NCBI RefSeq assembly: GCF_056712565.1
Contig: NZ_CM160072.1
Length of the DNA: 64,000 nucleotides
Direction: 5' to 3' (one strand)
Both the position numbers and the translations under genes were made by a program. The notes beneath the pieces were generated by a model, which was given only the letters and a program-made list of their open reading frames with translations, ran no database searches and had not been told where the DNA came from. This document shows, one piece after another, positions 1 through 64,000 of the stretch. Within the stretch, counting starts at the first letter, position 1. Each line of letters begins with the position of its first letter.

Positions 1-397
1 TAAATAACGTCCGATGCTGGTCAGCGTCAGAGATGCGCCATTGATTAGTGCGATAGTGGCATCCAACAAAGCATTTTGTCGGTATTTGTGAAATGGTGCT
101 AAAGCACCGCGGAAAAAATTCTGACATACTTGGCGAGCAGGCATAGAGGAGATCTCATTGAATTGGTTGCACAAGTCAGTAGATCACAAAACTCTATGCC
201 TGTCTTTTTTTACCCGCCCATTACTGGGGATTCCTCAGCGCTCCGGCGGGTTTTTTTTATGGGCACGGTGCGGGGGGAGTTGTCGGATGCGCTTCGCTTA
301 TCCGACCTACAGGGGAGGATATTTTAGGTCCGGTAAACGCGGTGCCATTGGGCAGAATTAGCTCGGAGTAACAGGTTTTGAGTATTTCAGGAAGAAA

Positions 398-416
398 TGG
401 TGGTGGGGGAAGGATT
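398..416 (-). repeat. Partial tRNA-Tyr 3'-end copy (rtT/tpr-type repeat distal to tyrV)
   Basis: 19-nt tggtggtgggggaaggatt is identical to the 3' ends of the two tRNA-Tyr genes at 575-593 and 693-711, then diverges. Confidence 0.5.
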
Positions 417-574
417 ACTCAGCGCTGCGCGCTTCGCCCTACGGGTCGTTGCCTGCGGCAACGCTCTCTCGCTGGCCTCGAGTCGAACCTTGGTCGAAGC
501 TTCTCATCCTTCCCCGCATGGGCAGAATATTTAATTGCGGATTCGTTTGAGAATTCAGGGGCTTTTGTAAGCGA

Positions 575-659
<85 letters not shown>

Positions 660-692
660 AGGGGTAATTCATATTGTAGGTAATGCTTGAGA

Positions 693-777
<85 letters not shown>

Positions 778-827
778 ACGGGGTAATGCTTTTTACTGGC
801 CTGCTCCCTTATCGGGAAGCGGGGCGC

Positions 828-855
828 ATCATATCAAATGACGCGCCGCTGTAAA
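828..855 (-). promoter_or_regulatory. tyrT sigma70 promoter (-35 TTTACA, 16-bp spacer, -10 TATGAT)
   Basis: Minus-strand TTTACA (850-855) and TATGAT (828-833) upstream of tyrT; matches the classical tyrT promoter from memory. Confidence 0.6.
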
Positions 856-936
856 GTGTTACGTTGAGAAAAATGAACTGGTTGCGTGATTTTCATCCGT
901 AACGGATTAAAGCTAACCAGTTATTTTGGCTGACGA

Positions 937-1779
937 TTAAAGAATAATCGTCCGATTACCGTAAACAAAGACGCGCTGCGCCAGTACTTTGTATAGCGCA
1001 CGACTTAAGACGTTTTTCTCGACGTCACGACCTGCGCGCATCATATCTTCAGCTGTGTAGGTATGATCGACATGAATAACGTCCTGCATGATGATTGGGC
1101 CTTCGTCCAGATTGTCATTCACATAGTGAGCGGTTGCGCCAATAATCTTCACGCCACGCTCATAGGCCTGGTGATAAGGACGTGCGCCGATAAACGCTGG
1201 CAGGAATGAATGGTGAATATTGATGATCTTATTCGGGAAGCGTGCCACAAATTCCGGCGTTAATACCCGCATATACTTCGCCAGCACCACATAGTCAGGT
1301 TGATAAGCATCAATGGCATCCGCCATCTTTTGATCGTGCTCGTTGCGGCTTAACCCTTCATGGCTTACCAGCTCAAACGGAATATCAAACCGCTCAACCA
1401 GAGAACGTAAAGTATCGTGGTTACCAATAACTGCCGCGATTTCGACATCCAGGCCGCCGTAATTGGCTTTCATCAACAAATCGCCAAGGCAATGCGCTTC
1501 TTTAGTGACCAGAATTACTATCCGGCGACGACCGGCAGGATTCAGCTCACGCACGGAGCCTTCTGGCAATGCGCTATCGAGATCCGCCAGCAGGGTGGAA
1601 TCATTAAAAATCCCTTCCAGTTCCGTGCGCATAAAAAAGCGCCCGGTACGATGATCTACAAATTCATTGTTCTGCACGATATTTAACTCGTGCTTGTAGC
1701 AAATATTGGTAATACGTGCGATCAGACCTTTTTGGTCCGGACAAATAGTACGCAGAACTTTACGTTGGAGTGAATGCAT
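937..1779 (-). CDS. purU: Formyltetrahydrofolate deformylase
   Basis: 280-aa ORF with formyl-transferase fold and ACT-like N-terminus; K-12 synteny next to the tyrT operon. Confidence 0.93.
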   Translation of the reverse strand: MHSLQRKVLRTICPDQKGLIARITNICYKHELNIVQNNEFVDHRTGRFFMRTELEGIFNDSTLLADLDSALPEGSVRELNPAGRRRIVILVTKEAHCLGDLLMKANYGGLDVEIAAVIGNHDTLRSLVERFDIPFELVSHEGLSRNEHDQKMADAIDAYQPDYVVLAKYMRVLTPEFVARFPNKIINIHHSFLPAFIGARPYHQAYERGVKIIGATAHYVNDNLDEGPIIMQDVIHVDHTYTAEDMMRAGRDVEKNVLSRALYKVLAQRVFVYGNRTIIL

Positions 1780-1828
1780 TGCTGGAAAAACCTTGTTGAG
1801 AGTGTTTGCTAAACCGTACCGTCAACCA

Positions 1829-2287
1829 TTATTGGCCGCAGCACTTTTTAAATTTTTTACCTGAACCACAAGGGCAGGGATCGTTGCGGCCAAACTGCGG
1901 ACGTGTACCGTCAATATAGTACCATTGACCGTTTTCTTTCAAAAATCGCGAACGTTCAATTATTGCACCTGTTTTGCCACCCTCGGTAAATCGAGCAACA
2001 AAACTGACAAATCCGATATTGCCGCCGTCCTGCCAGCAATGTTCAAATACGGTCAATCCCAACCATTCAGTATGCGCAAATCCGGCAATCAATTCGGCTC
2101 GTAACGCCGCTGCTCCACAAGATGGATGCCAGGTCTTTATTAAATAATCTGCGTCTTGCATCACAAAAGCGCAGTAACGCGAACGCATGAGATGTTCTGG
2201 ATCAGGTGCAACCTTTTCACCAGACACATAAGGGTGGCAACATAGGCTATACTCGACAGTACTACCACAGGGACAAAGCTGAGACAC
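1829..2287 (-). CDS. ychJ: UPF0225 protein YchJ (SEC-C metal-binding motifs)
   Basis: Two CPCGSx Cys motifs at N- and C-termini; GTG start at 2287 gives 152 aa (the track ORF extends to 2308). Confidence 0.85.
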
Positions 2288-2399
2288 AAATAATCTCCCT
2301 GGAAACAATAACGGCGTATTAACCGCCTGAGTAGCACTATGTTAACCGAGCAGTAGCGATGTGGCTACGATTGCATTCCAGGGGAATCTTGCGGGAATA

Positions 2400-3305
2400 A
2401 TGAGAAAGATAAAAATAGGGCTGGCGCTGGGATCTGGCGCGGCAAGAGGTTGGTCGCATATTGGCGTAATTAATGCGCTAAAAAAAGTGGGTATTGAAAT
2501 TGATATCGTTGCAGGATGTTCAATTGGTTCGCTGGTGGGCGCTGCCTATGCATGCGATCGATTATCTGCGCTGGAAGATTGGGTGACCTCTTTCAGTTAT
2601 TGGGATGTTTTACGCCTGATGGATCTCTCCTGGCAGCGCGGTGGGTTACTGCGCGGCGAGCGTGTCTTCAATCAATATCGCGAAATAATGCCGGAAACAG
2701 AGATCGAAAATTGTTCCCGTCGCTTCGCGGCTGTTGCCACCAATTTAAGTACTGGGCGTGAATTATGGTTTACTGAAGGCGATCTCCATCTTGCTATTCG
2801 TGCATCATGCAGTATTCCAGGACTAATGGCACCCGTTGCGCATAACGGCTACTGGCTGGTTGATGGCGCTGTAGTTAACCCAATTCCTATTTCCCTCACG
2901 CGTGCATTGGGGGCTGATATTGTGATAGCGGTCGACCTGCAGCACGATGCTCATTTGATGCAACAAGATTTGCTCTCCTTTAATGTCAGTGAAGAAAATA
3001 GCGAGAATGGTGATTCTCTGCCGTGGCATGCGCGTCTGAAAGAAAGGTTAGGCAGCATAACGACACGTCGGGCGGTGACAGCGCCAACGGCAACAGAGAT
3101 TATGACCACTTCTATCCAGGTGCTGGAGAACCGCCTTAAAAGGAACCGCATGGCAGGTGATCCGCCCGATATTCTGATTCAACCTGTTTGCCCGCAAATA
3201 TCTACGCTTGATTTCCATCGCGCGCACGCTGCCATTGCGGCCGGGCAGCTGGCAGTGGAAAAGAAAATGGACGAACTTTTGCCGTTGGTACGCACCAACA
3301 TTTGA
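2400..3305 (+). CDS. rssA: Patatin-like phospholipase RssA
   Basis: 301 aa from MRKIKIGLALGSGAARG with GxSxG (GCSIG) and DGA motifs; the track ORF starts 13 codons earlier. Confidence 0.9.
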   Translation: MRKIKIGLALGSGAARGWSHIGVINALKKVGIEIDIVAGCSIGSLVGAAYACDRLSALEDWVTSFSYWDVLRLMDLSWQRGGLLRGERVFNQYREIMPETEIENCSRRFAAVATNLSTGRELWFTEGDLHLAIRASCSIPGLMAPVAHNGYWLVDGAVVNPIPISLTRALGADIVIAVDLQHDAHLMQQDLLSFNVSEENSENGDSLPWHARLKERLGSITTRRAVTAPTATEIMTTSIQVLENRLKRNRMAGDPPDILIQPVCPQISTLDFHRAHAAIAAGQLAVEKKMDELLPLVRTNI

Positions 3306-3396
3306 CCAGAATTTTTATCTACACTTAAGTTAATTCTGACAGGCGCAGGTGGCAATAGCATGCCACTATTGAGTAAAGCCAGTCAGGGGAGAGAAC

Positions 3397-4410
3397 ATGA
3401 CGCAGCCATTGGTCGGAAAACAGATTCTCATTGTTGAAGATGAGCAGGTATTTCGCTCGCTTCTGGATTCGTGGTTTTCCTCATTGGGAGCGACAACGGT
3501 ACTGGCGGCTGATGGGGTGGATGCCCTTGAGTTGCTGGGAGGTTTCACTCCAGACCTGATGATATGTGATATCGCGATGCCACGAATGAACGGGCTTAAA
3601 CTGCTGGAACATATACGCAACAGTGGTGACCAGACACCGGTTCTGGTGATATCTGCCACTGAAAATATGGCAGATATTGCCAAAGCGTTACGTCTGGGCG
3701 TTGAAGATGTTTTGCTGAAACCGGTTAAAGATCTGAATCGCTTGCGCGAGATGGTTTTTGCCTGTCTCTATCCCAGCATGTTTAATTCCCGCGTTGAGGA
3801 AGAGGAAAGGCTTTTTCGCGACTGGGATGCAATGGTTGATAACCCTGCTGCAGCGGCGAAATTATTACAGGAACTACAACCGCCAGTTCAGCAGGTGATT
3901 TCCCAATGCCGGGTTAATTATCGTCAATTAGTTGCCGCGGACAAACCCGGCCTGGTGCTTGATATTGCCGCACTTTCGGAAAACGATCTGGCATTTTATT
4001 GCCTTGATGTCACCCGAGCTGGACATAATGGCGTACTTGCTGCCTTGTTATTACGCGCATTGTTTAACGGATTATTACAGGAACAGCTTGCACACCAAAA
4101 TCAACGGTTGCCAGAGTTGGGCGCGTTATTGAAGCAGGTAAACCATTTACTCCGTCAGGCCAATCTGCCGGGGCAGTTTCCGCTATTAGTTGGCTATTAT
4201 CATCGCGAACTGAAAAATCTCATTCTGGTTTCTGCGGGTCTGAATGCGACGTTAAATACCGGCGAACATCAGGTGCAAATCAGTAATGGTGTTCCGTTAG
4301 GCACTTTAGGTAACGCTTATTTGAATCAATTGAGCCAGCGATGCGATGCCTGGCAATGCCAAATATGGGGAACCGGTGGTCGGCTGCGCTTGATGTTGTC
4401 TGCAGAATGA
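3397..4410 (+). CDS. rssB: Response-regulator adaptor RssB (targets RpoS to ClpXP)
   Basis: 337 aa, N-terminal receiver domain (ILIVEDE...D) plus PP2C-like C-terminus; K-12 synteny. Confidence 0.92.
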   Translation: MTQPLVGKQILIVEDEQVFRSLLDSWFSSLGATTVLAADGVDALELLGGFTPDLMICDIAMPRMNGLKLLEHIRNSGDQTPVLVISATENMADIAKALRLGVEDVLLKPVKDLNRLREMVFACLYPSMFNSRVEEEERLFRDWDAMVDNPAAAAKLLQELQPPVQQVISQCRVNYRQLVAADKPGLVLDIAALSENDLAFYCLDVTRAGHNGVLAALLLRALFNGLLQEQLAHQNQRLPELGALLKQVNHLLRQANLPGQFPLLVGYYHRELKNLILVSAGLNATLNTGEHQVQISNGVPLGTLGNAYLNQLSQRCDAWQCQIWGTGGRLRLMLSAE

Positions 4411-4611
4411 GCAAACGATAACACGGGCTAAATTTGCATTACCTGCTAATGTCGGCTGGTGGTACTATCGTCGCTATTCGTATAAGTAATTGTCTTAATT
4501 ATGCTAACTCGCCTCCTTTTCAGAACTTAGCCCCTTCGGGGTGCTGATATACTGGGATGCGATACAGAAATATGAACACGTTCAAAACACGAACAGTCCA
4601 GGAGAATTTAA

Positions 4612-5520
4612 ATGGCTGCCATTAATACGAAAGTCAAAAAAGCCGTTATCCCCGTAGCGGGATTAGGAACCAGGATGTTGCCGGCGACGAAAGCCATCCC
4701 GAAAGAGATGCTGCCACTTGTCGATAAGCCATTAATTCAATACGTCGTGAATGAATGTATTGCGGCTGGCATTACTGAAATTGTGCTGGTTACTCACTCA
4801 TCTAAAAACTCTATTGAAAACCACTTTGATACCAGTTTTGAACTGGAAGCAATGCTGGAAAAACGTGTAAAACGTCAACTGCTTGATGAAGTGCAGTCTA
4901 TTTGTCCGCCACACGTGACTATTATGCAAGTTCGTCAGGGGCTGGCGAAAGGCCTGGGACACGCGGTATTGTGTGCTCACCCGGTAGTGGGTGATGAACC
5001 GGTAGCTGTTATTTTGCCTGACGTTATTCTGGATGAATATGAATCCGATTTATCACAGGATAACCTGGCAGAGATGATCCGCCGCTTTGATGAAACGGGT
5101 CATAGCCAGATCATGGTTGAACCGGTTGCTGATGTGACCGCATATGGCGTTGTGGATTGCAAAGGCGTTGAATTAGCGCCGGGTGAAAGCGTACCGATGG
5201 TTGGCGTGGTTGAAAAACCAAAAGCGGATGTTGCGCCGTCTAATCTCGCTATTGTGGGTCGTTACGTACTTAGCGCGGATATTTGGCCGTTGCTGGCAAA
5301 AACCCCTCCTGGAGCTGGTGATGAAATTCAGCTCACTGACGCAATTGATATGCTGATCGAAAAAGAAACGGTTGAAGCCTATCATATGAAAGGGAAGAGC
5401 CATGACTGCGGTAATAAATTAGGTTACATGCAGGCCTTCGTTGAATACGGTATTCGTCATAACACCCTTGGCACGGAATTTAAAGCCTGGCTTGAAGAAG
5501 AGATGGGCATTAAGAAGTAA
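4612..5520 (+). CDS. galU: UTP-glucose-1-phosphate uridylyltransferase
   Basis: 302 aa with the [19 protein letters not shown] nucleotidyltransferase signature. Confidence 0.95.
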
Positions 5521-5544
5521 CATCCGTATCGGTGTTTTCCACGA

Positions 5545-5576
5545 AACGGCGTTGAGCAATCGACGCCGTTTTTTTA
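5545..5576 (+). terminator. Rho-independent terminator of galU
   Basis: Hairpin aacggcg...cgccgtt followed by a T6 run. Confidence 0.7.
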
Positions 5577-5611
5577 TAGCTTATTCTTATTATATTGTCT
5601 TAAACCGGACA

Positions 5612-5642
5612 ATAAAAAATCCCGCCGATGGCGGGATTTTTA
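5612..5642. terminator. Bidirectional hairpin terminator (hns side)
   Basis: Palindrome atcccgcc-gatg-gcgggat flanked by an A-run on the left and a T-run on the right. Confidence 0.7.
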
Positions 5643-5663
5643 GCATGTGCAATCTACAAAAGA

Positions 5664-6077
5664 TTATTGCTTGATCAGGAAATCGTCGAGGGATTTACCT
5701 TGCTCATCCATTGCTTTTTTGATTACAGCTGGAGTACGGCCCTGGCCAGTCCAGGTTTTAGTTTCGCCGTTTTCGTCAACGTAGCTATATTTTGCCGGAC
5801 GCTGAGCACGCTTAGCTTTGGTGCCAGATTTAACGGCAGCAAGGCTATTCAGCAGTTCGTTCGGGTCAATACCGTCAGCGATCAGCATTTCGCGATATTG
5901 CTGCAGTTTACGAGTGCGCTCTTCAACTTCAGCAGCAGCCGCGCTTTCTTCTTCGCGACGTTCGTTAACAACAACTTCTAATTTTTCCAGCATTTCTTCC
6001 AGCGTTTCAAGTGTACATTCTCTTGCCTGCGCACGAAGAGTACGGATGTTGTTCAGAATTTTAAGTGCTTCGCTCAT
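5664..6077 (-). CDS. hns: Nucleoid protein H-NS
   Basis: 137 aa [20 protein letters not shown]...[25 protein letters not shown]. Confidence 0.97.
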
Positions 6078-6680
6078 TGTAGTAATCTCAAACTTATATT
6101 GGGGTGGTTTGTTGAGGTAATAATAGAGCCTTAAATTCAGTTGTGCAATAGCCAGGAATGTAAGGAATTCAAAATTGTTCTTTATTTTGTGCCGCCAATA
6201 AATATCTTTTCATAAAATTAGCCAGAAAAGACGCGGCATATAGCCCTATTTGCACCGATGATTTCGCAGCACGTGAGGTTAAAACTTCCTGATTCATGTC
6301 ACATTTTATGGGGAGATAATCGTAGGCTGACGACCTTTCAGTCTTCTGTATTAGCCGTGTTTACGAGAATTCCCTATTAAGCGAATGATGAAAAGTAGAA
6401 CAGTCGCAATAAGAGCAGGGACTTAGTATTGCACTATCTCCTGGAGGTCAACAGAGGGCTATTACATGCGCAACAGGTTAAAGATTGTGAATAGTTACCG
6501 GCAGTCATTTACCCGCTTATAACAAGCGAGGCAGTTGTAATGATAGCTCAGAAGGATTATGCAAGGCTTCGTAAGGGAGAACGCATATACCACTTCTGTG
6601 CATACTGTTGAGCTGAAAAACTGACGAATTATGATAAACTCCAGCCAACTTTATTTCATATCATTGAGGGCCTGTGGCTG

Positions 6681-7298
6681 ATGGCACAGCTATATTTCTA
6701 CTATTCCGCAATGAATGCGGGTAAGTCTACAGCATTGTTGCAATCTTCATACAATTACCAGGAACGCGGCATGCGCACTGTCGTATATACGGCAGAAATT
6801 GATGATCGCTTTGGTGCCGGGAAAGTCAGTTCGCGTATAGGTTTGTCATCACCTGCAAAATTATTTAACCAAAATTCATCATTATTTGATGAGATTCGTG
6901 CGGAACATGAACAGCAGGCAATTCATTGCGTACTGGTTGATGAATGCCAGTTTTTAACCAGACAACAAGTATATGAATTATCGGAGGTTGTCGATCAACT
7001 CGATATACCCGTACTTTGTTATGGTTTACGTACCGATTTTCGAGGTGAATTATTTATTGGCAGTCAATACTTACTGGCATGGTCCGACAAACTGGTTGAA
7101 TTAAAAACCATCTGTTTTTGTGGCCGTAAAGCAAGCATGGTGCTGCGTCTTGATCAAGCAGGCAGACCTTATAACGAAGGTGAGCAGGTGGTTATTGGTG
7201 GTAATGAACGCTACGTTTCTGTATGCCGTAAACACTATAAAGAAGCGTTAGAAGTCGGCTCATTAACGGCTATTCAGGAAAGGCATCGCCACGATTAA
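6681..7298 (+). CDS. tdk: Thymidine kinase
   Basis: 205 aa with P-loop (SAMNAGKST) and C-terminal Zn-ribbon cysteines. Confidence 0.95.
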
Positions 7299-7424
7299 TA
7301 AGAATTTCTTTACTGACAGGGTGAGCAGGGCGCTTTTATCCTGTCAGTTCGTTTTACGCACTTCTTCCGGGCTATACACCCTTCTCGGCAGTTTTTTAAC
7401 GCCGCTATACGCCTCACAGAGCGC

Positions 7425-8630
7425 TTATACACCGACATTGACTTGTAACCTGTAAAGTACAATATCGCTGTGTGTAGGCGTTATACATCGTCGCAAATAT
7501 GATGAAGGACAATGCTGCCGGTTTATGGAAAAGTTGTTTTGGGAAAACAAAAAACGGCCCCAGAAGGGGTAATGCCAGTCAGTTAAGCAACTGACTGGCT
7601 CTTTTTCGGGGCTGTGGGGTATTTCCAGGGCCTCTCCTTTACCACTCTCGGGAAGGCCCTTTCCCTTCTTGTCGGTAATTTCACTGGTTGTCCCATACTT
7701 GCAAGATCGCGCATCAGCTCCGGTATACGTCCCGGTGAAGCGTATGGCGTCCGTCATCGACGTCAGCAGATGGCAGACTTTTCCTTTGCGCGTCACGGTC
7801 AGCAGGCGGGCTGTCACCTCATTTCCCAGTCCCGGCCACTTTTTTCGTGCCTGCGGGCTGATGTTCAGCTTCACCAGATGATCGCCTTTACCCAGTTTTC
7901 TGATCTCTTCATATTGCGCTCCCTTTCTGAGAGGGATCATCCAGTGGCGGTGTTCTCCCGCCAGGCTCCAGGCATTTAACAGTCCTGGTGAGTAATAACC
8001 TTTATCCATTAACGTCAGAGTGTTATCGCCGGTTTGTTCTATAAGTTGCTCAGCAAGCTCATTTTCGCTGTTCTTCATCGTGCCGAAGGCTGCAGTCGTC
8101 AGCAGATGGCTGGTCAGTTCCATCTGGCAGACCATTTTGACCTGCGGGTAGAGCGCCGGGTTCCCGGCATGTGTCTGGCGGGGGAAGGCTGCATCGTTCT
8201 CTGGTGTATCCGGTGTGCGCCAGAACACACCATCGATGGCCAGCAGGGTCAGGCCGCACCAGTGCGGATGCGGCGTGGCGTTATGCCAGAGCTGCGCTGT
8301 TTTCGTGAACACGCGGCGGACAGCCTCAATTCCCAGACGCTGGCGGGTCTGAATAACGGCACTGGGGGCAACGAAGGGGCGATTGCCCGGCAGCATGATG
8401 TCCAGGCGATTCACAATCTGGTGAAGAGGTTCTTTACGCTCAAGCGCCATGCCAACAATACACCAGACCATCATTTCGAGGGGAAGACGGCGCTTGCGTA
8501 GCGTTACAGTACCTGATTCGGCAAGGCAACGAGAGATGAGTTTGGGGGCGAGGTAATCCCCCAGAGAAGTCAGTGGGTTACGCAGAGAATCGTAACGGGA
8601 TACCAAATCAAGGGCCTGCCCAATGAGCAT
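7425..8630 (-). pseudogene. IS4-family transposase (InsG-like), C-terminally divergent and reading through the IS end
   Basis: N-terminus [27 protein letters not shown]... matches IS4 transposase from memory; the last ~40 codons cross the left IR into flanking DNA; same locus as the K-12 transposase pseudogene between tdk and adhE. Confidence 0.65.
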
Positions 8631-8714
8631 ACAAAAATCCGGAAACGAGTGAGCGTTTCCGGATTCTTACACAGCCACTGGATCGGTCAACTGATCCTTA
8701 ACTGACTGGCATTA
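7569..8714 (-). mobile_element. IS4-like insertion remnant (~1.15 kb) with 12-bp target duplication
   Basis: Inverted ends TAATGCCAGTCAGTTAAG at 7569 and 8714; direct repeat ccccagaagggg at 7557-7568 and 8715-8726; inserted into the palindrome aaacggcccc-agaa-ggggccgttt. Confidence 0.7.
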
Positions 8715-8755
8715 CCCCAGAAGGGGCCGTTTATGTTGCCAGACAGCGCTACTGA

Positions 8756-11431
8756 TTAAGCGGATTTTTTCGCTTTTTTCTCAGCTTTAGCCGGAGCGGC
8801 TTCTTTCTTCGCTGCAGTTTCGCCTTCTACATAATCACGACCGTAGTAAGTATCCAGCAGAATCTGTTTCAGCTCGGAGATCAGCGGGTAACGCGGGTTA
8901 GCGCCGGTGCACTGGTCATCGAATGCATCTTCAGACAGTTTATCCACGTTCGCCAGGAAGTCTGCTTCCTGAACGCCAGCTTCACGGATAGATTTCGGAA
9001 TACCCAGTTCAGCTTTCAGCGTTTCCAGCCATGCCAGCAGTTTCTCGATCTTAGCTGCAGTACGGTCGCCCGGTGCGCTCAGACCCAGGTGGTCGGCAAT
9101 TTCAGCATAACGACGGCGAGCCTGCGGACGGTCATACTGGCTGAATGCAGTCTGCTTGGTCGGGTTGTCATTCGCGTTGTAGCGAATAACGTTACAAATC
9201 AGCAGGGCGTTTGCCAGACCGTGCGGAATATGGAACTGGGAACCCAGTTTGTGCGCCATTGAGTGACATACACCCAGGAAGGCGTTCGCAAACGCGATAC
9301 CCGCGATAGTCGCTGCACTGTGAACACGTTCACGCGCTACCGGATTTTTAGACCCTTCGTGGTAGGACGCTGGCAGATATTCTTTCAGTAGTTTCAGTGC
9401 CTGCAGAGCCTGACCATCAGAGAACTCAGATGCCAGTACAGAAACATAAGCTTCCATGGCGTGAGTTACTGCGTCCAGACCACCGAAAGCACACAGGGAC
9501 TTCGGCATGTCCATAACAAGGTTGGCGTCGACAATCGCCATATCCGGGGTCAGTGCATAGTCTGCCAGCGGATATTTCTGACCAGTAGTGTCGTCAGTTA
9601 CAACCGCAAACGGAGTGACTTCAGAACCTGTACCAGAAGTGGTGGTGACAGCGATCATTTTCGCTTTCACACCCATTTTCGGGAACTTGTAGATACGTTT
9701 ACGGATATCCATAAAGCGCAGCGCCAGTTCTTCGAAGTGAGTTTCCGGATGTTCGTACATAACCCACATGATCTTCGCAGCGTCCATCGGGGAACCACCA
9801 CCCAGCGCGATAATCACGTCTGGTTTGAAGGAGTTTGCCAGTTCTGCACCTTTACGAACGATGCTCAGGGTCGGGTCAGCTTCTACTTCGAAGAAGACTT
9901 CAGTTTCAACGCCTGCTGCTTTCAATACGGAAGTGATCTGATCAGCATAGCCATTGTTGAACAGGAAGCGGTCAGTCACGATGAGCGCACGTTTGTGGCC
10001 ATCAGTAATCACTTCATCCAGCGCGATTGGCAGGGAGCCACGGCGGAAGTAGATAGATTTCGGAAGTTTGTGCCACAACATGTTTTCAGCTCGCTTAGCA
10101 ACGGTTTTCTTGTTGATCAGGTGTTTCGGACCAACGTTTTCAGAGATGGAGTTACCACCCCAGGAACCACAACCCAGAGTCAGGGAAGGTGCGAGTTTGA
10201 AGTTATACAGGTCACCGATACCACCCTGAGAAGCCGGGGTGTTAATCAGGATACGAGCCGTTTTCATTTTCTGACCGAAGTAAGAAACGCGAGCCGGTTG
10301 GTTATCCTGGTCAGTGTACAGGCAAGAGGTATGACCGATACCGCCCATAGCAACCAGTTTCTCTGCTTTTTCTACCGCGTCTTCGAAATCTTTAGCACGG
10401 TACATTGCCAGAGTCGGGGACAGTTTTTCATGTGCGAACGGTTCGCTTTCATCAACAACGGTCACTTCACCGATCAGAATCTTGGTGTTTTCTGGTACAG
10501 AGAAGCCTGCCAGTTCAGCAATTTTATAGGCTGGCTGACCAACGATAGCCGCGTTCAGCGCACCGTTTTTCAGGATAACGTCCTGAACAGCTTTCAGCTC
10601 TTTACCCTGCAACAGATAGCCGCCGTGGGTTGCGAAACGTTCACGTACTGCGTCATAAACAGAGTCAACAACAACAACAGACTGTTCAGAAGCACAGATT
10701 ACACCGTTGTCGAAGGTTTTGGACATCAGTACAGATGCAACTGCACGTTTGATATCAGCAGTTTCATCGATAACAACCGGAGTGTTGCCCGCGCCTACGC
10801 CGATAGCTGGTTTACCGGAGCTGTATGCGGCTTTAACCATGCCCGGACCACCAGTCGCGAGGATCAGGTTGATGTCTGGGTGGTGCATCAGTGCGTTAGA
10901 CAGCTCAACAGAAGGTTGATCGATCCAGCCGATCAGATCTTTCGGAGCACCGGCAGCGATAGCAGCCTGTAGAACGATATCAGCCGCTTTGTTGGTTGCA
11001 TCTTTTGCACGCGGGTGCGGGGAGAAGATAATGGCGTTACGGGTCTTCAGGCTGATCAGCGATTTGAAGATAGCAGTTGAAGTCGGGTTAGTGGTCGGAA
11101 CGATACCGCAAATAATACCGATGGGTTCAGCGATAGTGATGGTACCAAAAGTGTCGTCTTCAGACAGAACACCACAGGTTTTTTCATCTTTATAGGCGTT
11201 GTAAATATATTCAGAAGCAAAGTGGTTTTTGATCACTTTATCTTCGACGATACCCATGCCGGATTCGGCAACGGCCATTTTCGCGAGTGGGATTCGAGCA
11301 TCTGCAGCAGCCAGAGCGGCGGCGCGGAAGATTTTGTCTACTTGCTCTTGAGTGAAACTGGCATATTCACGCTGGGCTTTTTTTACACGCTCTACGAGTG
11401 CGTTAAGTTCAGCGACATTAGTAACAGCCAT
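8756..11431 (-). CDS. adhE: Bifunctional acetaldehyde-CoA/alcohol dehydrogenase
   Basis: 891 aa with N-terminal aldehyde dehydrogenase and C-terminal Fe-ADH domains, lysine-rich tail. Confidence 0.97.
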
Positions 11432-11907
11432 AATGCTCTCCTGATAATGTTAAACTTTTTTAGTAAATCATCTGCTCGAATACGAGAGTATAGTCAGTGC
11501 GGTGATGATTTGCTTAACCGATGGAAATCAAAAGCTTACTCGCGCTCACACTCACTGTGATTTACTAAAAGAGTTTAAACATTAGAGTTATTATCTCTAA
11601 TGCGTCACTTCCAGGTGGCGTAAGCAAGATTACTCACTTCTGGGTACTGATTACGTGATCCAAATCAAAATTTTGCAAAGCTGACACCTTTCAGCATGGC
11701 TTTTCGCCATTATAGCTAACAGTTAATAAATTGTAGTATGATTTGTTGGCTACATTAGCATGTTTTGCACAACTAGGTAACAATAACGAATGATAGCAAT
11801 TTTAAGTAGTTAGGAGGTGAAAAATGCTGTCAAAAGGCGTATTGTCAGCGCGTCTTTTCAACCTTATTTATGGCTAACATTATCCGGCTTTTGCTTCGGA
11901 GCTAACC

Positions 11908-12555
11908 GTGATTCAGACCCTTTTTGATTTTCCCGTTTACTTCAAATTTTTCATCGGGTTATTTGCGCTGGTCAACCCGGTAGGGATTATTCCCGTCTTT
12001 ATCAGCATGACCAGTTATCAGACAGCGGCAGCGCGAAACAAAACTAACCTTACAGCCAACCTGTCTGTGGCCATTATCTTGTGGATCTCGCTTTTTCTCG
12101 GCGACACGATTCTACAACTTTTTGGTATATCAATTGATTCATTCCGTATCGCCGGTGGCATCCTGGTGGTGACAATAGCGATGTCGATGATCAGCGGCAA
12201 GCTTGGTGAGGATAAACAGAACAAGCAAGAAAAATCAGAAACCGCGGTACGTGAAAGCATTGGTGTGGTGCCATTGGCGTTGCCGTTGATGGCGGGGCCA
12301 GGGGCGATCAGTTCTACCATCGTCTGGGGTACGCGTTATCACAGCATTAGCTATCTGTTTGGTTTCTTTGTGGCTATTGCATTGTTCGCTTTATGTTGCT
12401 GGGGATTGTTCCGCATGGCACCGTGGCTGGTACGAGTTTTACGCCAGACCGGCATCAACGTGATTACGCGTATTATGGGGCTATTGCTGATGGCGTTGGG
12501 GATTGAATTTATCGTTACTGGTATTAAGGGGATTTTCCCCGGCCTGCTTAATTAA
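11908..12555 (+). CDS. ychE: MarC-family inner membrane protein
   Basis: 215 aa multi-TM protein with GTG start; K-12 synteny. Confidence 0.85.
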   Translation: MIQTLFDFPVYFKFFIGLFALVNPVGIIPVFISMTSYQTAAARNKTNLTANLSVAIILWISLFLGDTILQLFGISIDSFRIAGGILVVTIAMSMISGKLGEDKQNKQEKSETAVRESIGVVPLALPLMAGPGAISSTIVWGTRYHSISYLFGFFVAIALFALCCWGLFRMAPWLVRVLRQTGINVITRIMGLLLMALGIEFIVTGIKGIFPGLLN

Positions 12556-13292
12556 TTCCTTTCAAATGAAACGGAGCTGCCATGCTCCGTTTACTTCGTC
12601 ATTATTTTTACTTTGTTCCTGCGCAGTTATCAAAAGCAAAAGGAATAGGTAAAAATATTCTTCTCAAATTACAGTTAGTTATAGGGATTTCCTTAACTGC
12701 TTCTCCTCACCATCATGTTATTTTCGCCACATCATAATCCTGGGCTTGCTGAAGAATAATTGAAATGATATTAGTAATTCCACTGCCTTTGGTAGAGGAA
12801 AGTGCTAAATAATAATCAATTGTTAAATTATTGTGCATTTCACTACTGGAACTGTAATCAGAAAAGAGAGACATGCTTAACCAACCTCTATTTGATTGAA
12901 TTGAAAGATGTTTGTTAAGGCATGGATGCAAGCTATAGATTCTGATACGGTCAATAAAAGAGAATTGCTTAACAATTTTGCAAAATGTATTGGCGAGTAA
13001 GAACCGCATTTGGTACTTTCCGGGCAACCGCCAGGCGATTCTTTATTGGTAATGAGAATAATTAACAATTAAAGATCGTCGCGAAAGAATAATGTGTCTC
13101 GACAGGGGAGACACAGTACGAATCGACATAAGGTGATCGTCTGAATCACCAGAATAAATAAAGTCGGTGATAGTAATACGTAACGATAAAGTAACCTGAC
13201 AGCAGAAAGTCTCCGAGCCTGTGCAGGGTCCCAATCCGGGATTACACATGCTGGTTAATACCAGTAATTATAATGAGGGAGTCCAAAAAACA

Positions 13293-14924
13293 ATGACCAA
13301 CATCACCAAGAGAAGTTTAGTAGCAGCTGGCGTTTTGGCTGCGCTTATGGCAGGGAATGTCGCGCTGGCAGCTGATGTACCCGCAGGTGTCACACTGGCG
13401 GAAAAACAAACGCTGGTACGTAACAATGGTTCAGAAGTTCAGTCATTAGATCCGCACAAAATTGAAGGTGTTCCGGAGTCTAATATCAGCCGAGACCTGT
13501 TTGAAGGCTTACTGGTCAGCGATCTTGACGGTCATCCGGCACCTGGCGTCGCTGAATCATGGGATAATAAAGACGCGAAAGTCTGGACCTTCCATTTGCG
13601 TAAAGATGCGAAATGGTCTGATGGCACGCCAGTTACAGCACAAGACTTTGTGTATAGCTGGCAACGTTCTGTTGATCCAAACACTGCTTCTCCGTATGCC
13701 AGTTATCTGCAATATGGGCATATCGCCGGTATTGATGAAATTCTTGAAGGGAAAAAACCGATTACCGATCTCGGCGTGAAAGCTATTGATGATCACACAT
13801 TAGAAGTCACCTTAAGTGAACCTGTTCCGTACTTCTATAAATTACTTGTTCACCCATCAACTTCACCGGTGCCAAAAGCCGCTATCGAGAAATTCGGCGA
13901 AAAATGGACCCAGCCTGGTAATATCGTCACCAACGGTGCCTATACCTTAAAAGATTGGGTCGTAAACGAACGAATCGTTCTTGAACGCAGCCCGACCTAC
14001 TGGAACAACGCGAAAACCGTTATTAACCAGGTAACCTATTTGCCTATTGCTTCTGAAGTTACCGATGTCAACCGCTACCGTAGTGGTGAAATCGACATGA
14101 CTTATAACAACATGCCGATCGAATTGTTCCAGAAGCTGAAAAAAGAGATCCCGGACGAAGTTCACGTTGATCCATACCTGTGCACTTACTATTACGAAAT
14201 TAACAACCAGAAACCGCCATTTAATGACGTGCGTGTGCGTACCGCACTGAAATTGGGTATGGACCGCGATATCATTGTTAATAAAGTGAAAGCGCAGGGC
14301 GACATGCCCGCCTATGGTTACACTCCACCATATACTGATGGCGCAAAATTGACTCAGCCGGAATGGTTTGGCTGGAGCCAGGAAAAACGTAACGAAGAAG
14401 CGAAAAAACTGCTGGCTGAAGCGGGTTATACCGCAGACAAACCGTTGACCATCAACCTGTTGTATAACACCTCCGATCTGCATAAAAAGCTGGCGATTGC
14501 TGCCTCTTCATTGTGGAAGAAAAACATTGGTGTAAACGTCAAACTGGTTAACCAGGAGTGGAAAACGTTCCTCGACACCCGTCACCAGGGCACTTTTGAT
14601 GTGGCCCGTGCAGGCTGGTGTGCAGACTACAACGAACCAACTTCCTTCCTGAACACCATGCTGTCGAACAGCTCAATGAATACCGCGCATTATAAGAGCC
14701 CGGCCTTTGACAGCATTATGGCGGAAACGCTGAAAGTGACTGACGAGGCGCAGCGTACAGCTCTGTACACTAAAGCAGAACAACAGCTGGATAAGGATTC
14801 GGCCATTGTTCCTGTTTATTACTACGTGAATGCGCGTTTGGTGAAACCGTGGGTTGGTGGCTATACCGGCAAAGATCCGCTGGATAATACCTACACCCGG
14901 AATATGTACATTGTGAAGCACTAA
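13293..14924 (+). CDS. oppA: Oligopeptide ABC transporter periplasmic binding protein
   Basis: 543 aa from MTNITKRSLVAAGVLAALMAGNVALA (signal peptide); GAGGGA RBS; the track ORF carries a 5' extension. Confidence 0.95.
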   Translation: MTNITKRSLVAAGVLAALMAGNVALAADVPAGVTLAEKQTLVRNNGSEVQSLDPHKIEGVPESNISRDLFEGLLVSDLDGHPAPGVAESWDNKDAKVWTFHLRKDAKWSDGTPVTAQDFVYSWQRSVDPNTASPYASYLQYGHIAGIDEILEGKKPITDLGVKAIDDHTLEVTLSEPVPYFYKLLVHPSTSPVPKAAIEKFGEKWTQPGNIVTNGAYTLKDWVVNERIVLERSPTYWNNAKTVINQVTYLPIASEVTDVNRYRSGEIDMTYNNMPIELFQKLKKEIPDEVHVDPYLCTYYYEINNQKPPFNDVRVRTALKLGMDRDIIVNKVKAQGDMPAYGYTPPYTDGAKLTQPEWFGWSQEKRNEEAKKLLAEAGYTADKPLTINLLYNTSDLHKKLAIAASSLWKKNIGVNVKLVNQEWKTFLDTRHQGTFDVARAGWCADYNEPTSFLNTMLSNSSMNTAHYKSPAFDSIMAETLKVTDEAQRTALYTKAEQQLDKDSAIVPVYYYVNARLVKPWVGGYTGKDPLDNTYTRNMYIVKH

Positions 14925-15009
14925 TGGCAATACGTGGGGCAGGAGTGTCCTGCTCCACGGTGTCTGATTTTTATCGCATTACAGAAGGCACAGGCCAGAA
15001 GGTAGGGCA

Positions 15010-15930
15010 ATGTTAAAATTTATTCTACGTCGCTGTCTGGAAGCGATTCCGACGCTATTTATTCTTATTACTATTTCGTTCTTTATGATGCGCCTCGCTC
15101 CGGGCAGTCCTTTTACCGGCGAACGTACTTTACCACCGGAAGTGATGGCCAATATCGAAGCGAAATATCATCTTAATGATCCGATCATGACACAGTATTT
15201 CAGCTACCTGAAACAACTGGCGCATGGCGATTTCGGTCCATCGTTTAAATATAAAGATTATTCGGTCAATGACCTGGTTGCATCCAGTTTTCCCGTTTCT
15301 GCTAAACTGGGAGCCGCAGCATTTTTTCTTGCGGTAATACTGGGTGTTAGTGCTGGCGTTATTGCCGCATTAAAGCAAAACACCAAATGGGACTATACCG
15401 TGATGGGGCTGGCAATGACCGGGGTTGTTATCCCCAGTTTTGTGGTTGCGCCATTATTAGTCATGATATTTGCGATCATTTTGCATTGGCTGCCGGGCGG
15501 TGGCTGGAATGGTGGAGCGCTTAAATTCATGATATTGCCAATGGTGGCGTTATCACTCGCCTATATCGCCAGTATTGCGCGTATTTCCCGTGGCTCTATG
15601 ATTGAGGTTTTACACTCCAACTTTATTCGTACTGCCCGGGCGAAAGGGTTACCTATGCGGCGGATCATTTTACGCCACGCATTAAAACCTGCTCTGTTAC
15701 CCGTGCTCTCCTATATGGGGCCCGCATTTGTCGGCATTATTACCGGTTCGATGGTCATCGAAACCATTTATGGTTTACCGGGGATTGGGCAATTGTTCGT
15801 TAATGGCGCATTGAACCGTGACTATTCCTTAGTGTTAAGTCTGACCATTCTGGTTGGCGCGTTAACCATTTTGTTTAATGCCATTGTCGATGTGCTATAT
15901 GCGGTTATCGACCCGAAAATCCGTTACTGA
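15010..15930 (+). CDS. oppB: Oligopeptide ABC transporter permease
   Basis: 306 aa, multi-TM with ABC permease signature region. Confidence 0.93.
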   Translation: MLKFILRRCLEAIPTLFILITISFFMMRLAPGSPFTGERTLPPEVMANIEAKYHLNDPIMTQYFSYLKQLAHGDFGPSFKYKDYSVNDLVASSFPVSAKLGAAAFFLAVILGVSAGVIAALKQNTKWDYTVMGLAMTGVVIPSFVVAPLLVMIFAIILHWLPGGGWNGGALKFMILPMVALSLAYIASIARISRGSMIEVLHSNFIRTARAKGLPMRRIILRHALKPALLPVLSYMGPAFVGIITGSMVIETIYGLPGIGQLFVNGALNRDYSLVLSLTILVGALTILFNAIVDVLYAVIDPKIRY

Positions 15931-15944
15931 TACTGGAGCTCGCG

Positions 15945-16853
15945 ATGATGTTAAGTAAGAAAAACAGCGAGACGCTGGAAAATTTCAGTGAAAAGCTGGA
16001 GGTCGAAGGGCGCAGCTTGTGGCAGGACGCACGTCGACGTTTTATGCATAACCGTGCGGCGGTTGCCAGTCTGATAGTGCTGGTGCTGATCGCGTTATTT
16101 GTAATCCTGGCACCGATGCTTTCGCAGTTTGCCTATGACGATACTGACTGGGCGATGATGTCCAGCGCCCCGGATATGGAGTCCGGTCACTACTTTGGTA
16201 CTGACTCATCCGGTCGCGACCTGCTTGTGCGCGTTGCGATTGGCGGGCGTATCTCACTCATGGTCGGTGTTGCTGCGGCACTGGTGGCAGTGGTCGTGGG
16301 GACACTTTATGGTTCGCTTTCCGGTTATCTGGGCGGTAAAGTGGATTCGGTAATGATGCGTCTGCTGGAAATCCTCAACTCCTTCCCATTCATGTTCTTC
16401 GTCATTTTGCTGGTGACCTTTTTCGGTCAAAACATCCTGCTGATTTTCGTGGCGATTGGCATGGTTTCCTGGCTGGATATGGCTCGTATTGTGCGTGGGC
16501 AAACCCTGAGTCTGAAGCGCAAAGAGTTTATTGAGGCGGCACAAGTTGGCGGTGTATCGACGCCGGGCATTGTTATTCGCCACATTGTGCCGAACGTACT
16601 CGGTGTGGTGGTGGTCTATGCGTCGCTTCTGGTGCCCAGCATGATCCTCTTTGAATCTTTCCTTAGCTTCCTGGGATTAGGTACGCAAGAGCCGTTAAGC
16701 AGCTGGGGTGCATTGCTGAGTGATGGCGCGAACTCGATGGAAGTCTCTCCATGGTTACTGTTGTTCCCTGCGGGATTCCTCGTGGTAACGCTGTTTTGTT
16801 TCAACTTTATCGGCGATGGCTTGCGTGATGCCCTCGACCCGAAAGATCGTTAA
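15945..16853 (+). CDS. oppC: Oligopeptide ABC transporter permease
   Basis: 302 aa permease; operon position. Confidence 0.93.
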   Translation: MMLSKKNSETLENFSEKLEVEGRSLWQDARRRFMHNRAAVASLIVLVLIALFVILAPMLSQFAYDDTDWAMMSSAPDMESGHYFGTDSSGRDLLVRVAIGGRISLMVGVAAALVAVVVGTLYGSLSGYLGGKVDSVMMRLLEILNSFPFMFFVILLVTFFGQNILLIFVAIGMVSWLDMARIVRGQTLSLKRKEFIEAAQVGGVSTPGIVIRHIVPNVLGVVVVYASLLVPSMILFESFLSFLGLGTQEPLSSWGALLSDGANSMEVSPWLLLFPAGFLVVTLFCFNFIGDGLRDALDPKDR

Positions 16854-16864
16854 GGAGTGCAGCC

Positions 16865-17878
16865 ATGAGCGTAATTGAAACTGCAACTGTGCCGCTCGCA
16901 CAACAACAGGCTGACGCACTGCTGAACGTGAAAGATTTGCGTGTCACCTTTAGTACCCCGGATGGCGACGTCACGGCGGTCAATGATTTGAATTTTTCGC
17001 TACGTGCCGGAGAAACGCTGGGCATCGTAGGTGAGTCTGGTTCGGGCAAATCGCAAACCGCATTTGCGTTGATGGGCCTGCTGGCTGCCAACGGACGTAT
17101 TGGCGGATCGGCAACCTTCAATGGGCGTGAAATCCTCAATTTGCCAGAGCGTGAACTCAATAAACTGCGAGCTGAACAAATCTCAATGATTTTTCAGGAC
17201 CCAATGACTTCGTTGAATCCCTATATGCGCGTCGGTGAGCAGTTGATGGAAGTGCTGATGCTGCATAAGAACATGAGCAAAGCTGAGGCGTTTGAAGAAT
17301 CGGTGCGGATGCTCGATGCGGTAAAAATGCCGGAAGCGCGTAAACGCATGAAAATGTACCCGCACGAATTTTCTGGCGGCATGCGTCAGCGAGTCATGAT
17401 TGCGATGGCATTGCTATGTCGACCTAAGCTGCTGATTGCGGATGAACCCACTACTGCGCTGGACGTCACCGTACAGGCGCAGATCATGACGCTATTGAAT
17501 GAACTGAAGCGGGAATTTAATACCGCCATCATTATGATTACCCACGATCTTGGCGTGGTAGCGGGGATCTGCGACAAAGTGCTGGTAATGTACGCCGGGC
17601 GCACGATGGAATATGGCAACGCGCGCGATGTCTTTTATCAACCCGTACATCCTTATTCTATCGGTTTGCTCAACGCGGTGCCGCGTCTCGATGCGGAAGG
17701 TGAAACAATGTTGACTATTCCGGGTAATCCGCCAAACCTGCTGCGATTACCGAAAGGTTGCCCGTTCCAGCCACGTTGTCCGCATGCGATGGACATTTGT
17801 AGTAGCGCACCGCCGCTGGAAGAGTTTACGCCTGGCCGTCTGCGTGCTTGCTTTAAACCAGTGGAGGAACTGTTATGA
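16865..17878 (+). CDS. oppD: Oligopeptide ABC transporter ATP-binding protein
   Basis: 337 aa with Walker A (GESGSGKS), ABC signature (FSGGMRQR) and Walker B. Confidence 0.95.
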   Translation: MSVIETATVPLAQQQADALLNVKDLRVTFSTPDGDVTAVNDLNFSLRAGETLGIVGESGSGKSQTAFALMGLLAANGRIGGSATFNGREILNLPERELNKLRAEQISMIFQDPMTSLNPYMRVGEQLMEVLMLHKNMSKAEAFEESVRMLDAVKMPEARKRMKMYPHEFSGGMRQRVMIAMALLCRPKLLIADEPTTALDVTVQAQIMTLLNELKREFNTAIIMITHDLGVVAGICDKVLVMYAGRTMEYGNARDVFYQPVHPYSIGLLNAVPRLDAEGETMLTIPGNPPNLLRLPKGCPFQPRCPHAMDICSSAPPLEEFTPGRLRACFKPVEELL

Positions 17879-18879
17879 ATGCTGTAACCGAAGGAAGAAA
17901 AGTCCTCCTCGAAATCGCCGATCTGAAAGTGCACTTTGAAATCAAAGATGGCAAACAGTGGTTCTGGCAACCGCCGAAAACGCTCAAAGCCGTCGATGGT
18001 GTAACTCTTCGCCTGTATGAAGGGGAAACATTAGGTGTGGTAGGGGAATCGGGATGCGGGAAGTCCACCTTTGCTCGCGCCATCATTGGCTTGGTTAAAG
18101 CGACCGACGGTCATGTGGCCTGGTTAGGTAAAGAGTTGCTGGGCATGAAGCCCGATGAATGGCGTGCCGTACGCAGTGATATTCAGATGATTTTCCAGGA
18201 TCCGTTGGCATCACTGAACCCGCGTATGACCATCGGCGAGATCATCGCTGAACCACTGCGTATTTATCATCCGAAAATGTCACGCCAGGAAGTTCGCGAG
18301 CGCGTGAAGGCGATGATGCTGAAAGTCGGTTTGTTGCCTAACCTGATTAACCGCTATCCGCATGAGTTCTCCGGTGGGCAGTGCCAGCGTATCGGGATTG
18401 CTCGTGCTCTTATTCTTGAACCGAAGCTGATTATCTGTGATGAGCCGGTGTCGGCGCTGGACGTGTCAATTCAGGCGCAGGTGGTCAACCTGCTCCAGCA
18501 GTTGCAACGTGAGATGGGATTGTCATTAATTTTTATCGCTCACGACCTGGCCGTGGTAAAACACATTTCCGATCGTGTGCTGGTGATGTATCTCGGCCAT
18601 GCGGTAGAACTGGGGACCTATGATGAGGTCTACCACAATCCGCTACATCCTTACACCAGGGCATTGATGTCGGCAGTCCCCATACCTGATCCGGATCTGG
18701 AGAAGAACAAAACCATCCAGTTACTGGAAGGGGAATTACCGTCGCCGATCAACCCGCCTTCCGGTTGTGTTTTCCGTACCCGTTGTCCGATTGCAGGTCC
18801 GGAGTGCGCCAAAACACGTCCTGTGCTGGAAGGGAGTTTCAGACACGCCGTTTCTTGCCTGAAAGTCGATCCGCTTTAA
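17875..18879 (+). CDS. oppF: Oligopeptide ABC transporter ATP-binding protein
   Basis: 334 aa with Walker A (GESGCGKST) and signature FSGGQCQR; 4-bp overlap with oppD. Confidence 0.95.
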   Translation: MNAVTEGRKVLLEIADLKVHFEIKDGKQWFWQPPKTLKAVDGVTLRLYEGETLGVVGESGCGKSTFARAIIGLVKATDGHVAWLGKELLGMKPDEWRAVRSDIQMIFQDPLASLNPRMTIGEIIAEPLRIYHPKMSRQEVRERVKAMMLKVGLLPNLINRYPHEFSGGQCQRIGIARALILEPKLIICDEPVSALDVSIQAQVVNLLQQLQREMGLSLIFIAHDLAVVKHISDRVLVMYLGHAVELGTYDEVYHNPLHPYTRALMSAVPIPDPDLEKNKTIQLLEGELPSPINPPSGCVFRTRCPIAGPECAKTRPVLEGSFRHAVSCLKVDPL

Positions 18880-18887
18880 AAGCAATA

Positions 18888-18914
18888 AGGGCTGACAGTT
18901 GTCAGCCCTTTTTC
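18888..18914. terminator. Hairpin terminator after oppF
   Basis: agggctgac-agtt-gtcagccct followed by a T-run. Confidence 0.7.
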
Positions 18915-18931
18915 ACGCCAAAAGCGATTAT

Positions 18932-20756
<1,825 letters not shown>

Positions 20757-21126
20757 AGATTAGAAATCCTTTTGAAAGCGCATTGTTATGAGTTTACGCA
20801 TATGGATTCATCTGGCAAATAAAAACGCGGGAAAAGCACTGGTCAGCGTCAGGGGCGGGGGTATAATGACCATTCTGTTGTTGCATAGAGTAGTTAACAT
20901 GAAGCGGAGTAGAACGGAAGTGGGGCGCTGGCGCATGCAGCGTCAGGCTAGCCGACGTAAATCGCGTTGGCTTGAGGGGCAGTCGCGCCGAAATATGCGT
21001 ATCCACAGCATCAGGAAGTGCATTCTAAACAAACAGCGTAACTCGTTATTGTTTGCGATCTACAATATCTAAATGTACTGGGCACCATTGCGGTGCCCAA
21101 TAAGTTTACTCTTCCGTCTTTAAACT

Positions 21127-22380
21127 CTATTTTTGCGCCGATTCTTTACTGTCAGCTTTCGTTTCTTGTTCATCGTTATCGCTGAAAATGCCATGACCGG
21201 AGTTCAACAACATTGAAACGAGCATATCATTATTAATCTCTTCACCATTTAAAACTCGCGCCAGAATTTCGCTGCCAAACAGTTGTGGTGAGAGAATGAT
21301 ATCCGGATGTACCATCTTAATCTTATTCAGGTTTTTGCTATCACTGACGGCGAGAACTGTTTTGACATCACTGCTCATATCTTTTGCCGAGAGTACAACA
21401 AACGCGTTATCTGCATCGTTATCACTCAGCGCCAGAATGGCCCGGCAACGATCGATTCCCGCTTTCTTTAACACTGAACTGTCATTACTGTCACCGGGGA
21501 TAACATCGGCGTTATCGCCTAAGCGTTGCTCAAGTTGCTTGATATCATCTTCAGGCAAGTTGCTGATAACCGTTACGTTTTGTCCGCGTTGATTCAGTTG
21601 CAGAATCGTATTGATGGCGAGAATCGAATGTCCGCAAACAATAAAATGATCTTTACGATGCATTGTATGATTGTTTCCTTTTACAAGTTTGTTGAATCCC
21701 CCGCGGATAAGCGGACCAAAAATTGAGGTCATAGATGTGGCAAAAACGGTAATGCCGGAAATAATGACCGAAATAGTGAACAATCGTGCTGATTCAGAAA
21801 CAGGGACAATATCGCCATAGCCGACGGTTGACATGGTTTCTATCGAAAAATAGAACGCGGTCATCAAACTTTCTATTCGCGGATTAAAACCTTCGCTTAA
21901 ATAAAGCGCACCGTAAGTGGAGTAAAATAGTAACGTCGTGAAACTAATAAATGCGAAAATTGTCCCGGCTGCTGCGCTACTGTGGGAGAAGTCTTTGCGC
22001 AGTATCAGCAAAAACACCAGCGTAAAAATGCAAAATCCAATACTAAATTTCAGCCAGGGATAAAAATGCAGAGTGTAAATTAGCGCTATCAACAACAAAA
22101 TGATACTGATTGCCCATGCGAGCTTTGCCCGGAACAGTAAGCCAATGGAGTTCAGGACAAGAAATACGCCGAGCATAAAGAGTGGGGCGTTTGCCAGCAA
22201 GGAGAGATCCAGCTCTGAAAATGCTTTGATATGGAAAATATCAAGCAAATTGACCGACATACCATAGATTGTTTTAAAAATAAGCAATCCATTTAAAAAG
22301 ACGGCCAGCGCGAGAATGTCGTGCCGTAGGGTCACCCATAACTTTGTTGCTGTTTGTTTGAATGTAGTCCAGTGACTCAC
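21127..22380 (-). CDS. kch: Voltage-gated K+ channel Kch
   Basis: TVGYGD selectivity filter and C-terminal RCK/TrkA domain; GTG start at 22380 gives 417 aa. Confidence 0.92.
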   Translation of the reverse strand: MSHWTTFKQTATKLWVTLRHDILALAVFLNGLLIFKTIYGMSVNLLDIFHIKAFSELDLSLLANAPLFMLGVFLVLNSIGLLFRAKLAWAISIILLLIALIYTLHFYPWLKFSIGFCIFTLVFLLILRKDFSHSSAAAGTIFAFISFTTLLFYSTYGALYLSEGFNPRIESLMTAFYFSIETMSTVGYGDIVPVSESARLFTISVIISGITVFATSMTSIFGPLIRGGFNKLVKGNNHTMHRKDHFIVCGHSILAINTILQLNQRGQNVTVISNLPEDDIKQLEQRLGDNADVIPGDSNDSSVLKKAGIDRCRAILALSDNDADNAFVVLSAKDMSSDVKTVLAVSDSKNLNKIKMVHPDIILSPQLFGSEILARVLNGEEINNDMLVSMLLNSGHGIFSDNDEQETKADSKESAQK

Positions 22381-22679
22381 TGATACCTCTGTAACCACAA
22401 TTTTGTTTAATTATCTCAACGTGCACATTTTCTGAACATACATGCAGCGCGTGAATGTGTTAAACAATAGTAGATGACTTTATCCGCAGTAATCAAAGGT
22501 TTTGAGTGAGCAACTCTGCGTCAGGAAAGGGCATTTTCCTGAATATGTTCACATCATATAAAGAAATACAGATAAAGTTATTATCTGCTTGTGGTGGTGA
22601 ATGCACTGACCGACCTATAAGGAAAGGCCAAACAAGAACACGGTTGCAAAAACCGTGCCCTTAAATATTGAATTTCTAT

Positions 22680-22976
22680 TCAGAACACTTTCTTAAATGG
22701 TTTCACTGAAACGTGTTCATAGACTCCTGCCGCTACGTACGGGTCAGCATCGGCCCAGGCCTGAGCTGCTTCCAGCGACTCAAATTCAGCAATAACGGTT
22801 GAGCCAGTAAATCCCGCAGCCCCTGGATCGTTACTGTCTACCGCTGGCATTGGACCGGCGGTCAACAAACGACCTTCATCATGCAGTAACTGTAAACGTG
22901 CCAAATGTGCCGGACGAACGGAAAGGCGTTTTTCGAGGCTATCAGCTTTGTCTTGAGCGTAAATAACATACAACAC
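22680..22976 (-). CDS. yciI: YciI-like protein
   Basis: 98 aa from GTG start ([10 protein letters not shown]...); the track ORF is extended 5'. Confidence 0.8.
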
Positions 22977-23199
22977 AGGCACAACTCCTTGTTCGGGAAA
23001 GTTGTAAAGTACGTTATTTGAAAGGGCGAAGATCTGCAACGGAAAGATGATGTCTTTGTTAAGACCATGCATAAAGTAAGGTCAATTACGCCAAAAATGA
23101 CATTTTCACTGATCCTGATCGTCTTGCCTTATTGAATATGATTGCTATTTGCATTTAAAATCGGGACCTGGTTTTTCTACTGAAATGATTATGACTTCA

Positions 23200-23916
23200 A
23201 TGACCCTTGATTTACCTCGCCGCTTCCCCTGGCCGACGTTACTTTCGGTCTGCATTCATGGTGCTGTTGTGGCGGGTTTGCTCTATACCTCGGTACATCA
23301 GGTTATTGAACTACCTGCGCCTGCGCAGCCGATTTCTGTCACGATGGTTGCGCCTGCTGATCTTGAACCGCCACAAGCCGTTCAGCCACCACCGGAGCCG
23401 GTGGTAGAGCCAGAACCGGAACCTGAGCCGATCCCTGAACCGCCAAAAGAAGCTCCGGTGGTCATTGAAAAGCCGAAGCCGAAACCTAAGCCAAAACCGA
23501 AGCCGGTGAAAAAGGTGGAGCAGCCAAAACGCGATGTCAAACCCGTAGAGTCGCGTCCGGCATCACCGTTTGAAAATACGGCACCCGCGCGCCCGACATC
23601 AAGTACGGCAACGGCTGCAACCAGCAAGCCGGTTACCAGTGTGGCTTCAGGACCACGCGCATTAAGCCGTAATCAGCCGCAGTATCCGGCACGAGCACAG
23701 GCATTGCGCATTGAAGGGCAGGTTAAAGTTAAATTTGATGTCACGCCAGATGGTCGCGTGGATAACGTACAAATCCTCTCAGCCAAGCCTGCAAACATGT
23801 TTGAGCGTGAGGTGAAAAATGCGATGCGCAGATGGCGTTATGAGCCGGGTAAGCCAGGCAGTGGGATTGTGGTGAATATCCTGTTTAAAATTAACGGCAC
23901 TACCGAAATTCAGTAA
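23200..23916 (+). CDS. tonB: Energy transducer TonB
   Basis: Starts [26 protein letters not shown]; (EP)n and (KP)n proline-rich spacer; C-terminal TonB domain. Confidence 0.96.
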
Positions 23917-23926
23917 GCATAAAGTC

Positions 23927-23951
23927 AAAAGCCTCCGACCGGAGGCTTTTG
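23927..23951. terminator. Bidirectional tonB/yciA terminator
   Basis: aaaagcctccg-acc-ggaggctttt palindrome with symmetric A/T runs. Confidence 0.8.
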
Positions 23952-23955
23952 ATTA

Positions 23956-24354
23956 TTACTCAACGGGTAAGGCGCGAGGTTTTCCTTCGGGATCAACCGC
24001 GACATACTTAAATAATGCTTCTGTTGCTTTATAGCGTTGCCCGATTGGTTCAGACGCCACTTTTTTCACCCACACTTCAATATTAATGCTGACTGATGTC
24101 GTCCCTTTCTGGACACAGCGTGCATAGCAGCACACCACATCGCCGACCGCAACCGGCCGTAAGAAAGTCATTCCTTCAACCCGCACGGTCACTACACGAC
24201 CATGGGCAATTTCTTTCGCCAGAATAGCGCCGCCAATATCCATTTGTGACATTAACCAACCACCAAAGATGTCACCATTGGCATTGGTATCGGCGGGCAT
24301 GGCTAAAGTACGTAAAACAAGATCGCCCTGAGGGACGTTATGTGTTGTAGACAT
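23956..24354 (-). CDS. yciA: Acyl-CoA thioester hydrolase
   Basis: 132-aa hot-dog fold thioesterase. Confidence 0.9.
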   Translation of the reverse strand: MSTTHNVPQGDLVLRTLAMPADTNANGDIFGGWLMSQMDIGGAILAKEIAHGRVVTVRVEGMTFLRPVAVGDVVCCYARCVQKGTTSVSINIEVWVKKVASEPIGQRYKATEALFKYVAVDPEGKPRALPVE

Positions 24355-24459
24355 GGTAAAACCGACTTAAAAGGAAAATCACAGGCGCGATGCTACTATG
24401 ATTTTCCTGAGGAGAACAGAGGAGATACAGCGCCAGCCCCTGAAGGACTGGCAGTCTGG

Positions 24460-24999
24460 TTAGGATTTATCTTCCTGCGGCATGTGGCGGTAGATATAGA
24501 TACCGCTTAACAATGTGAAGATTAAGGTAAGGGCGGTCAGGCCAAAGACTTTAAAGTTGACCCAAATATTTTGCGGCAGCCAGAATGCGATGTAGATGTT
24601 TGCCAGACCGCAAAGGATAAAGAAAACAGCCCAGGCCAGATTCAGCTTCGACCATACCGATTGCGGCAGGGTGAGTTCTTTACCCAGCATCCGCTGAATT
24701 AGCGGCTTTTTCATCACCCATTGGCTGACTAACAGGGCACCCGCAAACAGGGCATAAATGACAGTAACCTTCCATTTAATAAACTCATCATTGTGGAAGA
24801 ACAGCGTCAAGCCACCGAAGACGACCACCAGAACAAAAGTGATCAGGGCCATCTTCTCAACCTTACGAAAGCGAACCCAGCTATATATAAGCACAATCGC
24901 CGTGGCGACGATGAGCGCCGCAGTAGCCGCATAGATGTCATAAATCTTGTAAAACGCGAAAAAGACAACCAGCGGTAAAAAATCAAGAAACTGCTTCAT
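24460..24999 (-). CDS. yciB: Inner-membrane septation protein YciB
   Basis: 179 aa, 5 TM helices; K-12 synteny. Confidence 0.9.
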
Positions 25000-25028
25000 T
25001 TTACGATTCCGTAATCAAATGCTTAAGG

Positions 25029-25772
25029 TTATTGGCGAATCAACATATACAGGCGGAACAGATAGATGAGCAATACGGCTGAAATCAGGTTGCTCAAGGT
25101 GTTCGCCAGTACGGCACCAATTTCCGGGGTTAATGCGGCAAAAGAAGAGGCAAAAAGCAGCAACAGTGTTTTTGCCAGCAACCAGCTCAGTACTGCGGGT
25201 GCCACCAGACGCATATTCGCCCATGTCAGCCGCATACTGCTACGCATCGAGGCAAAAACGCCCATTTTGTCCTGTACCAGCATCACCGGTGCCAGAGCCA
25301 GTAAAATGGCCATGATAATTCCCGGAACGACCACCAGCATGATGCCAATCTGTACTAAAAGGGTAGTCAGAAAAATCAGAATAAATAACTTTGGTAATAT
25401 CGGCGCACTGGCACCAATAGCTCGCAGCGCACTGACTCTCTGACCCGCAGACACCAGCTGGATAATTAATATTACGCCCCCGGCGAGAATGGCGTTACCG
25501 ATTAATCCTGAAAAAGTGGACGCCGCTGAAGCCTGCAGCAAAATTTGTTGCTGTTCCGGTGACATATTCTGAACCAGGTCGAACAACCCACTACTGCCGC
25601 TAACGGGTACGCCGTCATTGAGCTGCGCAAGCTGTGCATCACTGGGTGAGAAAACATGCCCTAACACCACTGTGATAAACGCACATAGCAACGATACCAA
25701 CAGAATGGTCATAAATTGATTACGGAAAAAATTTCCGGTGTCACGGTATACGGACTGCGCCGTGATAGACAT
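25029..25772 (-). CDS. yciC: UPF0259 membrane protein YciC
   Basis: 247-aa multi-TM protein; K-12 synteny. Confidence 0.88.
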
Positions 25773-26127
25773 GCACTCTCCTTGAGTTTTATGCAGGTGT
25801 TAATTAGCGGGCAATTGTACCCTGGTTAAGCCCCGGGTGGCAGCATCAGGTCTTGTATGGAAAAGCATATCTTTGTAAAGCGGAGGTAATTGCTGGCCTT
25901 CAGGCGTGGGCAAACCGCTGAAAGTGGCGAGCGAGTTAATATTTGCGTAGCGAAATATATAAAAATTGATTTAAATCACATTAACCAGGATTTTCAATGC
26001 AACTTCTAAATTAATCCAGATCAATAAAGGGTGAATTACCATATGTAATGTGATCTGTGTAGGATCATTTGTTACCCCAATGTGGGTATATTCGTCACGT
26101 TTTTATAACCATAACGACGGAGCGGAT

Positions 26128-26766
26128 ATGAAAAAGTTAACAGTGGCGGCTTTGGCAGTAGCAACTCTTCTCTCTGGCAGTGCCTTTGCACATGAAGCCG
26201 GCGAATTTTTTATGCGTGCAGGTTCTGCAACCGTACGTCCAACAGAAGGTGCTGGTGGTACGTTAGGAAGTTTGGGTGGATTCAGCGTGACCAATAACAC
26301 TCAACTGGGCCTGACGTTTACTTATATGGCGACCGACAACATTGGTGTGGAATTACTGGCAGCAACGCCGTTCCGCCATAAAATCGGCACCCGGGCGACC
26401 GGCGATATTGCAACCGTTCATCATCTGCCGCCAACACTGATGGCGCAGTGGTATTTTGGTGATGCCAGCAGCAAATTCCGTCCTTACGTTGGTGCAGGTA
26501 TTAACTACACCACCTTCTTTGATAATGGATTTAACGATCATGGCAAAGAGGCGGGGCTTTCCGATCTCAGTCTGAAAGACTCTTGGGGAGCTGCCGGGCA
26601 GGTGGGGGTTGATTATCTGATTAACCGTGACTGGTTGGTTAACATGTCAGTGTGGTACATGGATATCGATACCACGGCTAAGTACAAATCTGGTGTTACT
26701 ACCGTAAAAGACTCGGTACGACTGGATCCGTGGGTGTTTATGTTCTCCGCAGGATATCGTTTTTAA
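26128..26766 (+). CDS. ompW: Outer membrane protein W
   Basis: 212 aa from MKKLTVAALAVATLLSGSAFA (signal peptide), beta-barrel ending ...FSAGYRF. Confidence 0.93.
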   Translation: MKKLTVAALAVATLLSGSAFAHEAGEFFMRAGSATVRPTEGAGGTLGSLGGFSVTNNTQLGLTFTYMATDNIGVELLAATPFRHKIGTRATGDIATVHHLPPTLMAQWYFGDASSKFRPYVGAGINYTTFFDNGFNDHGKEAGLSDLSLKDSWGAAGQVGVDYLINRDWLVNMSVWYMDIDTTAKYKSGVTTVKDSVRLDPWVFMFSAGYRF

Positions 26767-26770
26767 TTTT

Positions 26771-26805
26771 CTCTGCAAAACCTCTGCAAAACCCCTCTGC
26801 AAAAC
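26771..26805 (+). repeat. Three tandem copies of ctctgcaaaac at the ompW/prophage junction
   Basis: Direct 11-bp repeats at 26771, 26782 and 26795, just before a hairpin and the integrase stop codon. Confidence 0.8.
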
Positions 26806-26830
26806 TGGTCATCAAATGACCAGTTTTTTC
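26805..26830 (+). terminator. Hairpin terminator after ompW
   Basis: ctggtcat-caa-atgaccag followed by T6; overlaps the 3' end of int on the opposite strand. Confidence 0.6.
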
Positions 26831-27942
26831 CATTCCTTACCGCGTGCGTCGTTGTAAATATCGGTCATTTTTTGATTCGAATGGCCCAGCAAAATTTTGG
26901 TATCAACCCCCTGCTCTCTGAACAATCGCTCTGATAAAGATCTCTGCTCATGGAAAGAGGGTGGGGTGCCATTAGCACGCCAGTTGTAATCCACAGAATC
27001 CCGGGCTTTTTTAAATGCAACGGTTAATGTTGCTGGCTTAACCATCCCGCCGCGCTTAGCTGTCCCTTTCGCGTGATGGTGGTGCAATAGCCACGGACTA
27101 AGAACGCAATCGCGGCAGGATGACACCACATCATCTAGGGTGAGATTTAATTTATCGCAACGCAGAGCCAGAGGGATGGCAATCCGGGTTCCTGTTTTTT
27201 GCTGTTCGACATGAAGATAACCATCCCGGATATCCGAAAATTGCATTTTGCAAATATCTGAAAGGCGCTGGCCTGTCATCAGTGCCAGCAGCATACCGCG
27301 CTGTAAAAAGTAACCATCCTTTTCCGCTGCGTTATAAATCATCATCCACTCATCAAAAGTCAGTCGCTGTCTTGATATCCGCACCTGCGGTTTTTTTGCC
27401 GATTCTGCAGGGTTAAAGCCTGGCGGGACATCGCCCGTTTGCTGAGCTTCCCGGAAAACATCGATCAGTACTTTCCTGAAAATTTGTCCCATTCTGTTAT
27501 GTCCTCTGGCCTTGTACTCTTCCAGTACTGATACCACATCTTTTACGGTTATGGCATCTAACGGTCTGGTGCCAAAACGTTCATCAAATACCCTGAGAGG
27601 GGCCGCTTTCTGTTTCAGCGTGTTGAGTTTGATCTCGCCGTTTTCATATCTTTCCTGTTGAATTTTTCTGTAATTATTCAGAAAAATGGTAACGGTTGAT
27701 GAACCGCCGGTGTCACTAATAATTTTCTCCTGCAGACTGAGCATTTGTTCCATTTGCTGCCGGGCAAGACGGCTGTTCGCTTCTGCTGCAATAGTTTCTG
27801 CCAGTTTCTGGTCAATACTGCCGAGACCGTGATTTTTGCCTGTTATGGGATGCCTGTAACGCCAGTAAACTTTGTTATTTCTTTTGTCAAAATACGGAGA
27901 TAATCCCGGAACATCGGTTTTATATTTTCGCGGGCGCGCCAT
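26812..27942 (-). CDS. int: Prophage tyrosine integrase (lambda Int family)
   Basis: 376 aa with tyrosine recombinase C-terminal catalytic region; lies at the prophage end next to ompW. Confidence 0.9.
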   Translation of the reverse strand: MARPRKYKTDVPGLSPYFDKRNNKVYWRYRHPITGKNHGLGSIDQKLAETIAAEANSRLARQQMEQMLSLQEKIISDTGGSSTVTIFLNNYRKIQQERYENGEIKLNTLKQKAAPLRVFDERFGTRPLDAITVKDVVSVLEEYKARGHNRMGQIFRKVLIDVFREAQQTGDVPPGFNPAESAKKPQVRISRQRLTFDEWMMIYNAAEKDGYFLQRGMLLALMTGQRLSDICKMQFSDIRDGYLHVEQQKTGTRIAIPLALRCDKLNLTLDDVVSSCRDCVLSPWLLHHHHAKGTAKRGGMVKPATLTVAFKKARDSVDYNWRANGTPPSFHEQRSLSERLFREQGVDTKILLGHSNQKMTDIYNDARGKEWKKLVI

Positions 27943-28168
27943 CTTCCAGTATCCTCTTCAAAGCAGGGTGATCTGTGGCGATCACCTCCGGCTTGTTTAC
28001 CATTCCGACAAAGCGAGCTTGCGGATCCACTCGCCAGCGTCTTCCAACTTTTTTGGGGAGAGGAAATATCATTCCGGCTTTAGCGTATTTACTTAACGTA
28101 CTCGGAGTAGGGACCGGTTCACTGAATTCCTCCTTTGCCCACTCAGTGAGCAGAATAAGTCTTGCCAT
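27920..28168 (-). CDS. xis: Excisionase / AlpA-like DNA-binding protein
   Basis: 82-aa protein overlapping the int start; ...PLPKKVGRRWRVD... motif typical of Xis family. Confidence 0.7.
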   Translation of the reverse strand: MARLILLTEWAKEEFSEPVPTPSTLSKYAKAGMIFPLPKKVGRRWRVDPQARFVGMVNKPEVIATDHPALKRILEDGAPAKI

Positions 28169-28232
28169 GAGCGTCGTTCGCTAATCATGGTCGCCGCCAC
28201 TATAGCTGGTGGGCAACGACCGGGGTTGAACA

Positions 28233-28775
28233 TTAAAAATCAGCCTGATTTGGGATCAGTTTTTGCCAGATAGCTGAAACGTATTTTGCCTGGTAACGGG
28301 CGTCATCAAGTGCATTATGGCGCTCACCTTCGAATGGAATAGCCGTTCTGGCATCGAAGTCTATGGCTTTCCCCAGCTCAACGATTGTGCGTACATCGCG
28401 ATCGTTGTAGTAACGCCACGGGCAGGGGATCCCCTGCCGTTCGTATGAACGGCGCAAAATCGTGTTGTCGAAGTTGGCTCCATTTCCCCAAACCTGAACA
28501 AAAAATTCACCGGAGTTTTCGTCGATAAATTCCCGCAATTGTAACAGTGCATCATCTAACGGGATTTCATCGGTCATAATGGCAGATTGCGCTTCGCGTG
28601 ATTGCTTAAGCCACCATTTAATGGTGTCCCGATCAATGACTCCGCCAGCAGTTTCCAGATCGATAGTCTTACTAAATTCCGGTCCCATATCTCCGGTTTG
28701 CGGATCGAAAAATATTGCACCTATTGAGATGATCGGGGCATCAGGATTTTTTCCCATGGTTTCAAGGTCGATCAT
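28233..28775 (-). CDS. DnaQ-like 3'-5' exonuclease (DEDDh)
   Basis: 180 aa with Exo I (DLETMG) and Exo III (HNALDDARY) motifs. Confidence 0.75.
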   Translation of the reverse strand: MIDLETMGKNPDAPIISIGAIFFDPQTGDMGPEFSKTIDLETAGGVIDRDTIKWWLKQSREAQSAIMTDEIPLDDALLQLREFIDENSGEFFVQVWGNGANFDNTILRRSYERQGIPCPWRYYNDRDVRTIVELGKAIDFDARTAIPFEGERHNALDDARYQAKYVSAIWQKLIPNQADF

Positions 28776-28808
28776 TAGATGGTCACACGTCCTGCTGGTG
28801 GATGTGAT

Positions 28809-30704
28809 TTAGTGATGACCGTTCACCTTAATTGGGTGATCTGCCGTCTCGCCAGTTTCATTATCGCTATTGTGATGCTGATTGCCGCCAGTGTTCTCCT
28901 TGTGTGGATGTTCAGCGCCTTCCATTTCCTCCGGATCATCTTCCTGAACTTCAACCTGATACTCTTCATCGAATGTTTCTTGGTATGTTGCGTCGCCCAT
29001 CACCGCGCCACAATCAGGACAGTTGCCGCCGCCGGTCTGACCGCAGGCGGTGCAGGCTTTTTCCACTTCCTGGTGCGCCACTGGTTCAGGCTGTTTCGTT
29101 TCTGGCTCGTTTTGTAACGCATTTGGACTGTTTTGTTCCGCTTTTTGGTAGTTCCGTTCCGATTCATGCTGGTTCTGGCTCACAGAATCGCGGGTCTGGA
29201 TCCCCTTAATCCATTTCGGATCATTCGGGTCACTAATCCCTTCAACAAATTCACCACGTGATGCAGCAAGCAACTTATCGGCGTCAGGCTGGCTGATATT
29301 GGCTGCCTGCATAATTTTGTTTACTTCGTCAGCGGTAACTTTTATCGGCTCTGGTTGTTCTGAATCTTCAGCGGTATCTACATTTTGCGGTAAGCCCGTG
29401 TATGTGCCATTTTTTCGGGCAAAATATTCTTCTTTTGTGATTTCAGTGGCGCCAGCAGCCAGTGCCTTATCCAGACCAGAAAGTTTGTTTGCGCGACCGT
29501 ATTTTTCTCCGTCCTTATCTGCGAAGAGGAAATAGAACGGCCCCTCACGCTCTACAGATGGTTCAGCTTCCGGCGCGGTTTCATTTTTTGGGATATCAGA
29601 TACCTCAGTTTCCACTGCATCAGTTTGTGTTTCTGATGACTGGAGAACATCAACAGTGCCCAGGTCTGTTTCTTCATTCTCAAACACGCCCTTTGTCGTC
29701 AGGTATTCGCAGATATATTTGTTCAGTGCTACGGGATCTTTGTGAATGTCGATCGGACGCTCACGGACAAGGCCAAAAATAGTTTGGCGGTCGTAGCGAA
29801 GGGCATCAGGCTGTTTGCGCATTGATGCCGAGATACGCTTCCAGTCTTCGCGGTCGTTGTCGATAACTTCTTTTTTTGCCCAGCGATGGATGCTGCCGTC
29901 AATGTTTCCGGCATCCACATCACCAGGCCAGAGAGCGTAGGCCAGTTCGTCATCCAGTGTTTTCCATGTCTGCTTGTATTCGCGATGAATGGCAGCAATG
30001 ACCGGGCTGATTTTTCCTGTTGAATTTTCAGTGTACTGTTGATTGGCTCTGGCGCGGGCGAGATCAACAACAGACGTGTATTTTCCGGTTTCCTTGCGTT
30101 CACCTTCGCGACGTTTTTTCCAGATGCGCATCTCTGCCTGAATTTCGGGCCATTTAGCACCAGGAATACATTTATGCTTAACCCACCCAATGGCGTGCAA
30201 CTTAAGATCCGGATACATGGCGTTAACTTCTGGCATTTTCATCAACGCTTCAACGATATGTCCGTCGAATGTTGCCATGTCTTCCTGCAACAATTCCTGT
30301 GCGCTAATAACCATATCAACGGTGATGTTTTCACATGTGTCGAACTTAACCATGACAGCGTTCTGTACTTCAGGGGCCAGCTTGTCAAAAGTGACGTTCA
30401 TCGGATCGGATTCAGTCTCGACCGGAACAAAGGAAGCAGACGCCTCATCCCAGCGGTTTTCCTGCATATATTCAGCATCCCAGGAATCGAGGGCTGGGCG
30501 GGGTATACCGGGTTTATCCTCGCAAACAAGAAATTTATAAGCGCAGTCCTGAGCAGCCGGATAATGTTCCAGGAATTGCCAGTGAAATTTTGCGCGGGCG
30601 CGACGTTCATCACCGGCTTCAATGGCAGTGGCTACAGCGACGGCACCTTCTTCCTTTATTGCCTGTTCGTCCGGAATGGCGGCGCAAATAAAGACTTTAC
30701 TCAT
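28809..30704 (-). CDS. Large early-left protein of unknown function, acidic with C-terminal Cys cluster
   Basis: 631-aa ORF with ATG start; C-terminal CTACGQTGGGNCPDCG zinc-ribbon-like motif and a His/acidic tail. Confidence 0.6.
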   Translation of the reverse strand: MSKVFICAAIPDEQAIKEEGAVAVATAIEAGDERRARAKFHWQFLEHYPAAQDCAYKFLVCEDKPGIPRPALDSWDAEYMQENRWDEASASFVPVETESDPMNVTFDKLAPEVQNAVMVKFDTCENITVDMVISAQELLQEDMATFDGHIVEALMKMPEVNAMYPDLKLHAIGWVKHKCIPGAKWPEIQAEMRIWKKRREGERKETGKYTSVVDLARARANQQYTENSTGKISPVIAAIHREYKQTWKTLDDELAYALWPGDVDAGNIDGSIHRWAKKEVIDNDREDWKRISASMRKQPDALRYDRQTIFGLVRERPIDIHKDPVALNKYICEYLTTKGVFENEETDLGTVDVLQSSETQTDAVETEVSDIPKNETAPEAEPSVEREGPFYFLFADKDGEKYGRANKLSGLDKALAAGATEITKEEYFARKNGTYTGLPQNVDTAEDSEQPEPIKVTADEVNKIMQAANISQPDADKLLAASRGEFVEGISDPNDPKWIKGIQTRDSVSQNQHESERNYQKAEQNSPNALQNEPETKQPEPVAHQEVEKACTACGQTGGGNCPDCGAVMGDATYQETFDEEYQVEVQEDDPEEMEGAEHPHKENTGGNQHHNSDNETGETADHPIKVNGHH

Positions 30705-30796
30705 TTTGTTTTACCTCATTACAGATTTAAGGGTGAACAAATCCCTGCCATTGCTGGCATATAAGAATGAAATCGGATGTTTATTACGGAACTGTT

Positions 30797-30988
30797 TTAA
30801 AGACCTGCCGGGATTTCGTTATTATCCTGGTGAATAACTTTATCGACCGGGTAACAGTTACCGGGAATTTTCTGTTCGGTTGCTGCAGTCACACACTCCT
30901 GCATTGTCCTGTGAACACTGACTGCAGTATCAACTGGCTCTCCGGAAACAAGAAAAACTGTCAGAACAAGTGCAAATGCTGTATTCAT
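30797..30988 (-). CDS. Small secreted protein (signal peptide)
   Basis: 63 aa from MNTAFALVLTVFLVSGEP...; AAGGA RBS; 4-bp overlap with the upstream gene. Confidence 0.4.
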   Translation of the reverse strand: MNTAFALVLTVFLVSGEPVDTAVSVHRTMQECVTAATEQKIPGNCYPVDKVIHQDNNEIPAGL

Positions 30989-31173
30989 TGCCAGCATCCT
31001 TTTTGTATCGGACGTAAACGGGCCAACATTGAAAGAATGCATATTTTATTTAATAGCTCCCGTTCGTGTTTTCTCTTGTTAATGGCATCTTCAGTAAATA
31101 CAGGGTTACTGATAGTGACACCAATTTCAAAACAACCTTCAGACGTATTAACGTTTGGTAATAACGTTTCCAT
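30985..31173 (-). CDS. Hypothetical early-left protein
   Basis: 62 aa from METLLPNVNTSEG... with GAGGA RBS; the track ORF is longer. Confidence 0.35.
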   Translation of the reverse strand: METLLPNVNTSEGCFEIGVTISNPVFTEDAINKRKHERELLNKICILSMLARLRPIQKGCWQ

Positions 31174-31738
31174 TATCGCGTCCTCAACAATGAATTTTGT
31201 GATGCGGTGCCTGGTGCTTCCAGGTGACGTTAACCAGTTAACAATTAACGCCGGATACAGAGAATCCACCCATAACACTGTTTTTGGTTTTAACTGTTCC
31301 GCGTGCGCTTAGCCGCATTCACCGCATCACAAAATTCACTTTAAAAAGGGCGGCAGAGCAGTCACGGAGTAAAACTGATACCGCCAAACGTCACCAGAAA
31401 ATTGATAACAGAGGGCGTTGCAGCGGGGTTGTCACTTAAGCGTATGGTCAACCTGACAACCCGGTGTCCTCAACGGTGGAAGGAATAACCCCGCCATACT
31501 TACCGCCGCGCCATTTCGCGGATTGCCACAACCGGAAGCGCACGGTCGACGAAAATTTAACGACAGGCTATCTATGAACCAGCTACCTCGCCGTGCGCTT
31601 TCGCGTTATGGTCTGACTTTTCAGGGAAATATCCTTTCAGTAAACTGTCAGTGCCGGATGCTCACCCGTGTCCGGCGCACGCACTCCACCTCACCCGTGG
31701 AGAACTCCTTAATTACCAACCTTAGCTTCGTTGGTTAG

Positions 31739-31960
31739 CTATTCACGCGGGTATGTAATCATTCTGGCAATGCTTAATGCCGCTGCTTTTTCCAGATTGG
31801 TGATATCCTGCTCCAGAGCGGACAGATTTTCAGCCTGCTTAGCCCTGGCTTCATTGGCCCATTTCAAATCCTGCGCTGCATTAATTTTCTGGCGCATCCA
31901 CTCATAAAGTTCATCATTGGTATAGTCTGGCGCGATGATGACGGGTTCTCGTTTCTGCAT
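31739..31960 (-). CDS. Hypothetical early-left protein
   Basis: 73-aa ORF MQKREPVIIAPDYTNDELYEWMRQKINAAQ... Confidence 0.4.
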   Translation of the reverse strand: MQKREPVIIAPDYTNDELYEWMRQKINAAQDLKWANEARAKQAENLSALEQDITNLEKAAALSIARMITYPRE

Positions 31961-31989
31961 ACTGATTCCTCGCGGTGCTGCTTCGCTTA

Positions 31990-32118
31990 TCAGCCGTTAG
32001 ATTTTGCCGAGCTGGAAAGCGCCTGTTTAAACTCACTGAAGCTGAGAGCTTCTTCGCCTTCGGCAAGGCCTTCGAAGTATTCTTCGTAAGCCTTTTCCAT
32101 GATTGTGTCGAAATCCAT
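31990..32118 (-). CDS. Small acidic protein (Rac YdaG-like position)
   Basis: 42-aa ORF MDFDTIMEKAYEEYFEGLAEGEEALSFSEFKQALSSSAKSNG translated by hand; below the ORF-track cutoff. Confidence 0.35.
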   Translation of the reverse strand: MDFDTIMEKAYEEYFEGLAEGEEALSFSEFKQALSSSAKSNG

Positions 32119-32119
32119 A

Positions 32120-32275
32120 TCACTCACCTGAGTTTCTTTCCAGCCAGCGACGGGCACCATTTTCGGTTTTAAACGTTTTGCTTTTGGTATACGTCATCGC
32201 GGTGAACGTACCGTCCTGGTTGGGGAACACGCCACATACCAGAGATTCGCTGTTGCCAAGATCGATAGTATCCAT
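32120..32275 (-). CDS. YdaF-like small protein
   Basis: 51 aa from MDTIDLGNSESLVCGVFPNQDGTFTAMTYTKSKTFKTENGARRWLERNSGE; position and length fit Rac ydaF; the track ORF is extended 5'. Confidence 0.45.
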   Translation of the reverse strand: MDTIDLGNSESLVCGVFPNQDGTFTAMTYTKSKTFKTENGARRWLERNSGE

Positions 32276-32567
32276 GCTGACCTCATTTCCCCTTAACGCC
32301 GGGGTAGCGGAACAAAAACCTGCTGCATAGTTATTAAAGTTGAACCCTGCCGTCATGTTCTTACGCCTCGGGCTGGCTACTTAACCCCTGACCACTGCCT
32401 GGTAACTAGAAGTATTGCCCTGCATTCTGTGGGGTGGGGAGAGGGAATGAATTAAGTTTAGAAAAATGAACTTTTCAGGTCAATGTTTTTTTATCAAAAC
32501 ATTTTAAGCAGGCAGCTGTTAAGCCATCACCACGATGGCATACAGTTAATCAAATAGATGAGGTCGG

Positions 32568-33206
32568 TTAAATATTTTGTTGAATTTTAAAGCATACGCC
32601 CAATATGCAAGATAGATCATCCAGCATAATTGAAGGGTAGCGAGGATTCGTGGGGACTAAAAGAATATCCGGCCCTTCTATCTCCAGTTTACGAATGACA
32701 GGTGTTGTGGTCCCTTTGGGTAAGGCAAGGACAATATTTCCTGGTTGTACGGTTCGATCGGGATCAACAAAAACTGTTGAACCATTTGGGATGGAAACTC
32801 CCCCACCAGATGTTGACATACTGTCACTCTCTAGAACAACTGCAAAGGTATTGGCCGGGATTTCTCCGACAAGCTGCACACAAGAGGTTATTGAGGAATT
32901 TTTCATATAATCACTCCAGCTTGCTGCCTGCTGAAGTGATAGTAGCGGAACCGTTTTTATCGGCGGTAAAGATAGATCAAGCGAATCACCTGTATTTAAC
33001 TCTCCTCCATTAAGAAGCCAATTTTCGTTTACTTTCAATATTTTTGCCAGTGAACTTATGTAACGCGAGGACGGCGCTCCTCCACCGTTCATCCATTGAC
33101 TTACGGAGCCTTTTGATGCGCCAGTGGCATTGACAAGGTCTTTGCCTTTCAGGTTTAGCGCATGCATACGTTGGGTTATGCGTTCAGATATTGTTTGCTT
33201 GTTCAT
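32568..33206 (-). CDS. CI-type prophage repressor (HTH_XRE + S24 LexA-like peptidase)
   Basis: 212 aa; N-terminal HTH (LKGKDLVNATGASKGSVSQWMNG) and C-terminal S24 domain; divergent from the Cro-like gene. Confidence 0.85.
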   Translation of the reverse strand: MNKQTISERITQRMHALNLKGKDLVNATGASKGSVSQWMNGGGAPSSRYISSLAKILKVNENWLLNGGELNTGDSLDLSLPPIKTVPLLSLQQAASWSDYMKNSSITSCVQLVGEIPANTFAVVLESDSMSTSGGGVSIPNGSTVFVDPDRTVQPGNIVLALPKGTTTPVIRKLEIEGPDILLVPTNPRYPSIMLDDLSCILGVCFKIQQNI

Positions 33207-33297
33207 GTTTTGATTTTAAAACACAGATGGTTTTGTTTCTTGACTTTCTTTGGTTTTGATTATTAAACTTTTGGCGTTCAGTTTTATGGAGCGACTC

Positions 33298-33540
33298 ATG
33301 AAAAAATCAGAAGTATTAGGCTATTTTGGCGGAGTTGTTAAAACAGCCGCAGCTCTAGGAACGTCAAAAACCACAGTCAGCATGTGGGGGGAAGAGGTTC
33401 CGTGGAAATGGGCGTTGCTAATTCAGGCAGTCACTGCCGGGGCGCTCAAATATGAGTTACACATACCGACGGTTGTCATTCCCGGTTCTGATCATAATCC
33501 GCCTTCTAACCAAGGGGGGATTCATGAAAATCAAGCATGA
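33298..33540 (+). CDS. Cro-like HTH regulator (YdaS-type)
   Basis: 80 aa from MKKSEVLGYFGGVVKTAAALGTSKTTVSMWG...; AT-rich operator-like repeats at 33207-33297. Confidence 0.6.
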   Translation: MKKSEVLGYFGGVVKTAAALGTSKTTVSMWGEEVPWKWALLIQAVTAGALKYELHIPTVVIPGSDHNPPSNQGGIHENQA

Positions 33541-33949
33541 ACACATCCGCATGGCGATGAATGCCTGGGCGCGTCCTGATGGCGAAAAAGTTCCGGCAGC
33601 TGGAATAACCCAGGCTTATTTTGAGTTGGGTATGACGTTTCCTGAACTGTACGACGACAGCCATCCGGAAGCCCTGGCTCGCAATACCCAGAAAATTTTC
33701 CGCTGGATAGAGAAAGACACCCCTGATGCAGTTGAAAAAATTCAGGCGTTGTTACCAGCGATCGAAAAGGCAATGCCACCTTTGCTGGTGGCCAGAATGC
33801 GCAGCCACAGTTCAGCTTATTTTCGGGAGCTGGTGGAGACGCGGGAGCGACTGGTGAGAGACGCTGATGATTTTGTCGCAGTGGCAATCGCCGGTTTCAA
33901 TCAGATGAACCGTGGTGGCCCGGCAGGAAATGCTGTGGCAGTACATTGA
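33524..33949 (+). CDS. YdaT-like (CII-like) regulatory protein
   Basis: 141 aa from MKIKHEHIRMAMNAWARPDGEK...; N-terminus recalls Rac YdaT. Confidence 0.55.
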   Translation: MKIKHEHIRMAMNAWARPDGEKVPAAGITQAYFELGMTFPELYDDSHPEALARNTQKIFRWIEKDTPDAVEKIQALLPAIEKAMPPLLVARMRSHSSAYFRELVETRERLVRDADDFVAVAIAGFNQMNRGGPAGNAVAVH

Positions 33950-34014
33950 CTGACAATAGCCATATCGAATCGCTTCCGGCAACTCGTGAGTAAAAAGATT
34001 CGGTATCAGAAGAG

Positions 34015-35091
34015 GTGAGTATGGCTAACGCCTGGCTCAGATTATGGCATGACATGCCAAATGACCCTAAGTGGCGAACAATTGCCAGGGTGTCAGGGCA
34101 GCCAATTGCAACAGTGATGGCAGTGTATATCCACCTCCTGGTGAGCGCGTCACGAAATGTCACGCGAGGTCACATTGATGTCACGACAGAAGATTTGGCA
34201 AGTGCGCTCGACGTGACAGAAGAGGTAATTGATTCAATTTTGCAGACGATGCAGGGGCGGGTACTTGATGGTGATTTAATCACTGGATGGGAAAAACGCC
34301 AGGTGCTTAAAGAGGACAACGGCAATATTTCGCAAACCGCAAAATCTCCTGCAGAGCGCAAGAGGGCGCAGCGAGAGAGGGAAAGAAAGCGGGAACAAAA
34401 TGGCGATTGTCACGGCGCGTCACGAAATGTCACGCACATGTCACGACGAGTCACGACAGATAAAGATACAGATAAAGATACAGATCAAGAAGATCAAAAC
34501 ACTATGGTCCATGGCGTAAAAAACGCCACGAACCAGGCAGGGGATGTTCAGACCGTCAATCTTGGTCAGCCAGCAGGCACGACACCGGAAGCCGATTCAG
34601 CGTATGCGCTGAAAGCCGATTCGGGCGCTGTGCAGCAGGTGATGACCGCAAGGCCGGAGCAATCACACCAACTGCAGCAGCCCGAAGCCGATTCCGCCAT
34701 TCAGCGGGAAGCCGATCGGGTAGTCCCGGAAAACACCGGGCAGTCTGTGGGACGAGTGGATTATCCGGATGTGTTCGAACAGGTCTGGCGGGAGTACCCG
34801 TTGCGTGCTGGGGCAAACCCGAAGAAATCCGCTTTCAGTGCCTGGAAGGCCAGATTACGCGAGGGGGTGCCACCAGAGGCCATGCTGGATGGCGTGAGGC
34901 GTTACGCAAGATACTTGGCGGCTACCGGGAAAACGGGAACGGAATTTGTTCAGCGAGCGACGACGTTTTTTGGACCGGACCGGAATTTTGAGAACCCCTG
35001 GTTGCTCCCGGTAAGCGGCACGAACAACCAGCGTTGTGTGAATCATATTTCTGAACCGGATAACGAAATTCCGCCGGGCTTCAGGGGGTAA
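34015..35091 (+). CDS. Replication initiator (lambda O-like / YdaU-type) with embedded origin repeats
   Basis: 358 aa; position after the cro/cII-like genes; contains two GTCACG iteron clusters and an AT-rich stretch inside the ORF. Confidence 0.6.
   Translation: MSMANAWLRLWHDMPNDPKWRTIARVSGQPIATVMAVYIHLLVSASRNVTRGHIDVTTEDLASALDVTEEVIDSILQTMQGRVLDGDLITGWEKRQVLKEDNGNISQTAKSPAERKRAQRERERKREQNGDCHGASRNVTHMSRRVTTDKDTDKDTDQEDQNTMVHGVKNATNQAGDVQTVNLGQPAGTTPEADSAYALKADSGAVQQVMTARPEQSHQLQQPEADSAIQREADRVVPENTGQSVGRVDYPDVFEQVWREYPLRAGANPKKSAFSAWKARLREGVPPEAMLDGVRRYARYLAATGKTGTEFVQRATTFFGPDRNFENPWLLPVSGTNNQRCVNHISEPDNEIPPGFRG
34149..34185 (+). repeat. Iteron cluster 1: four GTCAC(G/A) copies at ~10-bp spacing
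   Basis: Copies at 34149, 34159, 34169 and 34180. Confidence 0.6.
34409..34484 (+). repeat. Iteron cluster 2: five GTCACG copies at 10-bp spacing plus AT-rich gataaagataca x2 (candidate ori)
   Basis: GTCACG at 34409, 34419, 34429, 34440 and 34450, followed by gataaagataca gataaagataca at 34461-34484. Confidence 0.6.
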
Positions 35092-35131
35092 GTGTTAATT
35101 TCTGGTCATGAGGTAATTTTCAGGAGGGCTT

Positions 35132-35554
35132 GTGGCAAAAGTTTTTACACAAGAAGAGCGGGAAAAAATTAAAGGACAGGTTGTTGAACTCGTACGCCAG
35201 AGTGGGCGTGAGACGTTACGGCAACTGGAAGTCAAGACAGGTGCGACAAGATATCTGATGAGCGTTCTCGCAAGAGAGCTGGTTGCCAGCGGCGATGTAT
35301 GCAACTCTGGTTACGGGTTATTCCCGTCTGAACAGGCGCGTAAGGACTGGCAAAATGCCAGTAAAAAGCTCTCAAGGGCAAAGCTGAAGAAACCATCTGC
35401 GGTTGATCCGGACCTTATCTGGTCATTACCTGACGGAGAAATACGTCGCTACGACAGGCGTCAGAACATAATCTGTCGCGAGTGCCGGAAGAGTGAAGTT
35501 ATGCAGCGCATATTGTCGTTTTATCAGGGTGATGTTCGGTATTTATTGAAGTGA
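35132..35554 (+). CDS. Hypothetical protein downstream of the replication initiator
   Basis: 140-aa basic ORF; no recognisable helicase-loader motifs. Confidence 0.4.
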   Translation: MAKVFTQEEREKIKGQVVELVRQSGRETLRQLEVKTGATRYLMSVLARELVASGDVCNSGYGLFPSEQARKDWQNASKKLSRAKLKKPSAVDPDLIWSLPDGEIRRYDRRQNIICRECRKSEVMQRILSFYQGDVRYLLK

Positions 35555-35685
35555 CGAGATTAAAGTGCATTAGTTCAGATGCAAATTGACATTTTGTGGC
35601 ACAGGGTAGAGCTAGCGTGGTTGTCCGCTTTGTGCCAATAGCGGACATTGCTGGCTCATGGTATGTTAGTTTAAGGAGGCAGGTT

Positions 35686-36708
35686 ATGCCCTGTATTTCG
35701 CTGTGGTATAATAGTTGCGCAATTGATACAAGGGAGCGTTACATCGTGAAAATTGTTTTCGAGGTTAATGGAAAGAAAGTTCCACTAAAATCTTTAAAAT
35801 ACATAAGCAAAAAAGATCAACTCGAAGTAATGAAAAACTGGTTCTTTGAAAACTTTGAAGATCCGGCAAATGCTTGTCCGTATGAAAGTAGAGAAGGTGG
35901 CTATGCTTACATATATGGCGGGCCGTATGATGCGAGCGAAGAACTACAATCCATCTTCGGTCAATATGTTAAATCTGAGTATATTGAGGAATTAGTAGAT
36001 GAATTACAAACACAATGTTTTGACTGGTCTGGAAACTCAAATAATATAGATGATTGGTACGATGATGATATCTACGACGCTGTAACGTCTTCCGGTAATC
36101 CGTATTTAAAATTCATTGATAATATCGATAAAATAAAAAAACTTGCAAAAGATAAAACTGAACAACAGCAAAAAAACCACTTGCTTAGTTTGCTCTACAC
36201 GAATGTTATTACAGCTTTGGAAACGCTTTATGTTGAGCTATTCATTAATTCTATAGAGAAAGATGATGTCTACATAGCCAATTGTATAGAAAAAGGTAAG
36301 ACTGAATTTAAAGTAAGCAAAGATATTGCTGCGTTGCCTTTCAAGGGTGAACCCATCGAGAAAATTAGGGGAGAGCTAATCAGGTCAATCAAGGAACACT
36401 TGATCAGTGCAAGCTGGCATAGCACTAAAAAGGTAATCGACCGCTATGAAGCTACATTCGATATAAAAGTACAAAAAGACTGTCCGATAGAAGCTATTGA
36501 ATTGGCAACCCTCAATCGAAATCACTTAGTGCATCGTGGTGGAAAGGATAAAGAAGGGAACCTCGTAGTGATTACAGACCAGGATCTTGAAACGCTGATT
36601 GAAAATGCATCGAACCTGGCAATTATGCTCTACAACAGTTTAAATGTAGCAACGAATAAAACCACCATTTTGCAACCAGATGACAAACCGTTCATTCATG
36701 AATTTTAA
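35686..36708 (+). CDS. AT-rich cargo gene 1: protein with HEPN-like R-N-x3-H motif near the C-terminus
   Basis: AAGGAGG RBS 6 nt before ATG 35686 (alternative GTG at 35746); strongly AT-rich body; motif LNRNHLVHRGG. Confidence 0.55.
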   Translation: MPCISLWYNSCAIDTRERYIVKIVFEVNGKKVPLKSLKYISKKDQLEVMKNWFFENFEDPANACPYESREGGYAYIYGGPYDASEELQSIFGQYVKSEYIEELVDELQTQCFDWSGNSNNIDDWYDDDIYDAVTSSGNPYLKFIDNIDKIKKLAKDKTEQQQKNHLLSLLYTNVITALETLYVELFINSIEKDDVYIANCIEKGKTEFKVSKDIAALPFKGEPIEKIRGELIRSIKEHLISASWHSTKKVIDRYEATFDIKVQKDCPIEAIELATLNRNHLVHRGGKDKEGNLVVITDQDLETLIENASNLAIMLYNSLNVATNKTTILQPDDKPFIHEF

Positions 36709-36723
36709 TAGCGCAGGTCATAC

Positions 36724-37725
36724 ATGGATATTCGCACACGAAAGACAAAATTTTTAGAGTCGTTAGATTCAACTGAAGTGATACGCAAAGCAGTAAGTCT
36801 CGCTATAGATTGCATTATTGATAATCATAATAGTAATGAAGATACCCCCTTAGTTATTACCAGCTATGATGATCTCTGTAGAATCCAGGTGCTAAATTAT
36901 GTACAGGAGTTTTGCGAAGCTGCATTCCCTGATATGGATGAATATTACTTTAGTCCTAACATACTTCGCATCAACGGCAAGACTAGTGAAGAAGCTTGTA
37001 TTAACTTAATTAAACTCTTAAGAAGTACAAAAGGCATGCTATTCTGGTCCGATGCCCCATCGTGGTTCGCTAGCCTCCCCGACGGATTATTCCATGTTGT
37101 TAACATTGATCAAAAAATCGTTACTCGCGGCCTTAATAAGAAAAACTCTAAGCCGACAATAATCAATAAAGATTACAGTGTAGATACACTACTATCAGAG
37201 CTATTTTTGAATGGCGCACACATGGAGCAACCCAACGTACACAACGTTTCTGAGGGAAACATGAAGTTCTATGATGAATGCCATGCTGGATTAATCAGAC
37301 CAATACCCGCTCCAATAGGCGCGTCATACGATGAAGAGATCACAATTAATTCTCCAGATTGGCAAAAGCTCGCGTGTGTAGCTTTACGCCGCTATCAGTC
37401 GAAGGAATGTCATGACGGAATGCAATGGGATACAACCGATCATGGTTGGACTGATGTAATCGCGTATCCATTCGTCGAAGAAATACAATCAATGGATAAT
37501 AGTGGTTATCGACAATGTTTAGTTGGGCTGGTCACAATAAACAATTCAAATGCAAATTCTCCGTACCTATCTACCGTTTGGATACATCCATTTTATCGCA
37601 GGAGAGGGTTATTAAGTAAGTTATGGCCAAAATTACAAGAGTTATATGGAAGTAACTTCGAAATTGAGCGACCTAATGAAAATATGAAAGCATTTCTGAA
37701 AAGTGCGAAACACGCAGATTACTAA
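36724..37725 (+). CDS. AT-rich cargo gene 2: protein with GNAT-like C-terminal motif
   Basis: 333 aa, 15 nt after gene 1; C-terminal ...LSTVWIHPFYRRRGLLSKLWPKL... resembles GNAT acetyl-CoA motif A. Confidence 0.5.
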   Translation: MDIRTRKTKFLESLDSTEVIRKAVSLAIDCIIDNHNSNEDTPLVITSYDDLCRIQVLNYVQEFCEAAFPDMDEYYFSPNILRINGKTSEEACINLIKLLRSTKGMLFWSDAPSWFASLPDGLFHVVNIDQKIVTRGLNKKNSKPTIINKDYSVDTLLSELFLNGAHMEQPNVHNVSEGNMKFYDECHAGLIRPIPAPIGASYDEEITINSPDWQKLACVALRRYQSKECHDGMQWDTTDHGWTDVIAYPFVEEIQSMDNSGYRQCLVGLVTINNSNANSPYLSTVWIHPFYRRRGLLSKLWPKLQELYGSNFEIERPNENMKAFLKSAKHADY

Positions 37726-38041
37726 TTTATGAATCAGTCTGTGGAGTTAGGGTTGGTGTCAACAAGTAGGGTAAGAGCCTCAACGTGATGCTATGCCGAC
37801 CTGCTCCCTGAGAATTCACACAGAAGGCTGCTAGCAATGTCTGCAGATCGCTCAAAGCGGACTAGAAGGTTAGCTTGCGTCGGACTTGGCGTATTTAAAG
37901 AAGTGCTGGTGGTGACTGGTTGTTGTGTTCCATTTCTACAGAACAAAATCACAGAAACTATACCCAATAGTTATATTGAATCAATGATGAGACAGCCTCA
38001 TATTTATCAGAACTGGTGTACGTCCAATACAGGAGGTTGTC

Positions 38042-38131
38042 GTGCTGGTTCTCAAATGTGCGCTAGCTATTGCGGCTGTAATGGCAATTTATTGTCTTGC
38101 TGTTGTTCTTATGGATCGCCTTTCTGATTGA
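38042..38131 (+). CDS. Candidate 29-aa hydrophobic peptide (type I toxin-like)
   Basis: AGGAGG at 38031-38036 then GTG; translation VLVLKCALAIAAVMAIYCLAVVLMDRLSD; overlaps in another frame the Cys-rich track ORF 37837-38127. Confidence 0.3.
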   Translation: MLVLKCALAIAAVMAIYCLAVVLMDRLSD

Positions 38132-38342
38132 TTTTATATTGGCGAGGTGACGGGAGTTAAGTAGAATTGCTGCGGGTGCTTGAGGCTATCTGCCTCAGGC
38201 ATGAACACCAAAGGCAGATAGAGAAAAGCCCCAGTTAATATTACGCGTCCTGCAAGACGCTTAACATTAATCTGAGGCTCAATCTATGAACGGCAAATCT
38301 AGGTTAGCCTCTTACGTGCCGAAAGGCAAGGAGAAGCAGGCT

Positions 38343-38498
38343 ATGAAGCAGCAAAAGGCGATGTTAATCGCCCTGATCGTCATCTGTTTAACCGTCATAG
38401 TGACGGCACTGGTAACGAGGAAAGACCTCTGCGAGGTACGAATCCGAACCGGCCAGACGGAGGTCGCTGTCTTCACAGTTTACGAACCTGAGGAGTAA
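38343..38498 (+). CDS. hok: Hok/Gef-family type I membrane toxin
   Basis: 51 aa MKQQKAMLIALIVICLTVIVTALVTRKDLCEVRIRTGQTEVAVFTVYEPEE. Confidence 0.85.
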   Translation: MKQQKAMLIALIVICLTVIVTALVTRKDLCEVRIRTGQTEVAVFTVYEPEE

Positions 38499-38567
38499 GA
38501 GACCCGGCGAGGGAGAAATCCCTCGCCACCTCTGATGTGTCAGGCATCCTCAACGCACCCGCACGTA

Positions 38568-38594
38568 ACCCGCTTCGGCGGGTTTTGTTTTTTC
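38568..38594 (+). terminator. Rho-independent terminator
   Basis: aacccgcttcggcgggtt followed by ttgtttttt. Confidence 0.7.
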
Positions 38595-38665
38595 CTGGCA
38601 TTCTGGTTTACAATTCGCACGCCAGCCTGAACAACTGGCACCTGCTGCGCCAGCAGAGACAACCG

Positions 38666-38944
38666 ATGGCGCACGATACCAAATTACACAATTCTGATGA
38701 TTCTGCCGTCTTTGCCAGCAGGCACGGGCGGCGTTCCCGCACTTTCAAATCTGACTGGTTCCAGCATCCCCCATGCACTGAAGAACAGGCCGAGTGGCTA
38801 ATTCAGTGCTACCGCAGACACGGATACGAGATTAAGAAAGCCCTCAGCCTCGATTATCGTCACTGGATAATCTCCGTCAGGCTTCCTTACTCCGAACGAT
38901 CACCGCGTCCGTCCCGCACATTCCAGCAACGCATCTGGAGGTAA
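38666..38944 (+). CDS. Hypothetical protein
   Basis: 92 aa from MAHDTKLHNSDDSAV...; the track ORF start lies upstream of the terminator, so the internal ATG is preferred. Confidence 0.35.
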   Translation: MAHDTKLHNSDDSAVFASRHGRRSRTFKSDWFQHPPCTEEQAEWLIQCYRRHGYEIKKALSLDYRHWIISVRLPYSERSPRPSRTFQQRIWR

Positions 38945-38945
38945 C

Positions 38946-39992
38946 GTGCGAGTATTACTTCGACCTGTTCTGGTACCGGAACTCGGGCTGGTGATCGTTA
39001 AGCCGGGCCGTGAATCCATGCCGGTATTCCACAATACCCGGGTACTGGTGGAGCCGGAACCGAAAAGCATGCGTAATCTGCCGTCCGGGGTTGTTCCTGC
39101 CGTTCGCCAGCCGCTAGTGGAAGACAAAACATTGCTGCCGTTTTTCAGTAACGCACGGGTGATTCGTGCTGCTGGTGGTGCTGGTGCATTGTCTGACTGG
39201 CTGTTGCGCCATATTAAATCCTGCCAGTGGCCACACGGCGATTATCATCACAGCGAAACCGTCATTCACCGTTATGGTACCGGCGCAATGGTGTTGTGCT
39301 GGCACTGCGACAACCAGCTGCGTGACCAGACATCCGAATCACTCGAGCAACTTGCTCATCAAAACCTGTCAGCATGGATGATTGACGTCATACTCCATGC
39401 AATGAATGGCTCGCAGGAACGGGAATTATCGCTGGCTGAATTATCCTGGTGGGCGGTCCGCAATCAGGTGGCGGACGCGCTACCGGAAGCGGTATTACGT
39501 CGTTCGCTGGGGTTGCGTGCGGAAAAAATCCGCTCAATGTACCGTGAAAGCGACATCGTACCGGGAGAGCAGACCGCCACCAGCATACTGAAGCAGCGCA
39601 CAAAAAATCTTGCGCCGCTGCCTCACGCCCACCAGCAAAACCCGCCACAGGAAGAGACGGTGGTCAGCATTGCCGTTGATCCTGAGTCTCCGGAATCTTT
39701 CATGAAACGACCTAAACGTCGCCGCTGGGTTAACGAGAAATACACACGCTGGGTGAAGACACAGCCGTGTGCGTGTTGTGGTAAGCCAGCCGACGATCCC
39801 CATCACCTGATTGGTCATGGTCAGGGCGGAATGGGGACAAAATCTCACGATATTTTCACGCTACCGCTGTGTCGGGAGCATCACAACGAGCTTCATGCGG
39901 ATCCTCTGGCGTTCGAAGAAAAGCATGGTTCTCAGGTTGATTTAATTTTTCGTTTTCTTGATCACGCCTTTGCAACTGGCGTGCTTGGGTAA
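38946..39992 (+). CDS. DUF968-type phage protein with C-terminal HNH-like motif
   Basis: 348 aa, GTG start; C-terminal CACCGKPADDPHHLIGHG...CREHHNELH. Confidence 0.55.
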   Translation: MRVLLRPVLVPELGLVIVKPGRESMPVFHNTRVLVEPEPKSMRNLPSGVVPAVRQPLVEDKTLLPFFSNARVIRAAGGAGALSDWLLRHIKSCQWPHGDYHHSETVIHRYGTGAMVLCWHCDNQLRDQTSESLEQLAHQNLSAWMIDVILHAMNGSQERELSLAELSWWAVRNQVADALPEAVLRRSLGLRAEKIRSMYRESDIVPGEQTATSILKQRTKNLAPLPHAHQQNPPQEETVVSIAVDPESPESFMKRPKRRRWVNEKYTRWVKTQPCACCGKPADDPHHLIGHGQGGMGTKSHDIFTLPLCREHHNELHADPLAFEEKHGSQVDLIFRFLDHAFATGVLG

Positions 39993-40004
39993 AAGAGGTG
40001 ACTG

Positions 40005-40379
40005 ATGCTCATAGATTTGGTTTTACCTTACCCGCCGACGGTGAACACTTACTGGCGACGCCGTGGCAGCACATATTTTATCTCGGAGGAGGGAAAGCGT
40101 TATCGCCGGGCTGTGGCGCTTATTGTTCGCCAGCAGCGGCTGAAATTAAGCCTGTCCGGAAGGCTGGCGATAAAGGTGATTGCAGAGCCACCGGATAAGC
40201 GTCGTCGCGACCTGGACAATATCCTGAAAGCACCGCTGGATGCGCTGACGCATGCGGGAGTGTTAATGGACGATGAGCAGTTTGATGAAATCAATATCGT
40301 TCGTGGTCAGCCAGTATCTGGTGGACGTATGGGGGTGAAGATTTACCCCATAATGCATGAAGAGCAGGTCAAAAAATGA
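40005..40379 (+). CDS. rusA: Holliday-junction resolvase RusA
   Basis: 124 aa MLIDLVLPYPPTVNTYWRRRG...RRDLDNILKAPLDAL. Confidence 0.88.
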   Translation: MLIDLVLPYPPTVNTYWRRRGSTYFISEEGKRYRRAVALIVRQQRLKLSLSGRLAIKVIAEPPDKRRRDLDNILKAPLDALTHAGVLMDDEQFDEINIVRGQPVSGGRMGVKIYPIMHEEQVKK

Positions 40380-41197
40380 AACTGGAAGATTTACCGAAAT
40401 ACTACTCCCCAAAATCCCCTGGCCTGACCGATGCATCGGCCTCAACGTCAAAAGATGCGCTGAGTATCACTGATGTGATGGCCGCGCAGGGCATGACACA
40501 GAATCGGGCTGAGATGGGGTTTTCTGCGTTCCTGGGGAAAATGGGCATCAGTATGAATGACAGGGCGCGGGCAACAGAATTACTGGCAGATTATGCACTC
40601 AGTCGGTGCGATCGTGTGGCGGCGTTGAGAAAACTTCCGGCAGAAATAAAACCGGTAGTGATGCGCATTATGGCTTCGTATGCGTTTGAAGATTATGCCC
40701 GTAGCGCGGCGAGCAAAAAACAGTGCCCTTGCTGTCACGGAAAAAAATTTATTGAAAGCGAGGTTTTTACAAACAAGATCCAGTATCCGGATGGTAAGCC
40801 ACCAGTGTGGGCAAAGTGCACAAAAGGCGTGTATCCGTCTTACTGGGAAGAATGGAAAAAAGTCAGGGAGGTGGTAAAAGTTGCCTGTCCGGAGTGTGGC
40901 GGAAAGGGTGAGGTTTCCACCGCCTGTAAGGATTGCCGTGGGCGTGGTGTCGCCATTCATCGTGAAGAGTCGGTAAAACGTGGTATGCCTGTTATCAGAG
41001 ATTGCCAGCGTTGTGGTGGTCGTGGCTGTGAAAGGCTGCCATCAACGGAGGCATTTAATGCCATATGCAAAGTGACGAGTGCTATCACGCTTGATACGTG
41101 GAAAAAATCAGTGAAACGCTTTTACGATACGTTGGTGGTTCGGTTTGACATTGAAGAGGCATGGGCGGAGCGGCAGTTAAAGAGGGTAACGCGATAG
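40376..41197 (+). CDS. Late antiterminator Q-like protein with DnaJ-type Zn-finger repeats
   Basis: 273 aa; four CxxCxGxG-type motifs; immediately upstream of a lambda-like PR' and tR'. Confidence 0.6.
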   Translation: MKLEDLPKYYSPKSPGLTDASASTSKDALSITDVMAAQGMTQNRAEMGFSAFLGKMGISMNDRARATELLADYALSRCDRVAALRKLPAEIKPVVMRIMASYAFEDYARSAASKKQCPCCHGKKFIESEVFTNKIQYPDGKPPVWAKCTKGVYPSYWEEWKKVREVVKVACPECGGKGEVSTACKDCRGRGVAIHREESVKRGMPVIRDCQRCGGRGCERLPSTEAFNAICKVTSAITLDTWKKSVKRFYDTLVVRFDIEEAWAERQLKRVTR

Positions 41198-41202
41198 TGT
41201 TG

Positions 41203-41230
41203 TTGATTTTTCCCGAATCTGTGGTAAATT
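41203..41230 (+). promoter_or_regulatory. Late promoter PR'-like (-35 TTGATT, 16-bp spacer, -10 TAAATT)
   Basis: gtggTAAATTtgctctaacgatggg closely matches lambda PR' (gggTAAATTtgactcaacgatggg) from memory. Confidence 0.6.
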
Positions 41231-41278
41231 TGCTCTAACGATGGGCGTTTTATGCCTGACGTTAGAAGATTTTTTACA

Positions 41279-41302
41279 CCCCGCCGCCTGGCGGGTTTTT
41301 TA
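41279..41302 (+). terminator. tR'-like intrinsic terminator downstream of PR'
   Basis: cccgcc-gcct-ggcggg followed by T6. Confidence 0.7.
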
Positions 41303-41421
41303 TGACTGAAATCGCGTCAGTACAGTAAACGCGCTGGTGGCGGTGAATACCTGTCTTTCAGCTTGCTGGCTTTTTCGACAAGAGTTATTGGTGTGTCACG
41401 TTAACCGGAAAAGGAAAAGAC

Positions 41422-41619
41422 ATGCTAAAACAGCAGGATATGACAGAAACCGCCAGAGTGGTGTTTAATGAATTAAGCGTTACCGACCCGGCGACAGTCG
41501 GGGAGATAGCGCAGAATACTTACCTTTCACGCGAACGCTGCCAGTTAATACTGACTCAGCTGGTTATGGCGGGTCTGGCAGACTATCAGTTCGGTTGTTA
41601 CAGACGCCTTCCGCAGTGA
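41422..41619 (+). CDS. Hypothetical small protein
   Basis: 65-aa ORF followed by a hairpin terminator at 41606-41630. Confidence 0.35.
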   Translation: MLKQQDMTETARVVFNELSVTDPATVGEIAQNTYLSRERCQLILTQLVMAGLADYQFGCYRRLPQ

Positions 41620-41630
41620 AGGCTTTTTTA
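41606..41630 (+). terminator. Intrinsic terminator
   Basis: gccttc-cgcagt-gaaggc followed by T6. Confidence 0.6.
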
Positions 41631-41769
41631 TTTGTGGTAAATGGGCGGCTGGTGGGTGTTAGGGGCACCCACCAGCCATCTGCTCATGCGTCCGGATCAC
41701 AAGCAAACCTCAGGCCCACTGCTTTGCGCAAAAGCAGAATGAGCCTATCAGAGACAGGCTTAATGATCC

Positions 41770-42819
41770 ATGCTTAATACTGTAAAAATATCCAGTTGTG
41801 AGTTAATCAACGCCGACTGCCTGGAATTTATCCGGTCGTTACCCGAAAATTCTGTTGACCTGATAGTCACGGACCCGCCGTACTTTAAAGTGAAGCCTGA
41901 GGGCTGGGATAACCAGTGGAAGGGCGACGATGATTACCTGAAGTGGCTGGACCAGTGTCTGGCGCAGTTCTGGCGGGTGCTGAAACCTGCCGGAAGTCTT
42001 TACCTGTTCTGTGGTCATCGCCTGGCATCTGATATCGAAATCATGATGCGTGAACGCTTCAGTGTGCTGAACCATATTATCTGGGCGAAGCCGTCCGGAC
42101 GCTGGAACGGATGCAACAAGGAAAGCCTGCGGGCGTATTTCCCCGCCACAGAGCGCATTCTGTTCGCGGAACATTATCAGGGGCCGTATCGTCCGAAAGA
42201 TGCCGGGTATGCGGCGAAGGGCAGTGCACTGAAACAGCATGTGATGGCCCCGCTGATTTCTTACTTTCGTGATGCGCGCGCGGCCCTGGGGATAACGGCA
42301 AAACAGATTGCAGATGCCACAGGAAAGAAAAACATGGTGTCGCACTGGTTCAGTGCCAGTCAGTGGCAGCTACCGAATGAAAGCGATTATCTGAAATTAC
42401 AGGCGCTGTTTGCCCGGGTGGCAGAAGAGAAGCATCGGCGTGGTGAACTGGAAAAGCTCCACCACCAGCTGGTGGATACGTATACCTCACTGAACCGGCA
42501 GTATGCGGAGCTGCTGAGTGAATATAAACATCTGCGGCGGTATTTTGGCGTGACGGTGCAGGTGCCGTATACCGATGTGTGGACGCATAAACCGGTGCAG
42601 TTCTATCCCGGGAAACATCCGTGCGAAAAACCGGCAGAAATGCTGCAGCAGATAATCAGCGCAAGTAGCCGTCCTGGTGATCTGGTTGCGGATTTTTTCA
42701 TGGGGTCGGGTTCAACGGTAAAAGCGGCGATGGCACTGGGGCGTCGTGCGATTGGTGTTGAGCTGGAGACCGGACGTTTTGAGCAGACAGTCAGGGAAGT
42801 TCAGGATTTAATCGTTTGA
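41770..42819 (+). CDS. Orphan DNA methyltransferase (N6-adenine/N4-cytosine family, motif IV DPPY before motif I FxGxG)
   Basis: 349 aa with DPPY at the N-terminus and DFFMGSGST near the C-terminus; no adjacent restriction endonuclease gene. Confidence 0.8.
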   Translation: MLNTVKISSCELINADCLEFIRSLPENSVDLIVTDPPYFKVKPEGWDNQWKGDDDYLKWLDQCLAQFWRVLKPAGSLYLFCGHRLASDIEIMMRERFSVLNHIIWAKPSGRWNGCNKESLRAYFPATERILFAEHYQGPYRPKDAGYAAKGSALKQHVMAPLISYFRDARAALGITAKQIADATGKKNMVSHWFSASQWQLPNESDYLKLQALFARVAEEKHRRGELEKLHHQLVDTYTSLNRQYAELLSEYKHLRRYFGVTVQVPYTDVWTHKPVQFYPGKHPCEKPAEMLQQIISASSRPGDLVADFFMGSGSTVKAAMALGRRAIGVELETGRFEQTVREVQDLIV

Positions 42820-42868
42820 AACGGATGAGATTGCAGAATTAATTACGCACCATTATTATTCTGCTCCC

Positions 42869-42944
42869 GGCCCTTTAGCTCAGTGGTGAGAGCGAGCGAC
42901 TCATAATCGCCAGGTCGCTGGTTCAAATCCAGCAAGGGCCACCA
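42869..42944 (+). tRNA. Phage tRNA with anticodon CAU (Ile2/Met; ileZ-like)
   Basis: 76-nt cloverleaf, acceptor ggccctt/aagggcc, anticodon loop ct-CAT-aa, T-loop GGTTCAAATCC, encoded CCA. Confidence 0.8.
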
Positions 42945-42951
42945 TCACATA

Positions 42952-43028
42952 CCGCCATTAGCTCATCAGGAAAGAGCGCCAGCCTTCGAAGCTGGTTGCG
43001 CGGAGTTCGGGTCCCCGAAGGCGGTCCA
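42952..43028 (+). tRNA. Phage tRNA-Arg (UCG), slightly degenerate (argN-like)
   Basis: Anticodon stem ccagc/gctgg with loop ct-TCG-aa; D-stem gctc/gagc; one acceptor and one T-stem mismatch; encoded CCA. Confidence 0.55.
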
Positions 43029-43041
43029 TTATCTGTATCCT

Positions 43042-43118
43042 GCGTTGTTAGCTCAGCCGGACAGAGCAATTGCCTTCTAAGCAATCGGTCACTGGTTCGA
43101 ATCCAGTACAACGCGCCA
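43042..43118 (+). tRNA. Phage tRNA-Arg (UCU) (argO-like)
   Basis: Perfect 7-bp acceptor gcgttgt/acaacgc, anticodon loop ct-TCT-aa, T-loop GGTTCGAATCC, encoded CCA. Confidence 0.8.
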
Positions 43119-43134
43119 CACTTATTTTCCCTGG

Positions 43135-43158
43135 CTCGCTTTTGCGGGCTTTTTTTTA
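43135..43158 (+). terminator. Intrinsic terminator after the tRNA cluster
   Basis: gctcgc-tttt-gcgggc followed by T8. Confidence 0.6.
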
Positions 43159-43161
43159 AAT

Positions 43162-43380
43162 GTCTCACAATTCAGGCGGTTGACTGTTGTCTGGTTTGCG
43201 GGGAGTTTGTTAAAAGAAACTGGCATGGTGAATCCCCCTGTGCGGAGGGGCAATCAGCGAGTAGGTATATGGGATAATCGCGGATTCAGGTGCTGGTACT
43301 GAATTCACCGGGAGGCACCCGGCACCATGCAATGGCACATAGCGCCACTCTCCAGCCCCTCTCCGGAGGGGCTTTTCTGT
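43162..43380 (+). ncRNA. Non-coding unit 1 (candidate sRNA): conserved boxes plus terminator
   Basis: ctcacaattcag / TTGACT / gcatggtgaatccccctgtgcggagggg / caccgggaggcacccggcaccatg / cccctctccggaggggcttttctg; no credible ORF. Confidence 0.4.
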
Positions 43381-43567
43381 GCCGGATACATCACAGTTTC
43401 TGGAACCTTAGGTACTACAGTATCAGTCAGGGTGCTATATTTTCAGATGTGATGAAAGCCTGTCAGCAGGCAGGGCGTATCGGAAATGACCCAGTAGAGA
43501 AAACGTTGACTCAGATACCGGTGCTGAGTTACCGGGAAACCGGCATCACATGACCGCTATCCTTCCA

Positions 43568-43595
43568 GGCCCATCCGCTCCGGTGGGCCTTTTTA
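43568..43595 (+). terminator. Intrinsic terminator between the two non-coding units
   Basis: ggccca-tccgctccgg-tgggcc followed by T5. Confidence 0.6.
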
Positions 43596-43630
43596 CTGCA
43601 GAAAACAGGTTCCCCGTTAAATGCTATGTT

Positions 43631-43866
43631 GCTCACAATTCAGTAAGTTGACAGTTGCCTGTCAGACTGGGCATTTGTTAAAAAAATTTCGCATGGTGAA
43701 TCCCCCTGAGCGGAGGGGCGACTGGTGACGGTATAATCTCTGATTATCAAAACGAGAATGACGCGGGTTTAGTGGCACCGGGCTGAACTCACCGGGAGGC
43801 ACCCGGCACCATGTGCATGATGATACAGATACGCGGCTTTAGCCCCTCTCCGGAGGGGTTTTCTTG
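43631..43866 (+). ncRNA. Non-coding unit 2 (candidate sRNA), diverged paralog of unit 1
   Basis: Same ordered boxes as unit 1 (TTGACA, gcatggtgaatccccctgagcggagggg, caccgggaggcacccggcaccatg, cccctctccggaggggttttcttg). Confidence 0.4.
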
Positions 43867-44093
43867 TGGGCAAAAAAAGCCCGCGCTGGGAGACGCGGGC
43901 GGCAAGGAATAAACAATAAAACGTGAAGTAATATTTCAGCTGGCGAATAATACCCCATAGTAATCACTCTGCGCAACTGCGCGGTCTTTTTCGAATTGCG
44001 GGCTGTCGTCTCTCTTCTGCCATTGTCCTGTAACTTCCGGACTTCAGCCCGCTCCTTATTTTACTCACAATATTATCCCGGCCGGGAGGATTC

Positions 44094-54354: not shown

Positions 54355-55383
54355 ATGGGATTGTTTACGACCCGCCAGTTACTCGGTTATACCGAACAAA
54401 AAGTGAAATTCCGTGCGCTGTTTCTGGAGCTGTTTTTCCGCCGTACGGTGAATTTCCATACCGAAGAGGTGATGCTGGACAAAATTACCGGAAAAACGCC
54501 GGTGGCGGCCTATGTCTCCCCGGTTGTTGAAGGAAAAGTGCTGCGTCATCGTGGTGGTGAAACCCGCGTGTTGCGTCCGGGCTACGTCAAGCCGAAACAC
54601 GAATTTAATTACCAGCAGGCGGTTGAGCGCCTTCCTGGTGAAGATCCATCTCAACTGAATGATCCGGCTTACCGCCGTCTGCGTATCATTACCGATAACC
54701 TCAAACAGGAAGAGCACGCCATTGTCCAGGTGGAAGAAATGCAGGCGGTGAATGCCGTGCTGTATGGCAAATACACCATGGAAGGGGAGCAGTTTGATAC
54801 TGTCGAGGTGGATTTCGGGCGCTCTGAAGGAAATAACATTGAGCAGGCTGACGGTAAAAAATGGTCTGAGCAGGACCGTGATACGTTTGATCCGACGCAT
54901 GATATTGACCTCTACTGCGATCAGGCCAGCGGCCTTGTGAATATCGCCATTATGGACGGTACGGTCTGGCGTCTGCTGAATGGCTTTAAGCTGTTCCGCG
55001 AAAAACTGGATACCCGTCGCGGCTCAAATTCACAACTCGAAACGGCAGTGAAAGATCTGGGCGCAGTGGTGTCCTTCAAGGGGTATTACGGCGATCTGGC
55101 CATTGTGGTGGCGAAAACGTCTTATATAGCAGAAGACGGTACCGAAAAACGTTATCTTCCAGATGGCATGCTGGTTCTGGGGAATACTGCTGCAGATGGG
55201 ATCCGTTGTTACGGTGCCATTCAGGATGCTCAGGCGTTGTCCGAAGGTGTGGTGGCCTCTTCCCGTTATCCGAAACACTGGCTGACGGTAGGGGATCCCG
55301 CCCGTGAATTTACCATGACGCAGTCCGCGCCGCTGATGGTGTTGCCGGACCCGGATGAGTTTGTGGTGGTACAGGTGAAATAA
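54355..55383 (+). CDS. Major capsid protein E
   Basis: 342 aa, lambda gpE-like (...RGSNSQLETAVKDLG...TGDPAREFTM...). Confidence 0.93.
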   Translation: MGLFTTRQLLGYTEQKVKFRALFLELFFRRTVNFHTEEVMLDKITGKTPVAAYVSPVVEGKVLRHRGGETRVLRPGYVKPKHEFNYQQAVERLPGEDPSQLNDPAYRRLRIITDNLKQEEHAIVQVEEMQAVNAVLYGKYTMEGEQFDTVEVDFGRSEGNNIEQADGKKWSEQDRDTFDPTHDIDLYCDQASGLVNIAIMDGTVWRLLNGFKLFREKLDTRRGSNSQLETAVKDLGAVVSFKGYYGDLAIVVAKTSYIAEDGTEKRYLPDGMLVLGNTAADGIRCYGAIQDAQALSEGVVASSRYPKHWLTVGDPAREFTMTQSAPLMVLPDPDEFVVVQVK

Positions 55384-55391
55384 TCCGTGAG

Positions 55392-55420
55392 CGGGGGCGA
55401 AATGCCCCCGTGTCTTTTTT
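55392..55420 (+). terminator. Intrinsic terminator/attenuator after E
   Basis: cgggggc-gaaat-gcccccg followed by tgtc and T6. Confidence 0.6.
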
Positions 55421-55434
55421 CACAGGAGGCTGAG

Positions 55435-55818
55435 ATGGCAACAAAAGAAGAAAATCTGAATCGTCTTCGTCAACTGGCTGACCTGCTGGGGCGCGAGGCG
55501 GATATGTCGGGGAGTGCTGCGGATATTGCTCAACGTGTGTCTGAGTGGGAAGAGGAGCTTGCTGTTTCCCCGGAGGGCATTATGCACTCTGATGAGAGCG
55601 GGGCTGATCAAAATCACACAGACGATGGTGAGCAGTTGAACAACACGGATGCTCCGGATGATGTTAAAGCCGTCCGGGTACGGAAGTGCCTGCAAGTAAT
55701 GGGGTATTGCCCGGAGACAGGTCGTCCCGTTGAGCTGGCGTTACGGGGTATGCGTGTTCTGGTGCCATCATCACTGGCAACGGCCATGATACAGCACGGA
55801 ACGGCTGAATATGCGTGA
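55435..55818 (+). CDS. DNA-packaging protein FI
   Basis: 127 aa from MATKEENLNRL with CAGGAGG RBS; acidic central region. Confidence 0.6.
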   Translation: MATKEENLNRLRQLADLLGREADMSGSAADIAQRVSEWEEELAVSPEGIMHSDESGADQNHTDDGEQLNNTDAPDDVKAVRVRKCLQVMGYCPETGRPVELALRGMRVLVPSSLATAMIQHGTAEYA

Positions 55819-56164
55819 TTTTCAGAATGCCTTTGATGCTGCCCTCGCCGGGGTAGACAGTACGATCGTTGAAGTGATGGGGCTCTGTGCGCAGTTCACC
55901 TCGGGGGCACAGTGTGGCAGCGAAGTTCAGGGGGTTTTTGATGATCCGGAGTCGCTGGGGTTTGCCGGTGGCGGGGTCCGTATTGAAGGAAGCAGCCCGT
56001 CATTATTTGTGCGGACGGATACGGTTCGTGCCGTGCGGCGTGGTGACACGCTGACCATTAATGGTGAGATATTCTGGGTGGATCGTGTTTCTCCGGATGA
56101 CGGGGGCAGCTGTTATCTCTGGCTCAACCGTGGTCAACCACCCGCAGTTAACCGGCGACGATAA
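55811..56164 (+). CDS. Head-tail connector FII
   Basis: 117 aa, lambda gpFII-like (...GSSPSLFVRTD...WVDRVSPDDGGSC...). Confidence 0.88.
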   Translation: MRDFQNAFDAALAGVDSTIVEVMGLCAQFTSGAQCGSEVQGVFDDPESLGFAGGGVRIEGSSPSLFVRTDTVRAVRRGDTLTINGEIFWVDRVSPDDGGSCYLWLNRGQPPAVNRRR

Positions 56165-56179
56165 ACGCAGGGTGAAATT

Positions 56180-56713
56180 ATGGCGATAAAAGGGCTTGAT
56201 CAGGCGATTGACAATCTGAGCCGGGTTCGTAAAAACGCCATTCCGGCGGCTTCAGCAATGGCCATTAACCGCGTGGCCACAACGGCGATTAATCAGTCTT
56301 CATCACAGGTTGCCCGGGAGACAAAGGTTCGCCGGAAACTGGTTAAGGAACGGTCCAGACTGAAACGGGCGACGGTCAGAAATCCGAATGCCAGAATTAT
56401 CGTTAACCGCGGTGATCTCCCTGTGATTAAGCTGGGGATCAGGATGCTGGGGCGTCGCCCGAACAGCATACTTAAAGCCGGTCAGCATCGGTATCAGCGG
56501 GCATTTATTCAGAGATTAAAAAATGGTCGCTGGCATGTCATGCAGCGTGTGGCCGGGAAAAACCGTTACCCCATTGATGTGGTGAAAATCCCGATGGCGG
56601 CCCCACTGAAACAGGCATTTGATGAGAATGTTGACCGTATCCGGCGTGAACGCCTGCCTAAAGAACTGGCATACGCGCTGAAACAACAACTGAGGATTGC
56701 AATAAAACGATGA
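56180..56713 (+). CDS. Tail completion protein Z
   Basis: 177 aa, lambda gpZ-like. Confidence 0.88.
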   Translation: MAIKGLDQAIDNLSRVRKNAIPAASAMAINRVATTAINQSSSQVARETKVRRKLVKERSRLKRATVRNPNARIIVNRGDLPVIKLGIRMLGRRPNSILKAGQHRYQRAFIQRLKNGRWHVMQRVAGKNRYPIDVVKIPMAAPLKQAFDENVDRIRRERLPKELAYALKQQLRIAIKR

Positions 56714-57105
56714 AACACACTGACATTCGTGCCGCAGTGCTGGATGCACTCGAGCAGCATGAACACGGGGCGACGCTGTTTGATGGTCGCCCCGTTGTTT
56801 TTGACGAAGAGGATTTTCCTGCGATCGCGGTTTATCTGACGGATGCAGAGTATACCGGTGAAGAGCTGGATGCAGATACCTGGCGGGCCACGCTGCATAT
56901 TGAGGTGTTTTTACCGGCACAGGTACCGGATTCAGAGCTTGATCAGTGGATGGAAAGCCGGATTTACCCGGCGATGACCGCGATCCCGGCACTGGCAGGA
57001 CTGATTACCACGATGGTTACGCAGGGCTATGAGTATCGTCGTGATGACGATATGGCGTTATGGAGTTCTGCAGATCTGACTTATTCCATTACATACGAGA
57101 TGTGA
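56710..57105 (+). CDS. Tail terminator protein U
   Basis: 131 aa, lambda gpU-like. Confidence 0.88.
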
Positions 57106-57112
57106 GGACGAT

Positions 57113-57865
57113 ATGGCAACACCAAATCCCCTTGAGCCGGTAAAAGGTGCCGGTACCACTCTGTGGGTTTACAACGGCAAGGGTGATGCTTATGCAAACC
57201 CGTTGTCAGACGATGACTGGCAGCGACTGGCTAAGGTGAAGGATCTGACGCCGGGCGAGATGACGGCAGAATCCTACGATGATAACTACCTGGATGATGA
57301 AGACGCGGACTGGACCGCGACCGGGCAGGGGCAGAAATCTGCAGGTGATACCAGTTTTACGCTGGCCTGGAAACCGGGAGAGGAAGGCCAGAAAGGGCTT
57401 ATAGGCTGGTTTGAAAGCGGCGATGTCCGGGCCTATAAAATCCGTTTTCCGAATGGCACGGTGGATGTGTTTCGTGGCTGGGTCAGCAGTATCGGTAAGG
57501 CCGTGACGGCGAAAGAAGTGATCACCCGCACGGTGAAAGTCACTAACGTGGGTAAACCTTCTGTAGCGGAAGAACGCAGCAAAATTACGCCGGTCAGTGC
57601 GATTAAGGTGACGCCGACATCCGGTACGGTGGCAAAAGGGAAAACAACCACCCTGACGGTTTCTTTTGAGCCGGAAAGTGCAACCGACAAGACGTTCAGA
57701 GCGGTTTCCGCCGATCCGTCGAAAGCCACCATTAGTGTGAAAGATATGACAATTACGGTAAACGGCGTGGCGACAGGTAAGGTGCAGATCCCTGTGGTGA
57801 GCGGAAATGGTCAGTTCGCCGCAGTGGCTGAAGTCACCGTTACTGAAGCGGGCGCTGCAGGGTAA
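57113..57865 (+). CDS. Major tail protein V (C-terminal Ig-like domain)
   Basis: 250 aa, lambda gpV-like. Confidence 0.9.
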
Positions 57866-57878
57866 ACGGAGGTAATAC

Positions 57879-58310
57879 ATGTTTCTGAAAACAGAACAAT
57901 TTGAATATAACGGTGTGTCTGTCACGCTTTCCGAATTGTCTGCGCTGCAGCGTATCGAGCATCTTGCCCTCCTGAAACGGCGTGCAGAACAGGCAGAATC
58001 CTGCGGCAACCTGCAGGTAAGCGTGGAAGATCTCGTCAGAACCGGCGCGTTTCTGGTGGCGATGTCCCTGTGGCATAACCATCCACAGAAAACGCAGTCA
58101 CCGTCAATGAATGAGGCCGTGATGAAGATAGAGCAGGAAGTGCTCACCACCTGGCCTGCCGATGCCATTGCCCGGGCGGAAGACGTGGTGTTGTGCCTGT
58201 CCGGGATGATCGAAGCTGTTCGTCCGGATACTGATATTACTGAAGTGGCGAAAAATAACACGCTGACTGATGATGATTTTTCTGCGGGAAAGTCTTCGAC
58301 GGCGAGCTGA
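57879..58310 (+). CDS. Tail assembly chaperone G
   Basis: 143 aa, lambda gpG-like, ending ...FSAGKSSTAS. Confidence 0.88.
   Translation: MFLKTEQFEYNGVSVTLSELSALQRIEHLALLKRRAEQAESCGNLQVSVEDLVRTGAFLVAMSLWHNHPQKTQSPSMNEAVMKIEQEVLTTWPADAIARAEDVVLCLSGMIEAVRPDTDITEVAKNNTLTDDDFSAGKSSTAS
58286..58292 (+). promoter_or_regulatory. Programmed -1 ribosomal frameshift slippery site G GGA AAG (G to G-T)
   Basis: Heptamer in the G frame 14 codons before the G stop; the -1 frame is open through the T ORF to 58750. Confidence 0.8.
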
Positions 58311-58750
58311 ACTTTGCCCTCAGACTGGCGCGTGAGATGGGGAGACCCGACTGGCGCGCCATGCTTGCCGGGATGACATCCACCGAATATGCCGACTGGC
58401 ACCGTTTTTACCGCACGCATTATTTTCAGGATACCCAGCTGGATATGCATTTTTCCGGGCTGACGTACGCTGTACTCAGCCTGTTTTTTTGCGATCCGGA
58501 TATGCATCCCTCTGATTTCAGTCTGCTTGTCCCCCGGCATGAGGAAGAGCAGGTGGAGAGGCCGGATGAGGACAAAATGCTGATGCAGAAAGCGGCAGGA
58601 CTTGCCGGAGGCGTCCGGTTCGGTGGGGACGGAGGGCGCGATATTTTATCGTCTGCGGATGTGGCGGATGTCATGGTGGATGATGCCGCATTAATGATGG
58701 CTTCAGCGGGGATTCCGGGAGGTGTGAGATATGTCCCAGCCGGTTGGTGA
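58286..58750 (+). CDS. T portion of the G-T tail assembly fusion (-1 frame)
   Basis: -1 frame from the slippery site reads GKVFDGELNF...MGRPDWRAML... to the stop at 58750. Confidence 0.75.
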   Translation, partial: GKVFDGELNFALRLAREMGRPDWRAMLAGMTSTEYADWHRFYRTHYFQDTQLDMHFSGLTYAVLSLFFCDPDMHPSDFSLLVPRHEEEQVERPDEDKMLMQKAAGLAGGVRFGGDGGRDILSSADVADVMVDDAALMMASAGIPGGVRYVPAGW

Positions 58751-61304
58751 TCTTGTTATTGACCTGAGTCTGGATGCTGTCCGTTTCGATGAGCAGATGA
58801 GCCGGGTAAGGCGTCATTTTTCAGGTCTGGATACCGACGCCAGAAAAACCGCCAGTGCTGTTGAACAGGGCCTGAGCCGCCAGGCGCTGGCTGCACAAAA
58901 AGCCGGGATTTCCGTCGGGCAGTATAAAGCGGCCATGCGAACCCTGCCCGCACAGTTTACGGATATCGCCACGCAGCTTGCCGGTGGTCAGAATCCCTGG
59001 TTGATCCTGCTGCAACAGGGCGGTCAGGTGAAGGACTCCTTCGGCGGGATGATCCCCATGTTCAGGGGGCTTGCCGGTGCGATCACCCTGCCGATGGTCG
59101 GGGTCACCTCGCTGGCGGTGGCGACAGGTGCGCTGGCGTACGCCTGGTACCAGGGCGACGCCACGCTTTCAGAATTTAATAAAACGCTGGTCCTTTCCGG
59201 CAATCAGGCCGGACTGACTGCCGATCGTATGCTGACGCTCTCAAGAGCCGGGCAGGCAGCAGGGCTGACGTTTAACCAGGCGAGAGAGTCACTGGCAGCC
59301 CTGGTGAATGCCGGTGTGCGTGGTGGTGAACAGTTTGATGCCATCAACCAGAGTGTCGCGCGTTTTGCGTCTGCATCCGGTGTGGAGGTGGATAAAGTCG
59401 CTGAAGCCTTCGGGAAGCTGACCACTGACCCGACGTCGGGACTGATGGCGATGGCGCGCCAGTTCCGTAACGTGACGGCAGAGCAGATTGCGTATGTTGC
59501 ACAGCTGCAGCGTTCCGGAGACGAGGCCGGGGCATTGCAGGCGGCGAACGATATCGCCACGAAAGGCTTTGATGAGCAGACCCGTCGCCTGAAAGAAAAC
59601 ATGGGAACACTGGAGACCTGGGCGGATAAAACAGGGAAGGCATTCAAATCGATGTGGGATGCCATTCTGGATATCGGTCGTCCGGAATCCTCAGCGGATA
59701 TGCTCGCCAGTGCGCAGAAGGCATTTGATGAGGCGGATAAAAAATGGCAGTGGTACCAGAGCCGGAGCCAGCGCCGGGGAAAGACCTCCTCTTTTCGTGC
59801 GAACCTTCAGGGGGCATGGGATGACCGGGAAAATGCCCGTCTGGGTCTGGCAGCGGCCACGCTGCAGTCGGATATGGAAAAAGCCGGTGAACTGGCGGCA
59901 AGGGACAGGGCTGAGCGTGAGTCGTCACAGCTGAAGTATACCGGAGAGGCGCAGAAGGCGTATGAGCGCCTGCAGACGCCGCTGGATAAATATACCGCCC
60001 GTCAGAAAGAGCTGAATAAGGCCCTGAAAGACGGAAAAATCCTGCAGGCGGATTACAACACGCTGATGGCGTCGGCAAAAAAGGATTATGAATCGACGCT
60101 GAAAAAGCCGTCAGGTGTGAAGGTGTCTGCCGGTGAGCGCCAGGAAGACCGGGCGCATGCAGCCCTGCTGGCGCTTGAAACCGAGCTCAGGACGCTGGAA
60201 AAACACAGCGGTGTGAATGAGAAAATCAGCCAGCAGCGCCGGGATTTATGGGAAGCGGAAAGTCAGTATGTGGTCCTGAAAGAGGCCGCCACGAAACGGC
60301 AGTTATCTGAGCAGGAAAAATCCCTGCTGGCTCATGAGAAAGAGACGCTGGAGTACAAACGCCAGCTGGCTGAGCTGGGAGACAAGATTGAACACCAGAA
60401 GCGGCTGAATGAGCTGGCACAGCAGGCGGCGCGGTTTGAACAGCAGCAAAGCGCGAAGCAGGCGGCAATCAGCGCAAAAGCCCGCGGCCTCACCGACCGT
60501 CAGGCGCAGCGGGAGTCGGAAGAGCAGCGCCTTCGTGAGGTGTACGGTGATAATCCGGCTGCGCTGGCGAAGGCCACATCGGCACTGAAGAACACCTGGT
60601 CTGCGGAGGAGCAGCTTCGTGGAAGCTGGATGGCCGGGATGAAGTCCGGCTGGGGAGAGTGGGCGGAAAGTGCGACGGACAGTTTTTCGCAGGTTAAAAG
60701 TGTGGCCACGCAGACCTTTGACGGTATTGCACAGAATATGGCGGCGATGCTGACCGGCAGCGAACAGAACTGGCGGGGATTCACCCGTTCCGTGCTGTCC
60801 ATGATGACAGAAATTCTGCTTAAGCAGGCAATGGTGGGGATTGTCGGGAGTATCGGCAGCGCCATTGGCGGGGCTGTTGGTGGCGGCGCATCCGCGTCAG
60901 GCGGTACAGCCATTCAGGCCGCCGCGGCGAAATTCCATTTTGCAACCGGAGGATTTACGGGAACCGGCGGCAAATATGAGCCAGCGGGGATTGTTCACCG
61001 TGGTGAATTTGTCTTCACAAAGGAGGCAACCAGCCGGATTGGCGTGGGGAATCTCTATCGGCTGATGCGCGGCTATGCCACCGGTGGTTATGTCGGTACA
61101 CCGGGCAGTCTGGCTGACAGCCGGTCGCAGGCGTCCGGGACGTTTGAGCAGAATAACCATGTGGTGATTAACAACGACGGCACGAACGGGCAGATAGGTC
61201 CGGCTGCTCTGAAGGCGGTGTATGACATGGCCCGCAAGGGTGCCCGTGATGAAATTCAGACACAGATGCGTGATGGTGGACTGTTCTCCGGAGGTGGACG
61301 ATGA
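58731..61304 (+). CDS. Tail tape-measure protein H
   Basis: 857 aa, lambda gpH-like, coiled-coil rich. Confidence 0.92.
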   Translation: MSQPVGDLVIDLSLDAVRFDEQMSRVRRHFSGLDTDARKTASAVEQGLSRQALAAQKAGISVGQYKAAMRTLPAQFTDIATQLAGGQNPWLILLQQGGQVKDSFGGMIPMFRGLAGAITLPMVGVTSLAVATGALAYAWYQGDATLSEFNKTLVLSGNQAGLTADRMLTLSRAGQAAGLTFNQARESLAALVNAGVRGGEQFDAINQSVARFASASGVEVDKVAEAFGKLTTDPTSGLMAMARQFRNVTAEQIAYVAQLQRSGDEAGALQAANDIATKGFDEQTRRLKENMGTLETWADKTGKAFKSMWDAILDIGRPESSADMLASAQKAFDEADKKWQWYQSRSQRRGKTSSFRANLQGAWDDRENARLGLAAATLQSDMEKAGELAARDRAERESSQLKYTGEAQKAYERLQTPLDKYTARQKELNKALKDGKILQADYNTLMASAKKDYESTLKKPSGVKVSAGERQEDRAHAALLALETELRTLEKHSGVNEKISQQRRDLWEAESQYVVLKEAATKRQLSEQEKSLLAHEKETLEYKRQLAELGDKIEHQKRLNELAQQAARFEQQQSAKQAAISAKARGLTDRQAQRESEEQRLREVYGDNPAALAKATSALKNTWSAEEQLRGSWMAGMKSGWGEWAESATDSFSQVKSVATQTFDGIAQNMAAMLTGSEQNWRGFTRSVLSMMTEILLKQAMVGIVGSIGSAIGGAVGGGASASGGTAIQAAAAKFHFATGGFTGTGGKYEPAGIVHRGEFVFTKEATSRIGVGNLYRLMRGYATGGYVGTPGSLADSRSQASGTFEQNNHVVINNDGTNGQIGPAALKAVYDMARKGARDEIQTQMRDGGLFSGGGR

Positions 61305-61630
61305 AAACCTTCCGCTGGAAAGTGAAACCCGGGATGGATGTGACATCGGCTCCTTCCGTCAGGGAGGTGCGCTTTGGTGATGGCTATTCCCAGCGTGCGC
61401 CTGCCGGGCTGAACGCTGACCTGAAAACGTACAGCGTGACGCTGTCTGTCTCCCGTGAGGAGGCCACGGCGCTGGAGTCGTTTCTGGCTGAGCACGGGGG
61501 CTGGAAGGCCTTTCTGTGGACGCCGCCTTATGGTTACAGGCAGATAAAGGTGACCTGCGCAAAATGGTCGTCGCAGGTCAGTATGTTGCGTGTTGGGTTC
61601 AGCGCAGAGTTTAAACAGGTGGTGAACTGA
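61301..61630 (+). CDS. Minor tail protein M
   Basis: 109 aa, lambda gpM-like. Confidence 0.9.
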   Translation: MKTFRWKVKPGMDVTSAPSVREVRFGDGYSQRAPAGLNADLKTYSVTLSVSREEATALESFLAEHGGWKAFLWTPPYGYRQIKVTCAKWSSQVSMLRVGFSAEFKQVVN

Positions 61631-62328
61631 TGCAGGATATCCGGCAGGAAACACTGAATGAATGCACCCGTGCGGAGCAGTCGGCCAGCGTGGTGCTCTG
61701 GGAAATCGATCTGACAGAGGTCGGTGGAGAACGTTATTTTTTCTGTAATGAGCAGAACGAAAAAGGTGAGCCGGTCACCTGGCAGGGGAGGCAGTATCAG
61801 GCGTATCCCATTCAGGGGAGCGGTTTTGAACTGAATGGCAAAGGCACCAGTACGCGGCCCACGCTGGCAGTCTCTAACCTGTACGGCATGGTCACCGGTA
61901 TGGTGGAAGATATGCAGAGTCTGGTCGGCGGAACGGTGGTCCGGCGTAAGGTTTACGCCCGTTTTCTGGATGCGGTGAACTTCGTCAACGGAAACAGAGA
62001 CGCCGATCCGGAGCAGGAGGTGATCAGCCGCTGGCGCATCGAGCAGTGCAGCGAACTGAGCGCGGTGAGTGCCTCCTTTGTACTGTCCACGCCGACGGAA
62101 ACGGATGGCGCTGTTTTTCCGGGGCGTATCATGCTGGCCAACACCTGCACCTGGACCTATCGCGGTGATGAGTGCGGTTATCACGGTCCGGCAGTCGCGG
62201 ATGAATATGACCAGCCGACGTCCGATATCACGAAGGATAAATGCAGCAAATGCCTGAGCGGCTGTAAGTTTCGCAATAACGTCGGCAACTTTGGCGGCTT
62301 CCTTTCCATTAACAAACTTTCGCAGTAA
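61630..62328 (+). CDS. Minor tail protein L
   Basis: 232 aa, lambda gpL-like with C-terminal Cys cluster. Confidence 0.9.
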   Translation: MQDIRQETLNECTRAEQSASVVLWEIDLTEVGGERYFFCNEQNEKGEPVTWQGRQYQAYPIQGSGFELNGKGTSTRPTLAVSNLYGMVTGMVEDMQSLVGGTVVRRKVYARFLDAVNFVNGNRDADPEQEVISRWRIEQCSELSAVSASFVLSTPTETDGAVFPGRIMLANTCTWTYRGDECGYHGPAVADEYDQPTSDITKDKCSKCLSGCKFRNNVGNFGGFLSINKLSQ

Positions 62329-62332
62329 TCCC

Positions 62333-63076
62333 ATGACAGAGACAGAATCAGCGATTCTGGCGCACGCCCGGCGATGTGCGCCAGCGGAGTCGTGCGGCTT
62401 CGTGGTAAGCACGCCGGAGGGGGAAAGATATTTCCCCTGCGTGAATATCTCCGGTGAGCCGGAGGCGTATTTCCGGATGGCTCCGGAGGACTGGCTGCAG
62501 GCAGAGATGCAGGGTGAGATTGTGGCGCTGGTCCACAGCCACCCCGGTGGTCTGCCCTGGCTGAGTGAGGCTGACCGGCGGCTGCAGGTGCAGAGCGATT
62601 TGCCGTGGTGGCTGGTCTGCCGGGGGGCGATTCACAAGTTCCGCTGTGTGCCGCATCTCACCGGGCGGCGCTTTGAGTACGGGGTGACAGACTGTTACAC
62701 ACTGTTCCGGGATGCTTACCATCTGGCGGGGATTGAGATGCCGGATTTTCATCGCGGGGATGACTGGTGGCGTCACGGTCAGAATCTCTATCTTGACAAT
62801 ATGGAGGCTACTGGTTTTTACCGTGTCGCACTGACAGAGGCGCAGCCGGGCGATGTGCTGCTGTGCTGTTTTGGTTCATCGGTGCCGAATCACGCCGCCA
62901 TTTACTGCGGCGACGGTGAGCTGCTGCACCATATTCCTGAACAACTGAGTAAACGAGAGAGGTATACCGACAAATGGCAGCGACGCACACACTCCCTCTG
63001 GCGTCACCGGGAATGGCACGCATCTGCCTTTACGGGGATTTGCAACGATTTGGCCGCCGCATCGACCTTCGTGTGA
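62333..63076 (+). CDS. Tail assembly protein K (JAMM/MPN + NlpC/P60)
   Basis: 247 aa from MTETESAIL; JAMM motif HSHPGG...SEAD and Cys-His peptidase motif. Confidence 0.8.
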   Translation: MTETESAILAHARRCAPAESCGFVVSTPEGERYFPCVNISGEPEAYFRMAPEDWLQAEMQGEIVALVHSHPGGLPWLSEADRRLQVQSDLPWWLVCRGAIHKFRCVPHLTGRRFEYGVTDCYTLFRDAYHLAGIEMPDFHRGDDWWRHGQNLYLDNMEATGFYRVALTEAQPGDVLLCCFGSSVPNHAAIYCGDGELLHHIPEQLSKRERYTDKWQRRTHSLWRHREWHASAFTGICNDLAAASTFV

Positions 63077-63615
63077 AAACGGGGGCTGAAGCCATCCGGG
63101 CACTGGCCACACAGCTCCCGGCGTTTCGTCAGAAACTGAGCGATGGCTGGTATCAGGTACGGATTGCCGGGCGGGATGCAGGAGAAACCGAATTATCATC
63201 CCGTCTTAATGAGCCGCTGGCAAATGGTGCCGTGATCCACATCGTGCCGCGTCTTGCGGGAGCAAAAAGTGGCGGTGTGTTTCAGGCGGTGCTGGGTGCG
63301 GCGTTGATTGCTACGGCAATCTGGATGCCGGGGATCAGTATCGCTTTCAGTGACATTCTCTTTTCAATGGGTGCGGCGATGACGCTTGGTGGTGTGGCGC
63401 AGATGCTGGCACCGAAAGCCAGAACTCCCCGTACACAGACAACGGATAACGGCAAACAGAACACCTATTTCTCCTCACTGGATAACATGGTTGCCCAGGG
63501 CAATGTCCTGCCTGTTCTGTACGGTGAAATGCGCGTGGGGTCACGTGTGGCATCTCAGGAGATCAGCACGGCAGATGAAGGGGATGGTGGTCAGGTTGTG
63601 GTAATTGGGCGGTAA
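62974..63615 (+). CDS. Tail assembly protein I
   Basis: 213 aa, lambda gpI-like (...CLYGDLQRFGRRIDLRVKTGAEAIRALATQLPAFRQKLSDGWYQVRIAGRD...). Confidence 0.82.
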   Translation: MAATHTLPLASPGMARICLYGDLQRFGRRIDLRVKTGAEAIRALATQLPAFRQKLSDGWYQVRIAGRDAGETELSSRLNEPLANGAVIHIVPRLAGAKSGGVFQAVLGAALIATAIWMPGISIAFSDILFSMGAAMTLGGVAQMLAPKARTPRTQTTDNGKQNTYFSSLDNMVAQGNVLPVLYGEMRVGSRVASQEISTADEGDGGQVVVIGR

Positions 63616-63688
63616 TATTATTTTACTCATGTTCTAACTAATTTAATATTTATATCGAACACTGATAATTATTCTATTGGTTAGCTAT

Positions 63689-64000
63689 ATGAACAAAACG
63701 ATTTTATTCTGCACGATTATTGCCTTAACAGGATGTAAATCTTTGGATTACGTAAAATCCGGAAAACCTGTAATGGAAGGTAATTCATTAAAAAATATTG
63801 ATGAATTGTCAGGCTGCATATCCAGACAATGGGCTGGTAATGGAACACCTATAACATCCCTTCCTATTGAGAATGGGGTAAGCCTTTTAGTTCCACAGGC
63901 TATGGGGGGATATGATGTTGTGCTTGATATCAAAAAAGCAGGAAATGGCAGTAGTTTTACTCTTTATGAACGTGTACCAGCATTAACGCCAAAAATTTTT
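63689..64000 (+). CDS. AT-rich lipoprotein moron (partial, runs off the window end)
   Basis: ATG at 63689; MNKTILFCTIIALTGC lipobox; open frame to 64000; not in the ORF track because no stop is reached. Confidence 0.5.
   Translation, partial: MNKTILFCTIIALTGCKSLDYVKSGKPVMEGNSLKNIDELSGCISRQWAGNGTPITSLPIENGVSLLVPQAMGGYDVVLDIKKAGNGSSFTLYERVPALTPKIF

Follow-up and report, generated by a model that had tools for sequence, protein, structure and literature searches.

The window, the whole 64-kb stretch of DNA analysed here, carries an IS4-derived element in the spacer between tdk and the convergently read adhE, with hns located further upstream. The region 7300-8760 of the window matches E. coli ATCC 11775 with 100% identity, and in that genome RefSeq annotates an 'IS4 family transposase' pseudogene, frameshifted and positioned between tdk and adhE. 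The element is therefore already known, as a widespread and decayed copy of the IS4-family type element. Its features and those of the surrounding spacer are listed in Table 1.

Table 1. Features of the tdk-adhE spacer and of the element within it (positions in the window).
Feature	Position	Strand	Description
tdk	6681-7298	+	
Hairpin of tdk	~7325-7344		terminator-like
Transposase ORF	7425-8630	-	401 aa; truncated, frameshifted; ~300 IS4-like residues, then out-of-frame tail
Original T-run of the adhE hairpin	7541-7551 region		beyond the promoter-distal half
Split adhE hairpin, promoter-distal half	7552-7569	-	AAACGG + CCCCAGAAGGGG
Inverted repeat, flank + duplication + terminal repeat	7552-7587 / 8697-8732		36 nt, 89% complementary
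Target duplication, left copy	7558-7569		CCCCAGAAGGGG, 12 bp
Element proper	7570-8714	-	1145 bp; transposase on the minus strand
Left terminal inverted repeat	7570-7587	+	TAATGCCAGTCAGTTAAG, 18 bp; same as the K-12 IS4 left end
Left-end hairpin	7574-7599	+	left repeat with adjacent inverted copy; 11-pair stem, then TCTTTTT
Stranded 3' end of the transposase gene	7583-7714	-	43 codons, out of frame with the upstream part
Deletion junction	7732-7742		one copy CCGGTGAAGCG left of an imperfect 11-bp direct repeat
IS4-internal hairpin	8633-8668	-	followed by UUUUU; directly precedes the transposase ATG
Sigma-70-like promoter match	8663-8690	-	TTGACC, 16-nt spacer, TG, AAGAAT; inside the IS4 right end
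Right terminal inverted repeat	8697-8714	-	CTTAACTGACTGGCATTA; 18/18 complementary to the left repeat
Target duplication, right copy	8715-8726		CCCCAGAAGGGG, 12 bp
Split adhE hairpin, adhE-proximal half	8715-8732	-	starts 24 nt past the adhE stop
adhE	8756-11431	-	

Boundaries and identity of the element

The right terminal repeat has GACTGG where K-12 IS4 has GATCGG, and as a result the two repeats of the window element are perfectly complementary. TAATGCCAGTCAGTTAAG has just two matches in the 64-kb window, even if up to three mismatches are allowed, and in shuffled controls the mean was 0.07 matches, with none of 100 shuffles reaching two. Both copies of the target duplication directly abut the terminal repeats. 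The IS4 subgroup is characterised by the terminal repeat signature -AATR... (PMC2266710, Table 1) and by target duplications of 10-13 bp (PMC2266710). The signature is present in TAATGCCAGTCAGTTAAG at both ends, and the duplication of 12 bp, which was checked against an unoccupied site, lies within this range. The hairpin at the left end is terminator-like on the plus strand and native to IS4.

Aligned to the IS4 of K-12 (insG, 1426 bp), the element matches over its entire length, with 1121 of its 1145 positions identical (24 mismatches, 97.9% identity) and with one gap, an internal deletion of 281 bp. In intact IS4 the two imperfect 11-bp repeats CCGGTGAAGCG and CCGGGGAAGCG are 281 bp apart, at approximately IS4 positions 163-173 and 444-454, and the two BLAST segments against K-12 IS4 overlap by 11 bases at the deletion. 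One repeat copy remaining at the junction marks a deletion between short direct repeats; judged by this signature, the mechanism looks like replication slippage or illegitimate recombination. Because of the deletion, the element is smaller than the 1400-1650 bp typical of the IS4 subgroup. By its sequence the element is an internally deleted IS4, derived from IS4 and no longer a functional IS.

The left repeat, the orientation of the gene and the internal hairpins at both ends are the same as in the K-12 IS4, and the insG site likewise has a 12-bp duplication (ATCTTGGTTCTG). The window element differs from insG by the 281-bp loss, by the 24 point differences and by GACTGG in the right repeat. 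The codon changes relative to IS4 comprise 10 nonsynonymous and 7 synonymous ones (dN/dS ~0.5), a pattern that departs from strict neutrality. Part of the divergence may predate the inactivation, or it may reflect a variant IS4 lineage and not decay.

The first-pass annotation of this DNA had described an IS4-like, probably internally deleted copy of ~1.15 kb with a 12-bp target duplication, and had proposed an alignment to IS4 for mapping the deletion. This description holds: the alignment places the deletion junction and its 281 bp, and CCCCAGAAGGGG is found on either side of the element and only once in the unoccupied site. An intact element of another IS family, named there as the finding that would speak against it, is ruled out by the same alignment. 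The features that had been assigned to 7549-8735 are all present, with the coordinates of the element now slightly corrected (Table 1). The annotation had also seen that the transposase ORF diverges from IS4 in its C-terminal part and reads through the IS end, and both observations are explained by a change of frame. The ORF is identical to the IS4 transposase in 290 of 304 residues (~95%), then changes frame at the deletion and continues in a tail that leaves the IS at its left end (7570) and runs on for another 145 nt.

In Pfam searches the Nterm_IS4 domain is found in full, and DDE_Tnp_1 is matched at profile positions 3-116 of 200. IS4-family transposases are defined by a Y(2)R(3)E(6)K motif containing the catalytic glutamate (PMC2266710). 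The corresponding Y-R-E-K block, YSHRWEIELGYREIK, is missing from the ORF, and with the block deleted and the frame shifted no single ORF encodes both this motif and the full DDE triad. The stranded 3' end still encodes the last 43 residues of the IS4 transposase, with one substitution. Since the deletion removes the catalytic glutamate and shifts the frame, this copy can no longer make active transposase.

The target hairpin and the predicted adhE terminator

In strain AUSMDU00002545 the site is unoccupied and the palindrome AAACGGCCCCAGAAGGGGCCGTTT is continuous; the target and the length of the duplication, 12 bp, are both confirmed by this sequence. The insertion into a palindromic hairpin, which had been read from the window at first pass, is thereby borne out. 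A comparison of the same locus in other strains, also proposed at that stage, found three states of the spacer: unoccupied, occupied by the K-12-type element ISZ, and occupied by the deleted IS4.

On the minus strand the stem of the unoccupied hairpin is 10 bp long and includes 7 GC pairs, its loop has 4 nt, and a TTTTTTT tail follows. A 61-nt segment containing this hairpin folds with -24.5 kcal/mol (z = -4.1), and a pattern scan calls it a minus-strand terminator. From the adhE stop codon to the hairpin there are 24 nt, and from the end of tdk 254 nt; tdk has a terminator-like hairpin of its own. The unoccupied site thus combines a GC-rich stem-loop, a U-run and the vicinity of a stop codon, the features by which intrinsic terminators are recognised. 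Based on the distance to the adhE stop codon and the T-run on the minus strand, we predict that the palindrome is the intrinsic terminator of adhE and not a feature of tdk. The earlier description of a palindrome downstream of tdk was therefore right about the position, and its assignment has to be changed from tdk to adhE.

In the window the predicted adhE terminator is split and was not detected by the terminator pattern scan. The half that remains next to adhE forms a stem of only 5 bp and has no U-run. The IS4-internal hairpin at 8633-8668, which is native to IS4, occupies the stretch ~90-125 nt past the adhE stop codon and folds with -30.2 kcal/mol (z = -7.2). On the basis of this predicted fold, the hairpin is likely to block read-through from adhE, and adhE transcripts probably now stop there. 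An Rfam scan of 7200-8850 at E <= 1 gave no match, so there is no known RNA family in the spacer or the element.

The sigma-70-like promoter match in the right end of the element lies upstream of both this hairpin and the transposase ATG. If the match is the transposase promoter, the hairpin would be in the mRNA leader.

Repeated use of the hairpin and target preference of IS4

The adhE hairpin has been hit at least three times, by the deleted IS4, by an ISZ/ISCro3-like element and by a modern IS4, with duplications of 12, 10 and 11 bp, respectively. ISZ (insZ, b4573) is a 993-bp fossil of K-12-type strains, which sits in the same hairpin in the same orientation. Its ends read CAATGCC...GGCATTG, and its duplication of 10 bp, CCCAGAAGGG, has its centre at the same dyad. 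We located it at 571-1563 of the locus in strain A5, equivalent to 1294426-1295405 of K-12 (NC_000913.3). Its DNA is 95-97% identical to that of an ISCro3-type element, which belongs to the IS4 subgroup and is found on IncX1 plasmids, and the ISZ interior shares ~30% amino-acid identity with the IS4 transposase. The ISZ gene of K-12 is broken in all frames, and ISZ never transposed in mutation-accumulation lines (PMC5009759). Like the window element, ISZ is an internally deleted, inactive, single-copy fossil of the IS4 subgroup on the same dyad; unlike it, ISZ derives from another element, is 993 bp long with a 10-bp duplication and is found in 1886 compared to 1138 genomes. The deletion in ISZ comprises ~410 bp, likewise in the half of the transposase gene that encodes the C-terminus, and parallels the IS4 deletion of the window.

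The shared hairpin, orientation and similar termini, together with the last 34 bp of ISZ being 97% identical to the IS4 right end, could suggest that the two elements go back to one ancestral insertion that diverged, or that one replaced the other via the similar ends. We consider this extremely unlikely. The interiors differ too strongly at the amino-acid level, the relationship of ISZ is to the ISCro3-type element, the duplications of 10 and 12 bp are each symmetric about the dyad, and many genomes have a clean unoccupied site. A single ancestral insertion as the origin of both elements is effectively ruled out by the duplication lengths and the ~30% amino-acid identity.

The third insertion, in strain EC17CM2, is an intact modern IS4 in the adhE hairpin with 5 differences from K-12 IS4 and an 11-bp duplication. 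It occupies 2547-3971 of the locus sequence of this strain and encodes a transposase of 442 aa. The host hairpin in EC17CM2 has a G-to-A change in its stem (GGGACCGTTT).

Symmetric targets were also found for IS4 at other loci. The insertion at raiA-bamD reads AAACGG[CAGCTCAAGGGCTG]CCGTTT, the one at fiu AAACGCA[CCCACGCCGGGG]ACGTTT and the one in a hairpin associated with etsC/glcA AACCCC[CAGCTAGGCTG]GGGGTT. In total, five distinct IS4 loci were compared. Four of them have a palindrome around the duplication, in which 8-12 of 14 symmetric positions are complementary, compared to 3.5 by chance. The exception among the five is the K-12 insG site, which has A/T arms only. IS4 was reportedly found in the pheS,T attenuator by Mayaux et al. 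in 1984, and the target rule AAA-N20-TTT has reportedly been proposed; the five sites measured here fit this geometry only approximately. IS4-subgroup transposases probably prefer symmetric targets with the shape of a terminator, in which a GC-rich stem lies between an A-run and a T-run.

The targeting of palindromes is known for other IS4-family elements (PMC1525189). ISRm22, which belongs to the IS4 family, as well as IS1397 and ISKpn1 target extragenic palindromes and insert into their centre, and it is the symmetric arms that hold the specificity (PMC1525189, PMC2266710). In contrast to these palindrome- or REP-targeting elements, the target in the window is a unique, predicted intrinsic terminator and not a dispersed REP family, and IS4 also takes non-palindromic sites such as that of K-12 insG. 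The three independent insertions of IS4-subgroup elements on one terminator dyad, with duplications of different length, represent a natural experiment on symmetric target choice. This repeated use of one hairpin is the only point of the locus which we consider mildly noteworthy.

A plasmid (NZ_CP081193.1) and the chromosome of strain PK8275 have IS4 between homologous flanks with the same 11-bp duplication CAGCTAGGCTG and with opposite orientations of the element. These are either two insertions into one hairpin or an element that was inverted between its palindromic flanks.

Distribution and descent among E. coli genomes

The three states of the spacer were counted in 5426 complete E. coli genomes using short megablast queries. 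The IS4 end joined to the tdk-adhE flank (left junction) was found in ~1138 genomes, the K-12-type ISZ junction in 1886 and the unoccupied site in at least 1295. The rest of the 5426 genomes fell outside these counts; one of these (H26) was checked and has an unoccupied site. The spacer can therefore serve as a lineage marker with three states in E. coli. For annotation, care is needed with the predicted adhE terminator, which is disrupted in at least ~3000 of the 5426 genomes (1138 with IS4 and 1886 with ISZ), K-12 included.

The exact deletion junction was searched with a 51-bp query at E <= 1e-12 and was found in 226 genomes, in exactly one place in each. This number is a lower bound, as megablast requires an exact word of 28 bases; a 91-bp junction query was unusable because BLAST linked its two halves wherever an intact IS4 was present. 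Among the 226 matches, one is on a record labelled as plasmid, from a genome without a chromosomal copy; this record may represent a transferred segment or a replicon with a wrong label.

Six further carriers (Nissle, S6, an ST131 strain, E2348/69, A25 and SC455) agree with the window in the ends of the element, in the insertion point and in the 281-bp deletion, and the seven copies vary at 36 positions. These seven loci and the spread sampling of the carriers suggest that the deletion is common to all 1138 genomes with the junction. The common structure together with the 36 variable positions argues for age and vertical descent, and fits one old insertion followed by one old deletion.

The element had been called probably immobile at first pass, and the genome comparison supports this indirectly. 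As both 18-bp terminal repeats are intact and perfectly complementary, mobilisation in trans would be compatible with the sequence alone, and many carrier genomes also have intact IS4, for example at 7 or 5 IS4 places. The element could then be a non-autonomous, MITE-like derivative, which is moved by the transposase of intact IS4 copies in the same cell. This is very unlikely given that each of the 226 genomes has the junction only once and that all seven carrier loci have the deleted copy between tdk and adhE with the same flanks. Dispersed copies with their own duplications, as known from MITEs, are not seen, and neither the 226 junction genomes nor the seven loci show any sign that the deleted copy ever moved. 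In the ATCC 11775 chromosome there is one IS4-related place only and no intact IS4. In addition, IS4-family transposases such as those of IS10 and IS50 act preferentially in cis, which speaks against mobilisation by other copies.

Taken together, the element is very probably an old, internally deleted and catalytically dead IS4, which splits the predicted adhE terminator and is inherited as a single-copy fossil. An ancient transposition would have placed IS4 in the middle of this terminator hairpin, in an ancestor of the lineage with ATCC 11775, UTI89, Nissle 1917, ST131 and E2348/69; the old age of this insertion is suggested by the comparison of the carrier sequences. The site was probably chosen because of the preference of the IS4 subgroup for symmetric, terminator-shaped targets. 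Staggered cuts 12 bp apart, symmetric about the dyad of the hairpin, would have generated the duplication of CCCCAGAAGGGG. A later 281-bp deletion between the imperfect 11-bp repeats would have removed the Y-R-E-K block with the catalytic glutamate and shifted the frame. Afterwards the copy would have been inherited vertically at this one place while accumulating point mutations.

The persistence of the element may also be seen as a sign that the insertion has been kept because it is useful, either with the truncated protein inhibiting IS4 transposition or with the IS4 hairpin serving as a replacement or regulatory 3' end of adhE. The ~300-codon IS4-like part of the ORF is free of stop codons in six of the seven lineages examined, the dN/dS relative to IS4 is ~0.5 and not 1, the strong hairpin with its U-run is close behind the adhE stop, and the allele is present in about one fifth of the complete genomes. 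Nevertheless, we regard a selected function as highly improbable. E2348/69 has an additional 1-bp deletion, by which the ORF stops at codon 127, RefSeq treats the gene as a pseudogene, and the at least 1295 genomes with an unoccupied site do without the insertion. The ISZ fossil of K-12 is a parallel case of a gene broken in all frames, and a neutral fossil trapped between two conserved genes accounts equally well for the persistence.

The observations could also be joined into a wider reading, in which the adhE hairpin is a recurrent and lineage-marking landing site of the IS4 subgroup with at least three insertions, the transposases read the symmetry of A-run, GC stem and T-run, the hairpin of the fossil replaced the adhE terminator, and the truncated transposase may dampen IS4 activity in the carrier lineages. 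As a whole we think of this combination as unlikely.

The carriers differ slightly in the sequence next to the terminal repeats. The copy of the duplication which corresponds to 8715-8726 of the window is CCCCTTCTGGGG in Nissle and CCCCTTATGGGG in A25 and SC455, compared to CCCCAGAAGGGG in the window. In all three strains the 4-nt loop is inverted in this right copy, and in Nissle the inverted loop renders the 36-nt inverted repeat of flank and terminal repeat perfectly complementary. It seems that gene conversion or template switching has taken place between the two arms of the inverted repeat. Furthermore, the outer arm of the split hairpin in the right flank is GGGGCCGTTATG in S6 and the ST131 strain, which is one T shorter than GGGGCCGTTTATG in the window.

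What the first reader, a model, noticed from the sequence alone, without database searches (positions are those of the whole stretch)
28233..30704. Early-left module: DnaQ-like exonuclease plus uncharacterised 631-aa protein in the exo/bet position
Where lambda carries exo-bet-gam, this prophage has a DEDDh 3'-5' exonuclease and a 631-aa acidic protein with a C-terminal CxxC...CPDC Zn-ribbon-like motif and a His-rich tail. No RecT/Bet or RecE/Exo homolog is evident. The large protein could be a recombination or anti-host factor, but I cannot assign a fold.
Basis: inference. Interest (0 to 1): 0.4.

Follow-up and report, generated by a model that had tools for sequence, protein, structure and literature searches.

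The report
One prophage exonuclease gene, split by stop
The "two genes" are the two halves of a single, very common E. coli prophage gene (a RecE-like scaffold carrying a 3'-5' exonuclease) that a rare one-base mutation has cut in two, so the finding is ordinary, although nobody has yet shown what the gene does.

Summary
Both ORFs exist as described, but they lie in the same reading frame. Only one TAA (window 28809-28811, minus strand) and 11 codons separate them. In the closest genomes that codon is GAA (Glu632), and the locus is a single 823-aa CDS (RefSeq WP_000048434.1, "exonuclease" / "3'-5' exonuclease").

The TAA allele is real but rare. It is identical in five independent SRA assemblies and absent from all 5,426 complete RefSeq E. 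coli genomes.

The gene is the full-length orthologue of the K-12 Qin pseudogene ydfE, the last gene of a dicB/DicF-type early-left operon. The "uncharacterised 631-aa protein" is homologous to the non-catalytic N-terminal region of RecE (exonuclease VIII). The shared parts are the head domain, a helical middle module, the CxxC...CPDC zinc ribbon and the His/acidic tail.

RecE's PD-(D/E)XK nuclease is replaced here by a DexA/Rv2179c-type DEDDh 3'-5' exonuclease, and no RecT is present. In relatives the same scaffold is fused to a PD-(D/E)XK nuclease, a Rad52-fold domain or DEDDh. In some phages it is encoded near a stand-alone DEDDh gene.

Most likely the intact protein is a scaffold-tethered 3'-end DNA exonuclease, and this copy is a nonsense-disrupted allele. 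The family is known, the function is untested, and interest is low to moderate.

The parts
28233..30704 (-). Whole interrupted gene: 823 codons plus the final stop. It is a full-length orthologue of K-12 ydfE (RecE-like scaffold plus DEDDh exonuclease).
   Evidence: A single-frame translation has one internal stop. The identical DNA, apart from one base, is annotated as one CDS, WP_000048434.1, in HS13-1, UTI89, S88 and others. Residues 1-256 are 98% identical to K-12 YdfE.
28809..28811 (-). Premature TAA stop at codon 632; the relatives have GAA (Glu). The changed base is window 28811 (A here, C in the relatives, on the + strand).
   Evidence: None of the 3,351 genomes that hold this junction has the TAA. 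The TAA allele is identical in 5 Logan assemblies.
30411..30704 (-). Residues 1-98: alpha/beta head domain (Pfam YdfE_N), homologous to the head of RecE.
   Evidence: AlphaFold2 pLDDT about 95. hhalign of the YdfE-type head profile against the RecE-type head profile gives probability 95.2%, E 2.7e-8. Precomputed Pfam hit PF27430 YdfE_N.
30087..30377 (-). Residues 110-206: helical part of the first folded block.
   Evidence: AlphaFold2 pLDDT 92-97, helices 111-206. dN/dS is 0.07-0.14 for residues 1-345.
29670..29984 (-). Residues 241-345: helical 'mid' module, the part most widely shared across the family, RecE included.
   Evidence: pLDDT about 95. It was found by phmmer in most of the full-length representatives, whatever their head type or effector type. 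It aligns to RecE residues 278-360.
29400..29552 (-). Residues 385-435: small beta-beta-alpha-beta-alpha module (GPFYF...GRANK...EITKEEY). K-12 RecE lacks it.
   Evidence: pLDDT 85-95. It is present in many YdfE_N-type relatives that carry a Rad52-fold or PD-(D/E)XK C-terminus.
29208..29339 (-). Residues 456-499: two helices plus the conserved motif DKLLAASRGEFVEGISDPNDPKW, shared with RecE.
   Evidence: Near-identical in RecE residues 455-480. Found in most family members. pLDDT 65-76.
29010..29054 (-). Residues 551-565: CxxC-x8-CxxC zinc-ribbon-like motif (CTACGQTGGGNCPDC).
   Evidence: Regex search. The same motif is in RecE at residues 517-531 and in 12 of the 149 family representatives scanned. 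pLDDT is only 57-68.
28812..29000 (-). Residues 569-631: disordered acidic, His-rich linker, shared with RecE. In intact alleles it joins the scaffold to the nuclease.
   Evidence: pLDDT below 50. Residues 575-631 have pI 4.4 and 7 His. It aligns to RecE residues 535-592.
28776..28808 (-). Eleven codons (ITSTSRTCDHL) between the TAA and the ATG of the 180-aa ORF. They are part of the linker in intact alleles.
   Evidence: The intact relatives read ...NGHHEITSTSRTCDHLMIDLET....
28233..28775 (-). Residues 644-823 of the intact protein: DEDDh 3'-5' exonuclease domain (DexA / Rv2179c type). In this allele it is a stand-alone 180-aa ORF.
27920..28168 (-). Excisionase, the gene immediately downstream; the integrase at 26812-27942 follows it.
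   Evidence: Pfam Exc, Arm-DNA-bind_1 and Phage_integrase; RefSeq annotation.
30797..31173 (-). The upstream genes of the same operon: a ydfD-like DUF1482 gene (30797-30988) and dicB (30985-31173).
   Evidence: Pfam DUF1482 and DicB; RefSeq annotation of the identical DNA.
31348..31399 (-). DicF small RNA, in the same operon. It confirms a Qin-type gene order: ydfA, ydfB, ydfC, dicF, dicB, ydfD, ydfE.
   Evidence: Rfam RF00039, 76.7 bits against a gathering score of 48; K-12 Qin annotation.

Best explanation
Shown: window 28233-30704 (minus strand) is one gene, the full-length orthologue of the K-12 Qin pseudogene ydfE. It is the last gene before xis-int in a dicB/DicF-type early-left operon of a lambdoid prophage at ompW. 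Intact alleles encode an 823-aa protein built from:
- a RecE-like, non-catalytic scaffold (alpha/beta head, helical domains, a conserved DKLLAA...DPNDPKW motif and a CxxC...CxxC zinc ribbon);
- a disordered acidic, His-rich linker of about 70 residues;
- a DexA/Rv2179c-type DEDDh 3'-5' exonuclease domain, in the place where RecE has its PD-(D/E)XK 5'-3' nuclease.

In this genome a G-to-T change on the coding strand turns Glu632 (GAA) into TAA. That detaches the scaffold (631 aa) from the nuclease (180 aa). The allele is real but rare.

Inferred: the intact protein uses the scaffold to reach a DNA-end, recombination or replication intermediate, or a host partner. The tethered DEDDh domain then trims 3' ends of DNA. 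It does this without a partner annealase. In this allele the function is probably lost or much reduced, because the nuclease ORF has no good ribosome-binding site of its own and could only be made by weak re-initiation 36 nt after the stop.
For: One gene:
- Same frame, one TAA.
- PHROG 2082 (823 positions) matches the 631-aa ORF at positions 1-631 and the 180-aa ORF at 644-823.
- The TAA is the single base difference from HS13-1 over 26.6 kb, and the relatives read GAA.
- RefSeq annotates a single 823-aa CDS.
- All three sections of the gene are under purifying selection: dN/dS 0.07-0.14 for residues 1-345, 0.36-0.54 for residues 346-642, about 0.14 for the DEDDh domain.

Allele status:
- 0 of 3,351 junction-bearing complete genomes carry the TAA.
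- The allele is 100% identical in 5 Logan assemblies, and one of those contigs was seen in 16 samples.

Identity:
- 98% identical to K-12 YdfE over residues 1-256.
- Pfam YdfE_N and YdfE_C.
- RecE homology: BLASTP E 3e-62; the NCBIfam exonuclease VIII model matches at its positions 271-600; head-to-head hhalign probability 95%; the zinc ribbon is shared.
- DEDDh domain.

Link between the scaffold and DNA-end enzymes:
- Among representatives of at least 450 aa, the same scaffold is fused to DEDDh in 7, to PD-(D/E)XK in 13, and to a domain of about 290 aa in 16.
- In 2 of 4 scaffold-only relatives examined, a stand-alone Rv2179c-like exonuclease gene lies two genes upstream.

No annealase partner:
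- None is found beside the DEDDh variants in 6 further contexts, including a Rac-like chimera that has lost recT, and none is detected in this prophage.

Known biology:
- Full-length RecE enhances linear-linear recombination, and its N-terminal domain has no known function (PMC11611040).
Against: - No experiment bears on this protein. Its substrate (DNA or RNA), polarity and partners are all inferred from homology.
- The founding member of the Pfam family, Rv2179c, and its relative RNase AS are exoribonucleases (PDB descriptions).
- The AlphaFold2 model of the DEDDh domain is of low confidence (pLDDT 45-70), because the alignment held few DEDDh sequences.
- Stand-alone DEDDh genes occur naturally beside scaffold-only proteins. 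The split allele could therefore keep some function if the 180-aa ORF is translated.
- The pairing energy of -5.0 kcal/mol is stronger than at 83% of internal ATGs, so re-initiation is not excluded.
Confidence: 0.78

Rival explanations
1. One reading: these are two independent, co-evolved genes: a large accessory or anti-host protein plus a separate DnaQ-like exonuclease, forming a two-gene early-left module by design.
For: Both ORFs start with ATG and are called as separate genes in assemblies that carry this allele. In some other phages a scaffold-only protein and a stand-alone Rv2179c-like exonuclease really are separate genes in one operon.
Against: The ORFs share a frame and differ from a single 823-codon CDS by one base. 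Every complete RefSeq genome that holds the junction lacks the stop. The 11 codons between them are conserved linker sequence in the intact alleles. The natural two-gene versions have the opposite gene order, with a small gene in between.
Confidence: 0.03
2. The intact protein is mainly a prophage-encoded anti-phage defence nuclease of the HREX type. Its DexA-like DEDDh domain would degrade the modified (5hmC) DNA of superinfecting T-even phages, and the nonsense allele would have lost that protection.
For: An E. coli DexA homologue, EcD, degrades 5hmC-containing DNA and T4 genomic DNA but not unmodified dsDNA. It protects against T4, and E. coli is the commonest bacterial source of DexA homologues (PMC12153337). 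This domain is a DexA homologue. The operon also encodes DicB. No annealase partner is present.
Against: EcD's sequence could not be recovered, so its closeness to this domain is unknown. DexA Trp152, which is needed for activity on the T4 genome, aligns to a Tyr here, whereas stand-alone homologues keep the Trp. The residue aligned with DexA Asp90 is still Asp, whereas EcD has Ala at that position. The scaffold is shared with recombination enzymes. PADLOC reports only a generic CRISPR-associated DEDDh match.
Confidence: 0.2
3. The DEDDh domain acts on RNA, not DNA, as a 3'-5' exoribonuclease. It might, for example, process or degrade transcripts of the dicB/DicF operon or host RNAs.
For: The Pfam family is named after the exoribonuclease Rv2179c. 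The closest structures include RNase T, RNase AS, ERI1 and oligoribonuclease. NCBI names many copies '3'-5' exoribonuclease'. DicF, a processed small RNA, is encoded in the same operon.
Against: The scaffold is shared with DNA enzymes: the RecE nuclease and a Rad52-fold domain. DexA and Cap18 score as high as the RNases. RNase T itself also acts on DNA, as the PDB titles show. The gene occupies the recombination slot next to xis-int.
Confidence: 0.1
4. The split allele still works as a two-part system. The 631-aa scaffold and a separately translated 180-aa nuclease would associate non-covalently, so the mutation would be neutral.
For: A scaffold-only gene and a stand-alone DEDDh gene occur in one operon in other phages. 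The 180-aa ORF keeps all five catalytic residues and starts exactly at the domain boundary, MIDLET. An ATG lies 36 nt after the stop, with -5.0 kcal/mol anti-Shine-Dalgarno pairing. The allele persists in several isolates.
Against: The AGGA element sits 14 nt from the ATG, which is a poor spacing, and 77% of real starts pair more strongly. The allele is absent from 5,426 complete genomes. The same prophage has other decayed genes, such as a frameshifted lysozyme, which is consistent with neutral decay. Nothing shows that the two halves bind each other.
Confidence: 0.15
5. The stop codon is a sequencing or assembly error in the window.
For: It is a single-base difference from otherwise identical genomes, and no complete RefSeq genome has it.
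Against: Five assemblies from different SRA runs have exactly the same 2,472-nt sequence with TAA, and one of those contigs recurs in 16 samples. The exact 631-aa product is on record from 9-12 contigs.
Confidence: 0.02

Closest known systems
RecE / exonuclease VIII of the Rac prophage (E. coli K-12 b1350, 866 aa)
   Same: It holds the same slot in a lambdoid early-left operon. The non-catalytic N-terminal region is homologous: head domain (hhalign probability 95%), mid module, the DKLLAA...DPNDPKW motif, the CxxC...CPDC zinc ribbon and the acidic His-rich linker (E 3e-62).
   Different: The catalytic domain is a DEDDh 3'-5' exonuclease rather than a PD-(D/E)XK 5'-3' exonuclease. There is no recT downstream. 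The protein scores 278 bits against an equivalog cut-off of 1269. The first ~260 residues are of the YdfE_N type, not the Exonuc_VIII (PF06630) type.
YdfE of the K-12 Qin cryptic prophage (b1577, pseudogene) and RefSeq WP_000048434.1 'exonuclease' / '3'-5' exonuclease'
   Same: 98% identical over residues 1-256, in the same operon order ydfA, ydfB, ydfC, dicF, dicB, ydfD, ydfE. The window differs from WP_000048434.1's gene by one base.
   Different: K-12's copy is cut after residue 256 by IS2E. This copy is cut at codon 632 by a nonsense mutation, and the nuclease ORF is left intact downstream.
T4 DexA (PDB 8KEL) and its E. coli homologue EcD ('HREX', PMC12153337)
   Different: DexA and EcD are stand-alone proteins of about 190-230 aa, whereas this domain is the C-terminus of an 823-aa scaffold protein. 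DexA Trp152 aligns to Tyr here. Specificity for 5hmC is untested.
Rv2179c / RNase AS family (Pfam PF16473)
   Different: The mycobacterial proteins are stand-alone exoribonucleases. Here the domain sits in a recombination-type context, and its substrate is unknown.
Lambda Red (Exo-Bet-Gam)
   Same: Only the position in the genome: the early-left operon between the immunity region and xis-int.
   Different: No homologue of Exo, Bet or Gam was detected. The expected polarity is the opposite (3'-5'), and there is no annealase.

Membership tests
RecE / exodeoxyribonuclease VIII (NCBIfam NF007259 equivalog) | Full-length match at or above the curated cut-off of 1269 bits | tested here: not met
   278 bits, matching only model positions 271-600. 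K-12 RecE scores 1830 bits.
RecE / exodeoxyribonuclease VIII | C-terminal PD-(D/E)XK 5'-3' nuclease domain (DUF3799 / PF12684 type) | tested here: not met
   Neither ORF hits PF12684. The C-terminus is PF16473 DEDDh. Relatives that do have the PD-(D/E)XK domain are detected with the same tools.
RecE / exodeoxyribonuclease VIII | Homologous non-catalytic N-terminal region (head, middle, zinc ribbon, linker) | tested here: met
   BLASTP E 3e-62 over residues 262-627; head-profile hhalign probability 95.2%, E 2.7e-8; identical zinc-ribbon pattern.
RecE / exodeoxyribonuclease VIII | Adjacent recT annealase partner | tested here: not met
   xis follows directly. No single-strand annealing protein was detected in the prophage, nor beside DEDDh variants in 6 other contexts.
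YdfE family (Pfam PF27430 YdfE_N, PF27432 YdfE_C) | Matches to both Pfam models; orthology to K-12 ydfE | tested here: met
   Precomputed Pfam hits on the exact 631-aa product and on relatives. 98% identity to K-12 YdfE residues 1-256, with the same gene order. The two models are absent from the local Pfam copy, so I could not rerun them myself.
DEDDh exonucleases, Rv2179c-like (PF16473) | Score above the Pfam gathering threshold | tested here: met
   226.4 bits against 27, E 2.5e-67, covering model positions 4-177 of 177.
DEDDh exonucleases, Rv2179c-like (PF16473) | The five catalytic residues: D-x-E, D, and H-x4-D | tested here: met
   D3/E5 (MIDLET), D103 (NFD) and H153/D158 (HNALDD), aligned with DexA and stand-alone homologues.
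DEDDh exonucleases, Rv2179c-like (PF16473) | Metal-dependent 3'-5' exonuclease activity | not testable with these tools
   Needs a biochemical assay.
HREX (DexA / EcD exonucleases that recognise 5hmC DNA; PMC12153337) | Homology to DexA | tested here: met
   [not shown]
HREX (DexA / EcD) | A Trp equivalent to DexA W152, required for activity on the T4 genome | tested here: not met
   W152 aligns to Tyr123 of the 180-aa ORF (RYYNDRD). Stand-alone homologues keep the Trp (FWNERD). Another Trp lies three residues upstream, so the structural equivalence is not settled.
HREX (DexA / EcD) | An Asp equivalent to D169, and loss of the tetramer-forming Asp90 (Ala in EcD) | tested here: inconclusive
   The region around D169 is not reliably aligned. 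The residue aligned with D90 is still Asp (D75). EcD's sequence was not recovered.
HREX (DexA / EcD) | Selective degradation of 5hmC DNA and protection against T4 | not testable with these tools
   Needs nuclease and plaque assays.
Lambda Red / RecET-type two-component recombinase | A 5'-3' exonuclease plus a single-strand annealing protein encoded together | tested here: not met
   No Exo/YqaJ, Bet, RecT, Erf or Sak hit among the neighbours or the other early genes.

The most novel reading that the evidence does not exclude
The YdfE/RecE N-terminal scaffold could be a general adaptor. It would bring interchangeable DNA-end enzymes to one still-unidentified target, such as a host protein or a DNA structure. 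The interchangeable enzymes are a PD-(D/E)XK 5'-3' nuclease, a DEDDh 3'-5' nuclease (fused, or encoded nearby as a separate gene) and a Rad52-fold annealase. A near-full-length copy of the DEDDh version is present in about 65% of complete E. coli genomes, and no annealase gene was found beside it in the seven loci examined. It would then carry out an annealase-independent job that has not been described. Examples would be destroying the 3' ends of superinfecting or modified phage DNA, or of host recombination intermediates.
Probability: 0.3. Interest if true: 0.55.

Novelty: already known. Interest (0 to 1): 0.3.

Why it matters
For this window it matters mainly as a correction. An apparent new two-gene module is one known prophage gene carrying a rare nonsense mutation, and the "orphan" protein is the RecE-type scaffold.

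Beyond that, the family is unusually common: 3,536 of 5,426 complete E. coli genomes carry a near-full-length copy. Yet nobody has characterised it.

The domain-swap pattern seen here is a concrete handle on an old open question, namely what the large N-terminal region of RecE is for. That region affects linear-linear recombineering (PMC11611040). The pattern is one scaffold combined with a 5'-3' nuclease, a 3'-5' nuclease or a Rad52-fold domain, plus natural split versions. Natural alleles such as E632* offer ready-made separation-of-function material.

Tried and rejected
- Local Pfam scan of the 631-aa ORF: no family. The relevant models, PF27430 and PF27432, are newer than the local copy.
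- Sequence search of solved structures: only the DEDDh part hits anything.
- PADLOC: only a generic CRISPR-associated DEDDh match at E 1.7e-5.
- Recovering the EcD sequence from its published primers failed:
  - the 23-mer gave 0 hits, and I later realised it included vector bases;
  - the start 17-mer found other MIDTET proteins but not EcD;
  - the corrected 20-mer gave one chance hit.
- Promoter and terminator scan of 27500-33600: counts no higher than in shuffled sequence.
- Sequence searches of the Rad52-like C-terminal domain of relatives against Pfam, PHROGs and the PDB: negative or circular. Only the fold comparison was informative.
- One literature search was wasted because 'RecE' matched 'receptor'. 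Searches for ydfE, PPompW and Rv2179c-like found no functional study of this protein.
- Programmed readthrough or recoding was considered and rejected. The stop is not conserved in any relative.
Full report
**Observation.**
- The descriptive details hold. The large ORF is acidic (pI 4.7), carries CTACGQTGGGNCPDC at residues 551-565, and ends in a tail with 7 His in 57 residues.
- The small ORF is a DEDDh exonuclease (Pfam PF16473 Rv2179c-like, E 2.5e-67), with D3, E5, D103, H153 and D158 in place.

- Translating 28233-30704 in one frame gives ...VNGHH*ITSTSRTCDHLMIDLET..., that is 631 codons, one TAA, 11 codons and 180 codons, 823 in all.
- PHROG 2082 has 823 positions. It matches the large ORF at positions 1-631 and the small one at 644-823.

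**One gene, one base changed.**
- The best matches among complete E. coli genomes differ from the window at a single position, 28811. These include HS13-1 and a set of extraintestinal and avian pathogenic strains such as UTI89, S88 and APEC O1.
- At that position the relatives read GAA (Glu632) where the window reads TAA.
- Against HS13-1 this is the only difference across window 22233-48859.
- In those genomes the locus is one 823-aa CDS, WP_000048434.1 or WP_000048435.1, named "exonuclease" or "3'-5' exonuclease" and not flagged as a pseudogene. The phages HannyBb, mEp460 and Evi also carry it as one CDS.
- A 71-nt probe centred on the stop found the junction in 3,351 of 5,426 complete genomes. 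None reached 99% identity, so none has the TAA.
- The stop is nevertheless not an error. The exact 631-aa product is on record from 9-12 contigs.
- Five Logan assemblies from different sequencing runs are identical to the window over all 2,472 nt, TAA included. One of those contigs was seen in 16 samples.
- It is therefore a rare lineage allele, E632*.

**Is the whole frame really coding?** Comparison of the intact allele with three phage copies shows purifying selection in every section:
- dN/dS 0.07-0.14 for residues 1-345;
- 0.36-0.54 for the largely disordered residues 346-642;
- about 0.14 for the DEDDh part.

This also argues against the antisense ORFs listed on the plus strand. Relatives are mosaic. 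Against phage Evi, dS jumps from 0.12 in the scaffold to 1.08 in the nuclease domain.

**What the gene is.**
- Residues 1-256 are 98% identical to K-12 YdfE, the Qin-prophage pseudogene that is cut by IS2E.
- The neighbours reproduce the Qin order: ydfA, ydfB, ydfC, DicF (Rfam 76.7 bits, window 31348-31399), dicB, ydfD, then this gene, then xis and int.
- The prophage sits at ompW.
- Precomputed Pfam hits on the exact product are PF27430 YdfE_N and PF27432 YdfE_C. The local, older Pfam copy finds nothing.

**The 631-aa part is a RecE-type scaffold.**
- Residues 262-627 align to K-12 RecE residues 278-592 (E 3e-62). The alignment is near-identical across DKLLAASRGEFV(E/D)GISDPNDPKW, the zinc ribbon and the acidic His-rich tail.
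- NCBI's exonuclease VIII model matches residues 246-623 at model positions 271-600, far below its cut-off (278 against 1269 bits).
- A profile of YdfE-type heads aligns to a profile of RecE-type heads with 95.2% probability, E 2.7e-8.
- The statement "no RecE homolog is evident" is therefore wrong for the scaffold and right for the nuclease. RecE's PD-(D/E)XK domain is absent.

A review states that the N-terminal domain of RecE has no known function. It also says that full-length RecE is better than the nuclease domain alone at linear-linear recombination (PMC11611040).

**Structure.** An AlphaFold2 model of the intact protein (46-sequence alignment) shows the following:
- folded blocks at residues 1-206 (alpha/beta head plus helices), 241-345 (helical) and 385-435 (small beta-beta-alpha-beta-alpha), all at pLDDT 85-97;
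- moderate confidence for residues 456-499;
- low confidence for the zinc ribbon;
- long disordered linkers at 207-237, 346-383, 439-455, 500-548 and 569-637.

**The family is modular.** A search of 1.84 billion cluster representatives with residues 1-631 found 247 clusters. Mapping the modules with phmmer showed three layers:
- two alternative heads, YdfE_N or RecE_N (PF06630);
- a shared middle module and shared motifs;
- alternative C-termini: DEDDh in 7 representatives, PD-(D/E)XK in 13, a domain of about 290 aa in 16, other types in a few, or none.

So the same scaffold is joined to a 5'-3' nuclease, a 3'-5' nuclease or an annealase-like domain. This is the strongest evidence, although indirect, that the scaffold works in DNA-end or recombination transactions.

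**Gene neighbourhoods.**
- DEDDh variants sit just before xis-int and have no annealase gene beside them. This holds in this window, HannyBb, mEp460, Evi, P0242 (at icd), P0122 and P0128.
- P0128 is telling. It has the Rac RecE scaffold joined to DEDDh, in a Rac-like arm (SieB, KilR, YdaE) that lacks recT.
- No annealase was found elsewhere in this prophage.
- Two of the four scaffold-only relatives examined have a stand-alone Rv2179c-like exonuclease gene of 191-193 aa two genes upstream. The other two do not.
- Fused and unfused versions of scaffold plus DEDDh thus both exist in nature. That supports a functional link between them. It also means a split allele is not necessarily dead.

**Consequence of E632*.**
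- The scaffold is made without its nuclease.
- The nuclease ORF starts exactly at the domain boundary, at an ATG 36 nt after the stop.
- Its best anti-Shine-Dalgarno pairing is -5.0 kcal/mol. That is weaker than at 77% of annotated starts in this prophage and stronger than at 83% of internal ATGs. The AGGA element lies 14 nt upstream, which is a poor spacing.
- I infer loss or strong reduction of the tethered activity, with low-level re-initiation possible.
- The same prophage copy has other damaged genes, such as a frameshifted lysozyme. That fits neutral decay.

**Function.**
- Shown: the architecture, the homologies, the intact catalytic residues, and the allele's status.
- Inferred: the intact protein is a scaffold-tethered 3'-5' exonuclease acting on DNA ends, expressed from the early-left operon, and working without an annealase.

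Three readings remain open.
2. **HREX-like defence.**
   - An E. coli DexA homologue, EcD, degrades 5hmC DNA and protects against T4 (PMC12153337).
   - Against this, DexA Trp152 aligns to Tyr here and the Asp90 equivalent is retained.
   - EcD's sequence could not be retrieved for comparison.
3. **An RNA substrate**, as for Rv2179c and RNase AS.

I rank them in that order, but no computation available here separates them.

**Verdict.** The finding is a known, very common and functionally uncharacterised prophage gene carrying a rare nonsense mutation. It is not a new two-gene module. The interest lies in the family rather than in this locus.

Noticed in passing
window 31348-31399 (-): A DicF small RNA (Rfam RF00039, 76.7 bits). 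The whole left arm reproduces the K-12 Qin dicB operon, but here inside a prophage that still has head, tail and lysis genes.
   Followed up: partly
window 32568-33206 (-): The CI-like repressor ORF is 212 aa, with a helix-turn-helix and an S24 peptidase domain (PHROG 4 matches residues 2-210). RefSeq annotates only the C-terminal 113 aa of the identical DNA in HS13-1, as 'LexA family protein'. The public start site is probably mis-called.
   Followed up: partly
window 35746-36708 and 36724-37725 (+): Two adjacent genes in a low-GC stretch (0.39 against about 0.49 nearby) match only PHROGs of unknown function (17908 and 16994). They lie between a Ren-like exclusion gene and hokD. They look like a moron, possibly a defence pair.
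   Followed up: no
window ~45498-46032 (+) and ~44094-44312 (+): In the HS13-1 copy the lysozyme gene is flagged as frameshifted and a DUF1737 gene is a fragment. That copy is identical to the window across this stretch. The prophage is therefore decaying in places other than the exonuclease gene.
   Followed up: no
[not shown]
   Followed up: partly
L046:5001-7418 (P0128): A natural chimera. It has the Rac-type RecE N-terminal ~450 residues and zinc ribbon joined to the DEDDh domain, in a Rac-like arm (SieB, KilR, YdaE) that has no recT. The nuclease domain and recT seem to have been exchanged as one block.
   Followed up: partly
L048:3176-6151 and L049:3209-6043: Scaffold-only RecE_N-type proteins (716 and 680 aa) are preceded by a stand-alone Rv2179c-like exonuclease gene (193 and 191 aa) and a small gene of 72-80 aa that overlaps the scaffold's start. 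A small overlapping gene of 77-81 aa was present upstream in all four scaffold-only contexts. A DUF1627 gene lay just downstream in three of them.
   Followed up: partly
window 28233-30704 compared with phage Evi (L039:3001-5481): Synonymous divergence jumps from 0.12 in the scaffold to 1.08 in the DEDDh domain. This indicates a recombination breakpoint in or near the disordered linker.
   Followed up: partly
window 42869-43118 (+): A cluster of three tRNA genes (Ile, Arg, Arg) downstream of a DNA methyltransferase gene, taken from the RefSeq annotation of the identical HS13-1 DNA.
   Followed up: no

Follow-up and report, generated by a model that had tools for sequence, protein, structure and literature searches.

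The initiator gene and its prophage context

The window (the whole 64-kb stretch of DNA analysed here) carries a lambdoid prophage of E. coli, in which a cI-like gene (32568-33206, minus strand), a cro-like gene and a cII-like gene precede a replication initiator gene and a Ren-like gene follows it. The DicF RNA lies upstream of the initiator and the sok RNA downstream. The whole length of the initiator open reading frame matches phrog_3729 (E 5e-258), annotated as "replication initiation protein", its name at NCBI is "phage replisome organizer", and its PHROGs families are those of replication initiation and replisome organizer. By position in the window, the features of the gene are:

34021-35091, plus strand: replication initiator gene of 356 aa, with its ATG at 34021, containing both repeat arrays, the A-rich tract and the palindrome
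34021-34311, plus strand: N-terminal winged-helix domain (aa 1-97)
34149-34185, plus strand: array 1, four direct copies of GTCAC(G/A), 10, 10 and 11 bp apart
34212-34217, minus strand: single inverted copy of GTCACG, 27 bp past array 1
34402-34749, plus strand: disordered linker (aa 128-243; pLDDT < 50)
34409-34455, plus strand: array 2, five direct copies of (T)GTCACG, 10, 10, 11 and 10 bp apart
34456-34500, plus strand: A-rich tract, 2.9 copies of ACAGATAAAGAT followed by GATCAAGAAGATCAAAAC
34505-34535, no strand: 31-bp imperfect palindrome TGGTCCATGGCGTAAAAAACGCCACGAACCA with 13 pairs, to the right of the A-rich tract
34750-34968, plus strand: helical C-terminal domain (aa 244-316)
35017-35088, plus strand: C-terminal tail ending in VNHISEPDNEIPPGFRG, near-identical to the flexible tail of host DnaT

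The N-terminal domain has a winged-helix fold, with the DnaD N-terminal domain among its top structural matches, and is presumed to be the part of the protein that binds the repeats. A Pfam scan of the initiator found no lambda O domain (Phage_rep_O) and its best matches were non-significant; a Foldseek search with the full-length predicted model likewise returned non-significant matches only. The match of the initiator to phrog_1701, a "DnaD-like helicase loader" family, is due to the C-terminal domain (E 7e-63), a helical domain common to initiators with unrelated N-terminal domains. Alleles range from 302 to 374 aa and differ in length in the linker.

The gene is widespread. Near-identical copies are present in the records of phages Tritos and Evi and in others, the gene was found in 496 IMG/VR contigs, and the replication module occurs in 2209 of 5426 complete E. 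coli genomes (41%). The family defined by the N-terminal domain comprises > 4000 representatives at 50% identity. A literature search found no description of an origin for this family of initiators, and work on the related Eru replication regions of Stx phages describes the replication proteins of such non-lambda modules as uncharacterized (PMC8951638). Comparison with those regions gave no match between the window module and the replication types Eru1-3 (PMC8044961), and Eru4, the type of Shigella phage 75/02, has only the C-terminal module in common with the window (PMC8951638).

Two arrays of a short repeat phased with the DNA helix

A pattern search of the plus strand places the copies of array 1 at 34149, 34159 and 34180 (GTCACG) and at 34169 (GTCACA), and those of array 2 at 34409, 34419, 34429, 34440 and 34450, which confirms the two clusters of four and five copies spaced one helical turn apart that the first-pass annotation had listed. 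Tandem Repeats Finder calls array 2 independently of the motif as a 10-bp array at 34408-34458. The repeat unit consists of a 6-bp direct core, (T)GTCACG, separated by variable spacers of 4-5 bp, giving a period of 10/11 bp; across the family, spacings of 10 bp (n=418) and 11 bp (n=150) were counted. Array 1 encodes aa 43-55, at the end of helix 3 and in the lower-confidence loop that follows, and array 2 encodes aa 130-145, in the linker-coding part of the gene.

The exact hexamer GTCACG occurs 40 times in the window, against 27 +/- 5 expected, and 9 of these 40 copies fall inside 307 bp. When all 5-mers were considered, the only runs of at least three copies at 10/11-bp spacing in the window were the two GTCAC arrays and one three-copy run of GGCTG, and 200 first-order Markov simulations of 64 kb produced no run of at least four copies. 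On these pattern counts and simulations the arrays are far beyond chance. They lie approximately 260 bp apart, and in the family the distances from first copy to first copy cluster at 240, 250, 260, 270 and 281 bp. Helical phasing between the arrays was considered as an independent line of evidence and set aside, since the clusters are accounted for by units of 10 bp that were gained or lost whole.

The repeats are constrained as DNA

Could the repeats simply be a trace of selection on the protein? The repeats encode SRNVTR (aa 44-49) and SRNVTH (aa 134-139), and members of the GTCACG clade differ rather little in the amino acids of array 1, both of which would suit an array that arose as a side effect of selection for SRNVT-like peptides. 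However, the period of 10/11 bp is indivisible by three and the frame shifts from one copy to the next, the copies being read as GTC-ACG (V-T), as TGT-CAC (C-H) and as TCA-CGx (S-R). Copies of GTCACG thus fall in all three frames, and a peptide repeat cannot be their source.

The same conclusion is reached from synonymous variation in 57 distinct N-terminal coding sequences of 300 nt, whose products share 66-100% amino acid identity with the window protein. At the seven third-codon positions within the motifs 0-5% of the sequences depart from the consensus, compared with a mean of 35% at the 89 remaining third positions (Fisher p = 2e-5), and the difference persists when only codons for conserved amino acids are compared (Mann-Whitney p = 5e-5). 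The synonymous positions of the motif are therefore frozen while their neighbours vary. Moreover, other lineages encode different peptides at these places (TATQGNADAT, VTETQGNAGVTQ) and nevertheless keep a phased hexamer, and array 1 lies in a loop that tolerates insertions and array 2 in the disordered linker. Selection at the protein level is thus an extremely improbable source of the arrays. The repeats are a DNA signal under constraint at the DNA level and the SRNVT(R/H) peptides are a by-product, as the first-pass annotation had already proposed for the encoded repeat.

Conservation of the arrays and joint change of the core

A set of 103 distinct homologous genes has both arrays at matching places in the gene (nt ~129-185 and ~370-490). 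The copies of array 1 start at gene nt 129, 139, 149 and 160 in all GTCAC-type genes listed, and the inverted copy is kept in homologues at gene nt 193-197; Ralstonia-type genes likewise have inverted copies, here of CGTTGC, right after their own array 1. Conservation of the arrays spans phages of E. coli, Aeromonas and Pseudomonas, and both arrays together with a GATAAAGAT tract are retained, at approximately 70% protein identity, in Aeromonas phage pAEv1818 and in Pseudomonas phage Marin. Array 1 usually has four copies in the family (rarely 3 or 6) and array 2 has 3-5.

The sequence of the core differs between lineages. Five types were recognized. Besides the GTCACG of the window, Ralstonia phage Firinga with its relatives has GCAACG, three metagenomic phages have GTGACG, two lineages of enterobacterial prophages have GTAACG and one spring-water phage has CGAACG. 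Among the 103 genes the core present in both arrays is GTCAC in 88, GCAAC in 7, GTGAC in 3 and GTAAC in 1-2. The cores of the two arrays are identical in 99 of the 103 genes, the other four have arrays interrupted by point changes, and in none are the two arrays discordant. This pattern would be that of a recognition pair switching its specificity in both arrays jointly, which is the defining property of iterons and their initiator. An attempt to read the repeat type from back-translated proteins (146 representatives: GTCACG 75, CGAACG 11, GTAACG 9, GCAACG 7) is a test of compatibility only and was given little weight.

Functionless replication slippage in a tolerant linker was also considered. 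Array 2 does vary from 3 to 5 copies, the A-rich 12-mer and other repeats of the linker expand and contract among alleles, and some homologues have in-frame insertions of extra repeat units exactly at the loop of array 1. Yet the position and core of array 1 are invariant in the phages of E. coli, Aeromonas and Pseudomonas, and slippage alone cannot explain how both arrays switch their core together. Neutral origin of the arrays by this route is accordingly hardly credible.

How far does the unit that contains the repeats extend? In initiators with another N-terminal domain, for example that of Shigella phage 75/02 Stx, homology to the window gene begins only just past the A-rich tract, which makes the N-terminal domain and the repeats a single module open to exchange. 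The repeat cores could serve to type the replication modules of prophages and to predict incompatibility between them, and the five natural specificity variants offer a system for studying how a winged-helix initiator may read a 6-bp word once per helical turn.

The A-rich tract and neighbouring sequence signals

An AT-rich direct repeat directly past array 2, also noted in the first-pass annotation, was recovered by Tandem Repeats Finder as 2.9 copies of ACAGATAAAGAT at 34456-34490. The lowest GC content of the initiator gene (25%) is reached here, at 34460-34499, with an AT skew of +0.6, that is, with A strongly exceeding T on the coding strand. The tract encodes aa 146-157, and in other lineages array 2 is followed by purine-rich tracts resembling GATAAAGA. 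By its composition and place it is presumed to be the DNA-unwinding element of the candidate origin; its length of only ~45 bp counts against reading the locus as an origin.

At the place of the palindrome, GC-rich inverted repeats of unrelated sequence with at least 7 paired bases are present in 14 of 27 sequence clusters, compared with 26% of control windows (p = 0.003). This enrichment is modest and no more than suggestive that the palindrome possibly belongs to the origin.

Several other signals were looked for and discarded. Matches to the 13-mers of oriC type are represented in the A-rich tract by a single one with two mismatches (34474-34486), and the total in the window is 20 versus 23 expected by chance. 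The predicted single-strand fold over array 2 and the A-rich tract is no better than that of shuffled sequence (z = +1.0), which removes a hairpin from consideration. Three consensus-level promoter-like sites were counted, against 1.6 expected, one of them being the repeats themselves on the minus strand, so that the search for internal promoters is uninformative. Finally, a sequence close to array 1 (ATATCCACC, 34127-34135) departs from the DnaA box at two positions, and its bases are not kept in the Aeromonas and Pseudomonas homologues.

A candidate origin inside the gene of its own initiator

Since the repeats are constrained as DNA, hold a fixed position, co-vary in their core with the initiator and adjoin an A-rich tract, we consider it likely that the GTCACG arrays and the A-rich tract, possibly with the palindrome, constitute the replication origin of the prophage and that this origin lies within the gene for its initiator. 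A candidate origin at this place was the main proposal of the first-pass annotation; all computational tests that were run favour it, and the repeats on which it depends proved to be present at the same gene positions in the 103 distinct homologous genes.

A plausible course of initiation can be outlined from these features. Upon induction, rightward early transcription would lead to synthesis of the 356-aa initiator, whose N-terminal winged-helix domain would bind the (T)GTCACG cores. As the cores recur every 10-11 bp they are displayed on one face of the helix, and an oligomeric nucleoprotein complex could assemble on array 2, which is presumed to be the core initiator-binding array, while array 1 and the inverted copy, 260 bp upstream, would help or regulate. 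The A-rich tract beside array 2 would then melt, and the C-terminal domain with its DnaT-type tail would recruit DnaB complexed with a DnaC-type loader (host DnaC). Binding of the initiator to the repeats, melting of the A-rich tract, initiation at the arrays and the partner of the tail are all inferred. Given that replication of a prophage after induction amplifies its toxin genes and other cargo, an origin at this place would provide a handle on that amplification.

Alternatively, the arrays may be binding sites through which the initiator or another phage protein exerts control, by autoregulation or by pairing of genomes that limits replication, with the origin lying elsewhere. Array 1 and the inverted copy lie near the start of the coding region, a place at which RNA polymerase could be halted by a bound protein, two arrays separated by 260 bp invite looping, and the co-variation of core and initiator would in itself prove a specific protein-DNA pairing, not initiation. 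On the other hand, all lineages read have past array 2 an A-rich tract, which is the hallmark of an unwinding element, there is no other repeat array in the 64-kb window, and the N-terminal domain and the repeats move as one module that extends up to the A-rich tract, as an origin and its initiator should. A purely regulatory role is thus unlikely, although control and origin functions are not mutually exclusive and array 1 may well have a regulatory role under either reading.

Sites for partition and for packaging can also consist of repeats phased at 10-11 bp. At the parC site of plasmid R1, for instance, ParR binds 11-bp repeats grouped in two arrays, and the two phased arrays of short repeats in the window resemble this layout. 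Here, however, the repeats lie in a replication gene, in the early-right operon of an integrating lambdoid prophage, with neither a partition ATPase gene nor a terminase gene adjacent, and their core co-varies with the N-terminal domain of the initiator. It is very improbable that the arrays form a centromere-like partition site or a packaging-recognition site, and an origin of replication remains the preferred reading.

Relation to known origins

In phage lambda, iterons and an AT-rich tract are found in the middle of gene O (PMC7466680, PMC6022878), and the first-pass annotation took the window origin to mirror this arrangement. The parallel holds for the position, within the part of the gene coding for the linker that joins an origin-binding domain at the N-terminus to a recruiting domain at the C-terminus (a likeness tested here for position only), and for the A+T-rich tract that directly adjoins the repeats in both. 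It extends to the number of repeats, which varies among relatives (4 in lambda, 6 in Stx phages, 3-5 in the window family), to the joint exchange of repeat sequence and N-terminal domain as a module, and to the place in the early-right operon, after a cII-like gene. It fails for the type of repeat and for the number of arrays: lambda iterons are hyphenated palindromes of 18-19 bp, whereas the window has 6-bp direct cores once per turn, in two arrays 260 bp apart, the first of which is inside the region coding for the DNA-binding domain. Nor is the window initiator an O homologue, as it has no Phage_rep_O match. The term "O-like" used for it in that annotation is thus apt by analogy for the intragenic layout, whereas the protein itself is probably a winged-helix protein of the replisome-organizer/DnaD type. 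A further difference is that the window prophage is without a P gene, although some relatives with the same N-terminal domain have a P-type loader.

The lactococcal phages TP901-1 and Tuc2009 have their origins inside replisome-organizer genes. [quoted passage not shown] SPP1 differs in having a second origin 13 kb away, whereas in the window both arrays are in one gene, and in encoding its own loader and helicase, whereas the window encodes neither. The candidate origin fits best in this replisome-organizer class, with the reservation that the match of the initiator to the Pfam replisome-organizer N-terminal domain, and hence membership of that family by sequence, is non-significant (E 0.24).

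Iteron plasmids provide a third comparison. Their winged-helix Rep proteins bind direct repeats beside an A+T-rich region, the repeat sequence is specific to the Rep lineage, and inverted copies are often autoregulatory. The repeat core of the window is similarly specific to the lineage of the initiator and co-varies with it. Differently from the window, where a 6-bp core at one-turn spacing lies inside the coding sequence, plasmid iterons measure about 17-22 bp and lie outside the rep coding region. Taken on sequence comparison, the window origin would very probably be a new example of a known arrangement, the intragenic iteron origin.

Helicase loading and the DnaT-like tail

How could an origin of this kind obtain a helicase? 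A tblastn search of the whole window with queries of the DnaC, lambda P, DnaB and primase-helicase types gave no match, and the gene next to the initiator is Ren-like, which bears out the remark in the first-pass annotation that no helicase-loader gene is recognizable downstream. The arrangement without a loader is found in 68 of 80 loci with an identical N-terminal domain, and also in a phage Tritos record, which was deposited as a complete genome.

The C-terminal tail may provide an answer. The last 13 residues of the initiator, SEPDNEIPPGFRG, which end in IPPGFRG, reproduce the C-terminal tail of DnaT almost exactly, and aa 333-356 match that tail at positions 156-179 of the NCBIfam DnaT model. 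A PDB sequence search retrieved 6aep (E 0.003), as well as 2ru8 and 9zbt. In DnaT the tail is flexible and about 20 residues long (PMC5778457), and DnaT cut after residue 153 loses cooperative binding to single-stranded DNA (PMC4132743). No binding partner of the DnaT tail was found reported in the literature, and how DnaT recruits DnaB/DnaC was stated to be unknown in a 2026 paper on the structure of the preprimosome (PMC13377028).

The gene order of relatives points to a link between tail and loader. Among lineages whose initiator ends in IP(P/D/E)GF(R/T)G or, as in the Aeromonas phage, in the shorter PPGFN, a gene for a DnaC/IstB-type loader comes next in seven of eight, and the eighth is the window type. 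In all four lineages with the same N-terminal domain and a tail of the form (P/A)LD(C/S/P) without PPGF, the next gene encodes a loader of the lambda P type. Together these make 12 lineages, of which 11 are concordant, compared by gene order alone. From this we infer that the tail is a docking peptide for a DnaC-type loader, which in the window prophage would be the DnaC of the host because the prophage encodes none.

Two further consequences may be entertained, tentatively. If the DnaT-like tail docks DnaC-type loaders, an origin without a loader gene could plug into the DnaB-DnaC of its host, and the DnaT of E. coli might work likewise. In addition, array 1 lies inside the region coding for the DNA-binding domain, so that a switch of origin specificity would have to rewrite a loop of the protein and two arrays at once. 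We regard this combined proposal as conceivable rather than likely; its first part nonetheless supplies a testable idea for the recruitment of DnaB-DnaC both by DnaT and by initiators of the window type.

The resemblance of the window initiator to DnaT is confined to the tail: it has neither the three-helix bundle nor the N-terminal domain of DnaT, and Pfam DnaT (PF17948, the C-terminal three-helix-bundle domain that binds single-stranded DNA) has no match in the protein. It would also differ from DnaT in being targeted by DNA sequence and not by PriA/PriB. Elsewhere in the family the entire C-terminal domain of DnaT is present, in an Aeromonas homologue (E 5e-17) and in relatives of the E. 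coli O157 type.

Elements 3' of the repeat arrays

The A-rich tract that follows array 2 of the initiator gene, presumed to be the unwinding element, carries a closely spaced pair of Dam sites and is bordered directly on its 3' side by an imperfect palindrome:

34482-34495, pair of GATC (Dam) sites at 10-bp spacing within the A-rich tract (GATCAAGAAGATC)
34505-34535, 31-bp imperfect palindrome

Two GATC sites likewise lie in the A-rich tract of a relative with GTAACG-type repeats (L213). The palindrome encodes a conserved peptide, (M/L)VHG.K, within a part of the initiator linker that is otherwise predicted to be disordered. At the same relative place in other lineages, GC-rich inverted repeats of unrelated sequence are found in 14 of 27 clusters, vs 26% of controls.

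A possibly similar layout in another initiator family

The initiator of Shigella phage 75/02 Stx (L216, Eru4 type) shares the C-terminal module with the window's protein, whereas its N-domain is unrelated. In the part of its gene coding for this N-domain, GGGGCTTC occurs twice, at 11-bp spacing. The sites concerned are:

L216:2080-2105 and 2331-2355, repeats and related inverted copies

Inverted copies related to GGGGCTTC (GAAGCCCC and GAGCCCC) stand immediately 5' of a purine-rich tract. These repeats together with the tract may constitute a parallel origin layout in a different initiator family.

Allelic variation of the initiator

Initiator alleles range from 302 to 374 aa; they differ in length because repeats in the linker, and likewise the ACAGATAAAGAT unit, have been gained or lost. 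The features concerned are:

34585-34620 and 34681-34716, 36-nt direct repeat (CCGGAAGCCGATTC...), copies 75% identical, encoding PEADSA... within the linker
L211:3501-4583, initiator allele, 97% identical to the window initiator

The L211 allele carries one additional ACAGATAAAGAT unit, and one of its array-2 copies reads GTCATG, which replaces T by M in the encoded peptide. A DnaC-like loader gene lies 3' of this allele.

Across lineages (L001, L210, L211, L213 and L215-L221), the type of the neighbouring loader follows that of the initiator's C-terminal tail, encoded in the window by 35017-35088. DnaT-like tails with a PPGF-type ending adjoin a DnaC/IstB-type loader in seven of eight lineages, the eighth being the window type, without a loader gene; tails of the ...(P/A)LD(C/S/P)... 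kind, which have no PPGF motif, are accompanied by a lambda-P-type loader (4/4 lineages).

Neighbouring genes and RNAs

Two adjacent ORFs separate the replication gene from the hok/sok locus, and a small RNA lies on each flank of the immunity-replication region:

35596-36708, 370-aa ORF
36724-37725, 333-aa ORF
31348-31399, minus strand, DicF antisense RNA
38174-38348, plus strand, sok antitoxin RNA

The ORFs have matches in PHROG, to the function-unknown families phrog_17908 and phrog_16994, and none among the PADLOC defence models; they are possibly accessory cargo genes. The flanking DicF and sok RNAs fit a lambdoid prophage with a backbone of the Qin/Rac kind.

What the first reader, a model, noticed from the sequence alone, without database searches (positions are those of the whole stretch)
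35555..37725. AT-rich two-gene cargo cassette: HEPN-like motif protein plus GNAT-like protein
Two co-oriented genes (35686-36708 and 36724-37725, 15-nt gap) sit in DNA that is far more AT-rich than the flanking phage genes, which marks them as horizontally acquired cargo. Gene 1 ends with LNRNHLVHRGG, which fits the R-[N/H]-x3-H catalytic motif of HEPN RNases. Gene 2 has a C-terminal stretch (VWIHPFYRRRGLLSKLWPKL) resembling the GNAT acetyl-CoA-binding motif A after a ~220-aa domain I cannot place. The cassette lies between the replication genes and hok, a region where lambdoid phages often carry accessory genes. I do not recognise this pairing as any named defence or toxin-antitoxin system.
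Basis: partly seen in the sequence, partly recalled or inferred. Interest (0 to 1): 0.85.

Follow-up and report, generated by a model that had tools for sequence, protein, structure and literature searches.

The report
Prophage cargo cassette: HEPN RNase, acetyltransferase
Two real, uncharacterised genes (a predicted HEPN RNase and an acetyltransferase-fold protein) travel together in a swappable, inverted-repeat-bounded slot of an E. coli prophage, but relatives show they are separable modules rather than an obligate two-gene system.

Summary
Two co-oriented ORFs 15 nt apart lie in DNA of 38.5% GC, against 48-52% in the flanks, between the DUF977 gene and hok/sok of a lambdoid prophage.

Gene 2 has an N-terminal domain found only in its own family, plus a GNAT-fold C-terminus.

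No PADLOC system matches either gene, and I found no paper on them.

The pairing is not a conserved system. Gene 1 relatives at 77% identity or below, and distant gene 2 relatives, are solo. Gene 1 has been deleted from the pair at least three times with gene 2 kept intact. However, every gene 1 at 87% identity or above that I examined still has gene 2, so a lineage-specific functional link is not excluded.

The cargo is bracketed by a 46-nt imperfect inverted repeat, the same family that flanks fun(Z) in phage P2. That family precedes at least 27 unrelated cargo types in viral contigs.

Most likely this is a mobile cargo cassette with a solo-capable, abortive-infection-type HEPN effector plus an autonomous acetyltransferase. 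All functions are inferred.

The parts
35610..35655 (+). Left arm of the cassette-bounding imperfect inverted repeat. It holds the L-type hairpin GTCCGCT-TTGTGCCAAT-AGCGGAC (35622-35646) and the ATTGCTGG box (35647-35654). Homology to phages Tritos and Evi ends here, at 35649/50.
   Evidence: The repeat finder I1 pair is 46 nt and 74% complementary. The same core occurs in 102 viral-contig stretches with diverse flanks and at P2 15344-15358.
35657..35712 (+). Cassette leader with two extended -10-like boxes: TGGTATGTT (35657-35665) and TGGTATAAT (35704-35712). It also holds AAGGAGG (35673-35679) followed by ATG 35686. These are candidate own promoter(s) for expression in the lysogen.
   Evidence: Read from the sequence. 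The leader is conserved in the Erwinia, Dickeya and solo gene 2 loci. A GGGAGCAGGTCA-like motif sits at a fixed offset in 29 of 88 contexts, against 1 of 88 in the control. Promoter function is inferred. The simple -35/-10 scan did not flag these boxes.
35746..36708 (+). Gene 1 (320 aa from GTG; WP_014639476.1). It has a HEPN/RES-NTD1 domain (about aa 26-92) plus a HEPN domain (about aa 140-308).
36517..36534 (+). Codons for R258-N-H-L-V-H263, the Rx4H motif of the predicted HEPN active site.
   Evidence: R258, H263 and R264 are invariant in 56 homologues down to about 27% identity. E159, W224 and H225 are also invariant.
36724..37338 (+). Gene 2 N-terminal alpha/beta domain (aa 1-205), with no detectable relatives outside this family.
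   Evidence: A profile search of 1.84 billion representatives found 23 hits, all with the same ~330-aa architecture or fragments of it. There is no Pfam, NCBIfam, PADLOC or PDB sequence hit. AF2 pLDDT is about 90.
37339..37725 (+). Gene 2 C-terminal GNAT-fold domain (aa ~206-333; whole gene 36724-37725, WP_000354966.1). The motif-A-like WIHPFYRRRGLLSKLW lies at 37579-37626.
   Evidence: Foldseek against PDB matches HAT1, Esa1/MYST, SSAT and AAC at probability 0.97-1.0 over about 150 columns. Pfam Acetyltransf_1 scores E=2.2e-3 on the window protein and matches 9 of 43 homologues at <=1e-3 (26 of 43 at <=0.1). W286, H288, P289 and R292 are invariant.
37830..37875 (+). Right arm of the inverted repeat. 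It holds the GCTAGCAAT box (37830-37838) and the R-type hairpin GTCTGC-AGATCGCTCAAA-GCGGAC (core 37849-37862). Homology to Tritos and Evi resumes at 37836-37848.
   Evidence: The same R-type core lies downstream of the cargo in Evi, Tritos and L049, and in P2 at 17442-17455.

Best explanation
The region is a discrete, horizontally mobile cargo cassette of about 2.2 kb (window ~35651-37835). It sits in an accessory slot of a lambdoid prophage and is delimited by a 46-nt imperfect inverted repeat of the family that flanks fun(Z) in phage P2.

It carries two genes that are separable in evolution. They are probably co-transcribed from a promoter in the cassette's own leader.

Gene 1 is a HEPN/RES-NTD1 + HEPN protein. 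I infer that it is a latent RNase effector of the abortive-infection type. It would be inactive by default, dimerise to form a composite Rx4H active site, and be switched on by a phage cue sensed through its N-terminal domain. This is analogous to solo HEPN defence proteins such as HepS.

Gene 2 is an acetyl-CoA-dependent acyltransferase-fold protein whose unique N-terminal domain presumably selects its substrate. It works without gene 1.

Shown: the gene models, folds, motif conservation, cassette boundaries, cargo swapping, the defence-island neighbourhoods of relatives, and the non-obligate pairing.

Inferred: RNase activity, the trigger, acetyltransferase activity, any anti-phage phenotype, and the promoter.
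For: Cassette and mobility:
- The inverted-repeat arms lie at 35610-35655 and 37830-37875.
- Homology to phages Tritos and Evi stops and resumes inside the arms. Different cargo lies between them: PDC-S15 in Tritos, and an HTH regulator plus a small acetyltransferase in Evi.
- The same L and R cores flank fun(Z) in P2.
- The L core occurs in 102 viral-contig stretches. It is followed by at least 27 unrelated ORF clusters.
- 53 of 71 L sites with at least 3 kb of downstream sequence have an R site downstream.
- 24 fixed-spacing R-L junctions indicate tandem arrays.

Gene 1:
- Pfam NTD1 and RiboL-PSP-HEPN hits across the family.
- Invariant R258-x4-H263.
- It occurs alone in a P2-like hotspot, after a ParE/HTH pair, at a prophage end and in a core-genome site. 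It therefore needs no dedicated partner.

Gene 2:
- GNAT fold.
- It is solo in marine gammaproteobacteria, a Serratia ICE and A. salmonicida.
- It stays intact and under purifying selection (omega 0.25-0.40) after at least three independent deletions of gene 1.

Defence context of relatives:
- Thoeris lies next to the Aeromonas pair.
- PD-Lambda-4_A and PD-T4-3-like genes lie next to solo gene 2 copies.
Against: No experiment exists for either family, so 'defence' rests on guilt by association.

Neither protein matches a PADLOC model.

Every gene 1 copy at 87% identity or above whose context I could see still has gene 2 at the same 15-nt spacing. These are E. coli, Erwinia, L019, P0002 and Aeromonas. 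All observed single-gene losses removed gene 1, never gene 2. This asymmetry would also be expected if gene 2 protects against gene 1.

The window protein itself scores only weakly against Pfam: NTD1 at E=2e-4 and GNAT at E=2e-3, with no direct RiboL-PSP-HEPN hit.

Foldseek on the full-length gene 1 model found nothing significant.

The GNAT motif-A glycine is not invariant.
Confidence: 0.5

Rival explanations
1. Functionally coupled pair, in this lineage. Gene 1 is a HEPN RNase toxin or effector. Gene 2 neutralises or gates it, for example by acetylating the HEPN protein or its RNA target. This would be a type-VII-like toxin-antitoxin or defence logic that uses acetylation where HepT/MntA uses AMPylation.
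For: - The 15-nt spacing and single leader are conserved in five paired lineages at 86-100% nucleotide identity.
- No gene 1 at 87% identity or above was seen without gene 2.
- Gene 1 was lost at least three times with gene 2 kept. That is the asymmetry expected for a toxin and its antidote.
- Two independent deletions preserve a mini-ORF that ends at gene 1's stop codon, 15 nt before gene 2. This suggests that gene 2 expression is coupled to translation of gene 1.
Against: - Gene 1 relatives at 29-77% identity are stably solo in many genomes and phages.
- Distant gene 2 relatives (39-62% identity) are solo, with no HEPN neighbour and no recurring partner.
- With only 3-4 loss events, the asymmetry has about a 6-12% chance under equal loss rates. 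It is equally explained if gene 1 is simply costly.
- No interaction evidence could be computed.
Confidence: 0.27
2. These are ordinary lysogenic-conversion cargo unrelated to phage defence. For example, the acetyltransferase might modify a small molecule, antibiotic or host protein, and the HEPN protein might act in RNA metabolism or prophage regulation.
For: - GNAT enzymes mostly act on small molecules or proteins. The best structural matches include aminoglycoside and polyamine acetyltransferases.
- Some gene 2 homologues sit among housekeeping genes: next to polA in L006 and next to glycosidases in L008.
- The cassette is common in ExPEC/APEC strains such as S88, IHE3034 and APEC O1.
Against: - Across independent contexts, relatives sit in phage hotspots and next to known defence systems.
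- HEPN proteins with an intact Rx4H motif on mobile elements are typically conflict effectors (Anantharaman et al. 2013; HepS).
- The same slot holds a PADLOC defence candidate in phage Tritos.
Confidence: 0.15
3. Reverse toxin-antitoxin. The GNAT protein is a TacT/AtaT-like toxin that acetylates aminoacyl-tRNA, and gene 1 is its antitoxin.
For: GNAT toxins exist, and their antitoxin gene usually lies upstream of the toxin gene (general knowledge of the TacAT/AtaRT families).
Against: - Gene 2 persists intact after at least three deletions of gene 1, and it is solo in most of its family.
- It is twice the size of GNAT toxins and carries an extra domain.
- Gene 1 has no RHH or other DNA-binding antitoxin domain.
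Confidence: 0.03

Closest known systems
HEPN/RES-NTD1 + HEPN proteins (RiboL-PSP-HEPN / MAE_28990-type clades) catalogued by Anantharaman, Makarova, Burroughs, Koonin and Aravind 2013 (PMC3710099)
   Same: Gene 1 has the same two-domain architecture: an N-terminal NTD1 domain followed by a HEPN domain with an intact Rx4H motif. The Pfam models built from that work hit gene 1's family.
   Different: That catalogue is purely computational, and no member has a tested function. It lists ParB or L-PSP associations, not a GNAT partner. The window protein itself reaches significance only for NTD1.
HepS of Salmonella prophage Gifsy-1 (Sargen et al. 2026, PMC13043305)
   Same: HepS is a single HEPN protein encoded in the accessory region of a lambdoid prophage, between the replication genes and the late regulators. 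It is non-toxic by default and has no obligatory partner. This parallels how gene 1 relatives behave genomically.
HepT/MntA type VII toxin-antitoxin systems
   Different: The partner here is a GNAT-fold protein, not a minimal nucleotidyltransferase. The pairing is not conserved across the family, and gene 1 has an extra N-terminal domain.
Inverted-repeat-flanked fun(Z) cassette of phage P2 (Nilsson, Karlsson and Haggard-Ljungquist 2004, as summarised in PMC8987985)
   Same: The same L-type and R-type cores bracket fun(Z) in P2 and the two genes here. In both cases the cargo between the arms differs among related phages.
   Different: Here the element sits in a lambdoid early-right operon slot rather than in the P2 tail region. 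I could not read the 2004 paper, so the identity of 'their' repeats with this element rests on my scan of the P2 sequence. No recombinase is known.
Integron cassette arrays (attC sites)
   Same: Both show arrays of single-gene cassettes separated by an ~80-nt imperfect palindrome. Here the palindrome has complementary ...CAA(Y) / (R)TTG... end boxes and folds well as single-stranded DNA.
   Different: No integron integrase lies nearby. The end boxes only loosely resemble RYYYAAC/GTTRRRY. The sites flank the cargo as inverted arms. I ran no attC covariance model.

Membership tests
HEPN superfamily (gene 1) | All-alpha HEPN helical-bundle fold | tested here: met
HEPN superfamily (gene 1) | Conserved Rx4-6H motif | tested here: met
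   R258-NHLV-H263 is invariant in 56 homologues down to about 27% identity.
HEPN superfamily (gene 1) | Metal-independent RNase activity from a dimeric composite active site | not testable with these tools
   This needs biochemistry. No multimer prediction was available.
Pfam PF18870 HEPN/RES-NTD1 | Significant match to the family profile | tested here: met
   E=2.2e-4 on the window protein (residues 26-92). 32 of 56 homologues match at <=1e-3 and 53 of 56 at <=0.1.
Pfam PF18735 RiboL-PSP-HEPN | Significant match to the family profile | tested here: inconclusive
   The window protein itself has no hit. 25 of 56 aligned homologues match at <=1e-3, with a best of 1e-10. Membership is therefore only transitive.
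GNAT acetyltransferases (gene 2) | GNAT alpha/beta fold | tested here: met
   Foldseek against PDB gives probability 0.97-1.0 to HAT1, Esa1/MYST, ESCO1, SSAT and AAC over about 150 columns. The AF2 model has pLDDT 90.
GNAT acetyltransferases (gene 2) | Motif A (Q/R-x-x-G-x-G/A) for acetyl-CoA pyrophosphate binding | tested here: inconclusive
   The sequence is R292-R-R-G-L-L. R292 is invariant, but the glycine is replaced in some homologues and the last position is Leu. Pfam Acetyltransf_1 scores only E=2.2e-3.
GNAT acetyltransferases (gene 2) | Acyl-CoA-dependent transferase activity | not testable with these tools
   This needs biochemistry.
Obligate two-gene system (any toxin-antitoxin or defence pair) | Co-occurrence of the two genes conserved across their families | tested here: not met
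   The pair is found only where gene 1 is at least 87% identical. Gene 1 at 29-77% is solo, gene 2 at 39-62% is solo, and gene 2 at 68-91% is solo through deletion of gene 1.
HepT/MntA type VII toxin-antitoxin | Adjacent MNT nucleotidyltransferase antitoxin | tested here: not met
   No nucleotidyltransferase domain is present in gene 2 or its neighbours.
GNAT-RHH type II toxin-antitoxin (TacAT/AtaRT) | Small (~170 aa) GNAT toxin with an upstream RHH antitoxin | tested here: not met
   Gene 2 is 333 aa with an extra domain. Gene 1 has no RHH domain. Gene 2 is viable alone.
Named defence systems in PADLOC-DB v2.0.0 | Significant match to any component model | tested here: not met
   The best E-value is 0.01 for gene 1, and gene 2 has no hit.
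P2 fun(Z)-type inverted-repeat-bounded cassettes | L-type and R-type arms in inverted orientation bracketing variable cargo | tested here: met
   Arms lie at 35610-35655 and 37830-37875. The same cores are present in P2 around fun(Z) and in Evi and Tritos around other cargo. Statistics over 122 sites are.
P2 fun(Z)-type inverted-repeat-bounded cassettes | Site-specific recombination at the arms | not testable with these tools
   There is only indirect support: homology breakpoints coincide with the arms. No recombinase has been identified.
Integron cassettes | intI integrase and attC sites with RYYYAAC/GTTRRRY cores | not tested
   No attC model was run. No integrase lies in the slot. The resemblance is in layout only.

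The most novel reading that the evidence does not exclude
In the paired lineage, the GNAT-fold protein may be a dedicated controller of the HEPN RNase. It would switch the enzyme, or its RNA substrate, by acetylation. That would be a new enzyme-antitoxin or gating logic for HEPN effectors, parallel to AMPylation by MntA. It would have been assembled recently from two autonomous modules inside a swappable cassette.
Probability: 0.2. Interest if true: 0.8.

Novelty: new member of a known kind. Interest (0 to 1): 0.5.

Why it matters
The cassette is present in about 4% of complete E. coli genomes. These include well-studied extraintestinal pathogens (S88, IHE3034, APEC O1) and the type strain ATCC 11775, yet both genes are annotated as hypothetical.

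Gene 1 offers a tractable representative of a HEPN architecture that was predicted in 2013 and has never been tested.

Gene 2 defines a small family with a domain seen nowhere else.

Nature has already made the informative mutants, namely three independent gene 1 deletions that keep gene 2. This makes the question 'pair or two solos?' directly testable.

Separately, the inverted-repeat boundary element gives a simple sequence handle for finding accessory and defence cargo. It applies across lambdoid prophages, P2-like prophages and genomic islands.

Tried and rejected
- **Profile searches of both families against PDB sequences.** Nothing meaningful was found, so there is no sequence link to HepS or any solved HEPN or GNAT protein.
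- **TIR-like reading of the gene 2 N-domain.** I suspected this from motifs such as VITSYDD and SWF. Profile comparison with a ThsB TIR protein gave probability 0.1%, and Pfam shows no TIR hit. This is a weak test, because only a single TIR sequence was used.
- **RNA antitoxin as in AbiF.** Rfam at E<=1 finds no abiF motif or any other family in the leader.
- **ATG 35686 as the gene 1 start.** It is not conserved.
- **Treating solo gene 2 copies as evidence that the pair never existed.** I rejected this because those copies carry gene 1 remnants.
- **Literature searches.** Searches for the accessions, the PHROG ids, HEPN+GNAT defence and the element sequence found nothing. Nilsson 2004 and Odegrip 2006 could not be read.
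- **The simple promoter/terminator scan.** It gave no more sites than shuffled sequence.
Full report
**Observation**

The two ORFs are in the sequence as described. The cargo is 38.5% GC, against 48-52% in the flanks.

RefSeq annotates the same locus in E. coli S88 as two hypothetical proteins. They lie between a DUF977 gene and hokD, inside a lambdoid/Rac-like prophage: cI-like, cro, YdaT, replication organiser, DUF977, cargo, hokD, DUF968, RusA, Q. Rfam confirms sok at 38174-38348.

The cassette is 100% identical in 204 of 5426 complete E. coli genomes. These include S88, IHE3034, APEC O1 and ATCC 11775.

Both genes have many homologues and evolve under purifying selection, so they are real genes.

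Gene 1's start is better placed at GTG 35746. This is RefSeq's choice. Its Shine-Dalgarno (SD) sequence and GTG are conserved in every gene 1 locus.

**Gene 1**

Pfam places residues 26-92 in HEPN/RES N-terminal domain 1 (E=2e-4). Scanned one by one, 32 of 56 homologues hit that family and 25 of 56 hit RiboL-PSP-HEPN.

R258-x4-H263 is invariant across 56 sequences down to about 27% identity. E159 and W224/H225 are invariant too.

This architecture was catalogued computationally by Anantharaman et al. 2013. That work describes HEPN/RES-NTD1 fused to HEPN, and a Ribo L-PSP-HEPN clade distantly related to AbiD/AbiF. I found no experimental work on it.

**Gene 2**

The C-terminal ~130-150 residues adopt a GNAT fold. 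Foldseek gives probability 0.97-1.0 to HAT1, MYST/Esa1, SSAT and aminoglycoside acetyltransferases. Pfam support is weak but consistent. The motif-A-like segment is only partly canonical.

The N-terminal ~205 residues are confidently modelled but have no relatives outside the family. A profile search of 1.84 billion representatives returned 23 hits, all with the same architecture or fragments of it. My TIR-like idea was not supported.

**Is it a two-gene system?**

No known system matches. Co-occurrence is restricted to one lineage.

| Gene and identity to the window copy | Arrangement |
|---|---|
| Gene 1, 87% and above (E. coli, Erwinia 93%, a viral contig 96%, a metagenomic copy 89%, Aeromonas 87%) | Paired, identical 15-nt spacing |
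| Gene 1, 29-77% | Solo: a P2-like hotspot next to the Ogr, portal and terminase genes; after a ParE/HTH pair in Dickeya; at a prophage end in Aeromonas; between core genes; next to a resolvase in E. coli |
| Gene 2, 39-62% | Solo, no recurrent neighbour |
| Gene 2, 68-91% | Solo, but descended from the pair |

The enterobacterial solo gene 2 copies carry remnants of gene 1. The cassette leader is joined to gene 1's last 40-200 nt at three different junctions:
- 35722|36647 in L048, L059 and L061.
- About 35685|36667 in L049.
- A truncation that keeps sequence from 36513 onward in L171-L174.

L167 also keeps gene 1's tail. In all of these, gene 2 is intact and under purifying selection (omega 0.25-0.40).

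Gene 2 therefore does not need gene 1, and the gene 1 family does not need gene 2.

One asymmetry remains: gene 1 was lost repeatedly, gene 2 never. No close gene 1 copy was seen without gene 2. This keeps a lineage-specific toxin/antidote or gating relationship alive. With 3-4 events the asymmetry is only suggestive, and it would also arise if gene 1 is simply costly.

**Cassette boundaries**

The strongest inverted repeat in the region brackets the cargo: 35610-35655 and 37830-37875, 46 nt, 74% complementary. Homology to phages Tritos and Evi ends at 35649/50 and resumes at 37836-48, inside the arms. Those phages carry both arms around different cargo:
- Tritos carries a protein matching PADLOC candidate PDC-S15.
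- Evi carries an HTH regulator plus a small acetyltransferase.

The left core is GTCCGCT-yTGTGCCAGr-AGCGGAC-nTTGnT. It occurs in 102 viral-contig stretches, in 87 distinct contexts, with diverse sequence on both sides.

It is followed by at least 27 unrelated ORF clusters. These include PD-T4-3-like GIY-YIG proteins, HNH proteins and P-loop ATPases.

Of the left sites with enough downstream sequence, 53 of 71 have a right-type core (CGCTCAnAGCGGAC) 0.45-4 kb downstream. A further 24 have one exactly 35-41 nt upstream, which indicates tandem arrays of cassettes.

The composite junction is an ~85-nt imperfect palindrome with complementary end boxes. It folds well as single-stranded DNA (z down to -5.3). 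In a third of copies the left arm extends by a fixed-offset GGGAGCAGGTCA-like motif.

Phage P2 carries a perfect left element at 15344-15358 and a right element at 17442-17455, bracketing fun(Z). This matches a review's summary of Nilsson et al. 2004, that fun is flanked by inverted repeats enabling site-specific recombination. I could not read the original paper.

The element family is therefore known in principle. Rousset et al. 2022 do not mention it for P2/P4 hotspots. None of the searchable papers holds its sequence.

**Mechanism (inferred)**

Several unrelated contexts place relatives beside defence genes:
- The lambdoid slot holds other defence candidates in other phages.
- The Aeromonas pair sits next to Thoeris genes (ThsB and SIR2-STALD).
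- Solo gene 2 copies sit next to PD-Lambda-4_A and PD-T4-3-like genes.
- Solo gene 1 sits in a P2-like hotspot.

Together with the intact catalytic motif, this points to gene 1 as a latent HEPN RNase effector of the abortive-infection kind. It would resemble HepS in logic: solo, non-toxic until triggered, and encoded in the accessory region of a lambdoid prophage. It is not related to HepS in sequence.

Gene 2 most likely transfers an acyl group to a target chosen by its unique N-terminal domain. Whether that target is a phage component, a host component or gene 1 itself is open.

**Verdict**

The 'pair' is best seen as two separable modules sharing one mobile, inverted-repeat-bounded cassette, not as a new conserved two-gene system. 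A recently evolved functional link cannot be excluded.

Interest is moderate. There are two untested candidate conflict genes in clinically important E. coli, a natural deletion series that makes the key question testable, and an overlooked boundary motif useful for mining cargo genes.

Noticed in passing
window 35610-35655 and 37830-37875; loci L064-L165; P2 (L166) 15344-15358 and 17442-17455: There is a widespread cassette-boundary element with L-type and R-type hairpin arms. When cassettes are in tandem, the arms form an ~85-nt palindromic junction. In viral contigs it heads at least 27 unrelated cargo gene clusters, forms arrays with fixed 35-41-nt R-L spacing, and flanks fun(Z) in phage P2. 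It could serve as a search handle for accessory and defence genes.
   Followed up: partly
window 47066-47080 (- strand): This is a lone L-type hairpin. Its stem has changed on both sides (GTCCGGT/ACCGGAC instead of GTCCGCT/AGCGGAC), which preserves pairing. It lies between ORFs 46331-46795 and 47103-47528. No partner arm was found within 7 kb.
   Followed up: partly
L061 85-189; L049 ~4920-4965; L171 ~2900-2985: Independent deletions of gene 1 each leave a short ORF of 13-34 codons. Each short ORF is in frame with gene 1's C-terminal tail and ends at its original stop codon, 15 nt before gene 2. This suggests gene 2, which has only a weak SD of its own, depends on translational coupling.
   Followed up: partly
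L050 4644-5606 (protein P0148, E. coli): This is an in-frame chimera. The first 118 aa come from a DnaC-like helicase loader (Walker A GKPGTGKN) and are fused to gene 2 residues 133-333. It arose by a deletion in a related, decaying prophage.
   Followed up: yes
L020 3338-4696 (- strand): A 452-aa protein sits next to a solo gene 1 homologue in a P2-like hotspot. It carries its own RNRIIH (Rx4H-like) motif and has no PADLOC match, so it may be another uncharacterised HEPN-type gene.
   Followed up: no
L012 3026-3652, L013 999-1625, L014 798-1424: A 208-aa protein with no Pfam or PADLOC hit is conserved ~350 nt upstream of a distant (36% identity) gene 1 homologue in three independent metagenomic contigs. 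It is a possible alternative partner for that HEPN branch.
   Followed up: no
L048 736-4329; L052 6593-7774; L003 2893-4227: Known or candidate defence genes lie next to relatives or in the same slot. A full-length PD-Lambda-4_A homologue lies upstream of a solo gene 2. Thoeris ThsB and SIR2-STALD lie beside the Aeromonas pair. PDC-S15 is the cargo of the same slot in phage Tritos.
   Followed up: yes
window 38507-38588 (+): There is a sub-threshold Rfam match to the isrK Hfq-binding sRNA (27.8 bits against a gathering score of 50, E=0.003). It lies just downstream of hok/sok.
   Followed up: no

What the first reader, a model, noticed from the sequence alone, without database searches (positions are those of the whole stretch)
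37800..38500. Hok toxin preceded by a second candidate small hydrophobic peptide and an overlapping Cys-rich ORF
A clear Hok/Gef toxin is at 38343-38498. Just upstream, a perfect AGGAGG RBS precedes a GTG-initiated 29-codon ORF (38042-38131) encoding a single hydrophobic helix, a typical type I toxin shape. In another frame the same DNA gives a 96-aa ORF (37837-38127) whose C-terminus is Cys/Gly/Ser-rich with 12 cysteines. Only one of these is likely real, and I cannot decide from sequence alone.
Basis: partly seen in the sequence, partly recalled or inferred. Interest (0 to 1): 0.5.

Follow-up and report, generated by a model that had tools for sequence, protein, structure and literature searches.

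The report
Unannotated membrane peptide gene beside hok
Next to a known prophage killer gene (hok/sok) in E. coli lies a real but unannotated 29-amino-acid membrane peptide gene, while the overlapping 96-amino-acid cysteine-rich reading frame is an accident of the sequence.

Summary
The window is the Qin-like lambdoid prophage of E. coli ATCC 11775. It carries a complete hok/mok/sok locus, a GTG-started 29-codon ORF with an AGGAGG ribosome-binding site (38042-38131), and an overlapping 96-codon ORF (37837-38127).

Comparative data decide between the two ORFs.
- **29-codon ORF:** it is intact in 52 of 56 distinct homologous sequences. Its third codon positions vary about 3.5 times more than positions 1 and 2. 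Divergent alleles give dN/dS of 0.2-0.35 even where synonymous sites are near saturation. It encodes one hydrophobic helix.
- **96-codon ORF:** its start, length and cysteines are not conserved, and its substitutions look neutral. It is a frame artefact.

The peptide family matches nothing in Pfam, NCBIfam, PHROGs or PADLOC. RefSeq showed no annotated feature under it in any of the 40 genomes listed from across the ranking. Its DNA is present in about 32% of complete E. coli genomes, including BL21(DE3).

In every case where enough downstream sequence was available, hok follows the ORF. The pair sits behind at least 37 different upstream cargoes.

[quoted passage not shown] The function is inferred only: a small inner-membrane peptide, either toxin-like or working with Hok.

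The parts
37839..37862 (+). Hairpin at the left edge of the conserved cassette. Window sequence GTCTGC...GCGGAC; consensus GTCCGCTT-CTCGCTCA-AAGCGGAC. No U-tract. Marks the boundary with the variable cargo.
   Evidence: Alignment: the stem is kept, with G-U-type changes on the + strand. Homology of most relatives starts at about 37848.
37863..37975 (.). Conserved non-coding spacer of the main lineage. It contains indels, including a 14-nt deletion in the mEp460 type, and is replaced outright in several lineages.
   Evidence: Nucleotide diversity is 0.073, between that of ORF codon positions 1+2 and position 3. No Rfam match and no unusual fold.
37976..38004 (+). Candidate weak sigma-70 promoter for the small ORF: -35 TTGAAT (37976-37981), 17-nt spacer, -10 CATATT (37999-38004).
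   Evidence: Read from the sequence. The hexamers and the 17-nt spacing are kept while the spacer sequence differs in the L061, L004, L069 and L137 variants. It matches only 8 of 12 consensus positions, so the scanner did not flag it. Inferred, not shown.
38031..38036 (+). Shine-Dalgarno AGGAGG, 5 nt before the GTG start.
   Evidence: GGAG(G/A) followed by a start codon is kept in nearly all of the 52 intact homologs, including those with an unrelated 5' region. One divergent allele (L117) has AAAGG instead. The L134 allele has its own AAGGAGGG plus ATG at a shifted start.
38042..38131 (+). Real gene: 29-codon ORF for a single-helix hydrophobic peptide, MLVLKCALAIAAVMAIYCLAVVLMDRLSD. Founding member of an unannotated family of 29-34 aa.
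   Evidence: Intact in 52 of 56 unique homologs. Synonymous:non-synonymous changes are 17:17 against 32% synonymous expected, p=0.02. Diversity is 0.112 at codon position 3 against 0.032 at positions 1+2. dN/dS is 0.21-0.35 for divergent alleles. All minus-strand frames contain stops. GRAVY 1.81. AlphaFold2 gives helix 2-29 at pLDDT 92.
37837..38127 (+). 96-codon Cys/Gly/Ser-rich ORF: not a gene. It is an out-of-frame reading of the small ORF plus upstream non-coding DNA.
   Evidence: The ATG at 37837 is absent in most homologs. The open frame varies from 18 to 108 codons. Cysteines change to Y, R, G or S. Synonymous:non-synonymous changes are 8:26, as expected for neutral drift. Database entries range from 47 to 104 aa. 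Six of the 11 Cys codons come from Leu/Ala/Val codons of the small ORF read one base out of frame.
38139..38167 (+). hok promoter: TTGGCG, 17 nt, TAGAAT. It begins 7 nt after the small ORF's stop codon.
   Evidence: The same site is found in L136 and L137. The Rfam model of the hok leader starts at 38174.
38174..38348 (+). hok mRNA leader, the target region of Sok.
   Evidence: Rfam RF01794, 113.3 bits, E=5e-26, full model length.
38286..38498 (+). mok, a 70-codon reading frame that overlaps hok.
   Evidence: Annotated as mok/MokW in related phages.
38343..38498 (+). hok (hokD type), a 51-aa Hok/Gef family toxin.
   Evidence: PHROG 251, E=2.8e-32. NCBIfam Hok subfamily, E=6e-12. RefSeq annotates it as hokD.
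38226..38329 (-). Inferred Sok antisense gene: -35 TTGCCT (38329-38324), 17-nt spacer, -10 TAACCT (38306-38301), with the RNA running leftwards to about 38226.
   Evidence: Read from the sequence by analogy with the R1 and sokW loci. Not tested here.
38548..38594 (+). 3' end of the hok mRNA. An fbi-like element, CCTCAACGCACCC (38548-38560), is complementary to the 5' end GGGTGCTTGAGG. It is followed by an intrinsic terminator (stem 38567-38584, then a T-run).
   Evidence: The weak Rfam isrK hit at 38507-38588 (27.8 bits, below the gathering score of 50) covers this segment.

Best explanation
The 29-codon GTG ORF (38042-38131) is a genuine protein-coding gene. RefSeq does not annotate it. It encodes a 29-residue peptide that forms a single hydrophobic helix and is most likely inserted in the inner membrane. 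Lys5 would face the cytoplasm and the acidic MDRLSD tail the periplasm. The overlapping 96-codon Cys-rich ORF is a frame artefact.

The peptide gene and the downstream hok/mok/sok locus form one conserved cassette in the nin region of lambdoid prophages of E. coli and E. albertii. The ORF's stop codon lies 7 nt before the hok -35 hexamer, and no terminator lies between them.

The gene is probably expressed from a weak promoter of its own (TTGAAT-17-CATATT), by read-through from upstream phage early transcription, or both. Transcripts probably continue into hok.

- **Shown:** the coding status, the helix, the linkage to hok, and the absence of any known family.
- **Inferred:** membrane insertion and topology, the promoter, and the function.

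My best guess for function is a small membrane-active peptide that is either toxic at high dose or modulates Hok action during prophage induction. I do not think it is a stand-alone type I toxin-antitoxin system with its own antisense RNA.
For: **Coding status.**
- The ORF is intact, with GTG (or ATG) and the stop codon kept, in 52 of 56 unique homologs. The ribosome-binding site is kept in nearly all of them; L117 has AAAGG.
- Variable columns by codon position 1/2/3 are 10/7/16.
- Synonymous:non-synonymous changes are 17:17 in this frame. They are 8:26 and 10:24 in the other + frames. The binomial p is 0.02 in this frame and 0.73-0.86 in the others.
- Diversity is 0.112 at position 3 and 0.032 at positions 1+2.
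- A profile search of 1.84 billion proteins found only 17 relatives, including alleles about 50-60% identical that keep the motif (V/I)YCLxVVLMDRL(S/G)(D/N).
- For those alleles dN/dS is 0.21-0.35 at dS 0.5-1.7, and each has its own Shine-Dalgarno sequence.

**Helix and hydrophobicity.**

**Linkage to hok.**
- Of 74 loci found through the ORF, 66 have the hok ATG about 211 nt after the ORF stop. One has an IS element in between. Seven contigs end too soon to tell.
- All three divergent alleles whose context was read are followed by hok.
- There are 37 different upstream contexts in 71 loci.

**Distribution.** The ORF-region DNA is present in 1739 of 5426 complete E. coli genomes. No annotated feature lay under the match in any of the 40 listed rows. 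BL21(DE3) carries it at NC_012971.2 1591435-1591524, minus strand.

**Background.** Prophage HokW is produced on mitomycin C induction and aids phage release (PMC8621323).
Against: - There is no direct evidence of transcription, translation or membrane location.
- The candidate promoter matches only 8 of 12 consensus positions and is absent in some lineages (L136, BL21).
- The sample is taxonomically narrow: Escherichia only.
- Most sequences came from a DNA anchor inside the ORF. The divergent alleles came from a protein-profile search, which biases dN downward.
- hok does not need the ORF. About 45% of hok-anchored prophage loci have neither this ORF nor either of the other two small hydrophobic ORF families upstream; about two thirds lack this ORF. 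Many hok loci keep only a 3' remnant of it.
- The ORF also persists where hok is disrupted by an IS element.
- Linkage could therefore reflect shared history rather than shared function.
Confidence: 0.75

Rival explanations
1. The 29-aa ORF is the toxin of a second, independent type I toxin-antitoxin system. It would be repressed by its own antisense or divergent small RNA, as for tisB/istR, zorO/orzO or hok/sok.
For: - The size (29 aa, the same as TisB and ZorO), the single hydrophobic helix and the short polar C-terminus match the search criteria for type I toxins (PMC2887945).
- It sits in a prophage next to a proven type I system.
- A predicted stem (38013-38023 with 38056-66) encloses the Shine-Dalgarno sequence and start codon.
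- In this window a minus-strand promoter-like site (38160..38131) points into the ORF, and another (37984..37957) is divergent from it.
- There is a precedent for two small toxin ORFs at one prophage type I locus: yonT/yoyJ with SR6 (PMC5848175, abstract).
Against: - The -10 of the 38160..38131 site is TGAAAT or TGCAAT in most homologs. In L134 a 34-nt insertion alters its spacing.
- Divergent alleles L136 and L137 have no minus-strand promoter-like site at all. The sites in L134 lie elsewhere.
- The candidate divergent RNA and Sok pair with the ORF mRNA no better than shuffled sequences do.
- The region upstream of the promoter is replaced in several lineages.
- The stem that would sequester the Shine-Dalgarno sequence has no compensatory changes, and the fold energy is ordinary, z=0.01.
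- The inferred 5' UTR is only about 30 nt.
- There is no homology to any known toxin family.
Confidence: 0.15
2. The peptide is a protein-level partner of Hok, either an antiholin-like inhibitor or a co-toxin. The cassette would then be a two-peptide membrane module used at prophage induction or in defence.
For: - Synteny with hok is strict and the junction is fixed, even in alleles whose DNA has diverged 25-40% while hok stays about 97-100% identical.
- No terminator lies between the ORF and hok.
- Both products are predicted to be single-pass peptides with the N-terminus inside.
- In a hok-anchored sample, 55% of loci have one of three unrelated small hydrophobic ORF families directly upstream of the hok promoter.
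Against: - hok loci without the ORF are common, and one of them (hokW) is shown to be functional.
- The ORF survives where hok is interrupted by an IS element.
- There is no interaction or co-variation evidence, because hok is nearly invariant.
- Neighbouring position in a mosaic phage region is weak evidence of shared function.
Confidence: 0.2
3. The 96-aa Cys/Gly/Ser-rich ORF is the real gene, for example a secreted or modified Cys-rich peptide, and the 29-codon ORF is incidental.
For: - Some genome submissions annotate it as a hypothetical protein, for example UTI89_C1473.
- It is the longest ORF in the interval.
Against: - The start codon is missing in most homologs. The open frame ranges from 18 to 108 codons, and there are frameshifting indels upstream.
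- The cysteines are not conserved.
- Substitutions are 8 synonymous to 26 non-synonymous, as expected without constraint.
- No family hit.
- There is no Shine-Dalgarno sequence at 37837.
- RefSeq showed no annotation for it in the 40 listed rows.
Confidence: 0.02
4. The interval is non-coding. On this view the DNA is conserved as an upstream regulatory or UP-like element of the hok promoter, or as a 5' extension of hok transcripts, and the ORF is a by-product.
For: - The 3' 25-50 nt of the ORF is the most conserved DNA here. It is retained even in recombinants that have lost the rest of the ORF.
- It lies at -40 to -60 relative to the hok transcription start.
Against: - The codon-position pattern and dN/dS cannot be explained by DNA-level constraint.
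- In L134 the 3' end keeps the amino acids FLMDRLGN while using different codons, and a 34-nt insertion moves it away from the hok promoter.
- The Shine-Dalgarno sequence and start codon are kept in unrelated 5' contexts.
Confidence: 0.05

Closest known systems
Hok/Sok (hokD / hokW-sokW) type I toxin-antitoxin loci of lambdoid prophages
   Same: The downstream neighbour is a complete member of this group: hok, mok, the Sok target leader, an fbi-like 3' element and a terminator. The small peptide shares Hok's general design, with a short basic N-terminus, one hydrophobic helix and a polar C-terminus. It also shares the prophage location.
   Different: The peptide has no detectable homology to Hok (hhalign probability 0.4%; no Pfam, NCBIfam or PHROG hit). 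It lacks Hok's periplasmic Cys-containing domain, a mok-like overlapping frame, and any conserved antisense gene.
Chromosomal type I toxins of about 29 aa (TisB, ZorO) and related small toxins (ShoB, DinQ, Ibs, Ldr)
   Same: It has the same length class, a single transmembrane helix, and a polar or charged end. It is missed by annotation pipelines and restricted to Escherichia.
   Different: No sequence similarity. The inferred 5' UTR is short rather than long and processed. No divergent or overlapping small RNA with complementarity was found. Toxicity is untested.
yonT/yoyJ with SR6 in the B. subtilis SPbeta prophage (two small toxin ORFs at one type I locus)
   Same: It is a prophage locus with two adjacent small toxin-like ORFs on one strand and a single known antisense RNA (abstract of PMC5848175, seen).
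   Different: There, one antisense RNA overlaps both ORFs. Here, Sok lies more than 130 nt from the small ORF and shows no significant complementarity to its mRNA.
Non-toxic small inner-membrane proteins of E. coli (KdpF, AcrZ, MgtS, PmrR class)
   Same: They are 25-50 aa single-helix peptides, often unannotated, that act by binding a larger or neighbouring membrane protein.
   Different: Those are chromosomal and usually partnered with a transporter or sensor. This one is phage-borne and partnered, by position only, with another small peptide.

Membership tests
Protein-coding gene (29-codon ORF) | Reading frame kept open, with start and stop conserved across homologs | tested here: met
   52 of 56 unique sequences are intact. 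The four exceptions are three recombination truncations and one stop-to-Cys change. In a hok-anchored sample, 37 of 38 copies are intact.
Protein-coding gene (29-codon ORF) | Purifying selection in this frame only | tested here: met
   17:17 synonymous:non-synonymous against 32% synonymous expected (p=0.02); the other five frames are not significant. Diversity is 0.112 at position 3 and 0.032 at positions 1+2. dN/dS is 0.21-0.35 for divergent alleles. Caveat: the divergent alleles were found by protein similarity.
Protein-coding gene (29-codon ORF) | Ribosome-binding site conserved at the right distance from the start | tested here: met
   GGAG(G/A), 5-6 nt, then GTG in nearly all lineages, including those with unrelated 5' regions. 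L117 has AAAGG instead. L134 has AAGGAGGG plus ATG at a shifted start.
Protein-coding gene (29-codon ORF) | Direct evidence of translation (ribosome profiling, tagging, mass spectrometry) | not testable with these tools
   The supplement of the BL21 Ribo-RET study is not held. No paper contains the peptide sequence.
Type I toxin-antitoxin system (for the 29-aa ORF) | Small hydrophobic peptide (under about 60 aa) with one transmembrane helix and a polar C-terminus | tested here: met
   29 aa, GRAVY 1.81, best 19-residue window 2.70. AlphaFold2 gives helix 2-29 at pLDDT 92. The criteria are those of PMC2887945.
Type I toxin-antitoxin system (for the 29-aa ORF) | A cis-antisense or trans small RNA antitoxin complementary to the toxin mRNA | tested here: inconclusive
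   Only sequence proxies were available, and all were negative. No positionally conserved minus-strand promoter was found. Duplex energies with a candidate divergent RNA and with Sok fall within the shuffle distribution. No transcriptome data were available.
Type I toxin-antitoxin system (for the 29-aa ORF) | Toxicity on over-expression, relieved by the RNA | not testable with these tools
   Needs an experiment.
Type I toxin-antitoxin system (for the 29-aa ORF) | Homology to a known type I toxin family (Hok, Ldr/Fst, TisB, Ibs, ShoB and others) | tested here: not met
   No Pfam hit even at E<=10. No NCBIfam, PHROG or PADLOC hit. hhalign probability is below 1.2% against Hok, TisB and the 27-aa peptide.
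Hok/Gef family with hok/mok/sok architecture (for 38139-38594) | Hok-family toxin ORF | tested here: met
   PHROG 251, E=2.8e-32, full length. NCBIfam Hok subfamily, E=6e-12, although 45 bits is below the curated cut-off of 73. RefSeq annotates it as hokD.
Hok/Gef family with hok/mok/sok architecture (for 38139-38594) | Structured leader targeted by Sok, overlapping mok frame, and 5'-3' (tac/fbi) complementarity | tested here: met
   Rfam RF01794, 113 bits, full model. mok at 38286-38498. CCTCAACGCACCC at 38548-60 is complementary to GGGTGCTTGAGG at 38174-85. Terminator at 38567-84. The Sok promoter is read from sequence only.
96-aa Cys-rich ORF as a gene | Conserved start, length and cysteines, with constraint in its frame | tested here: not met
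   (frame open for 18-108 codons, ATG mostly absent, Cys changed to Y/R/G/S). (8:26, p=0.86). (annotated lengths of 47-104 aa).

The most novel reading that the evidence does not exclude
Prophage hok loci may not be solitary type I systems. They may be the last gene of a small 'membrane-peptide slot'. In about half of hokD-type prophage loci, one to two unrelated small hydrophobic peptides are encoded directly in front of the hok promoter. These are the 29-34-aa family found here, a 27-aa '...YSICRW(R/G)' family, and a 72-aa family. On this reading the 29-aa peptide would act with Hok at the protein level, as an antiholin-like brake or as a co-toxin. That would add a protein layer to a system thought to be controlled only by RNA.
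Probability: 0.15. Interest if true: 0.7.

Novelty: new member of a known kind. Interest (0 to 1): 0.45.

Why it matters
The gene appears to be a conserved microprotein under purifying selection. Its DNA is present in about a third of complete E. coli genomes, including the type strain and the production strain BL21(DE3). It matches nothing in Pfam, NCBIfam, PHROGs or PADLOC, and RefSeq showed no annotation for it in the genomes listed.

It sits 7 nt from the promoter of one of the best-studied toxin-antitoxin systems. Constructs and deletions made as 'hok/sok' in such strains may therefore carry or cut a second membrane peptide.

If the peptide is toxic or modulates Hok, that would change how prophage hok loci are interpreted, whether as maintenance, lysis-timing or defence functions.

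The result also shows how an alternative frame of a hydrophobic-peptide gene can produce a striking but spurious Cys-rich ORF that some genome submissions have annotated.

Tried and rejected
- **Family searches on the peptide.** Rfam, Pfam, NCBIfam, PHROGs and PADLOC gave nothing.
- **Protein homolog search.** I worked round this with an exact look-up and a profile search that used a 30-aa allele as the first sequence.
- **tblastn against phage records.** Only four Escherichia phages carry it.
- **Scan of one genome per species.** Only E. albertii turned up, plus a few MAG contigs that are probably contamination.
- **Trans-antitoxin idea.** Neither a divergent minus-strand RNA (37848-37952) nor Sok pairs with the ORF mRNA better than shuffles. 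Rejected.
- **Cis-antisense promoter at 38160..38131.** It is not conserved. Rejected as a family feature.
- **Structured mRNA or small RNA.** Fold z-scores are 0.01 to 0.72, and the consensus structure has no compensatory pairs. No support.
- **Homology of the peptide to Hok, TisB or the 27-aa neighbour peptide.** None.
- **Literature.** I searched for the peptide sequence, the locus tag, Hok surveys, small-protein catalogues and the BL21 Ribo-RET study. There was no mention, or the supplements are not held.
- **Lipoprotein or signal-peptide reading.** Rejected by inspection, because there is no lipobox.
- **A minus-strand gene sharing the wobble positions.** Rejected, because all minus-strand frames contain stops.
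Full report
**Where this is.** The interval is 100% identical to the chromosome of E. coli ATCC 11775 (DSM 30083). It lies inside a Qin-like lambdoid prophage. To the left are dicB/ydfABC, the cI/cro-like regulators, replication genes and a DUF977 (ren-like) gene. To the right are rem-like, DUF968 (ydfU), rusA and Q antiterminator genes. This is the 'nin' region, where lambdoid phages carry accessory genes. G+C falls to 0.31-0.44 over 35.7-38.1 kb and returns to about 0.55 at hok.

**Checking the observation.** All three features exist at the stated coordinates.
- hok (38343-38498) is embedded in the 70-codon mok frame (38286-38498). It matches PHROG 251 at E=2.8e-32.
- The leader at 38174-38348 matches Rfam RF01794 over the full model at 113 bits.
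- A promoter (TTGGCG-17-TAGAAT, 38139-38167) and a terminator (38567-38584) bracket a transcript of about 400 nt.
- The sequence CCTCAACGCACCC at 38548-38560 is complementary to the transcript's 5' end, like the fbi element of hok mRNA.
- The 29-codon ORF has AGGAGG at 38031-38036, five bases, then GTG at 38042.
- The 96-codon ORF has 11 cysteines rather than 12.

**Which ORF is real.** Megablast shows that the interval from about 37848 to 38160 occurs in 1739 of 5426 complete E. coli genomes. RefSeq had no annotated feature under the match in any of the 40 rows listed from across the ranking. Four sequenced phages carry it: Tritos, Evi, mEp460_ev081 and HannyBb.

I collected 70 further copies from viral contigs using a 15-nt anchor, giving 56 distinct sequences. 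The results for the 29-codon frame were:
- The frame is open, with GTG (or ATG) and TGA kept, in 52 of 56. The ribosome-binding site is kept in nearly all. The exceptions are three recombination truncations and one stop-to-Cys change.
- Outside the anchor, variable columns fall 10/7/16 on codon positions 1/2/3.
- Seventeen of 34 distinct changes are synonymous, against 32% expected (p=0.02). The 96-codon frame has 8 of 34 (p=0.86), and no other frame is significant.
- Within the main lineage, nucleotide diversity is 0.032 at positions 1+2 and 0.112 at position 3. The flanking non-coding DNA is at 0.05-0.07.
- All minus-strand frames contain stops.

A profile of the peptide searched against 1.84 billion representative proteins found 17 relatives only. 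They include much more divergent alleles:
- MLAALKGFVAILAVVAIYCLVVVLMDRLSD
- MLIIKGVLAIVIVVAIYCLVVTLWERLSD
- MSDDISLAMEGALAVVAVVGVYCLVVFLMDRLGN

At the DNA level these differ from the window by 25-40% inside the ORF, yet they keep the frame and a Shine-Dalgarno sequence in front of their own start. They give dN/dS of 0.21-0.35 at dS of 0.5-1.7. Because they were found by protein similarity, dN is biased downward. The codon-position result in the main lineage does not share that bias.

The 96-codon frame fails every test. Its ATG is absent in most homologs. The open frame varies from 18 to 108 codons. Lineages carry a 14-nt and a 1-nt deletion, or wholly different DNA, upstream. The cysteines change freely. 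Six of its Cys codons are simply Leu/Ala/Val codons of the small ORF (…CTT GCT GTT GTT…) read one base out of frame. Some GenBank submissions do annotate it, with lengths of 47-104 aa.

**What the product looks like.** The peptide MLVLKCALAIAAVMAIYCLAVVLMDRLSD has GRAVY 1.81. AlphaFold2 predicts a single helix from residue 2 to 29 at pLDDT 92. With Lys5 near the N-terminus and an acidic C-terminal tail, an N-in/C-out single-pass topology is the natural inference. That is not shown. It has no match in Pfam, NCBIfam, PHROGs or PADLOC, and no profile similarity to Hok or TisB.

**Context: a cassette with hok.**
- Of 74 loci found through the ORF, 66 have the hok start about 211 nt after the ORF stop. 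One has an IS element in between. Seven contigs end too soon to tell.
- The three divergent alleles whose contigs I could read are each followed by hok.
- In those loci the hok/sok DNA is 97-100% identical to the window, while the ORF is far more diverged.
- The stop codon lies 7 nt before the hok -35 hexamer, and no terminator intervenes.
- To the left, 71 loci show 37 unrelated contexts. The conserved block starts at a hairpin at 37839-37862.

The ORF and hok therefore travel together, behind a slot that holds variable cargo. The reverse does not hold. hok-type DNA is found at 11,233 places in 4764 genomes. In a hok-anchored sample of 112 viral contigs, only 37 (33%) have the ORF. Many hok loci keep just its last 25-50 nt. 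K-12 lacks it. BL21(DE3) has it at NC_012971.2 1591435-1591524, minus strand. Outside E. coli I found it only in E. albertii.

**Expression signals.** A weak promoter-like pair, TTGAAT (37976-37981) and CATATT (37999-38004), keeps its hexamers and 17-nt spacing in four lineages whose spacer sequence differs. It scores only 8 of 12. In other lineages (L136, L134, BL21) the ORF instead follows an upstream gene closely, so read-through from phage early transcription is an alternative source. HokW in a related prophage is produced after mitomycin C treatment (PMC8621323).

- The minus-strand promoter-like site at 38160..38131 in this window loses its -10 in most homologs. In L134 a 34-nt insertion alters its spacing.
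- L136 and L137 have no minus-strand site at all.
- A candidate divergent RNA and Sok pair with the ORF mRNA no better than shuffled sequences do.
- Predicted folds are unremarkable and lack compensatory changes.

These are proxies, so the question stays open, but the evidence leans against a dedicated antisense gene.

**Best reading.** This is a real, overlooked gene for a small inner-membrane peptide that forms a conserved cassette with prophage hok/sok. I rate the steps as follows:

| Step | Confidence |
|---|---|
| Protein-coding | about 0.9 |
| Membrane location | about 0.85 |
| Functional tie to hok | about 0.4-0.5 |
| Toxicity at high dose | about 0.35 |
| Own antisense antitoxin | about 0.15 |

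**Comparison with what is known.** The closest analogues are TisB- and ZorO-class toxins, Hok itself, and the two-ORF yonT/yoyJ-SR6 locus of SPbeta. It is not a demonstrable member of any of these families. No paper in the library mentions the peptide. A 2026 survey of Hok diversity does not discuss upstream ORFs.

**Verdict.** The toxin interpretation is unproven. This is a new, narrowly distributed member of the known class of small hydrophobic prophage peptides, and it is of moderate interest.

Noticed in passing
window 35596-36708 and 36724-37725 (+): Two AT-rich cargo genes lie just left of the cassette. One encodes a 370-aa protein (PHROG 17908; Pfam HEPN/RES N-terminal domain 1, E=2.9e-4). 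The other encodes a 333-aa protein (PHROG 16994; weak GNAT hit, E=2e-3, at residues 264-311). Neither has a PADLOC match. They could be an uncharacterised conflict or defence pair.
   Followed up: partly
window about 37725-37848, and the same slot in 71 related loci: The slot between the replication/ren-like genes and the small-ORF/hok cassette holds 37 unrelated sequences in 71 loci. Examples are an acetyltransferase in Evi, a 445-aa protein in Tritos and mEp460, and HigB/HTH in L137. It behaves as a hot spot for variable cargo.
   Followed up: partly
window 37839-37862: A conserved hairpin (consensus GTCCGCTT-CTCGCTCA-AAGCGGAC) sits exactly at the junction between the variable cargo and the conserved cassette. 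Its changes keep G-U pairing on the + strand, and no U-tract follows. Its function is unknown.
   Followed up: partly
L131 1396-1479 (Stx2 converting phage I); also L134 2771-2854 and L061-type loci: A second, unrelated 27-aa hydrophobic ORF, MTWPEAFANVGTVMAVVLVVYSICRWR, ends 40 nt before the hok transcription start in 933W-type phages. In other lineages it precedes the 29-aa ORF, giving three small hydrophobic peptides in a row. It has no PHROG or PADLOC hit. In a hok-anchored sample of 112 loci, 28 carry it and 8 carry a 72-aa hydrophobic ORF at the same place.
   Followed up: partly
L134 2849-3035: In this lineage the 34-aa allele, together with a perfect 22-nt palindrome (CGATATGGGAATTCCCATATCG), is flanked by an 11-nt direct repeat, GGGTAAAAACG. 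It lies between the 27-aa ORF and the hok promoter, as if the small ORF had been inserted as a discrete mini-cassette.
   Followed up: no
window 38507-38588: A weak Rfam hit to Salmonella IsrK (27.8 bits, below the gathering score of 50) covers the 3' end of the hok mRNA, that is the fbi-like element and the terminator. IsrK-like RNAs of Gifsy prophages may be related to hok 3' regions.
   Followed up: no
around window 38334, in L084, L063, L006, L024 and phages vB_EcoS-689R5 and vB_EcoM-606R7: Homology breaks repeatedly just upstream of the hok start codon. In L084 about 1.1 kb is inserted there, and in the two phages the match is split into two pieces with a 'mobile element protein' annotated. 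This recalls the IS-inactivated hok loci of K-12. The small ORF remains intact in these copies.
   Followed up: partly
L125 (NZ_CP033092.2), locus tags between EAS44_RS14295 and RS14280: Two RefSeq locus tags (RS14290 and RS14285) are skipped exactly over the small-ORF/mok interval. This suggests that earlier gene calls here were withdrawn on re-annotation.
   Followed up: no
L138 2181-2540 (BL21(DE3)): In BL21(DE3) the DUF977 (ren-like) gene is fused by recombination into the small-ORF region. Its annotated 119-aa product ends in an out-of-frame reading of the small ORF (…FMCWFSNARWLLWL). The annotated C-terminus is therefore probably spurious, and the 29-aa ORF lies directly behind it.
   Followed up: partly
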